From Coleofasciculus chthonoplastes F2-STO-03 (GTDB lineage Bacteria; Cyanobacteriota; Cyanobacteriia; Cyanobacteriales; Coleofasciculaceae), in assembly GCA_040222015.1 (NCBI GenBank), contig JAVJWO010000130.1:64001-128000 (forward strand): a DNA stretch of 64,000 bases, given 5' to 3'. The notes under the pieces are model-generated. The model did no database searches. It was not told the DNA's origin and saw nothing but the letters and a program-made list of their open reading frames with translations. Both the position numbers and the translations under genes were made by a program. Of the stretch, positions 1 through 64,000 are shown in pieces (position 1 is the stretch's first letter; each line of letters opens with the position of its first letter).

Positions 1-475
1 TTAAACAATTAACTTTGACCCCCTCCATCATCAATAGATTGACCGATAGCTCCACAGGAATCTCTGTCTGATTACTGGCAATGAGGTAGAATTCCCTGTG
101 ACTATATCCGGCTTCATCTTTCTGCAATAGGGATTGGAAGAGGGGGACTTCGACCGGGTTAAGGTATTGTTTAAAGTTAGAGCCAATAACCGTTTCTAAA
201 TTTCTTTGCAAAAGATCGGCTAAACGGCGATTACAATACAGCAGTATGCCTTCAGATGTCAGCGTCGCTGCCCCCTCTTTCATTTGTTCCACAAACAGTC
301 GATAAGGTTCATCGGCACTCTGTAAGGTAAAAATCTGGTCGCCTTCGGGTCCTGATACGACTAACGCATCCACCTCACCCTGGCTAATTGCCTGCAATGT
401 TTCTTCCGCGACACTCAGGCGATCGCGTAAGTCTTGAAGTTCTTGTTCTAATTCCTCCCGTGTTTTTTCTGGCAT
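1..475 (-). CDS. PAS-domain sensor protein downstream of kaiB, runs off the window edge (probably a kinase or cyclase output protein)
   Basis: Manual translation from ATG 475: MPEKTREELEQELQDLRDRLSVAEETLQAISQGEVDALVVSGPEGDQIFTLQSADEPYRLFVEQMKEGAATLTSEGILLYCN..., open to position 1; coiled coil then PAS. Confidence 0.8.
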   Translation of the reverse strand, partial: MPEKTREELEQELQDLRDRLSVAEETLQAISQGEVDALVVSGPEGDQIFTLQSADEPYRLFVEQMKEGAATLTSEGILLYCNRRLADLLQRNLETVIGSNFKQYLNPVEVPLFQSLLQKDEAGYSHREFYLIASNQTEIPVELSVNLLMMEGVKVNCL

Positions 476-496
476 CGATTTAAACGTAATTTATAG

Positions 497-841
497 CTAA
501 TCATTTTTTGGCACAAGATCTAGCCCCACCATAATTTTTTCTTGCTTGGACATATCGCCAATAATCCGTTGTAATGGCATGGGCAGTGTTTTAATTAGGG
601 TGGGTGTGGCAAAAATCTGCGCTTGCTTAACCAATTCCGGTTGTTGATAAATATCGATAACCTCCAAGGTGTATCGTTCGGGAAGATAGTCTTCACAGAT
701 ACGTTTGATCATTTCAATGGCACGGATCGATTTTAACGTTGTTCCAGAAATATACAAGTGGAGACAGTAATGCGTTGTGTTGCTTTTAATTAGGGCTTGT
801 TCAAAGGCTTCTGTCGAACTTTTTATGTTTTCATCTTCCAT
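497..841 (-). CDS. kaiB: KaiB-family protein (second, more divergent copy)
   Basis: LHLYISG...LEVIDIYQQP...ATPTLIK.LP.PLQRIIGDMS KaiB motifs; adjacent to kaiC. Confidence 0.9.
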   Translation of the reverse strand: MEDENIKSSTEAFEQALIKSNTTHYCLHLYISGTTLKSIRAIEMIKRICEDYLPERYTLEVIDIYQQPELVKQAQIFATPTLIKTLPMPLQRIIGDMSKQEKIMVGLDLVPKND

Positions 842-885
842 TATTTTATCCTATTTGTTGATAAAATCACTTTGCCCTATACCTT

Positions 886-1206
886 CTAAATTTGTTCGGC
901 TTTTTGACGCAAATCGAGTCCTACCAAAACTTTTTCAGTATTGGATAAATCGCCAATAATTTGTTTGAGTGGCGCCGGAAGTTTCCGCACCAATGTCGGA
1001 ATCGCCACAATTTTGTCTCCTTTGGCAAGTTGAGGATTTTCGAGTAGATCAATCACTTCGATATGATATTTACCATTCAGGTGTTCCTCACAGATTTTTT
1101 TCAAGTTCGCAAATGCTTTAATTGATTTCGGGGTTTGCCCTGCTACATAGAGGCGCAATTGCCAAAATACTGATGCCTGATTGCTAATTTCTTGTAGAGT
1201 TTCCAT
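886..1206 (-). CDS. kaiB: KaiB-family protein (KaiB2-like)
   Basis: [12 protein letters not shown]...[10 protein letters not shown]...[10 protein letters not shown]...[20 protein letters not shown] 1206 preferred over 1248. Confidence 0.93.
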
Positions 1207-1240
1207 AATTAAAAATACTTGAGAGATTAACCCCAGACGT

Positions 1241-2953
1241 CTACTCATTGCCCTGAATTAAATCCGCCTGACGAAGCTGCGCGATCGCGACTCGGTTTTG
1301 CTGTAGATTATCTTGCTGTGATTGCTCCTCCTGCATCATCTCTTCAATATTTTCCTCTTCCCGTTCTAGCTGTGCTTGCAAGGCGGTGATTTGGGATTGG
1401 AAAATCGCTTTCTGGCGGGCAAAATCACGGCGCTTGCGCTCAAATTGCTGTTTTCGAGTCAAATTCATGGCTTTTTCTTTTTCCGCTTGAATCTTTCGCG
1501 CCGTACCTGTCAGCACCATTCCTTCTCCCAAATAGACATCGACTAACTCGACTCCCTGCTTGGTTAATTTTAATTCCCGCACCTGATTCGAGTGTTTCAT
1601 CCCACGAGATTTGAGGATAAAAAATACACGATTGCGTTCGCCATTACTCTCCACAAAGCGCACCTCCAGCCAGGTATCCATTAACGAGGAAACGCCGATC
1701 TCAGTCTGCTCAACAGGCATCCCCCCTTGGATTAAATTCGTCAAAAATACCGTAATTTGTTGGGATTTTAGCAGATCAATCAGACGAAATAGAAAAGCTT
1801 TTGCCTGTAAGATAGTACCGCCCATAGTCAGATTACTCATCGGGTCAATAATCACAACCGTGGGCTGAAACTCTTTAATTAAACTGTGGATTTGTACCAG
1901 GTGCATTTCTAAGCCATAAGCCGTCGGACGTCTCGCCTGAAATCGTAACAAGCCTTGGTTGACAAATTCCGGTAAATTAATGCCAACCGATTGCATATTG
2001 CGGATAATTTGCTGCGGGGCTTCTTCAAAGGCAAAATAGAGACAGCGTTCACCCCGCCGACAAGTGGCTTCAGCAAAATGTGCCGCCAACGTCGTTTTCC
2101 CCGTTCCCGCTGTACCTGTGATCAGAATACTGCTACCACGAAAATATCCCTCCCCTCCCAGCATAGTGTCGAGGCGTTCAATCCCACTCGATATCCGTTC
2201 GTGGGTTACGGTATGATCTAATCCCACGGATGTAATCGGCAATACAGTAATCCCGTCTGAATTAATCAGAAAGGGATAGTCATTTGTCCCGTGACTAGAC
2301 CCCCGGTACTTGACAATTTGCAACTTACGGGTTGAAATATCTTCGTAAAGACGGTGATCGAGGCGAATCACGCAATCGGAAACATACTCTTCGATGCCAT
2401 AACGAGTCAGAGAGTTTTCCCCTTTTTCCCCGGTGACAATTGCCGTAACCCCTTTCGTTTTCAACCAGCGAAATAACCGCCGCAACTCTGCCCGGACAAT
2501 CGCCGTATTGGACAAGCCAGAAAACAGCACTTCAACGGTATCCAGAACAACTCGCTTGGCACCGATGGCGTCAATCGCACTGCCGAGGCGAATAAATAAA
2601 GCTTCTAAATCATAGTCCCCGGTTTCTTCAATCTCCTGCGGGTCAATATAAACATAATCAATCGAGAGTTTTTCTGTTGCCGTCAATTCTTCCAAATCCC
2701 AACCCAAAGACGTGACATTTTGGGTCAATTCTGCCGCCGTTTCTTCAAACGCCATGAACACACCCGGTTCTGAGTAGTCCAGGATACCCCGTACTATAAA
2801 CTCCATCCCCATTAACGTCTTTCCACACCCGGCTGTTCCACAAACCAGGGTTGTTCGTCCTAAAGGCAATCCACCATCAGTAATTTCGTCTAATCCTTTG
2901 ATCCCGCTTGGGCATTTGCGAAGTTGATTTTTGGCTAACGTGGTTTTTGACAC
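1241..2953 (-). CDS. kaiC: KaiC-family ATPase, KaiC2-like, with C-terminal coiled-coil extension
   Basis: Two RecA-like domains, Walker A GTAGCGKT and [11 protein letters not shown] motifs, SSLMDT phosphosite region; GAGGAG RBS before GTG start. Confidence 0.95.
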
Positions 2954-3379
2954 GGATTGCCCCTCCTCAGAATGGTGTTAGTCGTGGATTGGTGAGAATT
3001 AGCCACCATTATCCATCCCCTCATCTTATCGGGAAAAAACGAGGAATTTATGACGATTGGAGGCAGAGGGTAGCCGAACAGCTTAGACTGGCAACAATAA
3101 GAAGATAAACTTCTACACTCGTAAACTATCCCCATCCCCCAATGACTCGATTTCCTCACGACCAATTCGCCAAGGATTATCTTGACCAACTCTTGTCCCC
3201 AATCGGAAAAGTGGAAACCAGTCGCGACATTGCTGGGGAAGTGCGAGAGGTTGACGTTTTATTTATCCCCACCTCTATCTCAGATGACTACCTCCTCTCT
3301 CTGGGACTTTTAGGACGCTTTGTCACAACTGCTGCTGTCTTTGAACCGTTATGTAATACCTACACAAGTCTAGGCAAAG

Positions 3380-4552
3380 TTACTTATATCTAGGCTTGCT
3401 GCTTACTTCCTGCTTCACTCTGGTGGTGTCGGCACTCGACCAGTCCACAGGCTCTCCCCCACCTAACTGGCGGAACCATTCCAAATTAATGGATGCATTA
3501 AAATCGCGGTCAAGTTCTAACCCGCAATTGTCGCACCGGAAAACTCGCTCAGATAAAGGCATCTCCTCTTTGACGGTATGGCATCTTGAGCAAGTTTTAG
3601 TTGAGGGATACCATCGGTCTACCATGATTAAGGTTGACCCATACAATTGGCACTTGTACTCTAATTGGCGTTTAAACTCGTGAAAACCCATATCCTGAAT
3701 AGCTTTCGCCAGTTTGTGATTAGCCATCATGCCGGACACGTTCAAGTTTTCTATTCCTATCCGGCTGTGGTTTTGGGCTAGATAAGAGGTGAGCTTGTGT
3801 AACGTGTCTTTTCTGATGTTGGCTATCCTCCGGTGCAAACGGGCTATCTTGACTTGGGAAGACTTCCAGTTGGCTGAGCCGATTTGCTTATGACGGTTCA
3901 GCCATTGCAGGCGAGAGAGTTTTTTCTCATACTTTCGGTAAGCTTTCGCCCCCTCCACTACAATCCCGGTAGACAACACCGCTAACGCTTTTATGCCCAG
4001 ATCGACACCCACTACAGGGTGAGGTTTGGGGCGATTGATTGGCTCATATTCCAGCTTAAAACTGATAAACCATCTATCAGCCGTCCTGGATATGGTGACG
4101 GATTTGGGCTGAAACTGAACGGGTAGCCGTTCATGCGTCTTCAAGCAACCAATGACCGGAACTCTAATTTTAAAATGGTCAAGCTTGATTGACCCATCTA
4201 GAGTAAAGCTGTCATGCTTTCCCTTGCGCTTAAAGCGAGGCGGTTTTTTATTTTTTTTAAACGCATCCTTCCAAGCTTGAGCTAATTGCCTAAGCGCATG
4301 TTGGGGAGCGCATTTACTCACCTCATAATACCAAGGGTAGATAGGTTTAACCAACGCTACCAGCCACTTGTGTAAATCAATCCCAGTGGGAAACTTTATT
4401 TTATCCTCTGGGTTATCCCGATTGTGGTCAAGTATCTGCTTAGTCAAACCCAAACCCCAGTTCCAAGAATGACGGGCAACGCCTGCGTGCTTGGCTAATG
4501 CCGTTCGCTGTTTGTTGTTTAAATTTAATTCAGTCTTGAACCCTAAAAGCAT
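3380..4552 (-). CDS. tnpB: RNA-guided endonuclease TnpB
   Basis: RuvC residues VGVDLG / IGIENL / DRDFNAS, zinc finger CSRC...CDNC; start MLLGFKTEL at 4552. Confidence 0.93.
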   Translation of the reverse strand: MLLGFKTELNLNNKQRTALAKHAGVARHSWNWGLGLTKQILDHNRDNPEDKIKFPTGIDLHKWLVALVKPIYPWYYEVSKCAPQHALRQLAQAWKDAFKKNKKPPRFKRKGKHDSFTLDGSIKLDHFKIRVPVIGCLKTHERLPVQFQPKSVTISRTADRWFISFKLEYEPINRPKPHPVVGVDLGIKALAVLSTGIVVEGAKAYRKYEKKLSRLQWLNRHKQIGSANWKSSQVKIARLHRRIANIRKDTLHKLTSYLAQNHSRIGIENLNVSGMMANHKLAKAIQDMGFHEFKRQLEYKCQLYGSTLIMVDRWYPSTKTCSRCHTVKEEMPLSERVFRCDNCGLELDRDFNASINLEWFRQLGGGEPVDWSSADTTRVKQEVSSKPRYK

Positions 4553-4586
4553 AATTTGGTAAGACTTGTTGGGGCGTATAATAGCT

Positions 4587-4615
4587 AGTATACTTACATA
4601 AACCAATATTGACAA
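4587..4615 (-). promoter_or_regulatory. Candidate sigma70 promoter for tnpB
   Basis: Minus strand TTGTCA-N17-TATACT, about 35 bp upstream of ATG 4552. Confidence 0.55.
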
Positions 4616-4794
4616 TGCCATTCCAGAAAAATAATCGATTTGCCGCTAAAAGAATGCTAGACAAGCCGTTAGACAAAGATCCTATCTGCTTTAAGGGATA
4701 TGAAGGGCAAAAGGAAAAACTGAAGTCTGTCCCCAACTGGCAAGAGCAGATAAGGCAGTTTGTAGATGAACTGATATCTGGGCAAAATGCATAA
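4615..4794 (+). CDS. Small 59-aa protein inside the tnpB element, divergent from tnpB
   Basis: MPFQKNN...PICFKGYEGQKEKLKSVPNWQEQIRQFVDELI; strand-helix-helix pattern; TATAAT at 4577-4582. Confidence 0.6.
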   Translation: MPFQKNNRFAAKRMLDKPLDKDPICFKGYEGQKEKLKSVPNWQEQIRQFVDELISGQNA

Positions 4795-5367
4795 ATCTGC
4801 CCAGATATGCATAGATGCTAGATTACAGCTCTTTCCCCTTTCGCAACGCCGTCACTGCCGATCAAATTTGTGATTGTCTAGCGAAACTGTTTGACCTACA
4901 TCGGGAATTGAGACGACGCGCCAGACGGGAGTCCACTTCCATTAAGTTGAGTGAACTCTCCCAACTATGGATACTCACCCCCACCGCCTCAACACCCTTA
5001 CTCGATAGCTTTGGAGCCTTCAGTGACGAGCAAAACTGGTTAAGTGGACTCTACTTTCTCCCCCAGGCTTTCCGAACAGCCATCGTCGTCATCCACCAAC
5101 TCCCCCGTACCCCCCAAACCCTATGGCTGAGACTTCTGGGAAAGGGCAGAGTCCAACAGCAAGCCATCGAGGAGATCACCGCATTATCCGAAGACAGCCA
5201 AAGGCGGGAGTCTACGAAGCGAGTTATTGTATAACTTGCAAGCCAACTTACAAGCCAATCAAGAACAACCCTTAGACACAGAGGAGAGGGAGTTAATTAT
5301 GGCATTAGCACCCCTTTATCGGCAACAACTGGATGCGGCTCGGCAACAAGCCAGGGAAGAAGCTATG

Positions 5368-5460
5368 CAACAGGGATTACAACAGGGATTACAACAGGAA
5401 TTACAACAGGGATTACAACAAGGATTACAGCAGGGATTACAGCAGGGATTACAACAGGGA
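5368..5460 (+). repeat. 12-bp coding tandem repeat CAACAGGGATTA (QQGL)n, about 8 units
   Basis: Directly visible. Confidence 0.95.
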
Positions 5461-5853
5461 CAACGGCTGATTATCGAAAACGTTCTCCAGACTCGCTTGG
5501 GACAGTTAACCTCTACCCTCGCTGCTTTAATCACTCCCTTATCGGCATTGCCCTCTCAGCAGTTAACTCCCTTTCTACTGCAACTGTCTCAACTCGAAAA
5601 TAGTGAATCAGGAATTCAACAAGCACAGCGTTTCATTGTCGAAAATTTACTCAGAATTCGTTTTGGAGAATTGGACGCTCAACTCACCGCACTTGTCACT
5701 CCTTTATTAGGATTACCCCCCAAGACTTAAGCCAATACCTCTCACAATTGTCTCAGCTATCCCGTGAGCAACTCCTGGCTCGATTTCCCCAAGCCAGTTC
5801 TTAAACGTGCCGTTGTCGTTCCCTCAGAGGAGCAGATGAAAAATAACTAGATA

Positions 5854-7425
5854 TTACTGAACTGATTCTTTATAAACTGGCAATGTAAAATAAAAGGTAC
5901 TTCCAGAACCTAGGTTACTTTCCGCCCAAATTTCTCCCCCATGTTGCTGGATAATGCTGCGGCAAATCGCCAATCCTAAACCGGTACCTCCTTTTTGGCG
6001 GGAATCGGAAACATCGACTTGCTGAAATCGCCCAAAGATGCGTTCAAGGTGTTCCGTGGGAATTCCTCGTCCTTGGTCGGTAACTTGAAATAAAATACAA
6101 TCTGACTGATGTTGCACACCCACGGTGATCGTCGTATTACTCTCAGAAAACTTGATCGCATTACTCAACAGATTCGTCAGGGTTTGAATAATCGCATCAG
6201 GGGCAACATAGACTTGAGCCGATAGGGGAGTCACCTGGATAGAAATTTCCGCCGCCGCCGCGATCGCATCTATCGCTTCCACGGAATGTTTGATTAAATC
6301 TGCCACATTGCAGACTTCCTTGACTAGCGTCACTTGACCTGAATCCAAGCGTTCTAAACTGAGGATGTCATTCACCAACCGCCCTAAGCGATCGCAGTCT
6401 CCCGCCGCAATATCTAACATCTGTTTGGCTTTGTCGGGTTGATTATCATAAACTCCCATCTTAAGTAAACCCAGAGAACCGCGCATTGAGGTGAGTGGGG
6501 TGCGAAGTTCATGACTCACCAGGGAGATAAATTCATTTTTCATCCGTTCCACCGCTTGACGCTGGGTAATATCTTCGCCAATACTCATCGTTCCGGCGAT
6601 CGCACCAGTAATATCTCTTAGTACGGTATTGTTCCACGCAATCAGTCGTTCTTCACCGGATTTGGTCAGAATGGAGTTCTGGTAGTAGGCGTGGCTGTTG
6701 TGGTATAAAAGCTCATGAAAAACCTGTTTTAGTTGCGGCTGATGGGAGGGTGGGATAAATAGAGTGAACCAGTTTTTGCCAACAGCTTCAGCTTGAGTAT
6801 AACCCGTTAAGCCTAAGCCAAAGGGGTTGATATACTCCACATTTCCCTGCCAATCTAAGCCGACAACCAGCAGTTGCACATTCTCCAGGAGGGATCGCCA
6901 TCGACGTTCCGTTTCTTGCAGGATCTGTTGGGTTTGATGACGCACGCGAATCTCTTGCTGTAAGCAGGTATTTTGTTCGGTGAGTTGCTGGGTTAACGCC
7001 CGCAGTTGCAGGTGAGTCTTAACGCGAAGTAACACCTCTTCAAGCTGAATTGGCTTGCTGATATAGTCTACAGCGCCCAGCTTTAGCCCCTTAATCTTGT
7101 AACTGGGATTGCCGCGATCGGCAACTGCTGTCATAAAAATAACTGGAATATCTTGGGTTTCTTCCTGCGCTTTTAAACGACGACAGACTTCAAACCCGTC
7201 CATTTCTGGCATCACCACATCTAACAAAATTAGATCCGGTGAAGTTATTGCCACAATTTTTAACGCTTGAACGCCACTTTTAACCGCGAGGACGTTAAAT
7301 CCTGCTTTCATTAAACAATCTGAGACTAATTGCAGATTAGCCACAGTATCATCAACCAATAAAATTTGGGGCAAGGATGAGGACATGAATGGACTGGCAT
7401 GACTGAATTTTGCAAAAAGCGGCAC
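5854..7425 (-). CDS. Hybrid sensor kinase REC-PAS-HisKA-HATPase
   Basis: LLVDD/ILLDVVMP/YISKP receiver, SHELRTPL H-box, NLLSNAIKFS, DQGRGI, GGTGLGL. Confidence 0.95.
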   Translation of the reverse strand: MPLFAKFSHASPFMSSSLPQILLVDDTVANLQLVSDCLMKAGFNVLAVKSGVQALKIVAITSPDLILLDVVMPEMDGFEVCRRLKAQEETQDIPVIFMTAVADRGNPSYKIKGLKLGAVDYISKPIQLEEVLLRVKTHLQLRALTQQLTEQNTCLQQEIRVRHQTQQILQETERRWRSLLENVQLLVVGLDWQGNVEYINPFGLGLTGYTQAEAVGKNWFTLFIPPSHQPQLKQVFHELLYHNSHAYYQNSILTKSGEERLIAWNNTVLRDITGAIAGTMSIGEDITQRQAVERMKNEFISLVSHELRTPLTSMRGSLGLLKMGVYDNQPDKAKQMLDIAAGDCDRLGRLVNDILSLERLDSGQVTLVKEVCNVADLIKHSVEAIDAIAAAAEISIQVTPLSAQVYVAPDAIIQTLTNLLSNAIKFSESNTTITVGVQHQSDCILFQVTDQGRGIPTEHLERIFGRFQQVDVSDSRQKGGTGLGLAICRSIIQQHGGEIWAESNLGSGSTFYFTLPVYKESVQ

Positions 7426-7655
7426 GTTGCCGTTTTTATTGTTGCATAAGTGGGTGAGTTTAAACTCATGCCTTGCGCTTTCTTTGTTTTCAAAAAAAAC
7501 CTATCTCTTTCCCCTCTTGCCTTGTGCCTTGTGTTTTGTGCCTTTTTCCCAGGTTGCTGTGTTGACGACCCAAATGAAAACACTATACTAGGTTGGCAGA
7601 ATTGGCTGATTAAAAATTTCTGTGGGCAAGGCTAATGTACAACAAAATAATTACT

Positions 7656-7669
7656 GTATAATTAACTAC
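7656..7669. promoter_or_regulatory. NtcA-type site GTA-N8-TAC
   Basis: tGTATAATTAACTACa upstream of the 5854-7425 kinase; TAGCCT (TAN3T) 21 nt downstream on the minus strand. Confidence 0.55.
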
Positions 7670-7775
7670 AAAAAAATAACTTATATTTAATGGATAAGTT
7701 TTTTAATGTTAAATACTGTAAATAAACGTATCCCCACTGTTAACTTTAACTTTTCCGACTTCCTTAACAGCTTAG

Positions 7776-9926
7776 TCAAGCGCCGATGGCTTGCCGTAAC
7801 CATTGAACTCGACCCAATTGTTTCGTTTTATGGCTCAGAGTTATCGGGATTTCAATCACAAACTCTGTGCCGATACCCACTTGAGAATTACAGGTAATTT
7901 TTCCTTTGTGTTTCTCAATAATTTGATAACTTACAGCTAATCCCAATCCTGTCCCTTGTCCTACAGGTTTTGTGGTGAAAAACGGTTCAAACAAATGCTC
8001 TTGCAAATGAGCAGGAATACCTAAACCATTATCGCAAATCCGAATAATCACCGTTGAGTTTAACTCAGCTATTTCCGTACTAATCCCAATCTGAGGGATA
8101 AAAGAATCATTCTGCTGGCTTTTTTCTTCTAACGCCTCAATCGCATTACTGAGAACATTAATAAACACTTGATTGAGTTGACCTGGATAACATTCCACTT
8201 TAGGTAACATCGCCAATTCTTTATTCACTTCAATAACCGCTTGATGGGGCTTTTTGTGGAAGCGATTCTGTAAAAGTATCAAGGTACTCTCCAACCTCTG
8301 ATTTAAATCAGTTGTCTTCATCTGGGCTTCATTCAGGTGGGAAAAATGCTGGAGCGATCGCACAATTTGCTGAATCCGGGCGACCCCTTCTCGAATCGAG
8401 TTGAGGGCTTTGGGAAAGTCTGTCCTGAGAAAGTCAAGCTCAACCGCTTCCATTTGCTCTTGAATCGGGGCAACAGGGTGAGGATAATACTGTTGATAGA
8501 GATCAATCAATTTGAGCAAATCAAACCCATATTGATGGGCAAAGCTAACATTTCCGGCAATAAAGCTCATGGGATTATTAATCTCATGAGCAATACCCGC
8601 CACTAACTGTCCCAAGGATGCCATTTTTTTTGTTTGTACCAATTGTGCTTGGGCATTTTTAAGTTCACACAAGGCAAGTTCTAACTGATACGCTTTTTTC
8701 CGTTCCCGCGCTTCTGACTCTCGCAAAGCGTCCTCCGCTTGTCTGCGATCGCTAATATCCCGATGAGTCCCTGTCATCCTTACCGGGTTCCCCGCTTTAT
8801 CCCACTCAAAGACTTTACCACGAGACAGAATCCACTTCCATTCGCCCGTTTTACATCGCATCCGGAATTCGACTTCATAGGCAGGAATTAGCCGATCAAG
8901 ATAAGCATTTAATCCGGCTTTCACTCTCGATAAATCCTCAGGATGCACCAATTGTTCAAACGCCTGAAAATTATCGTCAATTTCCTCTGGTTCATACCCC
9001 AGCATCCCTTTCCACTGGGGATTAAAATAAATATCTCCAGTGATTAATTGCCAATCCCACAACCCCAAATCACTACCGGATAACGCCATTTGCAGTCGTT
9101 CTTCGGAAATGCGTAAGGCGGATTGAGTTAAAACCTGTTCCGTAATATCATTCAGGGTTCCTGTGGTTCCAGAAACCGTACCATCGGCGGCAAAATTTGT
9201 CCGTGCATGTACCTCTAACCAACGAATGTCACCCGATTTTGTCAGATAGCGTACTGTAGGGCGACAGGATTGTTGAACTCCAGTAATCAGTTCATCAAAG
9301 TTGTCTCGCCCCTTTTGTAAGTCATCCGGATGAATACCATTTAAAAATGATGTCCCGATACTTTCAGCGATGGCAAACCCCGTAATTTCTGTCCAAGCCC
9401 GATTTAGAAATGTCCAATGTTCCTGGGTATCGGTTTGGAAAATGACTTCTTTGACATTATCGATAACTGAACAATATTTTTCCTGATTCAACCGTTGAGA
9501 TTCTTGGCGTTGCTGATTGTCAATAGCATAACGCAATGCCCGAATTAAGCGATAAACTTTGAGATTTTCCGTTACCTGATCATCCGGTGTCCCCGCTTGG
9601 ATAACTTGCAGAGTTAAGGGTTCATCCGCGTTAGCCCTTAATCCGAGAATTGGCAGAGTTAAGCCCAACTGTTTGATCTGAGTAACCGTATCGAAAACGT
9701 GCGAATCAGCGTTGGACAGATGGACAACGACAAGATCGAACGCTTCCTGACTTAATCGGGTTAGGGCTTGACAACTCTGCCTAACTTGTTGGATAATAAA
9801 TGAATATCTAATTTCAGAAAATAATCCTTCTCCCAGCAGTTTTATCGTTTGGTAACCATCTTCGACGATGAGAACCTTCAGCGATATAGGGTTGGGGTTT
9901 TGCGTAGGTTCGAGTACCGATAACAT
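7776..9926 (-). CDS. Histidine kinase with degenerate N-terminal receiver and two PAS domains
   Basis: IHPDD and VHPED PAS motifs, GIAHEINNP H-box, PFFTTKPVGQGTGLGL; receiver phospho-Asp position reads VVVHLS. Confidence 0.92.
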   Translation of the reverse strand: MLSVLEPTQNPNPISLKVLIVEDGYQTIKLLGEGLFSEIRYSFIIQQVRQSCQALTRLSQEAFDLVVVHLSNADSHVFDTVTQIKQLGLTLPILGLRANADEPLTLQVIQAGTPDDQVTENLKVYRLIRALRYAIDNQQRQESQRLNQEKYCSVIDNVKEVIFQTDTQEHWTFLNRAWTEITGFAIAESIGTSFLNGIHPDDLQKGRDNFDELITGVQQSCRPTVRYLTKSGDIRWLEVHARTNFAADGTVSGTTGTLNDITEQVLTQSALRISEERLQMALSGSDLGLWDWQLITGDIYFNPQWKGMLGYEPEEIDDNFQAFEQLVHPEDLSRVKAGLNAYLDRLIPAYEVEFRMRCKTGEWKWILSRGKVFEWDKAGNPVRMTGTHRDISDRRQAEDALRESEARERKKAYQLELALCELKNAQAQLVQTKKMASLGQLVAGIAHEINNPMSFIAGNVSFAHQYGFDLLKLIDLYQQYYPHPVAPIQEQMEAVELDFLRTDFPKALNSIREGVARIQQIVRSLQHFSHLNEAQMKTTDLNQRLESTLILLQNRFHKKPHQAVIEVNKELAMLPKVECYPGQLNQVFINVLSNAIEALEEKSQQNDSFIPQIGISTEIAELNSTVIIRICDNGLGIPAHLQEHLFEPFFTTKPVGQGTGLGLAVSYQIIEKHKGKITCNSQVGIGTEFVIEIPITLSHKTKQLGRVQWLRQAIGA

Positions 9927-10373
9927 AAGATTTGCCTAAAAACTTGTTTCTACTAAGTTTGACTGTTATTTAAGAGGGAAAAACATGCTGTAGCAAATTC
10001 AGCTATGACAGTTTATCAACTGAACTACAGTTGGCACACCTACTCTGGTTATAATTTCTATTCAGAATGCTTTCAAAGCTCTGCCAATTTATTCAAATCC
10101 AGATAAATTATCGAAGTTGTGATTTCATGATAGTTAGGGATTCGGTGATCAATTCATATTTTTAATATTAATTTAATTTATACTTAATATAAGTTCAAAC
10201 TATAAAGATCCTATTCGTTGTTCGTTGTCATTTATCCAGGGTAATTGACTAGAGGATTCGCTACCGCTCAGTTGATACTTTGGTCGGCATTCCCCACCCG
10301 TTAACCCTTACGGGTATAACGGGCGCCCCCTGCTGACATTAAGTTGGATGTGGTGCGATCGCGCTCGTCGGGT

Positions 10374-10416
10374 CATAAGGTGAAGGGAAGCTCCCCCAGC
10401 TTCCCTTCACCTTATG
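10374..10416 (-). terminator. Perfect 19-bp inverted repeat just after the amidotransferase stop
   Basis: CATAAGGTGAAGGGAAGCT-CCCCC-AGCTTCCCTTCACCTTATG. Confidence 0.65.
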
Positions 10417-10417
10417 C

Positions 10418-11833
10418 TTATTCCTGCATCCCAGAATACAAGAGTCGGGCAAATAAACGAGCGCCATCATCATGCTTTAACTCATCATAAGTGGGAGGTT
10501 CCCGGTGACTAATATCCCGCAGATCCTGAAGCAGTTCTGGATGGAATTGACAGGTAAATGAACGGCGAATCAGTTTGCTCTCGAAATCTTTGTAGTTAAT
10601 ACAGGTTGCTGAACATTCTGTCACCACTTCTGTCTCGTCAGCCGTTGAGCAAAGAATTTCCACCGCAAAGGGAAGCTGCATTAACCAAGACAAAGGACTC
10701 CCAGCTAAAATATGCCGATGGGAGATAATTGCATCATGAAGCAGTCGATATGCCCAGTTTGCAAATAGAATGGCTTCCTCATTCACTTCATCAGAGTGGA
10801 ACATGGAAATATTCAATTCATGTTCATACTCAATCGACGTATCGATCACCCCTTCAAATTCATCAGCCGTCACCTCATGGGCGATAATTACGTCTTCGGG
10901 AATGTCAGACGTGTCGCTATCCGGAGATTCATAATGCAACAATTGACGATAGCCCACTTCTTTCTTTTCATTGGGACCGACAGCAAATTCAGGATCATCC
11001 CAGTTTTCGGCAACCAGGTGTCCATTTTTCTTCTTCACCTGTAACGTACTACCCACCTGTTGAATCTGCTGGCAGACTTTTTTCAAAGATTTTAGGGCTT
11101 TGCCCTTGCGATCGCGTGCCAGATGCTCTAGGCTAAATACCTCATCCACTGCTCGTTTAATTAAACGAATGTGAGATTGTGCCGCCAATTGATGTCCCAA
11201 ACAGATAAATAAAGCTGGCGCACTGGTAGGCGATCGCGAAAGCAGCAGTTTATCGGTGAATGTATGGAGATCCTCCAGGGAACATTTGGCATCGTTAAAG
11301 GTGCTAGCATCGCGCACCGACGGATTACCCCCTTCCACAACCACCGCTAATCCTGACGTTATGATCGGCACAACTAACTCTGGATCAAGCATACCCGATG
11401 ACCAAAACGGGAACAGCAGTGAATCACAATCCGCGATTTTTTGCGCCAGATACGCCACATTCAGCGAAGCCCGAACATTTTCTCCCATTGGATTACAGCC
11501 GACATGTTCCCAGGGTTCGATCACCGCGATCGCATTGCGAAATAAGTTCGGATGCTTCATCAGGAAGTCTAAATCTTCCTGAGAATTAATCACCTTTTCC
11601 AACGGTAGTCCTTTGCCCCATTCAAAACCTTCGTTTTCCGTCGTCATGGATACGTCAGGTAAGGGATCTTCTGAATGGCGATCGGCTAAAAACCGACCCA
11701 ACAAAATGTGAACGGATTCAAAATCAGATCCCCCTTCACACAAGTAACCCGGTCTAAGTCTCCAATCATTGGTTGTTAATGTTTGAGGTTTAACAGACGA
11801 TGAGTTTGACATAAAGGATAATGAGTTCGACAT
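10418..11833 (-). CDS. Class I glutamine amidotransferase-like protein, unusually long
   Basis: ICLGHQ nucleophile elbow, MFHSDEV, QFHPE His-Glu; start may be ATG 11812. Confidence 0.8.
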   Translation of the reverse strand: MSNSLSFMSNSSSVKPQTLTTNDWRLRPGYLCEGGSDFESVHILLGRFLADRHSEDPLPDVSMTTENEGFEWGKGLPLEKVINSQEDLDFLMKHPNLFRNAIAVIEPWEHVGCNPMGENVRASLNVAYLAQKIADCDSLLFPFWSSGMLDPELVVPIITSGLAVVVEGGNPSVRDASTFNDAKCSLEDLHTFTDKLLLSRSPTSAPALFICLGHQLAAQSHIRLIKRAVDEVFSLEHLARDRKGKALKSLKKVCQQIQQVGSTLQVKKKNGHLVAENWDDPEFAVGPNEKKEVGYRQLLHYESPDSDTSDIPEDVIIAHEVTADEFEGVIDTSIEYEHELNISMFHSDEVNEEAILFANWAYRLLHDAIISHRHILAGSPLSWLMQLPFAVEILCSTADETEVVTECSATCINYKDFESKLIRRSFTCQFHPELLQDLRDISHREPPTYDELKHDDGARLFARLLYSGMQE

Positions 11834-11834
11834 C

Positions 11835-12480
11835 TATAGTGTTTTCAGATGATTCGTTTACAGCCGCAGCACTGAAAGCTTTACTGGGCAAGGGTTGCTT
11901 CTTTACATTTCAAATAAAAACGCTATAGATAGATCTGGGTCTTTAACAGGCTTTTTTCTAGTCTACTTATCAACGAGTGACCCTGGTATTTGGCTCTATA
12001 GAGCGTTTTAAATGAGAGGCAAGAAACCCTGAAGACAATTCACTAATAAGGCTTTACCACCTTTTTGCGTTTACAAATCATTTGTAAACGCTGTATGATT
12101 TTGTCAATCGATTGTCTAGCTGTGAAGTCGAAATCAATATCTTAATATTTTTATCATATTCGTTAGTGAAAGTCAATTCCTATTCTCAACATTCAAATTA
12201 ACTAAAAAAACTGTAGTCTTCACTACAAAAAGCTTCTTGTGCAAAAAATTCAGCCCTTTTTTGTTTACAAATGATTTGTAAAAGTCATGGCGTTTGGCAA
12301 GTCAATATGTCTAGCTTTTTTTACATATTCGTCATTGCAATTCTAGCTCACTTGTTAGCGAGTGACCCTGGCACTATCCTGCATAGTGTTTACAAATGAG
12401 ATGTAAGAAACCTTGAAATTAATACAAACAAAGGCTTTCAGTTATCATTTTTAGTTTACAACTGATTTGTAAAAACCATA
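11835..12480. repeat. Three related ~95-bp MITE-like units (11835-11927 inverted, 11997-12095, 12383-12480) plus a half copy near 12260
   Basis: Ends like TATAGYGTTT...AAACGCTRTA; shared GTTTACAAMTSATTTGTAAA palindrome; CGAGTGACCCTGG precedes two of them. Confidence 0.65.
12213..12226. promoter_or_regulatory. NtcA-type site GTA-N8-TAC between the divergent amidotransferase and amt
   Basis: tGTAGTCTTCACTACa flanked by A-tracts. Confidence 0.6.
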
Positions 12481-13074
12481 CAACGCTATTCCTCTTCAAA
12501 AAAAAAGCATGAAAACGCTTGTTTTTTGGGTCTATATCTCTTAAGATAGGTTTTTCTGTAAAGGTAAATGAGGTAAATCACGATAGATTCAACTTAGGAC
12601 TAGTTTCATACCTTTAAGGTTTTTAGAAGGTTCTTAGGGTCAATGGCACGCTCATTAAGCATTGTGAGATAGCCAAAACCTTTGATATGCCGTAGGGTGG
12701 GTTTCGACTTCGCTCAACCCACCAGACTTAAGTCAGTGACATTCTTCTTAGGTTAGTGAAGTGTTTGTATAGAAAACTTAAGTTGTACACATCTAGGTAT
12801 AAACGGCTTCGTCCCTATTTGGGGCGTTGACAAGTTATCTGAGTCAGAGGTAAGGCGTTAAGTCAAGACTATCGATTTAAGTGATTATTTTTGGATTCAG
12901 GTTAACAAAGGACAATAGAACAACTTGCCTGAAATTCACAAACTTTTACAATGAATAGCTTGAACATCAAGTATTCTATTTAATTATCTCTTTGCAAATG
13001 GAGATAAATTTGTTCATAAGTTCAAAATTCACTTTGCTAAATTTTGAATTTTGTTTTAAGGTAATGTATTCTCA

Positions 13075-14625
13075 ATGGAAGGAAGAAAAACCCCAAGGCT
13101 AATCGAAACTATGAAATCTCAGTCGATACCTGAAATCCTCAAAAACAGAAGGATTTCCCTACCCAAAACACAAACATTAAGTAGAGTTGTCCAGAAAATC
13201 TCTCCGGCTTGGTTAGGTTGTATTCCCCTAGCCGCTATCATCACCGTCCTTTGGCATAGTGCTGCTGATGCCCAAACCGGAGGTGGTGTTTATCTGGAAC
13301 GGCAAATTGAGGATGTCGCCACCAGTCTTGACCAACTCCAAGGATTTATCAACGTAGGATTTGTGTTGTTTGCCACAACATTGGTGGTGTTTATGAATGC
13401 TGGCTTCGGGATGCTCGAAGTGGGTATGTGCCGCCAAAAAAATGCGGTGAATATTCTCACGAAAAACTTGGTTGTTTTCGGGATTGCGATTCTGGCTTAT
13501 TGGAGCATCGGCTTCTCTTTCATGTTTGGCGCACAAGGCAATTCCTTCATTGGTTGGGGTGGCTTTTTCTTAAGCAGTGGTGATTCAGCCACTTATGGGT
13601 TGTCGCCCTTTCCCGAAAACTTACCTGTTGGCATTTTCTTTCTCTTTCAAGCCGCATTCGCTGCGACTGCTGCCACCATTGTTTCCGGTGCAGTTGCAGA
13701 ACGCATTCGCTTAGATGCCTTCCTCATTTTCAGCTTCCTGATTATCACCAGCTATACGATATCGGGTCACTGGGCTTGGGGAAGTGGCGGTTGGCTCCAA
13801 GAAATGGGTTTCACCGATTTTGCTGGGACGACAGTCGTTCACTCTTGTGGAGCTTGGGCTGCACTCGTGGGAGCGATAATGCTTGGTCCTCGGATTGGCA
13901 AATACAATGCGGATGGTTCAGCCAATACAATTGCTGCTCATAACTTCAGCCTTGCTACACTCGGAGCTTTAATTTTGTGGCTGGGTTGGTTTGGCTTTAA
14001 TCCTGGCTCACAACTCGCTTTAGATTCTAAAGTGTCCCATATTGCCATTACCACGAACTTAGCCGGTTCTACTGGTGCTGTGGTTGCCTTGATTGTCTGT
14101 TGGATTAAAGATAACAAAAAGGTGGACTTGGGCATGGTGATCAACGGTTTATTAGCCGGTCTAGTCGCCATCACGGGTGTCTGTAATGATTGCTCCTTCG
14201 CCGCTGCTATCATAATTGGAGCCATTGGCGGTGTGTTGGTGGTGTTTTCAGTTGGCTTCTTTGACTCCATCAAGATTGATGATCCCGTAGGAGCTATCTC
14301 TGTCCACTTAGTCAATGGGGCTTGGGGAACGCTTGCTGTCGGTATATTTGGCAGTAATGCAGGTTTCCAGCAAATCATGGTTCAGCTAGTGGGAATTGTC
14401 GCGATTGGTGCTTTTAGCGCTGTGATGTCAACCATCTTCTGGTTAGCCCTGAAAGCAACGATTGGGATTCGTGTTCACGAACATGAAGAAATCGAAGGCT
14501 TGGATCTGAGCGAACATGGTCAAGTTGCCTACGCTGGCTTTGCCCTCCTGGATGAGGAGGCTACGGGTGAAGCCCAACACCTAGATCATGTCCATGAACA
14601 TGATCCAAAAGCCAGCTTATCTTAA
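13075..14625 (+). CDS. amt: Ammonium transporter
   Basis: [55 protein letters not shown]. Confidence 0.97.
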
Positions 14626-14722
14626 GTCCTGATTGATGTTAGTTCGGCTGGCTATGGACAGCTAAACAGAAAAGCGGAGACTCAATGGGGAATTCTCAGT
14701 CTTAAGGCTGAAAACTATCCTA

Positions 14723-16009
14723 ATGGCAACGGCTGTCTCCGGCTCTCTTTTAGCTTTATCCAACTCACGGTGCAGTCGAGGAGTTGGTGACATGAATAAA
14801 CCACTAATGAATTTCAGACAATCCATGAGATCCCAGTCATCCTGTGGTTTCTTTGCCCTATTGATCCTTTGTGTTCAACAATCCTCACCCTTCAAGATTC
14901 TCCGATGCCTCGATCTAACCAATCCTTTTACCACTGGGTTAGCTGTCGCATGGCTGATCGCGATTCCGACTGGGGTTTCAGCCGAACCCTTGCCGGTTAA
15001 AACTCAGCGTGTAGGTGTCGTCGGTGCTGCCCCCTTTGTTGTTCGCGAAGATACGAAGCTATCGGGCATTAGTGTAGAAATTTGGAGTAAGATCGCTAGA
15101 TCCAAAGGGATAGAGTACCAACTCATTCCCCAGTCTAATGTCCAGGCAACCCTAGATGCGATCGCCAAAGGTGACTTGGATATGGCAATTGGTCCAATTA
15201 GTATTACAGCCAAGCGCCTAGAAGAGAACATTGAATTTACTCAGCCCTATTTCCTATCGGAGATTAGCGTTTTAACTTCCAGTCAAGAACCCACCGCTTG
15301 GAGTCGCATCAAGCCTTTTTTTGGGACGGCAGTCTTGACCTCTATTGGTATCTTGATTGTGCTGCTGTTCACAGTGGGGAATCTAATTTGGTTAGTGGAA
15401 CGAAATCATAACAGTGAACACTTTCCCAAAGATTATCTTCATGGTGTCGGCAATGGGATGTGGTTTGCTTTGGTGACTCTGACGACAGTTGGCTATGGCG
15501 ATCGCACCCCGGTCACTCGCCTGGGTCGTTTTATTGCCGGAAGTTGGATGGTTGTCACCTTAGTAACGGTATCTTCTCTAACCGCAGGACTCGCATCGGC
15601 ATTTACCTTTGCGTTTTCCGGGTTGTCTACTGAGCGCATTCGTGATGCATCCGACCTCAAAAATGCTCGCGTCGTCGTCATTAAAGGCTCATCCAGTATC
15701 GTCCAAGCCCAGAAACACCAAGCTCGGATTGAAACCGTATCAAGTCTAGCTGATGGTGTGGAATTAGTTGCCACAGGTCGTGCAGATGCCATGACATTTG
15801 ACCGTCCAGCAATGGAGTACTACATCAATCAACATCCCAATCTGGATGTCAAAGTGGCGTCCTTTGCCTTAACCACGGAGCTATACGGTTTTGCTTTACC
15901 AGTCAATAGTCCTCTGATGCACGATCTGAATATCGAATTACTACGCCTATCTGAAACGGGTGAAGTACAAGACATTTTAGATCGCTGGCTTTATGCAAAA
16001 CAAGAATAG
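14723..16009 (+). CDS. GluR0-like ligand-gated K+ channel (split periplasmic binding domain plus 2-TM pore); true start probably downstream
   Basis: APFV...GISVEIW, PISITAKR, FTQPYF, TM, WFALVTLTTVGYGD K+ filter, TM, DAMTFDRP, YGFALP. Confidence 0.9.
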   Translation: MATAVSGSLLALSNSRCSRGVGDMNKPLMNFRQSMRSQSSCGFFALLILCVQQSSPFKILRCLDLTNPFTTGLAVAWLIAIPTGVSAEPLPVKTQRVGVVGAAPFVVREDTKLSGISVEIWSKIARSKGIEYQLIPQSNVQATLDAIAKGDLDMAIGPISITAKRLEENIEFTQPYFLSEISVLTSSQEPTAWSRIKPFFGTAVLTSIGILIVLLFTVGNLIWLVERNHNSEHFPKDYLHGVGNGMWFALVTLTTVGYGDRTPVTRLGRFIAGSWMVVTLVTVSSLTAGLASAFTFAFSGLSTERIRDASDLKNARVVVIKGSSSIVQAQKHQARIETVSSLADGVELVATGRADAMTFDRPAMEYYINQHPNLDVKVASFALTTELYGFALPVNSPLMHDLNIELLRLSETGEVQDILDRWLYAKQE

Positions 16010-16132
16010 CCCTGAGAGTAACACTCTCCCACGTAGTCAAGACAGATTTTGAGATTAATCTTGAGCAACAGTAGCCAAACCCAAATTCCTCAAATCTGCC
16101 CCAGCATTCCTTAAAACTCACCACGAATATTC

Positions 16133-17590
16133 ATGAGCAAGAAGAACAAATTCAATTGGCTAGTTTCAATTGCCGCGATCGCCTTAATCGGCACTGGCAC
16201 GACTGGGTGTTCTATCCTCGAATCTCCTTTTAAAGCTGATGCTCAAGATGGCACCACAACGTCCACAGCGTCAGATCTACCCCGTTTCAGTAGCGGAGAA
16301 ATTCGGTTGTTTTCGGCAAGAAATAACCCCGATATTGATAACCCTGACTTAATCAGCGGGATTAATGCGTTTGCTCAAGGGGAATACGAAGCAGCATCCG
16401 AGCTATTTGCCGCGGCGGTCGAGAATAAACCCCAAGATCCTGAAGCCCAGATTTATCTCAACAATGCTCAAGCACGGACATCCAATACTGACACTTATAT
16501 TCTGGGAGTAGCGGTTCCAGTCGGCAAGCGGATGCAAGCGTCCCGAGAAATCCTCAGAGGTGTTGCCAATGCCCAAACGGAATTTAACCAAGCGGGTGGG
16601 GCTGATGGGCGTTTGTTAGAAGTCGTTATCGTTAACGATGACAACGATCCAGAAGTTGCGGTTGAAGTGGCACAGGGAGTGATTGAGCAATATCCCAATC
16701 TCCTAGGTATCGTTGGGCATAACGATAGTGATATCAGTCAAGCGGTTACGGATATTTACTGTCCGGCGAATGTGGCGATGGTTTCCCCCACGAGTACCAG
16801 TACTGAACTTTCTGGGGACTGTTTCTTTAGAACCGTTCCCTCTGACCAAGAATCGGCTGATCGATTAGCCAACTACATTGCCCAAAGTAACGTCACTGAT
16901 CCCGTTGTCTTCTACTCCTCAAATAGTAGCTACAGTCGCAGTCTCAAAGAAGCTTTTGAGCAGGAAACGACTCTGGAAGAAGTCGCCGCTAGTGATCTGT
17001 CCCAAAGTGCTTTCAATGCTAGTCCTGAAGTGCGAAAATATGTACAAAGAGGAGCAAAAGCTGCCCTACTTTTCCCGAGTACTACCGGGACTGCACGCGC
17101 GATCGCAGTGGCTAGAGTTAATGCTTCCTTAGATCCCAATCAGCAAATGCAGATCATTGGCAATGATGCCTTATACTCCGATGAAACTTTAAAACTTGGG
17201 AAACAAGCCGTTGAAGGGATGGTTCTGACTGCGCCTTGGTATCCCAATACCTCCTATGCTCAACAGGCGGCAGAACGTTGGAACACTGAGGTCAGTTGGC
17301 GCACAGCTTACAGCTATGATGCAGCTAAAGCGTTACTGGCTGCCATCGAAACCGCTGATTCTCGTGAAGGGGTTTTACAAGCCTTGCGTGAAGTGAGTTT
17401 GCCAGCCAGTGAAACGGCGGGAGATGAACTCACGTTTGATGCTGAAGGGAATCGGGTAGGAGCATCGGTTCAGCTGGTCAAGATCGTTCCCGCAACGCCT
17501 ACACCAGATCCTAGTGAGTCTAGCACACCCGAAGAGTCACCCAGTTCAGCGACACCAACGACAGAATTTAAGTTTGAACTCTTGAAGTAA
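16133..17590 (+). CDS. LivJ-like amino-acid-binding lipoprotein with N-terminal TPR-like segment
   Basis: Lipobox TTGC, PQDPEAQIYLNNA, LGIVGH, VSPTSTS, FFRTVPSD, AYSYDAA. Confidence 0.85.
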   Translation: MSKKNKFNWLVSIAAIALIGTGTTGCSILESPFKADAQDGTTTSTASDLPRFSSGEIRLFSARNNPDIDNPDLISGINAFAQGEYEAASELFAAAVENKPQDPEAQIYLNNAQARTSNTDTYILGVAVPVGKRMQASREILRGVANAQTEFNQAGGADGRLLEVVIVNDDNDPEVAVEVAQGVIEQYPNLLGIVGHNDSDISQAVTDIYCPANVAMVSPTSTSTELSGDCFFRTVPSDQESADRLANYIAQSNVTDPVVFYSSNSSYSRSLKEAFEQETTLEEVAASDLSQSAFNASPEVRKYVQRGAKAALLFPSTTGTARAIAVARVNASLDPNQQMQIIGNDALYSDETLKLGKQAVEGMVLTAPWYPNTSYAQQAAERWNTEVSWRTAYSYDAAKALLAAIETADSREGVLQALREVSLPASETAGDELTFDAEGNRVGASVQLVKIVPATPTPDPSESSTPEESPSSATPTTEFKFELLK

Positions 17591-17683
17591 GGCTCTTCCT
17601 TGGTCACAAGGCTATTGACTTGACGACTGTCCTGAACACGAAAGAGAATAACACTCTTTCGTGACCAGAATTTCTCAATCATC

Positions 17684-17729
17684 TATAGCACTACGCACTA
17701 AGGTTAGGACACTTCTCAAGCTACTATAG
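17684..17729. repeat. Truncated MITE end related to 47095-47230
   Basis: TATAGCACTACGCAC...GTTAGGACA matches the reverse complement of the 47230 end. Confidence 0.55.
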
Positions 17730-17742
17730 TTTAAAAAATCCT

Positions 17743-19176
17743 GTGTTTACACTTAAAGACGCATTCTTCGCCTTCGTTTTTATTGCCTTATTAACTCTCG
17801 TAGGGCGATTCATTAAACAAAAAGTTTCCTGGCTGCAAAAGTTATATTTGCCCGAATCAATTGTCGCGGGTGTTTTAGCACTCTTGCTCGGACCAGAGGT
17901 TTTAGGGGCTATAGTCACCAACCTATTTGGCTCCAATGCCTTCCTCTCAGAGGGGTTATTTTCCGAACCGATCCGCCTGGTTTGGTCACAATCGTCTGGC
18001 GTTTTTATTAACGTGGTCTTCGCCGCTCTATTTTTAGGAGAATCGATTCCCAGTCTCAGAGATATTTGGCAAAAAGCCGCCCCCCAAGTTGTGTTTGGTC
18101 AAACCTTGGCTTGGGGTCAGTATGTGATCGGAATCTCAGTGACAATGCTCATTCTGACCCCTTTATTTGGCATCAGTCCAATTGCTGGAGCCTTGATTGA
18201 AATTGCTTTTGAAGGTGGACATGGAACCGCCGGGGGTATGGCTGAAACCTTCGTCGAATTGGGATTTGAAGAGGGAGCAGATTTAGCTCTAGGGTTAGCA
18301 ACCATTGGAATTGTGTCTGCTATTATCATTGGCACGATCCTAGCCAACTGGGGCAGAAAAAAGGGATACATTTCAACCGTTAGTCATCAAGCAGAACAAC
18401 CCGATGACCTGCCCGAACTCCATTCCCAAGAAACCCCTCAGGTGAGACGCCGCAGAGCAAGGCTAATGCGCGACCTTTTAATTGATCCCCTATCTCTAAA
18501 TCTGGGTTTTGTGGGAATTGCGATTATTTTGGGATGGCTGATTCTACAAATCCTGACTCAAATTGAGGCGCTGACCTGGGGAAAAACTGGGTTTCAATTG
18601 ATGATTTATGTACCGTTATTTCCCATGGCATTAGTGGGTGGTATCCTTTTGCAATTGTTCATGGAACGTAGAGGAATCAGTGCGCTAATTATTGAACCGT
18701 TGATGAAAAATATTGCGGGTGTGGCATTGGATGTGGTTATAGTTGCAGCCTTAGCCTCTATATCCTTATCCGTTTTGGGGAATAATTTGGCTCCATTCTT
18801 AATTCTCAGTGTAGTCGGTATCACCTGGAATGTTTTAGCATTCCTCTATTTAGCCCCCCGTTTGATTCCTACTTATTGGTTTGAACGCGGGATTGGGGAT
18901 ATGGGTCAGTCGATGGGGGTGACAGCAACTGGCATTTTACTACTACGCATGGTTGATCCAGACAACCGTTCTGGTGCTTTTGAAAGCTTTGCCTATAAAC
19001 AACTATTTTTCGAGCCAATTGTGGGAGGAGGTTTGTTTACCGCAGCCGCTCCCGCTTTATTAGCAAAATTGGGTTCCCTGAAGGTACTTTTAATCACGGG
19101 GGGGTTGTTAGTCTTTTGGCTATTCATGGGATTTTTCGTCCTCAAATCGACAGGGCAAATCAGAAGGAAGCAATGA
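17743..19176 (+). CDS. gltS: Sodium/glutamate symporter
   Basis: LPESIVAG, FEGGHGTAGG, GQSMGVTATG; multi-pass membrane protein. Confidence 0.9.
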   Translation: MFTLKDAFFAFVFIALLTLVGRFIKQKVSWLQKLYLPESIVAGVLALLLGPEVLGAIVTNLFGSNAFLSEGLFSEPIRLVWSQSSGVFINVVFAALFLGESIPSLRDIWQKAAPQVVFGQTLAWGQYVIGISVTMLILTPLFGISPIAGALIEIAFEGGHGTAGGMAETFVELGFEEGADLALGLATIGIVSAIIIGTILANWGRKKGYISTVSHQAEQPDDLPELHSQETPQVRRRRARLMRDLLIDPLSLNLGFVGIAIILGWLILQILTQIEALTWGKTGFQLMIYVPLFPMALVGGILLQLFMERRGISALIIEPLMKNIAGVALDVVIVAALASISLSVLGNNLAPFLILSVVGITWNVLAFLYLAPRLIPTYWFERGIGDMGQSMGVTATGILLLRMVDPDNRSGAFESFAYKQLFFEPIVGGGLFTAAAPALLAKLGSLKVLLITGGLLVFWLFMGFFVLKSTGQIRRKQ

Positions 19177-19179
19177 TCT

Positions 19180-21396
19180 ATGATTTCCAGGCTTAAAATC
19201 AATCAACTCAGTATCAAAGCCAAGCTGCAAATTTTGCTGCTAATCATTAGTTTAAGTTCGATTCTCGTCGTTAGTTATTTGGCTTGGCAGCGCTCCCAAA
19301 CCAATCTACGCAATACGATCTTTAATCAACTCACCAGTGTCCGATCATCTAAAACCTATCAAATTGAGTCGTATTTCGAGCTTTTGGAAAATCATATTAC
19401 CACCCTGGCTGAAGATCGCATGATTGTAGAAGCGATGCAAGAATTTCAGCAAGCTCATCAGTCCCTTAACCCAAATTCTAATAGAGAGAATGTAGAGAAC
19501 TCAGACAACTTGGACAACCAGTCTGTCGAAGCACAAAAAAAGACTTGGCTAGCCAGCCTAGAAACCTACTATATTGAAGAGTATTTCCCCCGCCTCAAGA
19601 AAGGAGTGCAAGGAGAGCCAAGTTTTACCGTCTATAAACCCAAGACTGTTGCCGGACTCTATCTGCAGTATCACTACATCGCCAACAACCCAAATCCTGT
19701 GGGCGAAAAAGACAAGTTACTGAATGCTGGAGAGGGTAGCCAATACAGCCAAATTCATAGTAAATATCAATCCATTTTTCGCCATTTGATTCAGGAGTTC
19801 GGTTACTATGATTTATTCCTGATTGATCCTAAAACCCTAGAAATTATCTATTCAGTTTATAAGGAAGCTGACTATGCCACCAGTTTACAAGATGGACCTT
19901 ATCGTAAAAGTAATTTAGCGGCGGTTGTGGAAGCGGTGCAAGACAGTCCAGATCGGGGAGCAGTTCAGATTGTTGATTTCAAACGCTACTATCCCTCCTA
20001 TGGCGCACCTGCCTCATTTTTTGCGGCTCCGATTTATGAGGGATCTCAACTGATCGGAATTCTCGCCATTCAATTGCCAATTGATGAAATTAATAATGTT
20101 TTAACCCAAAAACAAAACTGGAAAAATGAGGGATTAGGGGAGTCTGGGGAAACTTATTTGGTGGGTGAGGATAAACTCATGCGCTCGATATCCCGTTTTC
20201 TGTTAGAAGATAAATCAGGTTACATGAGTGCATTACGTGAGATTGGCACACCCGAAAGGACTCTAAAGTTGATTGATGCCTATGAGACCTCAATTTTGCT
20301 ACAAAAGGTTGATACAGAAGGAGTAAGGACAGCACTGCTAGGTAAATCAGGCACGCGAATTATTGATGATTATCGTAATGTTCCCGTTTTGAGTTCCTAT
20401 GCTCCGGTCAAAATTCCAGGCTTAAAGTGGGTGATTCTTTCGGAAATTGATTTGGCTGAAGCGTATCGTCCGGTTTACCAAATTCAACGCCATCTTTTCA
20501 TTACCACAATTATTTTGATTGTGATCATTACCTTGATTGCCGGTTTTCTGACGGAGCGCTTCGTGTCACCCCTGCGAGTCTTGATTTCGGCGACTCGACA
20601 AATCAGTCAAGGTGAACTGGATATCGAAATTAACCTCAAGTCTCGGGATGAATTCGGCGAACTTGCCCAGGCTTTCAACGAAATGGTTCACAGTATCCGT
20701 GACAACAATAAATTGCTGCACCAAAAGGATCAAGAAATTGAATCTTTATTGTTGAATATTTTACCCCATGCGATCGCGGAACGGGTGAAGAAGGGAGAAG
20801 AGCAACTGGTCGATCATATCCAGCAGGGAACCGTTCTATTTGCCAGTATTGTGGGAATTACAGAACTGACCTATCGAGAGGGTGTTCAGGAAATGGCGGT
20901 CAAGCTCAGCGAGTTATTTGATTCCTTCGATCTAGAGGGTCAAAATTATGGCGTTGAGCGATTCAAGGCGATTGGCGAACGCTATATTGCCATGTGTGGT
21001 GTTACCATACCTCGTTTAGACCACACCAAGCGGATGATGGATTTTGCCCTCTCCATCCAGGAAACCCTTAAAGGGTTTAACAATCGATATGACAGTAACC
21101 TCAGCTTTCGCATTGGTATCGATACGGGTACAGTTATGGCAGGTTTGATCGGCACGAACAAGTTAATGTATTACCTGTGGGGAGAAACTGTAGATATTGC
21201 CAGCAAATTAAATACTCTTGCAGAAAACAATACCATCGTTGTCAGCCACAACGTATACGAGCCATTGCATGATTTGTATTCATTTACTCGAGGTAAAACA
21301 ATCACTTTTGAAAATCAAACAACATTAAACCTCTGGATAGTTGGAAAAGAACAGTCGTTATCTGTTCTAACGAGTGACAATGAATCAATTGATTGA
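19180..21396 (+). CDS. Membrane sensor (Cache-like)-HAMP-class III cyclase-like protein with substituted catalytic residues
   Basis: TM-periplasmic-TM, HAMP (DEFGELAQAFNEM), LLLNILP, FASIVG, KAIGERY, FRIGIDTG, LWGETVDIASKL. Confidence 0.88.
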   Translation: MISRLKINQLSIKAKLQILLLIISLSSILVVSYLAWQRSQTNLRNTIFNQLTSVRSSKTYQIESYFELLENHITTLAEDRMIVEAMQEFQQAHQSLNPNSNRENVENSDNLDNQSVEAQKKTWLASLETYYIEEYFPRLKKGVQGEPSFTVYKPKTVAGLYLQYHYIANNPNPVGEKDKLLNAGEGSQYSQIHSKYQSIFRHLIQEFGYYDLFLIDPKTLEIIYSVYKEADYATSLQDGPYRKSNLAAVVEAVQDSPDRGAVQIVDFKRYYPSYGAPASFFAAPIYEGSQLIGILAIQLPIDEINNVLTQKQNWKNEGLGESGETYLVGEDKLMRSISRFLLEDKSGYMSALREIGTPERTLKLIDAYETSILLQKVDTEGVRTALLGKSGTRIIDDYRNVPVLSSYAPVKIPGLKWVILSEIDLAEAYRPVYQIQRHLFITTIILIVIITLIAGFLTERFVSPLRVLISATRQISQGELDIEINLKSRDEFGELAQAFNEMVHSIRDNNKLLHQKDQEIESLLLNILPHAIAERVKKGEEQLVDHIQQGTVLFASIVGITELTYREGVQEMAVKLSELFDSFDLEGQNYGVERFKAIGERYIAMCGVTIPRLDHTKRMMDFALSIQETLKGFNNRYDSNLSFRIGIDTGTVMAGLIGTNKLMYYLWGETVDIASKLNTLAENNTIVVSHNVYEPLHDLYSFTRGKTITFENQTTLNLWIVGKEQSLSVLTSDNESID

Positions 21397-22874
21397 GGAG
21401 AGATAACGACATGAACCCATCACTGTTGTTTTGGGGATTGACTTTAATCGTTGGCTTACCGATTCTGACTGTTGCTCTAGAAGAGGCGATTAAGTACTTA
21501 GAACGCCAAGGAAATCCTTTAGCTAGTTTTTTACTTAAAATCCGCAGGTATTTTCTACCGCTTCTCATCGTCTTGCTGGTTCTACAGCAAGTGTTTGAGT
21601 TAGAAAATGACCAGCTCACGGTGCAAATCGTCAGAACCCTGACCACCGTGTCAATGCTCGCCGTGCTAATCTCTTTGATGAATGGCATATTAACAACGGG
21701 AGAGAAACAGAAAAGCTGGCAAATTCACGTTCCCAATTTGTTATTCCAGACGACTCGTGCTGCAATTATTGCTATCGTTGCTGTTTATACAATAGCCTTT
21801 ATCTGGGGGGTTGATTTAAGTCGTGTCGCTGCGACGTTGGGAGTCGGTTCTTTAGTGATTGCCTTAGCGCTACAGGATACTCTCAGTAATTTAGTTTCCG
21901 GGTTTTTGTTAATTATTGAAGGACCAATTAAGGTCAATGATTGGATAGTTATTAATGATATTAAAGGCAAGGTTATTGATATTAATTGGCGCTCGGTAAG
22001 AATTCGAGATTTAAAAAATGATGTCTTTATTATCCCCAATGGTTCCATTGCCAAAGATAAGTTTATCAACTCGACCCTAGAAAATCCCTACAGTGAACAT
22101 TCCCTATCGCTCATCTTTTCCTATCAAGACCCCCCCAACCGAGTAAAACCCATTCTCAAAAAAGCAGTTCTTGCGGCGGAAGGTGTTCAGTCAGTACTCG
22201 TTCGAGTGTTTGAATTTAAGGAGTACGGTATTGAATATGCAATCTACTACGTGATGCTTGATTCCACTAGCCTATCCAAAGGCAGAGATGCCGTGTTAAG
22301 CCGTATTTATTATGCGATTAAACGCCATCATCTGACCATTCCCTATCCCTGCCAAACCCTTTACCATGTCAATAGCTGTGATATAGAAAGAGAGGACTCT
22401 CAACAGGAGATTGCTGAGTTTTTGCACTCGCTGTCTTATTTTAAGAACTTAGATAGCTCCCTCATCGATGAACTATCAACCTATGCGATTATTTACTACT
22501 ACGGTATGGGTGAAAATATTGTTAAAATCGGAGAGATGGAAGAAGGACTCTATATTATTAGAGATGGTTTAGTTAAACTTACTGTTGAGGATTTTCAAGG
22601 GCAGGAAAAAGAAGTTTTGCGGTTAGGGGAAGGCGAATTTTTTGGTGAAATGTCCCTGCTGCCCAAAAGAACCAATAGCACTGTCAATGTTACTGTAATT
22701 GATGACGTCAAAACAATTTTCATCAATGAAAGATCGGCTGAAGAGTTAATGGAAGACAACCGTAAACTCGCCTTAGTCATGAACCAATTCATCGAAGAGC
22801 GGAATCGATTGATTAATCAAGCTAAACAAACTCCAGATCTCCCATCTTCTGAAGTCAATAGTATCACCGTCTGA
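21393..22874 (+). CDS. MscS-family channel with C-terminal cyclic-nucleotide-binding domain
   Basis: ALALQDTLSNLVSG, INWRSV, IIPN, IPYP; LYIIRDGLV...GEFFGEMSLL. Confidence 0.92.
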   Translation: MRRDNDMNPSLLFWGLTLIVGLPILTVALEEAIKYLERQGNPLASFLLKIRRYFLPLLIVLLVLQQVFELENDQLTVQIVRTLTTVSMLAVLISLMNGILTTGEKQKSWQIHVPNLLFQTTRAAIIAIVAVYTIAFIWGVDLSRVAATLGVGSLVIALALQDTLSNLVSGFLLIIEGPIKVNDWIVINDIKGKVIDINWRSVRIRDLKNDVFIIPNGSIAKDKFINSTLENPYSEHSLSLIFSYQDPPNRVKPILKKAVLAAEGVQSVLVRVFEFKEYGIEYAIYYVMLDSTSLSKGRDAVLSRIYYAIKRHHLTIPYPCQTLYHVNSCDIEREDSQQEIAEFLHSLSYFKNLDSSLIDELSTYAIIYYYGMGENIVKIGEMEEGLYIIRDGLVKLTVEDFQGQEKEVLRLGEGEFFGEMSLLPKRTNSTVNVTVIDDVKTIFINERSAEELMEDNRKLALVMNQFIEERNRLINQAKQTPDLPSSEVNSITV

Positions 22875-22960
22875 TATAGCGCTAGTCCAGTAACCAAAGT
22901 TAGTGGTGACAATAAGTCATATCAGGTTTTAACCTGTGTCTATCTACTCCTCGACATTTT

Positions 22961-23073
22961 CCCCCTCATCCCCTAACCCCAACTCCGGACCGTGGGGAGA
23001 AGGGGGATCGGATTCTCTTACTCCCCTCTTGCTCCCCTCTCCCAAGCTTGGGAGAGGGGCTGGGGGTGAGGGG
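22961..23073. repeat. GC-rich double-hairpin palindromic element (CCCCTCTCCC...GGGAGAGGGG family)
   Basis: CCCCTCATCCCC... / ...GGGGGTGAGGGG ends; same family as 37315-37908 and 39924-40030. Confidence 0.85.
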
Positions 23074-23141
23074 TTGAGCTTAAATTGACACGGATGACTA
23101 ACGTGCGCCCGATTTCTCGCAGAAAGTAAGAAATGTTCTTG

Positions 23142-24635
23142 TTAAACCTTCGCTTCTTCCAGCATCAACTTAGACCGTTTTAGCCTTTCCGGAACTGGAA
23201 TCGGATAATCTCCAGTAAAACACGCCGAACAGAACGTATCCGCATTATCTTGAGTCGCCAGCATCATCCCTTGCCAACTCACATAAGCCAGAGAATCCAC
23301 CCCAATTTGTTCAGCAATTTCCTCAACCGAATTAGTTGCAGCAATAAGCTGGTCTTGAGAATCAGTATCAATTCCATAGAAACAGGGATGAGTCACAGGG
23401 GGTGCAGAAACCCGCATGTGAACCTCAGCCGCCCCTGCATCCCGTAACGCTTTAACAATCTTCCGACTCGTGGTTCCCCGAACAATAGAATCGTCCACAA
23501 TAATCACTCGTTTACCCGTAAGCACATCTTTCAGAGGATTCAGTTTCATCCGAATCCCCGACTCTCGCATACTTTGCGTTGGTTGGATAAACGTGCGCCC
23601 CACATAGCGATTTTTAATCAACCCTTCCGCGTAGGGAATTCCCGACTCTTGGGAAAAGCCGATCGCGGCGGGAACACCGGAATCCGGCACTGCAATCACA
23701 ATATCGGCGTCAGTCGCCGCTTCTTTTGCCAATTGACGCCCTAAGCGTAGCCGATAGCTATAGATGCTTTCATCCTGCATCACGCTATCCGGGCGGGCAA
23801 AATAAATCATTTCAAAAATACACAGCTTCCGTTGGGGTTTTTGACTCCAGTGGAATGATGCCATTCCCTCGTCGGTAATCCAAACCAATTCTCCGGGTTC
23901 GACATCCCGCAGGTATTCTGCGCCAATAATATCTAACCCACAGGTTTCTGAAGCGAGGACATAACGCATCGGATTCGTACCTAACGTACCAATCACCAAC
24001 GGACGAACTCCATGGGGATCACGCACTCCCATCATCCCCTCAGGCGTACCAATTACTAAACTATAGGCACCTTCACAGAGGTTAAACGCACTAATCGCCG
24101 CCTCTAACCAATCCTTCCCTTGATCCACTTCCGCACCGATCGCGATCGCAATCATCTCAGAATCCGTCGTGGTCAAAAATTCATCATAGTTGCGGTTCTC
24201 TAAATGGGTTCGCAACTCCGAAGCATTGACTAAATTTCCATTATGTGCTAAAGCCAAAGACCCTAAGCGGGTATTCACAACAGCAGGTTGAGCATTGACA
24301 ACCCGACTCGACCCCGTTGTCGAGTAACGGGTATGACCCACCGCGATTGTTCCGGGCATTTGGTTCAAAAGGTCTTCGTTAAAGACTTGGGAGACAAGTC
24401 CCATATTCTTATAGAGACGCACCTGTTCTCCCTCAAAAGTGGCAATCCCCGCTGATTCTTGACCCCGATGTTGCAGGGCAAATAAACCAAAGTATGTTAG
24501 CTTGGCGACATCTTCTTCCGGCGCATAGATACCAAAAACCCCGCAAGCTTCTTCAGGTTTGTCGGGGCGTTGGCTGATAATCTGATCAGATTCAGCAGGA
24601 TTGGGGGTAGAGGAGTGGGGTGGCTGGAGAATCAT
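23142..24635 (-). CDS. purF: Amidophosphoribosyltransferase
   Basis: EEACGVFG, LQHRGQESAG, GHTRYST, VDDSIVRGTT, PCFYGID, FCSACF. Confidence 0.98.
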   Translation of the reverse strand: MILQPPHSSTPNPAESDQIISQRPDKPEEACGVFGIYAPEEDVAKLTYFGLFALQHRGQESAGIATFEGEQVRLYKNMGLVSQVFNEDLLNQMPGTIAVGHTRYSTTGSSRVVNAQPAVVNTRLGSLALAHNGNLVNASELRTHLENRNYDEFLTTTDSEMIAIAIGAEVDQGKDWLEAAISAFNLCEGAYSLVIGTPEGMMGVRDPHGVRPLVIGTLGTNPMRYVLASETCGLDIIGAEYLRDVEPGELVWITDEGMASFHWSQKPQRKLCIFEMIYFARPDSVMQDESIYSYRLRLGRQLAKEAATDADIVIAVPDSGVPAAIGFSQESGIPYAEGLIKNRYVGRTFIQPTQSMRESGIRMKLNPLKDVLTGKRVIIVDDSIVRGTTSRKIVKALRDAGAAEVHMRVSAPPVTHPCFYGIDTDSQDQLIAATNSVEEIAEQIGVDSLAYVSWQGMMLATQDNADTFCSACFTGDYPIPVPERLKRSKLMLEEAKV

Positions 24636-25547
24636 GGGTATTAGCTTACTCCTGATAGTGGCAGTCAGTTCGACTTGTATTAACGCAAATCAAGCGGGAA
24701 TCGTTAAGTTTAATTAACGATTCCTTAACAATATCATTAATTTGGGAATCATGGATCATCCCTCATGGATCATTCATCAGCCGCGACTGCCTCAACACGA
24801 CTATAAGCGACGTTATCGGGCTGAAGATTGGACTTTAGCTTGTTCCCAGAAAGAGCAGATATCGGGGAATCAGAAAGACTACTGGATCTAGATGTCCATG
24901 TTGATCTGCCCGTACAATCTGTGTAGAGACTTTCCCTGGCGCGTCTCTACATAATGTCGTTTCTCCTAAACCTGTCAAGTTCTGATAAGTTAAATGATTC
25001 TTTCTCCCAGAATGGTTTAAATTTTTCAATCAGGCACCGCTCTCAACAAAACTTCATGATTGCTCGTTTTTTACCTTTTTTTGAGAAAAAACTACGAATT
25101 TTCAAGGCTTACGGCGATTGTGAGGAGATTGTGCGATGTTCAGGTATACTATCTATGGTGGGTATTTTTTGGGTAAAAATAAGATCGACACAGCTAAACC
25201 CCTTGAATTTTCGTAAAACTTTGTATAACTCCTGGTTTTCGTCTCACTCCCCATGTCCCATTGAACCCATGTATTTTGTTAAACTTACAATAAAAATTAT
25301 TACCAAGCATTGACAAAAGCACATATTACACATATATAAAGAAGGAATGGCACATGCTTAGATTCCTGATCACAGCTAAATATCCTAACGTATGTGCGTA
25401 TTGCTATAATTTGTGTTTCATTTTTAGTCTTCAATAGTCCAATTTTTCCGATTTCCCCCCGTTTTTAGCGATGTAGTGTTTTGTGCTTAAACTTGAAGTG
25501 CGGAATGTGGGCAAATAGCTGTAACCAAGATTGCCTGATCAAATTAA

Positions 25548-26078
25548 ATGCATTACAATAAACTAAAACTATTAAATATAGATAGTGTTATGAAAATTGC
25601 CCTGGGTTCTGATAATTATGGATTTGACCTCAAACAAGAGGTGAAAAACCACCTACTTGACAAAGGGTTCGAAATCGAGGATGTAGGTGTCAGCGATCGC
25701 AATGCAGAAACACCTTATTATCAGACGGCTTCTTTGGTAGCCAAGCAGGTAGCGAATCACCAAGTAAATCGGGGTATTTTGTTCTGTGCTAGTGGTATGG
25801 GAATGGCGATTGTCGCCAACAAGCATCCGGGTATATATGCGGCGGTCTGTGAGAATGCTGAAGCTGCCCGTATGTCCCGCTCCATCAACAACTCTAACAT
25901 TCTGACTTTAGGAGGGTTAGTAACCACACCCCAGGTAGCTCAGGAAATTGTGGATACTTGGTTAAGCACTGAGTTTACACAGGGGTGGGAATTGTCTGTT
26001 CAAGAGTGGCTGCATAATTCGATGAAGGACATTGCCCAACTAGAGACACAAAAGTTCGCTCACCTAGACCGCGATTGA
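25548..26078 (+). CDS. RpiB/LacA/LacB-family sugar-phosphate isomerase
   Basis: MKIALGSD, GILFCASGMGMAIVANK, SRSINNSNILTLG; likely start ATG 25590. Confidence 0.88.
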   Translation: MHYNKLKLLNIDSVMKIALGSDNYGFDLKQEVKNHLLDKGFEIEDVGVSDRNAETPYYQTASLVAKQVANHQVNRGILFCASGMGMAIVANKHPGIYAAVCENAEAARMSRSINNSNILTLGGLVTTPQVAQEIVDTWLSTEFTQGWELSVQEWLHNSMKDIAQLETQKFAHLDRD

Positions 26079-26207
26079 GGAACTGCTACCTGCTCAAACC
26101 CAGAAATACAAACGATTCTATGGAAGATACATCAACCTCTAGCTGTATCAATCCTAAATGAGTGGAGACAGTTTGCAAATAAGTGAAGTCCATATACATA
26201 TCCCGAC

Positions 26208-27461
26208 ATGATAGATGGTAATTTGGCAAAAGAAGTACTTGTTCCCGAATATCTCCTAGCAAGTAAAGCGATTTATGACACCATAAATATCCCTTTTGGC
26301 ACTAGGCAATGGCAGTTGCTTTTATTAGCTGATGGCTATGCCTTACTTTCCGGTTCGCATGATTATTCTCAAGATACTGTAGAACGGTTTCTCCATATCT
26401 TAATTTGGAATAAAAAACCGATTATTATAGACGAAGCGAACGCCGCTACAACCGAGATTATCCGGGAATTTTATCGACGATATAGACGGATGGAAATTAT
26501 CGAGGTCAAGGATCTAAACGCTTCGGTATTCGATCCCTACATGTCCATTGAAAATTCATCGTCAGATCGTCATGTTTTCGCCATACTACCGCATAAATAC
26601 ATTCGTCGCCGCGTGCTTCATCAACACGATCAAGAGTATGGGCTTTTTGTCGGACAGAATACCCTAGCTCAACAATCTATACATATTATTGGGATTGCTC
26701 CGATTAGAGCTATGCTCACTCAAGAGGCGATCGCACTGATGGCTCAAGCTCCCCTAATTCTCACCTTTGATTTTGTGTATGAACTCATCAAAGATGTCGG
26801 ACTGCAAGGAGAACTCCATATACTAGAGTATGATTGGGAAAGGTATCAAGTCAATATCGATCGCATCAACCAAAAGTTAAGCCAGCTTCATATTCAGGGG
26901 TATTATGATATTACCCTAATTGTTGAGGGGAATCCTGAAGTTTACGATCTCTTATCCTACTTGGGATTAGCCTATCGTAGTTATCGCTTCGAGGTCATTT
27001 CTCCTGCGGTCGTGTTGTGTTGTGCATGGATTACCCAGCATTATGGAATTGATATCACTAAGCCGAGCTATGTCATCATTTCCGGTTATCACGCCCGTCA
27101 CGGAATTACTACTCAACATTTAGCATTAGAACTGGAAGCTTATCTGCGTTTAGATATCACTTGTTTGATTATTGAGTTATACAGTGGCGATCTCCCCTTA
27201 ATTTTTAAGCAGGTGTTTGTTGCAAAACGTCCAAAAACCATTATTATGATGATGAATATGTTTACGGATGAACAACAAATATTTATGCTTTCTGGCAAAG
27301 ATATTCAACGTGTTGCTTGGGCTGAACGGATTAAGGGGAAGTTTACCAGCATTGCGATTGTTGATCAAGAACGTTTACAACAAAACCCATCCATCTATGC
27401 ACAGTTATTAAATGATTTTGCTCCCGATCAGGAAAGTAGTAATTTGGAGGTTAAGGTATGA
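26208..27461 (+). CDS. Hypothetical fusion: SLOG-like N-terminus plus tetrapyrrole-methylase-like domain
   Basis: IHIIGIAP...LTQEAIALMAQAPLIL...LIVEGNPEVYD resembles the class III methylase pattern; N-terminal R...ADGYALLSG...NKKPIII resembles LOG/SLOG. Confidence 0.55.
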   Translation: MIDGNLAKEVLVPEYLLASKAIYDTINIPFGTRQWQLLLLADGYALLSGSHDYSQDTVERFLHILIWNKKPIIIDEANAATTEIIREFYRRYRRMEIIEVKDLNASVFDPYMSIENSSSDRHVFAILPHKYIRRRVLHQHDQEYGLFVGQNTLAQQSIHIIGIAPIRAMLTQEAIALMAQAPLILTFDFVYELIKDVGLQGELHILEYDWERYQVNIDRINQKLSQLHIQGYYDITLIVEGNPEVYDLLSYLGLAYRSYRFEVISPAVVLCCAWITQHYGIDITKPSYVIISGYHARHGITTQHLALELEAYLRLDITCLIIELYSGDLPLIFKQVFVAKRPKTIIMMMNMFTDEQQIFMLSGKDIQRVAWAERIKGKFTSIAIVDQERLQQNPSIYAQLLNDFAPDQESSNLEVKV

Positions 27462-28888
27462 TTCCCTTTAAATATTTCACCCTTGATGATCAAGCGTACA
27501 TTATAGAAGCATCTCGTCGTGTGAGGTATACCAAAAATGATGTGGTGGTCTCACAAGGAGAGAAGGCTAAACGAGGGCTGTTTATAATTAGTTCCGGAAT
27601 TGCTCGGGTTGAGATCAATGGAGTAACGATTGCTCGCTGTGGTCCTGGCTCGATTTTAGGGGAATTAAGTTTCCTAGAAGAGTCAGGAGCAAGTTCATCT
27701 ATCATCGCCAACACAGAATTAGAAATTGACATAACGGAAGGCGATATGATTGATAATTTCTGCGCTTCTGTTCCCGGGTTCGCCACTCGTTTTTACCATT
27801 CATTAGCAAGCCTCATGGCACAACGCATCCGAGAAAGGATAGATGGGTCATTCTTAAAAACCAATAACGCCATATCAGCAAGACGAGTTCAACGTACAGG
27901 GCACCTTTCTTTCACTCTTTCACCAGAAATTATATCGGGGGTTGCAGCATTTAAGGCAGAAATGGAGTCCATTGCCCAGATTATCCAAAATGGGCTTCCT
28001 AATCAGACACTTCAAGACCAAGTTACTAATGCCTGCAATGCCCTTCATCATTTGCTGACACAACATATACATGCCAATCCCGGACAAGCCGCCGGGATTG
28101 GAGCTTATATATTTCGGCAAAGTTTTCCATATTTGATGCTGAGTTATGCAAATGATAAAGCCTATACAAAGCCACTTGGTTATCAGGTAGATTACGAACT
28201 CCTTAACTATATTTGTGAGGGCATTCCTCATGGTGATAGTCCACTTGGACAGATGATTGATGAATGGGTGCTTCGACTTCCTTTTATGAATTTACTCCGA
28301 AAACGAGGCAAGGAGATGGCATCTTGTCTATTCAAATTCGCTCAGGAATGGGAAAAAGATATCGCCCTACCGATTACTGTCCTTGGAATAGGGACTTCGC
28401 CAGATGTTTTGGCGTTTGTCACTGACAATTACACATTGCCCATGAATGTTACCTGTATCGATATGGATGCACGGGGCTTTTCGATTGTTAAGAAACAGCT
28501 TGAGGTATTAGGAAATCAGCTATCTGTCTCTTTTGTGCAAGACAGCGTACTCCAAGTCTATCAAGGGAATAGCCGAGTATTGATTGAACCACAAAAAGCC
28601 ATTTTAGGGGCGAATATTCTACATTACCTTGATGATAACGACGTCGTCGAATTACTCAACTGGATATACGAAAAATTATTGCCAGATGGCGTTGTGATTT
28701 TGGGACAAATATCTGAAACAAACCCTGATCGTGTTTACCTTGAATATATTCTTGAATGGTCGTTTTATCATCGAAAGCAGGAGGTATTAAAAGACTTGTT
28801 CGCTCGGTCAAAATTTCGCTATTCCCATATAGAATTCCATTCCGATGGGATTCTACTAATTTTGTCTTGTCGTAAGCGGGTTGAGTAA
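27458..28888 (+). CDS. cNMP-binding domain fused to class I SAM methyltransferase (PhcB-like region)
   Basis: LFIISSGIARV...GSILGELSFL; AYTKPLGY..DYE, VLGIG, CIDMD, LHYLDD, LLPDG; ATGA overlap with the upstream gene. Confidence 0.75.
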   Translation: MIPFKYFTLDDQAYIIEASRRVRYTKNDVVVSQGEKAKRGLFIISSGIARVEINGVTIARCGPGSILGELSFLEESGASSSIIANTELEIDITEGDMIDNFCASVPGFATRFYHSLASLMAQRIRERIDGSFLKTNNAISARRVQRTGHLSFTLSPEIISGVAAFKAEMESIAQIIQNGLPNQTLQDQVTNACNALHHLLTQHIHANPGQAAGIGAYIFRQSFPYLMLSYANDKAYTKPLGYQVDYELLNYICEGIPHGDSPLGQMIDEWVLRLPFMNLLRKRGKEMASCLFKFAQEWEKDIALPITVLGIGTSPDVLAFVTDNYTLPMNVTCIDMDARGFSIVKKQLEVLGNQLSVSFVQDSVLQVYQGNSRVLIEPQKAILGANILHYLDDNDVVELLNWIYEKLLPDGVVILGQISETNPDRVYLEYILEWSFYHRKQEVLKDLFARSKFRYSHIEFHSDGILLILSCRKRVE

Positions 28889-29040
28889 GAATGTTTGAGT
28901 ATTGGCGTAAAGCGAGATGAATTAAGGCATCTAAAAAGGACACTTTGAACAGGAAATAAAGTATTTTATCCCCCTTCAGTGGGGAGTCTAAAGACTAAAC
29001 TTGACTGAAGCTATTTTATCTCAATCCAAGGAGGAACAAT

Positions 29041-29358
29041 ATGATGAAAATTGCCCTAACAAACTTGCCGCCAGAACAGGGAGAGCGGATTGCTCGTTTA
29101 CTTGTAGAAGAACACGTTGTAGCCTGTGTCAACCTGTATCCGATCCAGAGCCTGTATTTTTGGAAAGGAGAAGTTCGTTTGGACGCAGAAGTCACATTGA
29201 TGATGAAAGTCTCAACAGAAGGAGTAGAGCGTTTGAAACATCGCCTCTGTGAGCTTCATCCCTATGAATTGCCGGAGTTTGTTGTTCTTGAGATTGATAA
29301 CGAGGCTTCTCTGCGTGAGTATGTCGAGTTTGTTCGAGATCAAACCCACCTCTCATAA
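29041..29358 (+). CDS. cutA: Divalent-cation tolerance protein CutA
   Basis: LVEEHVVACVNL, SLYFWKG, LHPYELPE; GGAGG RBS. Confidence 0.92.
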   Translation: MMKIALTNLPPEQGERIARLLVEEHVVACVNLYPIQSLYFWKGEVRLDAEVTLMMKVSTEGVERLKHRLCELHPYELPEFVVLEIDNEASLREYVEFVRDQTHLS

Positions 29359-29397
29359 ACTGAATTAGATAATCCTAACCTTCCAGCTAGGTATAAT

Positions 29398-29508
29398 CTC
29401 AGATCTTGCACCATTCTCAATAAAGTTCTACAACCCTTGATATTTCGTTGATCACATCACCAAAAACCTAGCTTTTTCCGGCTTATTGACATTGGTGCAA
29501 GAGTTCAG
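29398..29508. mobile_element. ~110-bp MITE with imperfect terminal inverted repeats and TATAAT on both flanks
   Basis: CTCAGATCTTGCACCA...TGGTGCAAGAGTTCAG; a related lone end at about 59724. Confidence 0.65.
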
Positions 29509-29514
29509 TATAAT
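29486..29514 (+). promoter_or_regulatory. Perfect consensus sigma70 promoter TTGACA-N17-TATAAT for the EF-hand gene
   Basis: TTGACA 29486-29491, TATAAT 29509-29514, AGAGGA RBS 29531, ATG 29546. Confidence 0.75.
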
Positions 29515-29545
29515 CTGATTCTGATAAATTAGAGGACGATCATAA

Positions 29546-30103
29546 ATGTTAAGTCAACTATTGCAAAAAAAACACACTAAAAATTTTAAGATATACGATT
29601 TAGATGGAAGTGGATTTGTAGAACTAGCCGATCTAGAACGTTGTGCCAGCAATCTCGCTCAACTACGTAATCAACAATCAGACTCATCAGAAGTTTTAGA
29701 TTTACAAGCAAAATATTTAGCAATTTGGACTAATTTTTGGCAACCTGCTGATATTAATGGTGATGGAAAAGTTAGCTTAGAAGAATACTTGAAGGTAGCC
29801 GAGAATTCGATTAATAATTTCTGGAAAATACCACGACTTCAAAACGCTCATACTAATAAAGCTAATATGATATTCGACATTTTGGATGCTAATAATAATG
29901 ATCAAATTAGCCAGAGCGAATATGAACAATTTTGTCTAGCCGTTGGTCTGAATGAAAAAGATGCTGAAACAGCTTTTATCCATTTAGATAACAACGCTGA
30001 TGGATATATTTCACGCGATGAATATGTCCAAGCATCCCAAGATTTTCATGTCAGTGAAGATGTCAATGCTTCTGGTAATTGGCTTTACGGTTCCTATGAA
30101 TAG
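29546..30103 (+). CDS. Four-EF-hand calcium-binding protein (calerythrin-like)
   Basis: DLDGSGFVELAD, DINGDGKVSLEE, DANNNDQISQSE, DNNADGYISRDE; C-terminal GNWLYG. Confidence 0.9.
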   Translation: MLSQLLQKKHTKNFKIYDLDGSGFVELADLERCASNLAQLRNQQSDSSEVLDLQAKYLAIWTNFWQPADINGDGKVSLEEYLKVAENSINNFWKIPRLQNAHTNKANMIFDILDANNNDQISQSEYEQFCLAVGLNEKDAETAFIHLDNNADGYISRDEYVQASQDFHVSEDVNASGNWLYGSYE

Positions 30104-30109
30104 GTGTTG

Positions 30110-30550
30110 CTCTAGTTGCTCTATCTTGAACAGACCCTAACTAATTACAAGTAATCTAGTTAGGGATTCTTTCCCTGCTGTTACCACTGGGAACCGCTGT
30201 TCTCGGTGGGTATCAGGAACTTGGGTCCTTTATACCCCTCCTTGCCATTTCTGCTAAGGAGCTAAGACTAAAAGTCTTATAAACGCACTAAGATTTTTAC
30301 CCAGTAGATGCGTTACTGTAACAAATAGTCTCTACTGGAACCGCTTATCTTAAGTTTTCTAGGTTCTATAGGTCGTGCCGAACAAGTTAAAAACTGCCGC
30401 CGTACCTGATACTATTGTATAGTATTATTGGGTACTTAACAACTATTTTGTTTCGCTAACCCCATCTAAATCAAAGATTCTAGATAGGGACTGCGCTCAA
30501 CTTTCGTTCAAGCCTAAGTTCACCACTAACTTTCTGACACTGACAGGGGT
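30110..30550. other. Hairpin-dense noncoding element, possible IS200/IS605-derived remnant or structured RNA
   Basis: Subterminal hairpins near 30135-30165 and 30460-30489 and at least four internal stems; no ORF of 60 aa or more. Confidence 0.4.
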
Positions 30551-30563
30551 CTTCTCCCAATTA

Positions 30564-30601
30564 TCATTGGTCATTGGTCATTGGTCATTGGTCATTTGTC
30601 A
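30564..30601. repeat. Heptamer tandem repeat (TCATTGG)n, STRR type
   Basis: Directly visible downstream of purL. Confidence 0.9.
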
Positions 30602-30622
30602 GCGGTGAATAGCTCAACACAG

Positions 30623-32986
30623 CTACAAACGACGTTCTAGGGAGTTAAAGAAGCGATCGCTCATATCCGCGATCGCAGCGTTGATCACAGGAGGATGATC
30701 ATTAATTGAAATTTTTAATCCGTCAGATAGAGATGTAACCATCCCCAACCGTTGCCAACCCTGGACAGATTCCCCCAGATACTCCCTCAGGTAAGCCTCC
30801 CAATCCCCTTGGGCTTCCGGCTGCACCGACACCAGAATCCGACTAGCGCCCTCACCAAATAAAATCTCATCCCAACGCCGTTCCAGAGACGTTTCCATTA
30901 ATCCCAATTCAACCTCAGCCCCCAATCCGCCAGAAATACAACATTCCGCCAGCGCCACCGCCAATCCTCCCTCCGCACAATCATGTGCCGAATGCAGGAA
31001 GCTGCGCCGAATTCCCTCGCGACAAGCCGCTTGCACCCGACGTTCTAACTCAAAATCCACGATGGGAGGTTTCCCTGCTACAACCCCATGAATCGCGGCT
31101 AAATATTCCGAACCCCCTAAGGTTAGATGAGGCGTAGTTACAGCTAGCGATAATCCCAATAAATAAATTAAATCCCCTTCATTCTGCCACCCTTGAGCAC
31201 AAATCTGACTTAAATCCGGAATCGCCCCCACCATACCAATCACCGGAGTCGGATAAATCGGTTGGGGATTGCCCTGACTATCCAAGGTTTCGTTATACAG
31301 CGAGACATTTCCCCCCGTCACAGGCGTCGCCAATTCTGCACAAGCCTCAGCGATACCCTGACAAGCCGATGCCAGTTGCCAGTATCCTATGGGCTTTTCT
31401 GGTGACCCAAAATTTAGATTATCGGTGACAGCGACGGGTTCTGCACCCACACAACTTAAATTGCGTGCCGCTTCTGCAACCACCGCCTTTGCCCCTTCGT
31501 AGGGGTCAAGATAGACATAGCGAGAATTACAATCCACCGTAGCCGCGACACCCGATTGGGAATTTCGCCCCGATTCCGGGGGACGTAAGCGGATGATTGC
31601 CGCATCTGCACCACCGGGAAGCATCACAGTATTATTTTGCACCTGATGGTCATACTGGCGATAAACCCAACGTTTTGAAGCAATCGTGGGTGTATCTAAG
31701 AGTTGCAGAAGAATATCCGTCCAGGATTTAGCCTCACCTGAAACTTCAATTCCGGTACTGCTACAACTCGGTAATGACTCAACCGTCCATTGCCAAGCCT
31801 TTTTTGCATACTCCGGCGCTTCGGTCAACACATCCCGATAATAAATTGGCGTATTATCCGATAACGCCGTAGCCGGGATTTCCGCCGCCACTTCACCTTG
31901 AAACAGAATCCGCACAATCGGTTCTTCAATCACCGTACCCGCGACAACCGCCTGCAGTTCCCAACGGTGAAAAATATCAATTAACTCCTGTTCTCGTCCT
32001 TTATGTGCCACAAATAGCATCCGTTCCTGGGATTCCGAGAGTAAATATTCATAGGGAACCATCCCCGTTTCGCGGACAGGGATTAAATCTAAATCTAATT
32101 CAATCCCCACACCCCCCTTTGCCGCCATTTCCGAGGTGGAACAAGTAATCCCCGCCGCCCCCATATCCTGTGCCGCGACAACCGCCCCAGTTTTAAAGGC
32201 TTCTAGACAAGCTTCAATCAGGCATTTTTCCAAGAAGGGGTCTCCCACTTGCACCGCTGGGCGGTCATCCATAGATTTATCGGTGAGTTCGGCACTGGCA
32301 AAACTGGCACCGCCCATACCATCGCGCCCGGTAGTGGAACCCACATACAGCACCGGATTGCCAATTCCTGACGCCCCAGATTTCACAATTTCTGGGGTTT
32401 CCATCAATCCCAGCGCCATCACATTTACTAGGGGGTTTCCGGTATAAGCGGGGTCAAAGTACACTTCACCGCCAACCGTGGGGACACCAACGGAGTTACC
32501 ATACCCCGAAATACCCGCCACAACCCCAGAAAATAAGCGCCGGGTGCGGGGATTATCCAGGGAACCGAAGCGCAGGGAATTCAAAACAGCGATGGGACGC
32601 GCCCCCATGGTAAAGATATCCCGCAGAATTCCGCCAACACCTGTGGCTGCACCTTGATAGGGTTCCACAGCCGAGGGATGATTATGGGATTCAATTTTAA
32701 ACGCGAGTTGGAGTCCGTCGCCTAAGTCTACCACGCCAGCATTTTCCCCCGGACCCACAAGGATACGTTTTCCGGTGGTGGGGAATTGTTTGAGGAGAGG
32801 GCGGGAGTTCTTATAGCAACAATGTTCTGACCACATGACGCCGAACATCCCCAGTTCAGCTTTATTGGGGTGACGCCCTAGACGTTTAACAATTTCCGCG
32901 TATTCGTCCGGTTTGAGTCCTTCATCGGCAATTTCTTCGGGGGAAAAGGGGGCAGAGGATAGAGTAGACATGGAACCCTTGTACAA
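30623..32986 (-). CDS. purL: Phosphoribosylformylglycinamidine synthase subunit PurL
   Basis: [48 protein letters not shown]. Confidence 0.98.
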
Positions 32987-33047
32987 ATGGCACAGGGATA
33001 ATTGTATCGGGTAATGGGGTCTGGCTAGTAATTCTGAATCAGAGACT

Positions 33048-33612
33048 GTAGGGGCGGGTTTGACTGCTATCCTTTCTTGGTCAACCCGTAGGGTGTGTTA
33101 GCGAAGCGTAACGCACCTTTGTGTGTCTTCGACTATTGTAGCTGTGCCACGCCTGTAGTAAGGGAACCTTAACCCTATATTGTTGGGTTTCCTGTCATCA
33201 ACCCAACCTACAACTTTCATTTGCTACCTTGCTAGTTTGATAGCTTAAGAAAAGCCCTAGTGTGATCAGGGAAAGCGATCGCCTTGGGCATCAGTTATTA
33301 CCCAATGTGCAAGAAACCAGAGTATCTCTCCTTATTAATGGTCTCTTCATCAAAGCTTTAAACTCATCTTCTCTGAAAGGGAGTATTTTTACTTATAGAG
33401 CTGGTTAATTGCCTACATAAGTAAACTTAATTACTGAAGGCTAAGACAATATGGTTAGCATCTGCAAAAAAATTGCTCTCACCCTTAGTTTTACCCATCT
33501 CCAGCTTCGCTCCGGACTCCACTCAGCATGACAAATTATACCTTAGACTGCAACTTGGTATCAGTTCCCCTGGTTTTCTCTGTTGGGTTTCACTCCGTTC
33601 AACCCAACCTAC
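33048..33612. repeat. Cluster of GTAG-tagged REP-like palindromes
   Basis: GTAGGGGCGGGTTT (33048), GTAGGGTGTGTTAGCGAAGCGTAACGCACC (33088), TGTTGGGTTTC...CAACCCAACCTAC (33181, 33581); relatives at about 12692, 51745, 59757, 61330, 63360. Confidence 0.7.
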
Positions 33613-33786
33613 AAATGTAACATTCCGAATAACAGCGATGTGTTGGTCGCCATGAAGCTTTATCATCAAATTTTCGGCAGATGCAAGCTGTTCAGTTAGG
33701 ACTTTATCGAAAAGAAGAATGATTTTAGTTAGGATTGATGATTGATGGTTGACGGTGGCTAAGTCACTGAAATTTCTCAAAGCACG

Positions 33787-34071
33787 TTAACAAACACAAG
33801 CGTCGGCTTTTAAAGGCTGGTGAGAGGCTAATGAACGAGGAATTAAGCCAGCAAAGGATAATTCACCTTGTTCTTTACTCTGAGAAGTTTGAGGATTGTT
33901 TTTGGCAAGAATAAAATCGAGGATTGACTGTGCTTGTTGGGGATCAGTCAAGTAATAAATCGCCTGAGATTTAGGCGATAGCCAAATTTGTAGCTTCCAG
34001 GGCTTAGATGGAGACGCAGAATTGGGTTCGAGTGAAAAGGTAATCATTATCGGCTGGCGTCCTGATTTCAA
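33787..34071 (-). CDS. Hypothetical protein
   Basis: 94-aa ORF alone in a long intergenic region; no motif recognised. Confidence 0.4.
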   Translation of the reverse strand: MKSGRQPIMITFSLEPNSASPSKPWKLQIWLSPKSQAIYYLTDPQQAQSILDFILAKNNPQTSQSKEQGELSFAGLIPRSLASHQPLKADACVC

Positions 34072-34509
34072 GTAATTAAAAAGATGGAGAACCTAAAGCT
34101 TGAGAGAGAAATGCTTTTTTGATTCCCACTTATAACTGTACCGATTTTTTCCACTCTTTATAGAGTGTTAAATCATCCGGAGTTTTGATTTTAATCCGCC
34201 CTAGAGGTGAGCCGCGTAATATAAATTTGATGAAATAGATCAACTTAATAAAGTGATTGCAGTCACAAGTATGGTGGCGGAAAATCATTTTTTTCCCGGA
34301 GAAAAACTGCTGCTCTGCCATGATTAGTTAGGTATCATTAGTCATACTCGCTCTTCCTCAAGTCGGGATGTTTACATTCATAAAATGTAGTTTTTGTCAA
34401 GACTCAGTAATGAATGGCTGGTCTAAGACATACCCGAATCCGGATGTTCTGCTCAGAAGTGCCAAAATTATTACAATAAATTAAGCAAGTAGGATTAGAG
34501 CTTAAACTT

Positions 34510-35388
34510 ATGGTGAATCGCAAAGACACGCTTTGGGAGCAATTCTTACAACCCATTGTTGGCGTATTCATCGACGGGGAGCAATTGCGCCAGCTTTATG
34601 AGAGCATTGACTGGGAACAAGAGAGCGATCGCGTCTCAACGCCTGACTTAGTTTACCCTGATTACTACAAGAGTCAGAACTTCCATGGTATTGAAGGGGG
34701 TTACTTGAATGGCAGTGCAGCAACCAGTTATGATCCGATTACCCAATACGCTTTACCTCCCAACGAAACCTGGGTACGCCAGGAGTTAATCAATCGCATC
34801 CAGGGAACACCGCGACGGATTCTGGATTTAGGCTGCGGTACGGGTTCAACTACCCTACTGTTAAAACAGGCGTTTCCTCAAGCCGAGGTAATCGGTTTGG
34901 ATTTATCCCCTTATATGTTAGTCATGGCAGAGCGCAAAGCGAAAGCCGCCGGGGTAGACATTCAATGGCGTCATGGTAAAGCGGAAGAGACGGGCTTACC
35001 AGAGGCATCTTTTGACCTGGTAACCGCCTCGCTATTATTCCACGAAACCCCCCCAGCCGTGGCAAAGTCAATTTTGCGGGAAAGTTTTCGACTCCTCAAA
35101 GGAGGTGGACAAGTTCTGATCTTAGATGGTAATCAGCGAACCTTGCGTCAAGTAAACTGGTTAACAGAGGTGTTTGAAGAACCCTATATCAAAGCTTACG
35201 CCACCGATAGCGTAGACGCCTGGATGGGTTCGGCTGGGTTTGAAGCGGTGCAGACTCAAGACGTGTGGTGGCTGAATCAAGTTACCCAAGGAATGAAACC
35301 GCTTCCGGTAGACGAACAAGTGTACCAACGGACTCAACGCCGTACAATCGACGACTTCGGTTCCTCAGGTATTCCAGCTCCAGCATAG
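34510..35388 (+). CDS. Class I SAM-dependent methyltransferase
   Basis: ILDLGCGTG, GLDLSPYML, SFDLV, LFHETP. Confidence 0.92.
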   Translation: MVNRKDTLWEQFLQPIVGVFIDGEQLRQLYESIDWEQESDRVSTPDLVYPDYYKSQNFHGIEGGYLNGSAATSYDPITQYALPPNETWVRQELINRIQGTPRRILDLGCGTGSTTLLLKQAFPQAEVIGLDLSPYMLVMAERKAKAAGVDIQWRHGKAEETGLPEASFDLVTASLLFHETPPAVAKSILRESFRLLKGGGQVLILDGNQRTLRQVNWLTEVFEEPYIKAYATDSVDAWMGSAGFEAVQTQDVWWLNQVTQGMKPLPVDEQVYQRTQRRTIDDFGSSGIPAPA

Positions 35389-35395
35389 TAACGAA

Positions 35396-36109
35396 TTGAA
35401 TATGAGTTTAAAGGCAGTTCTGTTTGATTTCAACGGCGTGATTATCAACGATGAGTCGATTCATCAGCAACTCATCGAAGACATTCTGCTGGGCGAAAAT
35501 CTGCGTCCCTCGGCGTCGGATTACTGGGAGGATTGTTTGGGGCGTAGCGATCGCGCTTGCTTAAAAGTATTATTGGAGAAACGAGGTCGGGTGGTGAGTG
35601 ATGACGACTTAACCCGTTTAATCTCCCGAAAAGCCGACGCCTACCGCCGTCAACTGGAATCTCTATCTGAATTACCCATATATCCGGGAGTCGAAGATTT
35701 AATTTACAAAATCCGCGTGGCTCAATTACCCATGGGAGTGGTGAGTGGTGCTTTGCGACAGGAAGTTGAGTTAGTCTTGGATCGGGCTAACCTATTGCAA
35801 TATTTTCCGGTTATTGTGGCAGGTGATGACATCAAGGTGAGTAAACCGGAACCGGATGGCTATCTGTTAGCGGTGGAACGCCTCAATCAGCAGTTTCCAG
35901 AACTTAATGCCAAATCCTCAGATTGTCTCGCTATAGAAGATACACCGGCGGGTATTGAAGCCGCCAAACGAGCCGGGATGCAAGTCGTCGGCGTTGCTAA
36001 TACCTATCCCTTCCACATGCTTCAGCGTCAAGCCGATTGGACGGTTGATTATCTGCATCAGCTTGAACTTGAACGAGTGCAGGAAGTTTATGCTCAAGTT
36101 GTGGGTTAG
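35396..36109 (+). CDS. HAD-superfamily hydrolase
   Basis: LFDFNGVIIND, KPEPDGY, IEDTPAGIEAAKRAGM. Confidence 0.92.
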   Translation: MNMSLKAVLFDFNGVIINDESIHQQLIEDILLGENLRPSASDYWEDCLGRSDRACLKVLLEKRGRVVSDDDLTRLISRKADAYRRQLESLSELPIYPGVEDLIYKIRVAQLPMGVVSGALRQEVELVLDRANLLQYFPVIVAGDDIKVSKPEPDGYLLAVERLNQQFPELNAKSSDCLAIEDTPAGIEAAKRAGMQVVGVANTYPFHMLQRQADWTVDYLHQLELERVQEVYAQVVG

Positions 36110-36174
36110 TAACCATGAGCCATGAATCATGAACTATAAACCAATACCCGCAAGTGTTACAATAAACCTAGTCC

Positions 36175-36247
36175 GGGGAATTAGCTCAGTTGGTAGAGCG
36201 CTGCGATCGCACCGCAGAGGTCACCGGTTCAAATCCGGTATTCTCCA
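36175..36247 (+). tRNA. tRNA-Ala (anticodon CGC)
   Basis: GGGGAAT acceptor stem with G3:U70, TAGCTCAGTTGGTAGAGC D arm, CTGCG-ATCGCAC-CGCAG anticodon arm, GGTTCAAATCC T loop; 73 nt. Confidence 0.96.
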
Positions 36248-36277
36248 TTTGTGTCGATTGCCACATTATTTGTCATT

Positions 36278-36383
36278 TATAGCAATAGACACATCGATTA
36301 GGACGTTCGGCACCATTGTAGAGACGCGCCATGGCGCGTCTCTACATAAATGATGTGTCCTAACAGCCATGGCGGTTGCTATA
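36278..36383. mobile_element. 106-bp TA-flanked MITE, copy 1
   Basis: TATAGCAA...TTGCTATA ends, central palindrome GTAGAGACGCGCCATGGCGCGTCTCTAC; identical by eye to 52446-52551. Confidence 0.85.
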
Positions 36384-36555
36384 AATCCTTCACGCAAAAC
36401 TTCAGTGAAAGTTGTAGGGGCGTTGGTTGCCCGATCAAAAGCCGATACCGTCGGAGTAAAATACTCAATGGAAGAGTTGCAGCTCGGTGGCGATGATGGT
36501 CGTTTGCATCCCAATCGGCGAGAATTGAAATCCTGAGTGATTTAGCGTTAGAGCT

Positions 36556-39500
36556 ATGAATGCAGTCGAAATCGAAGAAGCCGTTTCCCAACTCGCTGAA
36601 GCTCCCTTTGACCCAGAGGAGTTTCCTTTTGCCTTCCTTGAAGCGTTTGGAAATAAGAAAACGACGATTAAACGGCTCAAGAGTCAGCGCAACAGTACCA
36701 ACAAATCTGATCTGGATGGGGTTCTCCAGCGCAACAATATCCACATTAAGGTTTGCCTAGAAGGGGAAGTCACCGATACCCTCACGGCTTTGCGGGAGAG
36801 TCCAGCGACTGCTAAACAAAAGGCAAAGTTTATCTTAGCGACAGATGGCAAAAGCCTGGAAGCGGAAAATTTAGCTGATGGAGAAACTATTGTCTGTGAC
36901 TATCCTGAGTTTCATAACCATTTTGGTTTCTTTTTACCGTTGGCGGGGATTACGACGGTTAAGCAAATTCGGGAAAATGCCTTTGATATTAAGGCGACAG
37001 GGCGACTCAATAAACTCTACGTCGAACTGCTCAATGAAAACCCCGACTGGGACAGCGCAGAACGTCGGGAGGAACTCAACCATTTGATGGCTCGGCTGAT
37101 TTTCTGCTTTTTCGCCGAAGATACGAATATTTTTTACAGTAATAATTTATTCACCGATACCATCGCGCAGATGAGTGCGGGGGATTCGTCGAATACCCAT
37201 GAGGTGCTAGAGGAGCTATTTCGGGCAATGGCAACCCCGCTCAAGCAACGGGAAAAGGCAGGAATCCGCAACTGGGCGAATGGCTTTCCCTATGTGAATG
37301 GGGGGCTGTTTAGTCCTCACCCCCTAACCCCTTCTCCTCTCTCCCCATCTGGGAGAGGGGCTGGGGGTGAGGGTAATAGTTTAGGAAAATACCCCCATCC
37401 CCTAGCCCCTTCCCCCAAGCAGAGGGAAGGGGGACAAGAGACTATGAGTGAGGGCAAATACTGGGAGATTCCCCCTGCACTCAAGAAAAAAATGACCGAA
37501 GTTGCTCGTCAGTTCCGCAAGGAACCTACTCCTAGTGAAAAGATCCTCTGGCAAGCTCTGCGGGGACGCAAACTAGAAGGACGAAAATTTCGACGACAAC
37601 AGCCTATTGGCGCATTTATTGTTGATTTCTTTTGTGGAGCAGAACGGCTAATTGTGGAGGTGGATGGAGGTATCCATCAATCACAGCAAGAGGCGGACCA
37701 ACAGCGTCAGGAGTTGTTGGAGTCGTTAGGACTCAAGGTTGTTCGGGTTTCGAGTGAGTTGGTGGAGACGAATTTAGCTGAGGCTTTGGCAGTCGTGCGT
37801 CAGGGGTTTAGCCCCCATCCCCTAACCCCTTCCCCCAAGCAGGGGGAAGGGGGACAAGAAACTCCGACTCCCCTCTCCCCATCTGGGAGAGGGGCTGGGG
37901 GTGAGGGTCTTATCGTGCCACGTTTTAGCCGGATTGCTCGATCTTACTTGCTTCATGTAGGCAATCTCGACTGGACGAAGATCAACCCGGATATTTTCGG
38001 CTCGATGATTCAGGCGGTGGCAGATGAAGACGAGCGCGGGGCGTTGGGGATGCACTATACCAGTGTGCCGAATATCCTCAAGGTGCTGAATCCGTTGTTT
38101 TTGGATGATTTGCGCGAGCAACTGGCAGCAGCCGGGGATAATGGGCGTAAGTTGCTGAATCTGCGGAAACGGCTGGCACGGATTCGGGTGTTTGACCCCG
38201 CTTGTGGGTCGGGTAATTTTTTGGTGATTGCCTATAAGGAAATGCGGGCAATTGAGGCGGAGATTAACCAGCGCCGGGGGGAGGCGGATCGGGCTTCGGA
38301 GATTCCCTTGACGAATTTTCGGGGAATTGAGATTCGGCATTTTTCCTGTGAGATTGCGCGGTTGGCGTTGATTATTGCCGAGTATCAGTGTGATGTGTTG
38401 TATCGGGGGCAACGGTTGGCGTTGGCGGAGTTTTTGCCCTTGAAGGCGGAGAATTGGATCACCTGTGGAAATGCGTTGCGGTTGGATTGGTTGAGTTTGT
38501 GTCCGCCGACGGATAAGGGGGTGAGGGTGCAACGGGAGGATTTGGATTTGTGGCAGGAAACGCGGGATGAGGCAGAGATTGAGTTTGAGAATGAGGGGGG
38601 AGAAACTTATATTTGTGGGAATCCGCCTTACTTGGGTTCAACGTGGCAATCGAAGGAACAAAAAGCAGAAATCAGAGACGTAGTAAATAATAGGACTAAA
38701 TCACCTGGTTTTTTAGATTATGTTTCCGGTTGGTTTATCAAAGCAGCAGACTGGTTGCAGCATTCTGAGGGTCGCGCTGCATTTGTGTCTACTAATTCAA
38801 TCTGTCAAGGGCAAATGGTGCCTTTACTCTGGCAAATCATTTGGAATGCCGATTGCGAAATCTTATTTGCCCATACTTCATTCAAATGGTCAAACCTTGC
38901 AAGTCATAATGCCGGGGTTACTGTCGCTATCGTTTGTATAGGTCGTACATCAAACGATCAAAAGGCTTTATTTGAAATAGATCAGTATGGAAAAACATCT
39001 GTAAGACTAGGTTCAGCAATTAATCCTTATTTGACATTTGGTAACTTCGTTATCGTCAAGAAGACTACTAAACCAATCTCTAAACGTGCAGTTATGGAAT
39101 TTGGAAATAAACCAAGTGACGGAGGAAATCTTCTCGTCTCGCGAGAAGAGATAAACAATCTGGGTTTAAGCACCGAGCAGAAGAGACGATTCCTAAGAAC
39201 TATCGTCGGCTCTGGCGATTTCATTAATGGGAATTCTAGATACTGTATTTGGATTGAGGATTCGCATTTAGAAGAAGCACTTTCCATTGAACCTATTGCT
39301 AGACGAGTTGAATTAGTTAGGAAGATACGGTTAGCTAGTCGAGATAAAGGAGCAAATGCTCTTGCACAAAGGGCGCATCAATTAAAGTTGATGAGGATAG
39401 GGAAGCAAAGTAGTATCGTAGTTCCAGCAGTTTCATCTGAGCGCAGGAACTACTTACCCGCAGGTCTGATTGATAGAAATACGACAATTACAAATGCTGC

Positions 39501-39912
39501 CTTCGCTCTCTACGATGCTCCACTTTGGAACATGGCAATCATCGCCTCCCGCCTTCACCTCGTCTGGATTGCCACCGTCTGCGGTAAACTTGAAACCCGA
39601 TATCGCTACTCCAACACCCTTGGCTGGAACACCTTCCCCGTCCCCACCCTCACCGAACAAAACAAAACCGACCTCACCTGTTGTGCTGAAGACATCCTCC
39701 TGGCGCGGGAACAGTATTTCCCTGCTACCATTGCCGATATGTACGACCCAGAGCGCATGGACAAAGAGTTTCCCCTAGTGCGAGAAGCCCATGAACGCAA
39801 TGATGAAGTGCTAGAGCGCATTTACATCGGTCGTCGCTTCAAAAACGATACCGAACGCTTAGAGAAACTGTTTGAGCTTTATACGAAAATGACCGCGCCG
39901 AAATCTTCCTAA
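36556..39912 (+). CDS. MmeI/YeeA-like N6-adenine DNA methyltransferase with in-frame DUF559 insertion
   Basis: FPYVNGGLF, INPDIFG, GMHYTS, FDPACGSGNF (motif I), GNPPY (motif IV), FVSTNSICQG, YRYSNTLGWNTFP. Confidence 0.92.
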   Translation: MNAVEIEEAVSQLAEAPFDPEEFPFAFLEAFGNKKTTIKRLKSQRNSTNKSDLDGVLQRNNIHIKVCLEGEVTDTLTALRESPATAKQKAKFILATDGKSLEAENLADGETIVCDYPEFHNHFGFFLPLAGITTVKQIRENAFDIKATGRLNKLYVELLNENPDWDSAERREELNHLMARLIFCFFAEDTNIFYSNNLFTDTIAQMSAGDSSNTHEVLEELFRAMATPLKQREKAGIRNWANGFPYVNGGLFSPHPLTPSPLSPSGRGAGGEGNSLGKYPHPLAPSPKQREGGQETMSEGKYWEIPPALKKKMTEVARQFRKEPTPSEKILWQALRGRKLEGRKFRRQQPIGAFIVDFFCGAERLIVEVDGGIHQSQQEADQQRQELLESLGLKVVRVSSELVETNLAEALAVVRQGFSPHPLTPSPKQGEGGQETPTPLSPSGRGAGGEGLIVPRFSRIARSYLLHVGNLDWTKINPDIFGSMIQAVADEDERGALGMHYTSVPNILKVLNPLFLDDLREQLAAAGDNGRKLLNLRKRLARIRVFDPACGSGNFLVIAYKEMRAIEAEINQRRGEADRASEIPLTNFRGIEIRHFSCEIARLALIIAEYQCDVLYRGQRLALAEFLPLKAENWITCGNALRLDWLSLCPPTDKGVRVQREDLDLWQETRDEAEIEFENEGGETYICGNPPYLGSTWQSKEQKAEIRDVVNNRTKSPGFLDYVSGWFIKAADWLQHSEGRAAFVSTNSICQGQMVPLLWQIIWNADCEILFAHTSFKWSNLASHNAGVTVAIVCIGRTSNDQKALFEIDQYGKTSVRLGSAINPYLTFGNFVIVKKTTKPISKRAVMEFGNKPSDGGNLLVSREEINNLGLSTEQKRRFLRTIVGSGDFINGNSRYCIWIEDSHLEEALSIEPIARRVELVRKIRLASRDKGANALAQRAHQLKLMRIGKQSSIVVPAVSSERRNYLPAGLIDRNTTITNAAFALYDAPLWNMAIIASRLHLVWIATVCGKLETRYRYSNTLGWNTFPVPTLTEQNKTDLTCCAEDILLAREQYFPATIADMYDPERMDKEFPLVREAHERNDEVLERIYIGRRFKNDTERLEKLFELYTKMTAPKSS
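37315..37908 (+). mobile_element. Repeat-flanked DUF559 (Vsr-like endonuclease) cassette, 594 bp, in frame
   Basis: ARQFRKEPTPSEKILWQALR...KFRRQQPIG.FIVDF...LIVEVDGGIH...LKVVRV between PHPLTPSP and GRGAGGEG repeats. Confidence 0.8.
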
Positions 39913-39923
39913 ACGTAGTATTC

Positions 39924-40030
39924 GCCCTCATCCCCCAGCCCCTTCTCCCAATCTGGGAGAAGGGGAGCAAGAAGGAGAATCTGTTTCAAAGTCCCTCTCC
40001 TGTTTTGGGAGAGGGATTTAGGGTGAGGGC
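39924..40030. repeat. GC-rich double-hairpin palindromic element, same family as 22961-23073
   Basis: GCCCTCATCCCCC...GGGTGAGGGC ends with two internal CTCC/GGAG hairpins; lies between convergent genes. Confidence 0.88.
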
Positions 40031-40032
40031 AA

Positions 40033-40599
40033 TCAGAAAGCAATGTCTTCGTACAGGTTAGTCAACTCGGCTTCAAACTCAAGGCTAGTCAGGTGAAAAG
40101 TGTTGTGACTGGGGGCATAGAATTGAAATAACCACAGCCCTTCCTCGGTACGACGGTAACAGTCTACCCGTTGCTGTCTGGTACTAATCAAGACATATTC
40201 TTGCAGACTGTCGAGGGTTTGATAGTCGATGAATTTATCCCCTCGGTCAAAGGCTTCGGTGGAGTCAGAGAGGACTTCAATGATTAGTTTGGGATAACGC
40301 TTATAGGTAGTAGTTTCTGCGTCGCGGGGGTCACAAGTCACCATCAAATCAGGATAGTAGTAACAGTTGCACTCTTCAAGTCTGGCTTTGACATCGGCAA
40401 AATAGACGCGACAGTCTGACCCCCGTAAATGGCTACGAATCAGCGTAACAAGGTTGATAGCAATAGTATTATGAGCATCGGTTGTCCCCGCCATAGCATA
40501 GGCTTCACCATTGCGATATTCGTGTTTGGTGTCGCTGGTGGCTTCGAGTTGGAGGTATTCGTCAGGAGAGAGGTAATAATTGTCTGGGGTAGCAATCAT
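40033..40599 (-). CDS. Uma2-family endonuclease
   Basis: KHEYRNGEAYAMAG, YYPDLMVTCD, PKLIIEVLSDSTEAFDRGDKF. Confidence 0.92.
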   Translation of the reverse strand: MIATPDNYYLSPDEYLQLEATSDTKHEYRNGEAYAMAGTTDAHNTIAINLVTLIRSHLRGSDCRVYFADVKARLEECNCYYYPDLMVTCDPRDAETTTYKRYPKLIIEVLSDSTEAFDRGDKFIDYQTLDSLQEYVLISTRQQRVDCYRRTEEGLWLFQFYAPSHNTFHLTSLEFEAELTNLYEDIAF

Positions 40600-40763
40600 G
40601 GATGAGGAAGGGGCGAATTGGGTACAGTCCTGTTTTTAATTTAGTTCAAAAAGCGCAATGCATTCAGCAGGCTACGCCTACGCGCCTCCAACAGCAAGTC
40701 AAGCCCAATTTCAATCAGGGCAAATGATAAAATTAAACCAGTTTCTTCGCGTTAAACTAGCCA

Positions 40764-41003
40764 ATGCTAACCCTAGACCAACTCATTGCCGAAGCCACTG
40801 CCCTCCCTGATGCTGACAAAGCAATCCTGATTGATAAACTGACAGCAAGCATGGACGAACAACGCACTGCTTCAAAAACCGCAAGCATTCCTCCCGGTAC
40901 TCTCACCCAACTTCGAGGTATCGCTAAACGTTCTAGAAAAACCCCCAGCGATAAAGAACTGCAAGCAGAGTACACCGATTATTTAGTTCAAAAATATCAG
41001 TAA
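40764..41003 (+). CDS. Small antitoxin-like protein
   Basis: MLTLDQLIAEATALPDADKAILIDKL addiction-module-like helices; ends YTDYLVQKYQ; first 160 bp repeated at 46445. Confidence 0.55.
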   Translation: MLTLDQLIAEATALPDADKAILIDKLTASMDEQRTASKTASIPPGTLTQLRGIAKRSRKTPSDKELQAEYTDYLVQKYQ

Positions 41004-41011
41004 CCTTTCTC

Positions 41012-41329
41012 GTGAAAATTCTCATTGATACCATTGCCGAATTCTGTCGCAAATGGAACGTTATCGAATTTGCGCTATTTGGCTCTGTTTTGCGTGATGA
41101 TTTTCGCCCAGACAGCGACATCGACGTTATGGTGAAATTTCACCCTGACGCTCATCCCAAATTCAGCACCCTAGACCAAATGGAAGGGGAACTGAGGACA
41201 ATCTTTGACCGGGATGTGGATTTAGTGACTCGCCCTGGGGTTGAAGCCAGTCGTAATTATTTACGTCGTAATACCATCCTCTCCTCTGCTCAGGTGATTT
41301 ATGCAACGAAATCTCCAATTTCTGCTTGA
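41012..41329 (+). CDS. Minimal nucleotidyltransferase (MNT antitoxin)
   Basis: LFGSVLRDDFRPDSDIDV, RDVDLVT. Confidence 0.88.
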   Translation: MKILIDTIAEFCRKWNVIEFALFGSVLRDDFRPDSDIDVMVKFHPDAHPKFSTLDQMEGELRTIFDRDVDLVTRPGVEASRNYLRRNTILSSAQVIYATKSPISA

Positions 41330-41371
41330 TATGCTGCAATCGGCGGAGTTGATCGAAATCTATATCGCCCA
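41301..41371 (+). pseudogene. 5' fragment of a HEPN/DUF86 toxin
   Basis: MQRNLQFLLDMLQSAELIEIY overlaps the MNT stop as in MNT-HEPN pairs, then breaks off. Confidence 0.6.
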
Positions 41372-41704
41372 ATGGCTACGCTACTTACAGAAATACGTCA
41401 GAAATTTGCTGAGGAACGGTTTGAATTTTCCAAACACGCTGTCGATCAATCCATCTTACGAAAAATTCGAGTTCAAGAAATCAGAGAAGTGATTGCCAAT
41501 GGTCAAATTATTGAGGACTACCCAGAAGATAAATACGGTCCTAGTTGTTTAATTTTAGGTTTGACAGCGATGAAACGTCCGCTTCACATTCAGTGCAGTT
41601 ATCCTACCCGTTCACTGGTCAAAATTATTACACTATACGAACCCAACCCCCAAAAATGGAATAACAACTTTACGCAAAGGAGACTAAATAGCGATGACGC
41701 CTAA
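41372..41704 (+). CDS. DUF4258-like putative toxin
   Basis: FSKHAVDQ, IIEDYPEDKYGPSCLILG, RPLHIQCS, IITLYEP. Confidence 0.75.
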   Translation: MATLLTEIRQKFAEERFEFSKHAVDQSILRKIRVQEIREVIANGQIIEDYPEDKYGPSCLILGLTAMKRPLHIQCSYPTRSLVKIITLYEPNPQKWNNNFTQRRLNSDDA

Positions 41705-41927
41705 CTCACAAGCAGCTTATGTTGAGAAACAAGTAACCTACACCTTAAATCTGAATGGTCAAATTATTGTGATCGAAAACGTCCCTGCCCGTGTTAATGA
41801 AGAAACAGGGGAACAGTTTTTCTCCCCCTCAACCGTAGAACGTTTACAACAGACCCTTTTAGATCACCCAGAACCCGACCATTTTATCCGCGTTCCGGTG
41901 TACAACTATTCAAAAAATGTAGCATAA
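41694..41927 (+). CDS. YgiT/MqsA-N-like small protein lacking the zinc cysteines
   Basis: VTYTL...IIVIENVPARVNEETGEQFFS; overlaps the DUF4258-like gene. Confidence 0.7.
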   Translation: MTPNSQAAYVEKQVTYTLNLNGQIIVIENVPARVNEETGEQFFSPSTVERLQQTLLDHPEPDHFIRVPVYNYSKNVA

Positions 41928-41951
41928 ATCCTCTGCCAAAAAATTTCTCCC

Positions 41952-44033
41952 TTGCCCATGACCAAACCTAACACCATTCCCGCCGTTTCCGTCACCTACG
42001 CCCAAGCTGGTACTTCCACTCGCCTCAATGAACTAGGGATGCGCCCGATGCAGGAACGGGCTTACCAAAAGCGGGGAGAACAATACCTGTTGATTAAATC
42101 CCCCCCTGCCTCTGGTAAAAGTCGCGCCCTGATGTTCATCGCCCTGGATAAGCTCGAAAACCAGGGATTACAACAAGCCATTATCGTTGTCCCTGAAAAG
42201 TCCATCGGGGCAAGTTTTCACAATGAACCCTTGAGTCAGTTTGGCTTCTGGGCAGATTGGCAAGTTGAACCCAAGTGGAACCTCTGCGACGCACCTGGAA
42301 CCGATGGGGGTAAGGTCGATGCAGTTCGGAAATTCCTTGATAGTGAAGCGAAAGTGCTGGTCTGTACCCATGCCACCTTTCGCTTTGCCGTGGATAAATT
42401 CGGCGTGGAAGCCCTGGATAACCGCTTAATTGCCGTCGATGAGTTTCACCACATTTCCGCCAACCCCGACAACAAATTAGGCGATATTATACGTCAACTG
42501 ATGACCCGCGACAAAACCCACATTGTCGCCATGACGGGTTCTTATTTTCGCGGGGATGCCGAAGCGGTGCTACATCCTGATGATGAGGCGAGATTTGATA
42601 CCGTCACCTACACCTATTACGAACAACTCAACGGCTATCAATACCTCAAACAACTGGATATCGGCTACTACTTCTATGCAGGAAGCTACACCGACGCAAT
42701 CATGGAGGTACTCAATCCCCAGGAGAAGACCATTATCCACATCCCCAATGTCAACTCCCGCGAAAGTACCAAAGATAAAATCCGCGAAGTCGAACACATC
42801 ATCGAGGAACTAGGAGAATGGCAAGGAACTGACCCCGCAACCGGGTTTCAACTCGTACAAACCGCCGATGGTAAACTCTTGAAGATTGCCGACCTCGTAG
42901 ACGACGACCCCAGCAAGCGAGATAAGGTCACGGCTAGTCTGAAAGACCCCAGCCAGAAAAATAAGCGCGATCGCGTGGATATCATTATCGCCCTGGGTAT
43001 GGCAAAAGAAGGCTTCGACTGGATTTGGTGCGAACACGCCCTTACCATCGGCTATCGTTCCAGCCTCACCGAGATTGTCCAAATCATCGGTCGCGCCACC
43101 CGTGATGCCCCAGGGAAAACCCGCGCCCGTTTCACCAACCTCATCGCTGAACCGGATGCCAGCGAAACTGCCGTCACCGAGGCAGTCAACGACACCCTCA
43201 AAGCCATTGCTGCCAGCCTCTTGATGGAACAGGTACTTGCCCCCCGCTTCGAGTTCAAACCCAAAAACCCCAACAATCAACCCACTCCAGGCTTTGACTA
43301 CGGAGAAAATGGCTACAATCCCCAGGGGTGTAATGTGGGAGTCAATGCAGAAACGGGACAAATTCAACTGGAAATTAAAGGACTCGCTGAACCCAAAAGC
43401 CAGGAAGCCCAACGGGTTTGTCGGGAGGACTTAACCGAACTGGTGACAGCTTTTGTCCAAGATAAGCCCACCATCGAGCGGGGCTTGTTCGATGAAGAAC
43501 TGGTGCCAGAAGAACTGACCCAGGTGCGGATGGGCAAAATTATCAAAGAGAAATTTCCCAACTTTGAACACGAGGATCAAGAAGCAGTTCGCCAACACGC
43601 GATCGCGGCGCTTAACCTCGTCCAACAAGCCAAGCAAACCGTAAATGAAAAGGGTGGGACGTATAATGTAAATCCCCGTGAGGTTGAAGGGACGAAAAAC
43701 ACCGCCCTCATCGACGGAATCAGGCAGTTCGCCCTCTCGGTCACGGAACTGGACATGGATTTGATTGATCGCATCAATCCCTTTGGGGAAGCCTACGCCA
43801 TTCTAGCTAAGTCCATGAGCGAAGAACGGCTCAAGCAAGTCGCAGCAGTCATTGCTGCCAAGCGGGTCAGCCTCTCGGTTGATGAAGCCAGAGAACTCGC
43901 CAAACGCGCCGTGCGATTCAAGCAGGAACGGGGGCGATTACCCTCCCTCACGGCAACTGACCCCTGGGAAAAACGCATGGCAGAAGGGGTGGCATTCCTG
44001 CAACGTAAAGTGAAGGAGGAAAACAATGGTTAA
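41952..44033 (+). CDS. YeeB-like superfamily 2 helicase
   Basis: SPPASGKS, DEFHH, MTGSYFRGD, EGFDW, QIIGRATRD. Confidence 0.88.
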   Translation: MPMTKPNTIPAVSVTYAQAGTSTRLNELGMRPMQERAYQKRGEQYLLIKSPPASGKSRALMFIALDKLENQGLQQAIIVVPEKSIGASFHNEPLSQFGFWADWQVEPKWNLCDAPGTDGGKVDAVRKFLDSEAKVLVCTHATFRFAVDKFGVEALDNRLIAVDEFHHISANPDNKLGDIIRQLMTRDKTHIVAMTGSYFRGDAEAVLHPDDEARFDTVTYTYYEQLNGYQYLKQLDIGYYFYAGSYTDAIMEVLNPQEKTIIHIPNVNSRESTKDKIREVEHIIEELGEWQGTDPATGFQLVQTADGKLLKIADLVDDDPSKRDKVTASLKDPSQKNKRDRVDIIIALGMAKEGFDWIWCEHALTIGYRSSLTEIVQIIGRATRDAPGKTRARFTNLIAEPDASETAVTEAVNDTLKAIAASLLMEQVLAPRFEFKPKNPNNQPTPGFDYGENGYNPQGCNVGVNAETGQIQLEIKGLAEPKSQEAQRVCREDLTELVTAFVQDKPTIERGLFDEELVPEELTQVRMGKIIKEKFPNFEHEDQEAVRQHAIAALNLVQQAKQTVNEKGGTYNVNPREVEGTKNTALIDGIRQFALSVTELDMDLIDRINPFGEAYAILAKSMSEERLKQVAAVIAAKRVSLSVDEARELAKRAVRFKQERGRLPSLTATDPWEKRMAEGVAFLQRKVKEENNG

Positions 44034-45246
44034 ACACACCACCGATGCCGATTTAGACCTGCTCGCGGAATTGGGGGTAGATACCGCCCCTGCACCCAAA
44101 GTCAAGCGTACCCCCAGAGAAGAACGGATCATCGCTGGATTTGAGGAAATCGAACGCTTTGTCACCGAACAAGGGCGACTTCCTCAACACGGGGAAGACC
44201 GGGATATTTTTGAGCGCCTCTATGCCGTGCGCTTGGATTGTTTGCGGAACTCGGAGGAATGTCGCACCCTCCTCGAACCGCTAGACTCACGGGGTATCCT
44301 CAAGGCTGACACCGATCTTAACCTCCCTCCAGAAACAGACCTGGATGATGAAGCCCTGTTAGCCTCCCTGGGGGTTGAGGCAACACCAGGGAACGATATT
44401 AACCAGCTTACCCATGTGCGATCGCGTAGCGTTGCCGGAGGCAAATCGCGTCAGGAGATTAAAGCTGCCGAAGAAATTGCCCAACGCACCCCCTGTCAGG
44501 ACTTTAAACAGTTCAAACCCATCTTTAAAAAAGTGCAACAGGACTTAGAAACTGGGGCTAGAGAAACCCTGAAATATCGGGATGATGCCACGGTCAATCA
44601 GGGGGATTTCTTTATTCTGGATGGGCAAAAGTTGATCGTTGCCGATCTAGGTGAACCGTTTATCAGCGATTATGGTAAGCCAGACCGCAGGTTAAGAGTC
44701 ATTTACGACAATGGGACAGAGAGTAATTTATTGCTGCGATCGCTCCAACGGGCATTAAATAAGGACAAAACCAGTCGTCGCATCACCAACCCTGATTTTA
44801 GTTCCCTGCCCCTGTTTGCCCAAACAGAAGCCGAAGACGATATCACAACGGGCTACATCTATGTGCTGAGAAGCAAATCCGACGATCCCTTCATTGTTCA
44901 GAATTATGAGTTAGTCCACAAAATTGGTGTCACGGTCGGCGATGTCAAAAAGCGAATTGCCAACGCGAAAAAAGACCCAACCTACCTACTCGCAGAGGTA
45001 GAAATCGTCGCTACCTTCAAACTGGCTAATATCAACCCAAAGAAACTGGAAGCACTCCTGCACAAGTTTTTCGATAATGTTCGTTTAGATATGGAATTGC
45101 GCGATCGCTTTGGCATTCCCGTACAGCCGAGAGAGTGGTTTCTCGTGCCATTAGAAGCGATTGAAGAAGTCATTGCCAAAATCAAGGCAGGAACAATCGA
45201 TCAATTTCGCTACGATCCAGAAACCGCAAGTCTCACGCGATCGTAA
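44026..45246 (+). CDS. YeeC-like GIY-YIG (T5orf172-type) nuclease
   Basis: GYIYVLRS...HKIGVT...KKRIAN...LEALLHKFF...PREWF; overlaps the helicase stop. Confidence 0.85.
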   Translation: MVKHTTDADLDLLAELGVDTAPAPKVKRTPREERIIAGFEEIERFVTEQGRLPQHGEDRDIFERLYAVRLDCLRNSEECRTLLEPLDSRGILKADTDLNLPPETDLDDEALLASLGVEATPGNDINQLTHVRSRSVAGGKSRQEIKAAEEIAQRTPCQDFKQFKPIFKKVQQDLETGARETLKYRDDATVNQGDFFILDGQKLIVADLGEPFISDYGKPDRRLRVIYDNGTESNLLLRSLQRALNKDKTSRRITNPDFSSLPLFAQTEAEDDITTGYIYVLRSKSDDPFIVQNYELVHKIGVTVGDVKKRIANAKKDPTYLLAEVEIVATFKLANINPKKLEALLHKFFDNVRLDMELRDRFGIPVQPREWFLVPLEAIEEVIAKIKAGTIDQFRYDPETASLTRS

Positions 45247-45333
45247 TACCATCCAAAGAGAACAGCTTCACGAAGACGGTTTAATCTAAACCGCGACTCT
45301 CCTTACATAATCTTTATATAATTTTGGATTTTC

Positions 45334-45423
45334 ATGAAACCGCTTTATATTGAAGCAGTGGGGCAGCAGATTGAGAGTATAGAACAATTCAAAAAAGGCT
45401 TGCTGCAAAAAATGTTTGTTTAG
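45334..45423 (+). pseudogene. 3' remnant of a type I restriction specificity subunit (HsdS)
   Basis: Manual translation ...QQIESIEQFKKGLLQKMFV*, a typical HsdS C-terminus. Confidence 0.65.
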
Positions 45424-45498
45424 CTTGTTAAAATCAAACCAAATAACCCAGAACTAAACTACCCCCAAGCAGCGACAAACTTAGGAGGTCACGAAACC

Positions 45499-46095
45499 AT
45501 GATTGCAGCCCCAGAAAAATTCCCCACCCTAACCCCTGAAGAATACTTCACTTGGGAAGAACAGCAACTAGAAAAACACGAGCTGATCGACGGTCAAGTT
45601 TATGCCATGAGTGGCGGTAGTGTTAATCATGGTCGCCTTGCCATTAGACTTACAGTCATGTTTGATAATCACCTAGAAAATAGCAGTTGCATCACGGGCA
45701 ATTCTGACATCAAAATTAATATTCTTGAGACTAATAACTACACCTACCCCGATGCCAGCGTCACTTGCGACGATCGCGACAAAACCACAACCCAATACAT
45801 TACCTATCCCTGCTTAGTCGTTGAAGTTCTTTCCCCCAGCACCGAAGCCTATGACAGAGGCAGAAAATTTAGAATGTATCGCCATAATCCAGCCCTACAA
45901 GACTATTTGTTAGTCAGTTCCACCCGCCTCGAAATCGATTTGTATCACAAAAAAGAGACAGGCGAATGGCTGATCATTAACTACCAAGCAGGCGACACCA
46001 TCGAACTCAAAAGCATCAATCTAAATTTTCCCATTGAGCAAATCTATCGCAACCTCGACCTCAACCCAGAAACTGAATCAACTCAATTACTCTAA
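45499..46095 (+). CDS. Uma2-family endonuclease
   Basis: KHELIDGQVYAMSGG, YPDASVTCD, VVEVLSPSTEAYDRGRKF; AGGAGG RBS. Confidence 0.92.
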   Translation: MIAAPEKFPTLTPEEYFTWEEQQLEKHELIDGQVYAMSGGSVNHGRLAIRLTVMFDNHLENSSCITGNSDIKINILETNNYTYPDASVTCDDRDKTTTQYITYPCLVVEVLSPSTEAYDRGRKFRMYRHNPALQDYLLVSSTRLEIDLYHKKETGEWLIINYQAGDTIELKSINLNFPIEQIYRNLDLNPETESTQLL

Positions 46096-46098
46096 ACT

Positions 46099-46383
46099 CT
46101 ATTCCCTGATACGAATGTACTTATAGAATTCTATAAAGGCAATCCCGCGATCGTCCAGGAGCTAAGACAGATCGGCATCGCGCAACTAGCAATCAGCGTG
46201 ATTGCCCAAGCCGAACTCTACTACGGTGCGCTCAACAAAGCCGAATTACTCAGAATCCAAAAACACCTAAATCTACTGCACAACCTGCCGATTGATCGGC
46301 AAGTCTCCAGTCAGTTCATTGAACTCATGGTGCAAGGACTTATACACGATGTTCTACATTGCTTAAGCTTTCCTAGAAGGTAA
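46099..46383 (+). pseudogene. Truncated VapC/PIN toxin
   Basis: Frame reads DTNVLIEFYKG...ISVIAQAELYYG; no start codon and no C-terminal acidic motif. Confidence 0.7.
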
Positions 46384-46449
46384 AGGGCTTTCTTTTTCCA
46401 AGCATTCTAACGTTAAAATGAGGTTATCTATTTAGTGCAAAACGAGCCA

Positions 46450-47079
46450 ATGCTAACCCTAGACGAACTCATTGCCGAAGCCACTGCCCTCTCTGATGCT
46501 GACAAAGCAATCCTGATTGATAAACTGACAGCAAGCATGGACGAACAATGCACTGCTCCAAAAACCGCAACCATTCCCCCCGCTACTCTCACTAAACTCC
46601 GAGGATTTCTAGTATTATCGCTTTTCCTATATGGCATAGCACTTGCGCTACCTTGCCTTTTGTTTAATGTAGTTCCTACAGACTCTGTTGGCGTGAGTCC
46701 CTCTGACCCTAATGACGTTTATGCCATGAAGGGGATCGAACTGACTTTCTTTGGCATTATTGGATTACTTTTTCTGCAAATTCCCGCGATTGGATGGTTC
46801 GCTAATCCACTCTATTGGTTGTGCTGCATCACTTTTATAATGCAACGATACAGGTTCTCAGCTATAGCTGGAATAGCCGCCGTTCTTATTGGTTTTGGAG
46901 GAACATTTTCAGCATTTTGGTTCAAATTACCCGCTGATAGCGGTGGCGTTTCTGAATTTGCCCTGAACCAATTATTATTGGGTTTCTGGCTGTGGCTAGC
47001 GGCTCCTGGCTTAATAGCCCTAGTTTCTATCATCGGTCTATTAAAACAGCCAGCCCGATTAAGCACTAGAAGCGATTAA
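46450..47079 (+). CDS. Chimeric membrane protein: duplicated antitoxin-like N-terminus plus four TM segments
   Basis: 46445-46604 near-identical to 40759-40918; hydrophobic remainder with WFANP and GFWLW. Confidence 0.6.
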   Translation: MLTLDELIAEATALSDADKAILIDKLTASMDEQCTAPKTATIPPATLTKLRGFLVLSLFLYGIALALPCLLFNVVPTDSVGVSPSDPNDVYAMKGIELTFFGIIGLLFLQIPAIGWFANPLYWLCCITFIMQRYRFSAIAGIAAVLIGFGGTFSAFWFKLPADSGGVSEFALNQLLLGFWLWLAAPGLIALVSIIGLLKQPARLSTRSD

Positions 47080-47094
47080 GAGGGGAGCAATAGA

Positions 47095-47230
47095 TATAGC
47101 GCTACGCGCTAGGCAATGGGCAATAGGCAATAGGCAATGGGCTTTCTTTGAAGAAAGAAGCTTACCGTATAAGGGATTGAGCGATTTAAATTTTTCTTCA
47201 TTTGTCCTAACGTGTGTGCGTAGTGCTATA
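47095..47230. mobile_element. TA-flanked MITE with internal (GGCAATR)n heptamers
   Basis: TATAGCGCTACGC...GCGTAGTGCTATA inverted ends. Confidence 0.7.
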
Positions 47231-47267
47231 AGAGCTATGAAAACTAAACCTGTCAAGGCAACTTGTA

Positions 47268-48059
47268 ATGAAAAAACATCCCGTAACTTGGTTCTACATC
47301 TTAGCGTTTAGCTTCTCATGGCTTGGCATGATATCAGCCGCCTTAGGTTCGCGAGCTATTGCCCCATTTGACAGTCCCTACGTCCAGATTCTTTCCATCT
47401 TTTATGCCGTTGGACCGGCGCTTGCGGCTGTGATTGTGTCACAAGTGGCCGATGGGAAAACAGGGGTGCAAGAATTGGATCAGGGGCTTATTCAATGGCG
47501 GGTTAGTCTAGTATGGTACATCGTAGCGGTGCTCGGTCCTGTTGTTCTTGCCATTGCGGCACAAGTCGTCACAAAATTACTTAGCTTGCCCGTAACAATC
47601 GCAGTGCCACAAGGCAATTTATCTTTCTACGCCATTTTTGGTTTCGTGATTAATTTCTTCGCCAATACCTGTGAAGAAATTGGGTGGCGTGGTTTCGCAT
47701 TGCCACGATTGCAGAAACGACATAATGCCTTGACTGCCACCCTCATAGTGGGCATATTGTGGGGTTTTTGGCATTTGCCGCTTGTCTTTTTGGTAGGCAA
47801 CCCGATGTCTGAGTTTCCTTTCCTCTGGTTCATCATGATCGTGACCAATGCTTTTATCTATACTTGGATTTACAACAGTACTAAAGGCAGTATTTTGCTC
47901 GTGGCACTTTTTCATGGTTCGCTGAACATATTTGGAGCATTTATACCTGGAGTGTCTCCTATCTCGGATGTCCTTCTGAATTGTGTGGTGGCTATCATCC
48001 TGATCGCCGTGTTTGGAAGAACGAATCTCTCTCGCCGAAAAAGAGTTTGTGCGGGCTAA
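47268..48059 (+). CDS. CPBP/Abi-family intramembrane metalloprotease
   Basis: EEIGWRG, WGFWH, ALFHGSLN. Confidence 0.92.
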   Translation: MKKHPVTWFYILAFSFSWLGMISAALGSRAIAPFDSPYVQILSIFYAVGPALAAVIVSQVADGKTGVQELDQGLIQWRVSLVWYIVAVLGPVVLAIAAQVVTKLLSLPVTIAVPQGNLSFYAIFGFVINFFANTCEEIGWRGFALPRLQKRHNALTATLIVGILWGFWHLPLVFLVGNPMSEFPFLWFIMIVTNAFIYTWIYNSTKGSILLVALFHGSLNIFGAFIPGVSPISDVLLNCVVAIILIAVFGRTNLSRRKRVCAG

Positions 48060-48084
48060 AATCTGGTTCCAACTAACCGTTAGG

Positions 48085-48375
48085 CTCCTGAGTGATTAAC
48101 ACAATGGTCTTGGGCCTGCTGGCTGCTGTCTTCGGTTGTTAGACCACAGTTGCCCACCTTAGGTATGGTGCTGTTTATCGCGGGGATTTTTGGCCCCGGT
48201 ATCGCGGCGATATCTGTGGTGAGGTATGCCAGTGGACAGAACGGGCTGCATAGTTGGCTCTGGCGTTCTCTTCAATGGCGGCTTGGCTGGCGCTGGCTGG
48301 CTCTCTCGTTTTTCTTGCCTCTGGCAGTCATGGCGCTGGCCGCCGCTGTGCACATTGCCCTGGGCATTCCATCCG
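48085..48375 (+). pseudogene. N-terminal fragment of a second CPBP-like gene
   Basis: GIFGPGIAA...QWRLGWRWLALSFFLP parallels the upstream CPBP N-terminus; lacks catalytic motifs. Confidence 0.5.
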
Positions 48376-48681
48376 ATGACAAGGAACTTCCCCGAAATCA
48401 TTACCAGTCCGAGTCTTCACCGACAACCGATCGCCCAGTCAATCGACATAGCTGGTCAGTTTTACAAAGTAATTTTTCAGTTTGTTAAGGCTTTGGTAAC
48501 TCTTGTATCATCCTCACTACAATCGTGAGTTGAGTGGTTCGAGATGAGTTATGGTAAAAAAAACCAAGCAATCCTTAAGTAATTCTTAAAGGAGTCGTGT
48601 TCTTTGCCAGATCGCGACACGGCGTTGGAAAACCAGCTTTATTTCTCGGCTGCTGCCACTTTACCTAAGGAAGGAGATTGT

Positions 48682-48915
48682 ATGACTCCCACAATGCTGC
48701 GTCAGTTGTGGTCTTTAATTGAAATGACTCAATCTAATCTGCTACTGAAACTTGACGATGCTAGTCTGGTTCAGTGGATACTCAAGCAATTCAAACAAGA
48801 GCGAGGTCTTAACTCAGAGGAAATGCATATTTTGAATGACTATCTCTATAATCGCTTGTCTCTGATCCGGGATCTGGCAGAACAACGGTATGCAACGAGT
48901 CACTCGTCATCCTAG
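48682..48915 (+). CDS. Small cyanobacterial hypothetical protein
   Basis: AAGGAG RBS; MTPTMLRQLWSLIE...RLSLIRDLA. Confidence 0.7.
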   Translation: MTPTMLRQLWSLIEMTQSNLLLKLDDASLVQWILKQFKQERGLNSEEMHILNDYLYNRLSLIRDLAEQRYATSHSSS

Positions 48916-49434
48916 TGCAATTTGGCTGTAAATACCCATCAGTTCACAAAAGAGGGGGGTGATGGGGTGAACGGGTGACAGTATACAGACGATTGAGGTG
49001 GGCAATAACACGTTCTTGATAACCTGAGCATTTCCTTCTTTGATCACTCTTGCCCACCCGACTTCAACTTGAATTGACTTATTCTCAACATTTATTAAAA
49101 AATATTTCGGTAAATTACTATATATTTCGTGCCTAACCAGCGCTACGTTGCCGCTAATCCCTGGGAATGGTATAGGGAATCTGTTTCAGCGTTTATCCAT
49201 CTTGTCAGATTAAGACAAGGGGTTTACACTTTGATCAGGACAGGGAAGAAGGCTTCGTAGTCAACCTTCGGTTAATGGATCTCAGCTAAGAGAGGTTCCT
49301 CTTCCCCCCCAAATATTAAGCTTTTTTAAAAGGTAGACCTGATACAGAAACCTAGGTGATTATTGACTACACTTAATGAGAATTACTTTTAACAAGTTGT
49401 AGAATTCGTTTCCCATCATCGGAGTCAAGAAGAT

Positions 49435-50055
49435 ATGGAATGTCACAAATGTCAAAATACTTGCCACCACAAGCCCAGTAGAGGGAGTGGCTGGAAATGG
49501 TGGGGAAAACCGCCGCAACCATCACCTCTGAAAACTGAACCCATTCCCCAAGTGGCTTTGGTGGGAACGCCCAATGTGGGTAAAAGTGTTCTGTTTAATG
49601 CCCTGACGGGTACGTATGTCACCGTCTCCAACTATCCCGGTACAACAGTGGAAGTCTCCAGGGGTCAGATGACGGTTGGGGATCGCCCGTTTGCGGTGGT
49701 GGATACGCCGGGAATGTATTCCCTACTCCCGATTACCGAAGAGGAAAAAGTATCGCGGGATTTATTACTCAGCGAATCAGTAGACTTGGTGATTCATGTC
49801 GTCGATGCCAAAAACTTAGGGCGGATGCTTCCGTTGACGTTTCAGCTTATTGAAGCGGGTTTGCCTGTGCTGTTAGCCGTCAACATGATCGATGAAGCCG
49901 AACAACTGGGGATTGAGATTCACCGGGATCATCTGGAAATGGAATTAGGGATTCCGGTTGTCACTATGGCAGCTGCACTGAATGTTGGTTTACGAGATTT
50001 GAAATATAAGGTGGGTGATTATGTTAAGTCAGGTTGCTTATCCGGAACCTATTGA
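49435..50055 (+). CDS. feoB: FeoB GTPase domain as a separate ORF
   Basis: GTPNVGKS, NYPGTTVE, DTPGMYSL, NMID; N-terminal CHKCQNTCHH. Confidence 0.9.
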   Translation: MECHKCQNTCHHKPSRGSGWKWWGKPPQPSPLKTEPIPQVALVGTPNVGKSVLFNALTGTYVTVSNYPGTTVEVSRGQMTVGDRPFAVVDTPGMYSLLPITEEEKVSRDLLLSESVDLVIHVVDAKNLGRMLPLTFQLIEAGLPVLLAVNMIDEAEQLGIEIHRDHLEMELGIPVVTMAAALNVGLRDLKYKVGDYVKSGCLSGTY

Positions 50056-51472
50056 GGGGGCGATCGCGAAACTGGAGTCGTTGTTATCACGATTGTCGCT
50101 ATCCCAGGATTATCCCCTGTCTCGGCGCAGTATTGCCTTACTCCTGTTGCAAAAAGATCCGGCACTTTGGCAACAACTTCAGATTCAGGATACAGAAGCG
50201 GAAATTAAAGCCGCGATCGCAGATGCTGAGAGTCAGTTGGATGAACCGCTAATCGCAGTTATTGCTAAGGCGCGTCAGCAACGGGCGTGGGCGATCGAAC
50301 AAATTGTCCTCAGCGAATCGAGTCAAGAGAAAACCCCATTAGCGGAACGACTGCACCAACTCACAGTTAATCCGTGGACAGGATTTCCGATTTTGCTGGC
50401 GATTCTCTATTACGGGGTTTACAAATTTGTCGGCGAATTCGGCGCGGGGACGATGGTGGATACCATTGAAACCTTTTTTGAGACATATATTAATCCCGTT
50501 GTCAACCAAACGGTAACGGTAATTTTGCCCTGGCAACCCTTACAGGATTTAATCGCCAACGACTACGGGATTATTACCCTAGGGATTCGCTATGCCGTGG
50601 CGATTGTCTTACCTGTGGTTGCCACATTCTTTTTCATGTTTTCCTTCCTGGAAGACAGTGGCTATCTGCCGCGATTATCCCTGATGCTGGATAACCTGTT
50701 TAAAGCGATCGGGTTATCGGGGCGGGCGGTGATTCCGATTGTGTTGGGATTAGGGTGTGACACCATGGCAACCTTAGTTACCCGAACCCTGGAAACGACA
50801 CGGGAACGACTGATTGCCACGTTTTTACTCTCCTTAGCCATTCCCTGTGCCGCACAGTGGGGGGTGATTGTGGGATTGTTAGCCCAAAAACCCGCCGCGT
50901 TGTTGATTTGGGGTGGAGTTATTGGGGCAATTTTTATGATTACGGGCTATCTAAGCGCCCGAATGCTGCCGGGAAACCCAGCTAGTTTTTACATGGAAAT
51001 TCCCCCCTTGCGCTTTCCCAAACTGCAAAACATTCTGGTGAAAACCTATCTCAGAATGAAGTGGTATTTTTTGGAAATTCTGCCCCTATTTATTTGGGCA
51101 TCGGTGATTATTTGGTTTGGGCGTTTGACCGGGTTGTTTGGCTGGATTATCCAGGGGATTGAGCCGATTGCTTTAGGGTTAGGATTGCCCAGAGAAGCTG
51201 CGCCGATCTTTTTATATGGTTTCTTCCGGCGGGATTACGGCGCGGCTGGATTATTTGATATGCAACAAGAGGGAATTTTTACGGGGAATCAGTTGGTGGT
51301 GACAGCGATTGTGTTAACCCTGTTTTTACCTTGTATTGCCCAACTGCAAGTAATGTTGAAAGAGCGCGGGGCGAAAGTAACTTGGGCGATTGTGGCGTTT
51401 ATTTTTCCCTTTGCCTTTTTTGTGGGATATTTGGTCAATAGTTTGTTAACTGGATTAGGAGTAACGATTTAA
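50021..51472 (+). CDS. feoB: FeoB membrane domain as a separate ORF
   Basis: LEDSGYLPR, GLSGRAVIP, GLGC, IPC, FYMEIPPLR, LPCIA. Confidence 0.9.
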   Translation: MLSQVAYPEPIEGAIAKLESLLSRLSLSQDYPLSRRSIALLLLQKDPALWQQLQIQDTEAEIKAAIADAESQLDEPLIAVIAKARQQRAWAIEQIVLSESSQEKTPLAERLHQLTVNPWTGFPILLAILYYGVYKFVGEFGAGTMVDTIETFFETYINPVVNQTVTVILPWQPLQDLIANDYGIITLGIRYAVAIVLPVVATFFFMFSFLEDSGYLPRLSLMLDNLFKAIGLSGRAVIPIVLGLGCDTMATLVTRTLETTRERLIATFLLSLAIPCAAQWGVIVGLLAQKPAALLIWGGVIGAIFMITGYLSARMLPGNPASFYMEIPPLRFPKLQNILVKTYLRMKWYFLEILPLFIWASVIIWFGRLTGLFGWIIQGIEPIALGLGLPREAAPIFLYGFFRRDYGAAGLFDMQQEGIFTGNQLVVTAIVLTLFLPCIAQLQVMLKERGAKVTWAIVAFIFPFAFFVGYLVNSLLTGLGVTI

Positions 51473-51691
51473 ATGATTGCACTAGCATCGGTTAAACGGG
51501 GAAATAGCGGCACCGTTGCTGCGTTGAAGACGAAGGATGAGATGACGTTGCAGAAGTTGATGGCGATGGGGATTAGTCCCGGAATGCCGATTCTGTTGGA
51601 GCAGCGGTTTCCTTCTTATATTATTAAGGTGGGCAGAACTCGGGCGGCGTTGGATCGGGAAATGGCAAAGATTATTTATTTGCATCGCTAA
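51473..51691 (+). CDS. feoA: FeoA
   Basis: KLMAMGISPG...IIKVGRTRAAL; follows feoB. Confidence 0.9.
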   Translation: MIALASVKRGNSGTVAALKTKDEMTLQKLMAMGISPGMPILLEQRFPSYIIKVGRTRAALDREMAKIIYLHR

Positions 51692-51914
51692 GAGGGCAAA
51701 TGTCACCAGATTTAGGGTGATTTTGGCTAGGGTGAGATGGACGAGTAGGGTGGGCACTGCCCACCCGCCTTAAGCTGAAGTTCCCCCAAGCAAAAAATTA
51801 AAACTGCTGTTTTATACATTGATTATTTCTTGTTTTGTATCTGCTTGAGATAGTTCGGAAAATTTTGAGGCAAGAACAGGAATAATAGTCCACCATTCAC
51901 GAGATATTACAGGA

Positions 51915-52891
51915 TCAGCATTTGCAGAATAAATTGGTTTTGATTGCCAATTTGACGGCGAGTTTCTGTGACAATATATCGGCTTCCGCCAAAAGTTCAT
52001 CCAGCCAAGTTGGGTTAAAAACTTCCCTTAAAATCCGGTTAGTGACTCTTAACTTTCCCTGCTGCTTTACCACTAACCCAGACAGCCGTAATTCCATCTG
52101 TTCTGGGGTGTCCTTGGCTTTCACTTTTCCTTGGTGTAAAATCTGTTGATACAGCAGGAGTAAGGGTTTCCGGCGCTGACTCCACTTCATGCGATCGCGT
52201 ATTGTTCTTAAATGTTCCGGTTCATCACAGGCTTCCCAGTTTTCGATGATATTTTCCCGGACTAACGCCTCAATCCCGTTCGCAGATTTAAAAGTATCAG
52301 AGTCTGACTCTTGTACAATTAGTTTACAAAGCTTTTGGGTCAAAAATGGCTGACCCCCTGTCCACTCCAATACCTCAGCAATTACCTGGCTAGGATGGCT
52401 GACAATTGGCTCTAATCCTTGCACCAATGGGTCAACTTCATCAGATATAGCAATAGACACATCGATTAGGACGTTCGGCACCATTGTAGAGACGCGCCAT
52501 GGCGCGTCTCTACATAAATGATGTGTCCTAACAGCCATGGCGGTTGCTATAACACAGAGCGATCGCGCCACCAGTTGCTAAAGTTAATTTTCCGAGAAAG
52601 TCGAAACCCGCGCAATAACTCAGACACCAATCCGCCATACCATTCTTCTGGTGTCACATGGCTACCAATGCGAGTCATATCAATCGCGGCACATTTAACC
52701 CCTTGGACTTTTAGCTTCTTTGTCATCTGCACCCGCAAGCTAGATTTGCCCATCTGTCGGGAGTTGAGAACGTAACAGAATTCCCCATTCATTAATCCCT
52801 GATACAGTTGAGCATCCGCCTGTCGCACCACATACGTTGGATGCTGATACTCTAAACTTCCGCCGACTTTGTAATAGTTACTATCTAGCAT
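51915..52891 (-). pseudogene. AAA_35-type NTPase gene with a MITE at an internal deletion
   Basis: YKVGGSL...YVVRQAD...NSRQMGKSSL breaks at WWRDRSVL and resumes at DEVDPL...WTGGQPFLTQKLC; Walker B region absent. Confidence 0.82.
52446..52551. mobile_element. 106-bp TA-flanked MITE, copy 2
   Basis: Same sequence and orientation as 36278-36383. Confidence 0.85.
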
Positions 52892-53408
52892 AGAGTCATT
52901 TTAGAGCAGTTAGGATTGATAGTAAATTGCTATAGCGTCAGTTAGTGTAATTCCAGTTACAGCACTTTCTCACACTCTGTCGTATAATTTAACGATTTTT
53001 ATTTGATAAAAATGGTGTCCCAAAATTGTTGCGGTTTTTGGGCGCTGTTAAGTCGGTGGACACAATTAAAGTGAACGGTTGAGATTAGGCAACAAGCAAC
53101 ACCTGAACCCTTCGACAGGAATTCGGACGTTCGGCGAACGTCTCAGTCGAACGCTCAGGACATTGCTTACCTCGAATTTCCTCAATTCCACTGAGTTAGA
53201 GAAATCCTCAATTTTCCTCAACTACTTGCTCGAATCAGGAAACATACTGGAACTGAAAAGCCATCCTACCAACAATCGGGTTCTACTCAACTGAGGCATT
53301 TTAGCTGTTTCACAGATGTGTACAACCCGTGAGTCTGTGAATCTTGCTACACAGAACCTTGATGTGTAGAGGTTGACTGCTTCAATGATTCGTTAATAGA
53401 GTCCACTT

Positions 53409-53439
53409 TCACATTTGTAAATAAATGTTACAAATGTGA
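53409..53439. promoter_or_regulatory. Perfect 12-bp inverted repeat, candidate operator
   Basis: TCACATTTGTAA-N7-TTACAAATGTGA. Confidence 0.5.
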
Positions 53440-53947
53440 CCATTCTGCGTAAAAGGAAGGACTGAAATATGAGTAGTCTATAGAATCTCCAAATCACCAA
53501 TGATCTAAATGTGCATAAGTTATCAGCCTTGAGCAATATAGCTGATTAAGCAGCGATAAAGCCGCACTAGAGCAGCACTATAGCCGCAAACAAAAAAAAC
53601 GGGAGCCAAATCTGACCTTGACTCCCAACCATCGTTTAATGTCAACTTCTGATTGTAATGGCAAACGCACATAACCCAAACCCTTTTGTTGAAATAATTC
53701 TCAATCCCGCCACTCAACGAGTTACAGAAAATGCTCCCTTACCCACCCTTTCGGTTCAGTGTTTTGGGCAAGCAAGCTGTGAACACCATGTCAGTGATAC
53801 CTACGATTGTCTCACACAGTTACAACATCATGCCTACCTCATCTTTGATGCTTGGGCGTAATTGTTTTCAGATGATTCTTCAACTTGATTGAAGGGAAAG
53901 ATTTATTTCACCTTAATCCTCGTATCGACACAGGAGGCAATAACAAA

Positions 53948-55552
53948 GTGCTGAGTAAGATTTCTGAAAAAAAGATGCACTCTGTCCGAGTCTTGTTGAC
54001 TCTGGGTTGGTTGGTCTTAATTTTCTCTCTCTTTTATGACCCGATTTCCCATCATTTAACTGATCCGAACACCCTCCTGAGTCCTTTTCGCGATACCCAT
54101 ACTTGTGTATTAGTGCAAGGAAAATGCCTGGAACAAGCCGCCTATCCCATGGGAACCCGCATTTTTTGGGGCATGATTGTTCCCAGTGCGATTATGATTC
54201 TCTTGGTGTTCGGTCATGACACCTGGCGGCGGATTTGTCCACTCTACTTTCTGTCCCAAATTCCCAGGGCATTGGGCTTAAATCCTCGACTGAATATTCG
54301 CAAAAATCGCTGGCTGGCACAAAAACACCTCTATCTACAATTTGCGCTTCTGTTTATTGGTTTGAACTGCCGCATTCTGTTTATTAACTCCGTTCGCACG
54401 GTTTTAGGGCTGTTTTTGCTTCTCACTATTCTCTCAGCAATTACGGTAGTTTTCCTGTACGGAGGACGGAGTTGGTGTCATTATGTCTGTCCCTTTGGCA
54501 TCGTGCAAACTGTTTTCACCGGTCCACGGGGATTATTAAGCTCCCCAGTGCATACAGCAGGACGTCAGAGTATTCCCCAATCCGAGTGCCGCACATTTGA
54601 CAAGACAAAAGGCAAAGAAAAAAGTGCCTGTATCGCCTGCAAGTCTGCTTGTATGGATAAAGATGCCGAAAAATCCTACTGGCACTATCTCAGCCATCCG
54701 GGACGGAAACTGGTGCAATACGGGTATTTGGGTTTAGTGATTGGCTACTTCATTTATTACGGATTGTATGCTGGGAATTTTGACTATTACTTTTCCGGAG
54801 ATTGGGCGCATGAATCGAATCAGTTAGCCACACTTTGGCAACCTGGTTTTTATCTGTTCAATCAGCAAATTCCGATTCCCAAACTCGTGGCTTGTCCGTT
54901 AACCCTGGGGGTTTGTGTGGTAATGAGTTGTCTGATTTGTACGAAATTAGAAAAAGCATACCGGGCTTTTCTCAGACGGCATAACCCCAGTATCAGCCGG
55001 GAACAGGTTCTGCACCGCGTCTTTTCGATTTGCACCTTTTTGGCGTTCAACATTTTCTTTATCTATGGCGGACGTCCAGAAATTCTCCGCTTACCGCTCT
55101 CGGTGCAATTTCTATTCGATGCGTTTGTGGTTATGGTGAGTAGTCTTTGGCTTTATCGCACTTGGAATCGCAGCGCCGAGCAGTATAATCGGGAAAATCT
55201 CACCCAGAGTTTCCGGCGTCAACTGCAAAAGCTGCCAGTGGATTTTTCTCAGGTTTTAGAGGGGCGTTCTTTGGAGAAATTGAAAGCTGATGAACTCTAT
55301 GTTCTGGCGAAAGTCCTACCAAACTTTAGCCAACAGTACCATTTCTCCCTTTACAAAGGAGTCTTGCAGGATGGATTAGAAGAGGGGCGTTTTCAGTCGT
55401 CCCAAAGTCTAGAACCACTTCAAGCTATTCGCCATCAACTGGGATTAAGCGATGAGGATCATTATACGGTTTTGACTGAGCTAGGTGGTGAGCATTCCCA
55501 TCTGTTATATCCTCATCAAAAAACAGAATTTGTTGCCATACAGCAAAGTTGA
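53948..55552 (+). CDS. Membrane 4Fe-4S-binding (polyferredoxin-like) protein
   Basis: WRRICPL, WCHYVCPFG, CIACKSACMD, many TM segments; GGAGG before GTG 53948. Confidence 0.8.
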   Translation: MLSKISEKKMHSVRVLLTLGWLVLIFSLFYDPISHHLTDPNTLLSPFRDTHTCVLVQGKCLEQAAYPMGTRIFWGMIVPSAIMILLVFGHDTWRRICPLYFLSQIPRALGLNPRLNIRKNRWLAQKHLYLQFALLFIGLNCRILFINSVRTVLGLFLLLTILSAITVVFLYGGRSWCHYVCPFGIVQTVFTGPRGLLSSPVHTAGRQSIPQSECRTFDKTKGKEKSACIACKSACMDKDAEKSYWHYLSHPGRKLVQYGYLGLVIGYFIYYGLYAGNFDYYFSGDWAHESNQLATLWQPGFYLFNQQIPIPKLVACPLTLGVCVVMSCLICTKLEKAYRAFLRRHNPSISREQVLHRVFSICTFLAFNIFFIYGGRPEILRLPLSVQFLFDAFVVMVSSLWLYRTWNRSAEQYNRENLTQSFRRQLQKLPVDFSQVLEGRSLEKLKADELYVLAKVLPNFSQQYHFSLYKGVLQDGLEEGRFQSSQSLEPLQAIRHQLGLSDEDHYTVLTELGGEHSHLLYPHQKTEFVAIQQS

Positions 55553-55569
55553 GGAAACCGCAAAAACCC

Positions 55570-55985
55570 TGTAGAGACGTTGCATGCAACGTCTCTACTC
55601 CTAGCTATAATTCATAATTAATAATTCATAATTTGCTGAAAATATTGCCGATATAACTGACAACGAGGAATGACGCGATCGCGCTTTCGCTGAATCAGTC
55701 CCATACTGTATAATTGGTACGCCTGCATAGTTTCAATTCGCACGGGTTCTGTGGCACTAACAACCTGTTTTAATGCGGCGGCTAATTCCGAATTTTCTTT
55801 GAGGAACAAATTTAGTTGGGGATATTGGTTCATCTTCTGACAATCTCATCAACATCGATAGTACAATCCAATTCACCGCTAATGATGGCGTGAATGGAAC
55901 CGAACTCTGGGTTTAGTTGATAGTCTACCGCTGCTAACCCATTCTCCTTCTAGATTGTAGAGACGTTGCCTGCAATGTCTCTACT
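55570..55985. repeat. Two GTAGAGACG...TCTCTAC palindromes
   Basis: About 55570-55597 and 55957-55984; relatives at about 24922 and inside the 106-bp MITE. Confidence 0.8.
55618..55800 (-). pseudogene. C-terminal fragment of an AAA_35-type protein
   Basis: ELAAALKQVV...AYQLYSMGLI...PRCQLYRQYF. Confidence 0.65.
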
Positions 55986-56049
55986 CCAGATATAGACCCC
56001 TCATTTAGCTTTACAGTCACTAATTTCTCATCTACAGGGACTGATTAAT

Positions 56050-59000
56050 TCAGCGTAAGCCTTGGCAGGTAAATGCCGCCCAGAATCGGGGTTGTGAGAA
56101 AGGATGATGTTCATCTGGAGATTTTTTTATAGTCTGAATTTGCTGAATCATTGTATGGTATTTACGATAGTCGCTTTCCCATTTTAAATAGTCTGTTGAA
56201 TCGGGTTGGCATTGGTTGCGCTTATGCCTTGCCTCTTTCCGCTTTACTTCTGCTTGTTGGCAGAATTCTTTGATATCCTCTCGATTTAGCAGTTCGTCTT
56301 TCTGGAGTTTTCTTAATTTGATTTGAGCCTGTCGCAGCGCTTCCGGACGATTTTTTCCCTGTTTTCGCTGTTGATAGTAAAAAATAGAGAATAAAGCTGT
56401 AGCTAAATCAGCCACTGACCAAAGAGTGCTAACCACACTTCTCGCCCCGGCACATAAAAATCCAGTCGAGAGAGTGAGACTATCATCAGTGATTTCTGGC
56501 AATCCTAAACCTGTTTCGCAGCAGGAGAGAAAGACATCGAATAAATCATGTAAACGCCATCCCGGTGTCATTAATTGCCCTAATGTAATATGACCATCCG
56601 CTAATTTTAATACCGATTCCAATGGATTATCCAGGCGAAATTCGGCATGGTGACTGGAGTGAATCACTTGGACTTGATTGACCAGTTGGCGATAATTTTT
56701 AACCGTGGCTTGAGTCTTCCCCTTTAATCGTAGATTATCGGGAATATTATGTAACCTGGCGATTTGTTCGCCTTCAAAACTGGCAAAAGGCAGGTCATCT
56801 GTGGCATCTTCAACTGTGCCATATTGGGTTGCAGGTAATATCTCTACATCCTGATCGCGGCGTTGGTGGCAAAATTTTAAGATTTGGCAACTGGGGGTAT
56901 AACGAATAAGAAATTTGTCTCCGAAATAGTCTCGACTTGCACCATTCTTTGAGTCGGGAGAAGAGTTCGGAATCGGTAAAGCCGCAAAGGGAATTTGATG
57001 CAATAATAAGTGAGGAATGATAATCAGTTCGTCAATACCGTTTAAATGGTTGGTAATCAGTTCAGTCAGTTGCAGGCGTTGAGAGAGTTCGTTGAGAAAT
57101 GTGTTGATATTGCTTTTCCAATTCAAATTATTCTCAATATAAGGTTGTAACCAGTTCTGAGAAATCCAAGCTTGCAGGGTATTAATTCCTTGACCGGGAC
57201 AAGTCTGAAGCGTCAGTTTATTTTGTCGTAGAATGAATAAATGTAGGTCGTTAGTCGTTGTATAGAAACTCAGAATAGCAGTAGTCGGTTCGTCAATAAG
57301 TTGTTGTATCTGAGCAAAATTAGGCGCATCAACTTTAATTTCTCCAGCTAGTACGGGGTCAAGGCGTCTCAGTTGTTCCCAGACGTGCAGTTTTTCAGCT
57401 TCTAAGGATGCGATCGCGTCGTTTTCGGCTTGGAATGCAGCGCGGTTTTTGCGATTGCTATCCATCCCCATCAGTTCTCGATTATTACTGGATTTATTTT
57501 GCCTTCGTTCTTGGTCAATGCGCTGTTGCAAATTATCAAACTTTTGCAACAATTCCTTGACATTAGGGGCAATTTCATCACTTTGGTAAAGGTCATTACT
57601 TGCCATTAAATCGACCAAACGTTTAGCCCGCGATCGCTCGACGGTTTCCAGGGCTTTTTCTAATTGTCCAGCATTGATACAAGCTTGTACCATATTGTGA
57701 TAGATATGAAAGGCTTCTGCCGAAATCTCTTGACGGCGAGATTCAGACGTTGCCCAACTGCGGCTGGTTTCTACAGCTTCAATGGCAATACCGTATCCCT
57801 CAATAGATTCTGCCCAACGCTTTGCCTTTGCCGCAATCTCACCGAATTGGCGTGCAGCTATGAAGCACTCCGCAGGAAATGCGGTTGGTGTAAAAACTTC
57901 TAAAGCTAACCGACAACAAGCGATCGCTTCCTCAATTTGCCCTAGATTTGTATAGGCAATAGCCAGATTATTTTGGTTTTTAGCCCAATAATCGGGAAAA
58001 GCATCATGATTAAAGACTTGAGAGGCAGCTTGGTAAGCTGTCATTGCTTTCTCTAAGTTTTCTGTCCGATTGCCGCGAATTCGTTCACTGTAGACAAGTC
58101 CCAAATTTTTTTGAGCCATTGCCCATTCTCTGGGAAACATCTCTTGGCTGTAAACTTGTAAAGTAGCTTCATAAGCGGCGATCGCTCGTTCCTGATGCTC
58201 GGCATCGTATGTCCGCTTCGAGTAAACCATGCCTAGATTGTTTTGAATCGCCGCCCATTCTCTAGGAAATTCCTCTTTAGTGGCGACTTGTAAGGCAGAT
58301 TTGTATGCAGCAATAGCTATTTCCAGATTTTCTGCCAGATTCCCCCGAATCCGATCACGGTAAGCATTAGCCAGATTCATTTGTGTCTGCACCCATTCCT
58401 GGGGAAACGCCTCCCGGGTATGAACTTGCAAGGCGGCTTGACAGTAGGCGATCGCTTTTTCCAGATTTTCCGATCGATCTCCGCGAATTCGTTCCTGATA
58501 GGTAACTGCCAACGTGTTTTGAGCATTTGCCCACTCTTTAGGAAACATCTCCTTAGTATAGATTTCCAGTGCGGCTTCGATATACTCAATGGCTACTTCC
58601 AAGTTTTCTGCGCGATTTCCCCGAATTCTATGAAGATAGGTATCTCCAAAATTATGTTGCAGCTTTGCCCATTCTGAGGGTATTGTCTCACGGGTGCAGA
58701 CGTCTAAAGCTGCTTGAAAGTGTCGGATTGCCTCTTCCAAGTTATCAGCTTTTTGTCCCAAGACTCGGTTGCTGTAAGCCCCTCCTAAATTATTGTGAAT
58801 CCCTGCCCAGAGTTGAGGAATTTTTTTTCGGGTATCAATTGTCAATGCTTGTTTACCAACCCAAATAGCTTTTTCTAAGTTCTCAACTCTATTTCCACGT
58901 ATCCGGTTCGTGTAAGCCAAAATCAAATTATTTAGAAGTTGTGACCAAAGTAGCTTTTCATCAAACTTTATTGCCTGACTGAACATTTCAGAAACAATTT

Positions 59001-59328
59001 CATAACCTTTTATGGCAATCTCTAAATTGATAGCCCTATTGCCTAGTGGAAATTGCATCAGCAATGTGTTAAAGTATATAATTTTTAACGAGATAAATCG
59101 TGCGGTTTTAGACTCATCTTTCCGTAGAGTAGTATCTGCCCACTTGCAAAACTGCTGTAAAAAATCATCATTCAGTTTATGTGAGTTAGCTTGTAGCAGT
59201 GAATATACTATTTCTAAATCATCCGGGCTTTGTCCAATTGCCCCCAATACCTCAGTTAAGAAAGAAGGAGGCTCTATTTTACGTTTTTTGTGTTTTTTAT
59301 TTTTATTAGTGCCAAATCCTTTTGCCAT
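56050..59328 (-). CDS. TPR-repeat CHAT (caspase-like) protease
   Basis: Repeats FP.EWA..QNNL...RIRG...ENLE.AI; IIPHLLLHQIPF, IHSSHHA, FLSCCETG, TLWSVAD, WAAF. Confidence 0.92.
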   Translation of the reverse strand: MAKGFGTNKNKKHKKRKIEPPSFLTEVLGAIGQSPDDLEIVYSLLQANSHKLNDDFLQQFCKWADTTLRKDESKTARFISLKIIYFNTLLMQFPLGNRAINLEIAIKGYEIVSEMFSQAIKFDEKLLWSQLLNNLILAYTNRIRGNRVENLEKAIWVGKQALTIDTRKKIPQLWAGIHNNLGGAYSNRVLGQKADNLEEAIRHFQAALDVCTRETIPSEWAKLQHNFGDTYLHRIRGNRAENLEVAIEYIEAALEIYTKEMFPKEWANAQNTLAVTYQERIRGDRSENLEKAIAYCQAALQVHTREAFPQEWVQTQMNLANAYRDRIRGNLAENLEIAIAAYKSALQVATKEEFPREWAAIQNNLGMVYSKRTYDAEHQERAIAAYEATLQVYSQEMFPREWAMAQKNLGLVYSERIRGNRTENLEKAMTAYQAASQVFNHDAFPDYWAKNQNNLAIAYTNLGQIEEAIACCRLALEVFTPTAFPAECFIAARQFGEIAAKAKRWAESIEGYGIAIEAVETSRSWATSESRRQEISAEAFHIYHNMVQACINAGQLEKALETVERSRAKRLVDLMASNDLYQSDEIAPNVKELLQKFDNLQQRIDQERRQNKSSNNRELMGMDSNRKNRAAFQAENDAIASLEAEKLHVWEQLRRLDPVLAGEIKVDAPNFAQIQQLIDEPTTAILSFYTTTNDLHLFILRQNKLTLQTCPGQGINTLQAWISQNWLQPYIENNLNWKSNINTFLNELSQRLQLTELITNHLNGIDELIIIPHLLLHQIPFAALPIPNSSPDSKNGASRDYFGDKFLIRYTPSCQILKFCHQRRDQDVEILPATQYGTVEDATDDLPFASFEGEQIARLHNIPDNLRLKGKTQATVKNYRQLVNQVQVIHSSHHAEFRLDNPLESVLKLADGHITLGQLMTPGWRLHDLFDVFLSCCETGLGLPEITDDSLTLSTGFLCAGARSVVSTLWSVADLATALFSIFYYQQRKQGKNRPEALRQAQIKLRKLQKDELLNREDIKEFCQQAEVKRKEARHKRNQCQPDSTDYLKWESDYRKYHTMIQQIQTIKKSPDEHHPFSQPRFWAAFTCQGLR

Positions 59329-59464
59329 ATCAATTCAATTTTCTGCCAATTGACTAAGTTTTTTATTGCTGATCTAGTTCATTCGCAATCTCAGAGATAT
59401 TAGGATAATTTATTTCCTGAAAATTAACGGTATATAATAATTAAAATTTAACTCTTTTATTAAT

Positions 59465-59701
<237 letters not shown>

Positions 59702-59823
59702 TTATAAATTATAGCGACAAAAACTCAGATATTGCACCAATGGCAACCCATTATTCGTAGGGGCGCACCGACGTGCGCCCTCGACGTGCGCCCTTTTCTT
59801 CCCTGAAAGCAGATCCATTCACT

Positions 59824-60390
59824 TCAATTCCCCATAATTCTCCATTCTCTTTCTTTCAATTCCGCTAATTTCTCCAACAAACTTTCAGCTAAATCAAATA
59901 ACTTAAACTCATCTTCCTCATCCCCAGAATCGCGAGTCATCTCTCCCACAGTAACCCCACCTGCCAAAATCGCGATCGCTTCATGCAACCTATCCGATTC
60001 ATCAGCAATACTTAAACAGCCTTCCAACCGGGCAATAATTTGAGCTAATCCCTCAGTTTCCCGTTGCTGCTGCACTCGCATTGCTAAGGGATGATCACTG
60101 TCTCGCGCCCAGACTGCGGCGGGATAATCACTCGCCAAAAAAGCACCGATAAATTCGACAATTGAGGTATCAATAAATGTTTCTTCCGATGCTAAAGTAA
60201 CAGAATTTTCTACCGTTGTTTCATCATCATCCCATCTGTCTAGCCAATCTCCCTCGATATCCTCAATATACAAATTCACAAAATCAAGTCCATGAGTCAG
60301 CCAATCCTGCTGCATTTTGCGGGATTTTTCCAGCGCTTCAGAAAAAGCGCCTAAGTCATCATGACTGTAATTTTGTTGTTTGGTGACCAT
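59824..60390 (-). CDS. Acidic hypothetical protein
   Basis: 188-aa ORF rich in D/E, co-oriented behind 60453-61145. Confidence 0.65.
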   Translation of the reverse strand: MVTKQQNYSHDDLGAFSEALEKSRKMQQDWLTHGLDFVNLYIEDIEGDWLDRWDDDETTVENSVTLASEETFIDTSIVEFIGAFLASDYPAAVWARDSDHPLAMRVQQQRETEGLAQIIARLEGCLSIADESDRLHEAIAILAGGVTVGEMTRDSGDEEDEFKLFDLAESLLEKLAELKEREWRIMGN

Positions 60391-60452
60391 AACTTAGATA
60401 GAAAATTCCGTTTGTGCTAAAAAATTTCGGTCGTCAGCACCAATCTACCCCG

Positions 60453-61145
60453 TTAGGGAAATTGGAGATAACGTCCCAGGGGAAGAAAGTCACTGTTATG
60501 AAGTGTTATTGTTACTAACTGCTCCAAAAAATCGGGTTTTTCAGGGTTATAACTGAGGAAAAGTCCTCGATCAATTACCCACATTTGTAGCGTATCCTGC
60601 CAATTTTCATATTTTTTTTGAGCATAGTTATTACTCACAGTTGTTACCTGAAGGCAGAGTGGCTTTCTTTGACGATAACTAACAATCAGATCCGTTGCCA
60701 TAGAGAAATCGGCGATATAGCGTCGCCAAACTGTACCCCCTCGACTCTCAATTGTTTGAGCTATAGAGTTAAGGATATCATCGTCCGTTTGACTAAATTC
60801 GCATGACATCAATTTTTGTTTCCAAATATAAAACTTTGGATCATTGCTATTTAGCCATAGGGGAAAAAGATAACGATACCAATATCGTTCCGTGGGCGTC
60901 ATTTGCTCAAAAGCAGAGTCCTGCAACTCTGGAGAGGTTAAGCTTTTAATCTTAAGCCAAACGTCAGCATCTCGAATCACCTCTAACAAAAACGCCATGA
61001 CAAATTTTTTGGCAGTAAGGGAACCTGGCTTGACGTCTTTCACCCAGCGGTTGATCTCATCTAACCGTTTCGCTAAACAGGGTTCTATCGATGATGCTTT
61101 TTTCATTAGGGATTTGAGTTGATCCTTGATTTCTAGGGGATGCAC
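60453..61145 (-). CDS. Hypothetical protein with possible restriction-endonuclease-like C-terminal domain
   Basis: 230-aa ORF; D...ATDLIV......LCLQVT pattern. Confidence 0.65.
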   Translation of the reverse strand: MHPLEIKDQLKSLMKKASSIEPCLAKRLDEINRWVKDVKPGSLTAKKFVMAFLLEVIRDADVWLKIKSLTSPELQDSAFEQMTPTERYWYRYLFPLWLNSNDPKFYIWKQKLMSCEFSQTDDDILNSIAQTIESRGGTVWRRYIADFSMATDLIVSYRQRKPLCLQVTTVSNNYAQKKYENWQDTLQMWVIDRGLFLSYNPEKPDFLEQLVTITLHNSDFLPLGRYLQFP

Positions 61146-61498
61146 ATGATTGCTCTATTTGTCGATAACGGGATGATGGTTGAATTTATTATATCTCACT
61201 TCGTCCCAAGTCTCTACTTGATTCGCCATTAATTAAATTAACATAAAGAAACGCTGTATTGAGCAAAAATTGGACTTAGGGTCAGGGCGGGTTTATTCAC
61301 TTGGTAAGATCTCGCCGTAGCTAAGAGTAAAACCCGCCCCTACAAATCAACCTTTTGATTGAAGGGTGTGATGCAAGCGTTGATGGCGAAGACAGCGCCT
61401 ACTACAAACGGCGCGATCGCACACAAGAAGGCGAGGATGGCAGCGAACCCTAGACGCCTTAAATTAGAACTAGCCAATACCTGGATCATTTCTGTTGC

Positions 61499-62107
61499 TT
61501 ATTCAGATTGCTGGGACTGTAGCCAATTGAGCAATACTTGAGTGCTACTAAAATAATTGGTAATCCCCACATTTCCCAACGCGGCTTGAACTTCAGGTGT
61601 ACCAAAGTCCCGTTCATTACTACTCAAAAATACTTGAGTTTCCGTCTGGTAAGATTGAGCCTGATGTAGAATACAGTGAAGAATCAGATTATCTGTATAA
61701 TCTTGATCAATTAAAGAAATAGTTAAACCATCTTGGATTATGGACGGCGTTAAAGCAATGAGTTCGGCTTTTTCAGATATCTGGTTAAGCGCTTGAAACA
61801 GACGCATTTTAATCTCTGTAAGTAGCTGCTCATTTTCCGTTTTAGACTCCATTAAAAGCGCCAACATAGACCTGGCATTAGATGAGGTTACATCTCGCCG
61901 TAACTGACTGATTTGCAAATTTAGTTCATTTTCAAAACGTCGGCGGTATTTTTGTTCATTTTCCAACGCTGATAAGGATTCCATTAAACAAATACTTGGC
62001 ATGACTAGCTGCACCGATGATGGCGTATTTTGCAGCAATGTAGTCGCTAATAAATCACGCCCCGTACAAATACTCATGAGAAAGTTCGTCTCTAAGTATA
62101 GTATCAC
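61499..62107 (-). CDS. PIN-domain protein
   Basis: ILYLETNFL, ICLMES, TDNLIL, FLSSNERDF. Confidence 0.75.
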   Translation of the reverse strand: MILYLETNFLMSICTGRDLLATTLLQNTPSSVQLVMPSICLMESLSALENEQKYRRRFENELNLQISQLRRDVTSSNARSMLALLMESKTENEQLLTEIKMRLFQALNQISEKAELIALTPSIIQDGLTISLIDQDYTDNLILHCILHQAQSYQTETQVFLSSNERDFGTPEVQAALGNVGITNYFSSTQVLLNWLQSQQSE

Positions 62108-62588
62108 CTGAAATTTCTACCTCACGTTTGGTGCTACCTTCGTCTAGTCGTTTTAATAAACCAATAGCTGCTAATTCTTCTGATGCTGGCGGTGTTTCTA
62201 ACTTCCAGTGGAAGGCTAAATCGTCCAGCCATGCTAGAAGTAGCGTTTCTAAGTAACCTCCAGTTATCTGTTGATGCTGATAGTCACGCTTATAGCTATC
62301 AAAGTCCCTAATATAGGGTTTTACCACATCAGTGGTCTTTAGGGAATAGATAGCCTCAGACCAATTGACGCCATCCCATTGAACAATTTGAATCGTTTCG
62401 GGGTCAACTAGCATCGCGAATGGAACGACGGTTTGTGTGGCTTTTAGGTAGGACTTAAATTGAGAGAGGGTAAGCTTAACCACACGGCTACCTCTGACAT
62501 CAGCAACTAGAATAACTCGTCCCTGTTTGTCTAAGGCAATTACATCAGCAGAGATTTGATGGCGGAATATGGGATTGGCAGTTTCCAT
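62055..62588 (-). CDS. Hypothetical protein with degenerate PD-(D/E)XK-like fold, overlapping the PIN gene
   Basis: ADVIALDKQGRVILVADVR, PFAMLVD, WLDDLAFHWK. Confidence 0.6.
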   Translation of the reverse strand: METANPIFRHQISADVIALDKQGRVILVADVRGSRVVKLTLSQFKSYLKATQTVVPFAMLVDPETIQIVQWDGVNWSEAIYSLKTTDVVKPYIRDFDSYKRDYQHQQITGGYLETLLLAWLDDLAFHWKLETPPASEELAAIGLLKRLDEGSTKREVEISGDTILRDELSHEYLYGA

Positions 62589-62614
62589 AGGGTTGATTGG
62601 TGATGGGTGATTGG

Positions 62615-63211
62615 TTATAGTTTAACAACAATGGGTTGACAATCTAATCCCTTGGCTGCTGTTGATTTTTCTTCACACTCAATTGGATGCGGCTGAAATA
62701 ACAGTTTCAAATTGGTTGTATCTTCGGGAACTTCAAACACAAGCTGTCCCTGTCGTTGATCGCCGGGACTAATTTCACCTGTCGGTGTCTCAATATCCTC
62801 CAATGCACTGGCTAAAAGCGCCACTTCATAAGTATTATTGTTGCCATCGATAACGTCAAAGGAAACCACGGAAAAGGTTTGCGGTTGTTGTCCTTGATTA
62901 ACAATTGTTGTATCGACTACCACCCACTGATTTCCTTTATTGGGTTGAATCACGCCTTTTCCGGGATGCATCCTGGTGCTGTTAACAGTAAATTGGAGAT
63001 TAAGATTGTTTTGGCTGATGGAAATGACCTCACCGAGAGAATGTGTTGGTGCTGAAATGGGCTTGGTTGCAGTAGATTCAGTCGTTTCCCCAGACGTGCG
63101 ATCGCGGCTTTCAATCGTCTCAGGGTTTTGTTCTGATGGAGAACATCCTAGGGCTAAAGTGAGGAGGATAATCGACGCGATCGCACCTATTTTTTTTAGT
63201 GTTTTATACAT
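62615..63211 (-). CDS. DUF4352-like lipoprotein
   Basis: Lipobox ALGC, VVVDTTIVNQG, GEISPG...GQLVFEVP. Confidence 0.75.
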   Translation of the reverse strand: MYKTLKKIGAIASIILLTLALGCSPSEQNPETIESRDRTSGETTESTATKPISAPTHSLGEVISISQNNLNLQFTVNSTRMHPGKGVIQPNKGNQWVVVDTTIVNQGQQPQTFSVVSFDVIDGNNNTYEVALLASALEDIETPTGEISPGDQRQGQLVFEVPEDTTNLKLLFQPHPIECEEKSTAAKGLDCQPIVVKL

Positions 63212-63444
63212 ACTTATTCATCCAAATTTTAGCCGGACGCCACTTTCAATCAGAATTCATCGAATGAACAGTTTTGATATCAATTCCGGTAGCCTCATCA
63301 TTGTATATTGGGGAAAGGGTAAAAGGGCAGAAGGCAGGAGGGAAAAGTTATATCCTATTGTAGGGGCGGGTTTAGCCGTTTAATTGATGGGTATACCGAT
63401 AACTTATCAACAAAACCCGCCCTCTTGTCGTTTAGATTTGATCC

Positions 63445-63490
63445 AAATGACAAATGACGAATGACAAATGACAAATGACGAATGACAAAT
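63445..63490. repeat. Heptamer tandem repeat (CAAATGA/CGAATGA)n, STRR type
   Basis: Directly visible. Confidence 0.9.
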
Positions 63491-63493
63491 ACC

Positions 63494-64000
63494 CTAACTT
63501 CCCAACATCTGCAACTGATACAAAGCCGCATACAAACCCTTCTGTTGCAACAGGTGTTCATGAGAACCCGATTCCACCAACTCACCCCGTTTAAGCACCA
63601 AAATTCGGTCTACATTGCGAATGGTTGAGAGACGGTGGGCGATAATAATCGCCGTGCGTTTTTCCAATAAATGATCAAGGGCTTGTTGAATCAACGCTTC
63701 GGTTCCCACATCTAAACTCGCCGTCGCTTCATCTAATACTAAAATTTGCGGATCACGAATTGCCGCCCGCGCAAATGCCAATAACTGCTTTTGACCCCCA
63801 GAAAGGTTCGTTCCCCTCTCCCGGAGTTGGGTATCATAGCCTTGAGGAAGTTCTTCGATAAATTGTGCCACATTTGTGGCTTCAGCCGCCGCTTTCACTT
63901 CTTCAATCGAGTAATCTTCGCCCAAGGTAATATTACTTTTAACATCCCCAGCAAACAAAAACCCCTCTTGCAAAATAACCGCCATCTGACGCCGTAATTC
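63494..64000 (-). CDS. ABC transporter ATP-binding domain, 3' part only
   Basis: LSGGQKQ, ILVLDEATASLD, IIAHRLST. Confidence 0.95.
   Translation of the reverse strand, partial: ELRRQMAVILQEGFLFAGDVKSNITLGEDYSIEEVKAAAEATNVAQFIEELPQGYDTQLRERGTNLSGGQKQLLAFARAAIRDPQILVLDEATASLDVGTEALIQQALDHLLEKRTAIIIAHRLSTIRNVDRILVLKRGELVESGSHEHLLQQKGLYAALYQLQMLGS

Follow-up and report, generated by a model that had tools for sequence, protein, structure and literature searches.

The window analysed here is a stretch of 64,000 nucleotides of Coleofasciculus chthonoplastes F2-STO-03 (contig JAVJWO010000130.1, positions 64,001 to 128,000). It carries a gene for an MmeI-family type IIL restriction-modification enzyme, in which a cassette encoding a DUF559 nuclease between GC-rich repeats is inserted in frame (Table 1). 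The reading frame is open throughout, insert included. The upstream host part ends at S253 (37314), the last residue of FPYVNGGLFS, and the downstream part starts at L452 (37909), the first residue of LIVPRF. Since the host flanks meet the insert at these positions, the cassette comprises exactly 198 stop-free codons, as a preliminary description of this DNA had stated. Lying in the host frame, it would, if translated, be part of the host polypeptide. The tRNA-Ala(CGC) gene that precedes the host gene is listed for context and indicates a position of island type.

Table 1. Features of the cassette, its host gene, and their surroundings (positions in the window)
Feature	Position	Strand	Description
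tRNA-Ala(CGC)	36175..36247	+	ARAGORN; Rfam tRNA, 68.9 bits; directly 5' of the host gene
Host gene, MmeI-family type IIL restriction-modification enzyme	36556..39912	+	1118 aa with insert; five Pfam domains; PDB 5HR4
Host part upstream of the insert	36556..37314	+	MmeI_N nuclease-type domain and helical spacer; ends FPYVNGGLFS
Low-divergence tract versus congener G002	37212..38018	.	Cassette and approximately 100 nt of host on each side
Cassette	37315..37908	+	594 bp, residues 254-451, host frame; missing from 74/115 anchored homologues
Left outer repeat	37315..37374	+	Truncated B half joined to hairpin A; translation PHPLTPSPLSPSGRGAGGEG
Left inner repeat (hairpin B)	37392..37443	+	Translation PHPLAPSPKQREGGQE
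DUF559 nuclease core, M297-F418	37444..37809	+	Vsr/EDxHD-clade PD-(D/E)XK; Pfam PF04480
Right inner repeat (hairpin B)	37812..37863	+	Arms 37826-37836/37842-37852, 100% complementary
Right outer repeat (hairpin A)	37860..37908	+	Arms 37870-37879/37885-37894, 100% complementary
Host part downstream of the insert	37909..39912	+	Opens LIVPRFSRIARSYLL...; methyltransferase, target-recognition, and C-terminal domains

The host enzyme and the insertion point
The Pfam domains MmeI_N, MmeI_hel, MmeI_Mtase, MmeI_TRD, and MmeI_C were identified in this order, all above the 27-bit cut-off, and the structure of MmeI matched the host with an E-value of 2e-130. The DUF559 domain (residues 312-412) falls between MmeI_hel (172-252) and MmeI_Mtase (524-807). 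The insertion point is a 7-residue interdomain linker. The statement in the preliminary description that these flanks are only a few residues apart in relatives proved correct, both for MmeI itself (PDB 5HR4) and for most homologues (see below). In contrast, its suggestion that the cassette supplies a nuclease to a methyltransferase lacking one was not upheld; a full MmeI_N domain is present (residues 1-160, E-value of 1e-36), and this N-terminal nuclease-type domain is shared by empty alleles. As regards the catalytic D...ExK residues of the N-terminal domain, PDB alignments of the host begin only at MmeI residue 103-109, and the N-terminal 180 aa alone gave no match.

Inspection of the junctions 37314/37315 and 37908/37909 revealed no duplicated host bases and no transposon-type terminal inverted repeat with a target-site duplication. 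The filled allele lacks approximately four codons of the empty host linker, which are replaced and not duplicated.

The cassette
Two pairs of direct repeats, built of GC-rich hairpins, bracket the core of the cassette, as described previously; the inner copies (37392-37443 and 37812-37863) match at 94% and the outer copies (37326-37374 and 37860-37908) at 92%. In the left outer repeat, complementarity of the hairpin arms is 100% for 37315-37324/37363-37372 and 90% for 37336-37345/37351-37360. These repeats code for Pro/Gly-rich stretches. The core between them is the complete DUF559/Vsr-like domain that had been recognized earlier (Pfam, 105.2 bits with a cut-off of 20.6). It matches PDB 3HRL with an E-value of 8e-19, and the motif D-F-x-C ... 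E-x-D-G-x-x-H is intact as VDFFC ... EVDGGIH. The core's own ATG at 37444, also pointed out earlier, is present in the window and absent from the allele of another genome (G003). Since the cassette has neither a stop codon nor a separate frame, a free nuclease would require proteolysis, which weighs against a homing element.

An AlphaFold2 model of the whole protein (46-row alignment, mean pLDDT 62, pTM 0.31) is weak and was read for linker disorder only; the linkers are predicted to be disordered, with pLDDT <50 at residues 254-307 and 420-511. Four metatranscriptome runs yielded fragmentary contigs that are 90-95% like the window, probably derive from relatives, and have no bearing on retention or removal of the cassette. 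One contig of low depth spans 37431-37577, and none of these fragmentary contigs spans 37314/37315 or 37908/37909 with 31 letters on each side.

The cassette has a sporadic, site-specific distribution similar to that of inteins and introns, and it might accordingly be removed from the RNA or protein to leave a mature enzyme without it. However, inteins need Cys or Ser at their N terminus and Cys, Ser, or Thr at the +1 position; the first residue of the insert is Pro254, and the host resumes with Leu452. As the preliminary description had noted, no intein or intron signatures are visible: Pfam detected no Hint/intein family, and an Rfam search of positions 36000-40500 (E <= 1) returned the tRNA and sub-threshold hairpin matches, and no intron family. 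Furthermore, a DUF1156 methylase (P0117) has a true intein plus a DUF559 cassette, and since one protein carries both, the two are distinct. We consider splicing of this element to be very improbable.

Empty, solo, and filled alleles
The cassette is an insertion relative to the majority of homologues. Among 115 anchored MmeI-type proteins, the search for empty alleles proposed earlier recovered 74, which have the 7-residue linker SGxVEVP, and one further protein has an 11-residue linker. Filled alleles (34 proteins) have 189-618 residues at the site, while six solo alleles have 33-65 residues and consist of repeat units only (one or two). Repeat number differs between alleles, and the frame is always kept. 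The solo allele P0133 is sister to the clade of the window allele with a support of 100 (FastTree). Its right junction (LIVP) is identical to that of the window allele, and its order is an outer repeat, a spacer, and one B-A unit. As judged from this arrangement, P0133 corresponds to the product expected from B-by-B recombination of the window allele with loss of the nuclease.

In a host tree of 106 rows (FastTree), 30 filled, 18 empty, and six solo alleles are mixed within one clade and the remaining 52 rows are all empty, the proportions of filled to empty rows being biased because filled rows came from a cassette search and empty rows from a host search. This tree requires at least 14 changes for the filled state, 11 of which are forced by well-supported branches. 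Host identity and core identity are weakly correlated (Spearman 0.37, 435 pairs among 30 filled alleles). Sporadic presence at one precise site among alleles of one gene is a criterion for homing genes, and this is the distribution that we found. The interleaving of the three states supports the earlier proposal of a mobile unit with stop-free palindromic ends sitting in a protein loop. In 12 of 29 distinct alleles, the left host junction and the core end have the same residue following Phe, a number not clearly above chance.

Other sites and hosts
In-frame DUF559 fusions are not confined to this gene; a second cassette lies in frame within hsdR of the same genome. The cassette matched 1239 longer proteins at E <= 1e-10, and at least 15 junction contexts occur among the 120 matches listed. 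Related cassettes occupy at least 15 sites in cyanobacterial methyltransferase, restriction, and helicase genes. Insertions were found at numerous positions that are unrelated to one another, and the host folds are equally unrelated and include a TPR protein. Across 41 related genomes, nine of 51 strong DUF559 matches are located within open frames of 389-1400 aa. The same linkers accompany the core across genera and host genes, which further supports a mobile unit, and repeat-only in-frame inserts were found in several hosts. The cores cluster by site (22 label changes versus 62 when shuffled). One clade of N6_N4-methylase cores is nested within the MmeI-site clade, and two host types share one identical core.

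The strong bias toward restriction, methylase, and helicase hosts goes beyond what simple homing explains and speaks against a homing reading.

Divergence and selection
We compared the window genome (G000) with the congener G002. In the MmeI gene, the cassette has 7 differences in 594 positions and the host 68 in 1476 (Fisher, 7e-5). In hsdR of the same two genomes, the corresponding numbers are 18/645 and 198/3129 (p 2e-4), with 4/345 in the core. Divergence of either cassette is lower than that of its host gene by a factor of 2 to 4. Synonymous divergence was 0.037 in the MmeI-site core, 0 in the linkers, and 0.15-0.22 in the host. The low-divergence tract around the cassette has 7 differences in 807 nt and none in 37212-37422 or 37699-38018, and its mismatch-free flanks extend 103 and 110 nt into the host gene. 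The tract may represent co-conversion. The host gene is a mosaic in which the recognition region was exchanged between congeners, and general recombination could therefore also yield a tract of low divergence. Between G000 and G003, cassette divergence was not lower (core dS 0.35, host dS 0.23). An element that is younger than its host or decoupled from it, with co-converted flanks, is another criterion for homing genes; such a pattern was observed at two loci for G000/G002 and was not seen for G000/G003. Another 21, more distant DNA loci had diverged too far for synonymous-site tests and were left out.

Substitution patterns indicate strong purifying selection on the nuclease core. Its dN/dS was 0.01 between G000 and G003 (17 synonymous versus 1 non-synonymous changes) and 0.09 for two other in-frame pairs, with a range of 0.01-0.30 over the comparisons. 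By a strict pattern, 119 of 122 related cores retain the catalytic motif. Among the three that fail, P0080 alone lost the conserved Asp of D-F-x-C; the other two have changes at neighbouring, non-acidic positions. The cassette-bearing host is likewise under purifying selection, with a dN/dS versus G002 of 0.11 before the insert and 0.04-0.05 after it, outside the swapped recognition region, and recognition domains still diversify.

The constraint on core and host, the persistence of the catalytic motif, the diversifying recognition domains, and the finding that the hosts among the matches listed are nearly all DNA-acting defence enzymes are in keeping with a domesticated domain. DUF559 would then function within the restriction enzyme (e.g., as a second nuclease or nickase) and be selected by the host, and its mobility would be only historical. 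However, the majority of close homologues lack the cassette, and alleles of the three states are intermixed on the host tree. The variety of insertion positions and folds, TPR protein included, the youth of the cassettes relative to their hosts at two loci, and the N-terminal nuclease-type domain shared by empty alleles also argue against domestication, which we regard as quite unlikely. The near-universal intactness of the nuclease fits a domesticated domain as well, and in this respect it counts against the homing reading.

The repeat family
The GGGAGAGGGG arm is present in 245 copies in the 7.7-Mb genome, whereas approximately 8 are expected from a composition estimate. A three-block motif occurs in 88 copies versus 0 in each of three shuffles, and a reversed-pattern control gave 0. 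The hairpin repeats are, therefore, more frequent than by chance. The right outer repeat fits CCCTCNCCC-N5-GGGNGAGGG-N5-GGGNGAGGG at 37871-37907. The BoxC/PIT/TM(ECO) pattern is given as CCCTCNCCC-N3-6-GGGNGAGGG-N3-GGGNGAGGG by Holder et al. (2015, PMC4666352), so the second loop is 5 nt here and 3 nt in the published pattern. The published pattern has four strict sites in the genome, and 88 sites are obtained when the second loop is relaxed to 3-6 nt.

The preliminary description had also tied the palindromes to DUF559, and this claim was partly sustained. Within 200 nt of DUF559 genes, the density of GC-rich hairpins is 17 times that found farther out at the same loci, an enrichment that also favours the mobile unit. 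However, the family is not private to DUF559; similar hairpin pairs also flank HNH, DUF4058, and Uma2 genes in this genome, which counts against the homing reading as well. The counts of TM-like motifs and DUF559 in 41 genomes gave a rho of 0.43 overall and 0.11 outside the genus, and one genome has 42 motifs and zero DUF559 matches. A one-to-one partnership of the motif and DUF559 is unsupported by the value outside the genus.

The GC-rich hairpin or triplex repeats may themselves be active or recombinogenic, with the DUF559 gene carried as passive cargo by ordinary homologous recombination and its own nuclease not driving the movement. The membership of the outer repeat in a genome-wide family, the in-frame variation in repeat number, the repeat-only inserts in several hosts, and the hairpin pairs around other genes are consistent with this, and Holder et al. 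tie the motif type to genomic instability (PMC4666352). However, the exact B and A hairpins of the cassette were found genome-wide, with up to two mismatches, only at its own two ends. Moreover, the core is accompanied by the same linkers in different genera and hosts, the cores form site-specific lineages, and the nuclease is intact and constrained, which cargo need not be. We consider passive transport to be unlikely.

A rather doubtful extension is that DUF559 cassettes are the autonomous partners of BoxC/PIT/TM triplex repeats. The repeat structures would be the substrate of the nuclease, the cassette would enter and duplicate a repeat, and recombination between repeats would leave solo repeats behind. 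The many dispersed copies, genic and intergenic, would then be footprints or non-autonomous relatives of a nuclease-driven, splicing-free element living inside proteins. Solo alleles at the exact site, the 17-fold hairpin enrichment, and the fit of the outer repeat to the TM pattern speak for this extension, while the uncorrelated counts outside the genus and the 42-motif genome without DUF559 speak against it.

Proposed mechanism and comparison with known systems
We conclude that the cassette, a DUF559 gene between direct copies of a two-hairpin GC-rich repeat, is probably a selfish homing-type element that forms a loop-out domain of the MmeI-family enzyme. The nuclease, made as part of the host protein, would cut an incoming empty or repeat-only allele, and repair from the filled allele would copy the cassette plus short host flanks into the cut allele. 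The repeats would provide flexible linkage, and the host enzyme would thereby remain functional. Where the flanking direct repeats recombine with each other, the nuclease would be lost and a single repeat unit would remain as a scar.

One of the closest parallels is the insertion of ShiLan type in the DNA methylase of an actinophage (Arsenault et al. 2025, PMC11855218). As outlined there, it is also a stop-free in-frame insertion in a DNA methylase with homing-like evolutionary patterns and without detectable intein or intron features, and it is predicted to loop out of the host protein. However, the ShiLan nuclease is an HNH enzyme in another reading frame, whereas that of the cassette is DUF559 in the host frame. 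In addition, the cassette is bracketed by GC-rich direct and hairpin repeats, and its hosts are cellular cyanobacterial genes, at many sites.

According to the grouping presented in PMC3424549, the DUF559 clade includes the proven homing endonuclease I-Bth0305I (PDB 3R3P). Vsr-like/EDxHD homing endonucleases belong to the same PD-(D/E)XK sub-clade as the cassette nuclease and, like it, appear as nucleases of selfish elements aimed at conserved gene sites. I-Bth0305I is described in a group I intron and others in "fractured genes" with split inteins (PMC3239194, PMC2677866). These enzymes reside in introns or are placed between the two halves of split inteins, and the host product does not retain them, whereas the cassette has no splicing partner.

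BoxC/PIT/TM(ECO) repeats, reported to be abundant in cyanobacteria (Holder et al. 2015, PMC4666352), share with the outer repeat a three-block, G/C-rich structure and a dispersed occurrence in many copies. The account of these repeats, as outlined in that article, gives no protein partner and no coding-frame insertions.

The REP/REPIN system with its RAYT is similar in that a dispersed family of GC-rich hairpins has copies on both sides of a protein gene. RAYTs belong to the tyrosine (IS200/IS605-type) transposases and are not known to be located inside other proteins. In contrast, the cassette lies within other proteins, and the counts of DUF559 and the motif are uncorrelated outside the genus.

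Ogata et al. are said to have described, in 2000, Rickettsia palindromic elements inserted in frame in protein genes. In these elements and in in-frame MITEs, as in the cassette, in-frame palindromic repeats are tolerated as extra peptide segments. However, they are not known to carry a gene, whereas the repeats of the cassette bracket an intact nuclease gene. In-frame bacterial MITEs are treated in reviews (PMC3184786, PMC10969869). In the literature searched, we found no description of DUF559 cassettes that are read through inside host genes.

Significance
If the homing reading is correct, a selfish nuclease element persists inside proteins without protein or RNA splicing, its repeat ends serving as flexible linkers. 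This would be a third way, beside inteins and introns, for homing elements to reside in coding sequence. It would also explain the annotation of many cyanobacterial defence enzymes as fusions with a "very short patch repair endonuclease". Moreover, the cassette would be a natural, tolerated domain insertion in a type IIL enzyme, a scaffold used for specificity engineering. The window offers an allele pair for testing, with a filled form here and an empty or solo form among close relatives, and the cassette may link a nuclease family to a class of unexplained bacterial repeats.

Results

The cassette lies in a gene of the MmeI type IIL restriction-modification family in a cyanobacterial genome of 7.7 Mb (G000). 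The solved MmeI structure matched the host protein (E 2e-130), and the DUF559 structure 3HRL matched the insert (E 8e-19). The extra segment comprises residues 254-451 (37315-37908). The preliminary description stated that its flanks are a few residues apart in relatives, and the spacing between NG(K/G)LF and (Q/R)F(D/S)K was indeed 7 residues in MmeI and in the profile of homologues with a short linker (empty alleles). The two direct-repeat pairs are 94% and 92% identical, each with a GC-rich hairpin. Coleofasciculus proteins were the best-matching named proteins among the matches listed (97-98% identity to the cassette). The native host DNA for FPYVNGGL (37284-37308) and the hairpin A core (37339-37363, 37873-37897) share 72% identity over 25 nt; the element may have inserted at a site similar to its own repeat, or the match may be due to chance.

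Features of the restriction gene, its surroundings and related loci (window positions unless a genome and contig are named; domains in residues)
Feature	Position	Strand	Remark
tRNA-Ala(CGC)	36175-36247		Directly upstream of restriction gene
Host ORF, MmeI family	36556-39912	+	1118 aa; every family domain found by Pfam
MmeI_N	1-160		Pfam
MmeI_hel (helical spacer)	172-252		Pfam
DUF559	312-412		Pfam; between helical spacer and methyltransferase
MmeI_Mtase	524-807		Pfam
MmeI_TRD	831-1032		Pfam
MmeI_C	1035-1114		Pfam
Left outer repeat	37315-37374		Followed by spacer
Left inner repeat	37392-37443
Nuclease core	37444-37809
Right inner repeat	37812-37863
Right outer repeat	37860-37908
Uma2 putative endonuclease	40033-40599	-	Downstream islet
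Nucleotidyltransferase and DUF4258 pair	41012-41704	+	Downstream islet
DEAD/ResIII helicase	41952-44033	+	Downstream islet
hsdR with cassette	G000:C179:84544-88317 (L040 1545-5321)		Insert just before Walker A; DUF559 subfamily differs from window's
Free-standing DUF559 gene	G000:C52:98948-99262 (L041 5931-6410)	-	TM-like hairpin within 5' coding part
Near-identical GC-rich hairpin pair	G000:C117:29030-30363		Around HNH endonuclease gene
Near-identical GC-rich hairpin pair	G000:C176:65-1204		Around DUF4058 gene
Near-identical GC-rich hairpin pair	G000:C193:63329-64869		Around Uma2 gene pair

No Rfam intron model matched the locus and no Hint domain was found in the host protein by Pfam, in agreement with the earlier reading that no intein or intron signatures are visible. 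The residues at the junctions are Pro254 and Leu452. Contigs from four metatranscriptome runs spanned neither junction. We consider it highly improbable that the cassette is a spliced element. In a weak AlphaFold model (pLDDT 62), the linkers were predicted to be disordered.

Empty alleles, sought among homologues as the preliminary description had suggested, were found. The C-terminal 668 residues retrieved thousands of homologues, mostly of 912-935 aa and without DUF559. Among 115 fetched proteins anchored on both flanking motifs, 74 had the 7-residue linker SGxVEVP and one had an 11-residue linker, while six carried repeat units alone (33-65 residues; solo alleles) and 34 had inserts of 189-618 residues. 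A host tree was constructed with FastTree from 106 rows, nine of the 115 being left out for short flanks. One clade interleaves 30 filled (nuclease-bearing), 18 empty and 6 solo rows; the remaining 52 rows are without exception empty. At least 14 changes of the filled state are required, and starred branches force 11 of them. Because the filled rows were collected by searching with the cassette and the empty ones by searching with the host, their proportions are biased; the interleaving is unaffected by this bias.

The window's clade has the solo allele P0133 as its sister (support 100). This allele consists of outer repeat, spacer, one inner-plus-outer unit and LIVP, which is the predicted product of recombination between the two inner repeats of the window's cassette. 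In Limnospira proteins, a single core is surrounded by 6 and 8 tandem repeat units; P0002 (1545 aa) has 6 plus 8 units, each of 38 residues, with the core between them. In P0012 (1538 aa), the whole cassette and a host segment are duplicated in tandem.

Between G000 and its congener G002, the MmeI gene showed 7/594 differences in the cassette and 68/1476 in the host parts (Fisher 7e-5). There were none in 37212-37422 and in 37699-38018, and the conserved tract thus comprises the cassette and approximately 100 nt of host sequence at either end. Synonymous divergence was 0.037 in the core, 0 in the linkers and 0.15-0.22 in the host. The hsdR gene gave 18/645 differences in its cassette vs 198/3129 (p 2e-4), and 4/345 in the core by itself. 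No cassette deficit was detected in the MmeI gene between G000 and the related genome G003 (core dS 0.35, host dS 0.23). Across the 30 filled alleles, host and core identity correlated weakly (Spearman 0.37). Cores grouped by insertion site (22 label changes vs 62 shuffled); one methylase clade of cores is nested within that of the MmeI site, and two host types share one identical core.

The 256 nt before the start codon (36300-36555) are unrelated in G000 and G002 (171/256 differ), and the restriction gene thus occupies different surroundings in the two genomes. Its downstream neighbours (40033-44033) resemble a defence or toxin-antitoxin islet. The target-recognition domain and the C-terminal methyltransferase part (window ~38626-39645, residues ~691-1030) are swapped between otherwise near-identical orthologues (in G002, and in P0009, encoded on a contig of 7.8 Mb), which is indicative of a putative recombinational change of specificity with the cassette staying in place.

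Four DUF559 matches were present in G000. The second in-frame cassette, in hsdR, lies directly before the GSGKS motif between direct repeats of ~100 nt, and residues 297-511 are exactly missing in three full-length HsdR homologues of relatives. G000 and G002 differ in its linkers, where 13-residue sub-repeats have been gained in frame; the resulting open frames are 1268 and 1356 aa long. The other two genes are free-standing, one beside a NACHT/pentapeptide gene and one just 3' of a type IIG-like methylase gene. The latter, on C52, is 85 nt downstream of the methylase, which appears split (frames of 855 and 308 aa); helicase genes, UvrD-like ones among them, lie downstream of the DUF559 gene. 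G002 has an additional free-standing gene (L036, G002:C45:57136-57444) ~0.5 kb before its filled MmeI-type gene begins.

In 41 related genomes, 9/51 DUF559 matches of at least 90 bits are part of open frames 389-1400 aa long. Judging from the translations, these encode MmeI-type, HsdR and other methylase-type hosts; Pfam scans covered the two G000 hosts only. A cassette search of longer proteins gave 1239 matches (E <= 1e-10), and the 120 listed include MmeI-type, Eco57I/N6_Mtase, N6_N4_Mtase, DUF1156, SNF2-helicase, TPR and AlbA_2 proteins (precomputed Pfam). Junction contexts formed at least 15 classes among the matches listed, frequently with identical Pro/Gly linkers. The 1400-aa methylase of the related genome G028 (L034, G028:C1) carries two inserts: repeats alone after ...LARKLERS, and a complete cassette at a second, C-terminal site. 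Where L034 has only repeats, P0079 bears a full DUF559 cassette, at a position that looks homologous. P0117, a metagenomic DUF1156 methylase of 1631 aa, combines a true intein (LAGLIDADG_3 and Hint_2 in precomputed Pfam) with a DUF559 cassette and a repeat-only insert. It shows both modes of living in a gene next to each other in one protein.

Discussion

The nuclease core is under constraint. In-frame dN/dS was 0.01 for G000 vs G003 (17 synonymous, 1 non-synonymous), 0.09 for G028 vs G010 and 0.09 for the hsdR pair. The strict pattern D-F-x-C ... E-x-D-G-x-x-H is kept in 119/122 cores, and just one of the three exceptions has lost the conserved Asp of D-F-x-C. Such constraint would fit a domesticated nuclease domain, but we regard domestication as unlikely; the allele states interleaved on the host tree count against it. 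The earlier proposal that the cassette makes up for a missing host nuclease is not supported: Pfam finds the host's own MmeI_N domain, and empty homologues have the same N-terminal domain.

The preliminary description also associated the palindromes with DUF559, which holds in part. Within 200 nt of 30 DUF559 loci, GC-rich hairpins reach a density of 3.64 per kb (at least one at 22/30), vs 0.21 per kb farther out in the same loci and 0.094 per kb genome-wide. Similar pairs in G000 also bracket HNH, DUF4058 and Uma2 genes, and small nuclease genes of this genome seem in general to be flanked by such repeats. The hairpin versions of the cassette itself are confined to its two ends in the G000 genome. 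The outer repeat fits the BoxC/TM three-block repeat pattern of Holder et al. (PMC4666352) with a second loop of 5 nt, where the published pattern has 3 nt. With the loop relaxed, G000 has 88 three-block sites; three shuffles and the reversed pattern gave none. An additional TM-like copy lies at window 23035-23072 (G000:C130:87035-87072). A conserved GTCAACTTAAGCT-type flank precedes many copies genome-wide, suggesting a putative distinct MITE-like family with the three-block motif in common. Motif and DUF559 counts did not correlate outside the window's genus among the 41 related genomes, one of which has 42 motifs and no DUF559 match. That the cassette is passive cargo of recombinogenic repeats is an unlikely explanation, though somewhat less so than domestication; the hairpin pairs around other genes favour it, and the constrained core counts against it.

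Our literature searches found no paper on DUF559 cassettes of this type. The nearest published case is the ShiLan insertion (PMC11855218), in which a phage methylase contains an HNH gene in a different reading frame, whereas DUF559 is here in the host frame. In our preferred interpretation, the cassette, with its predicted nuclease, is probably a homing-type selfish element, which would be read through with its host as a loop-out domain and would be lost by recombination between its repeats.
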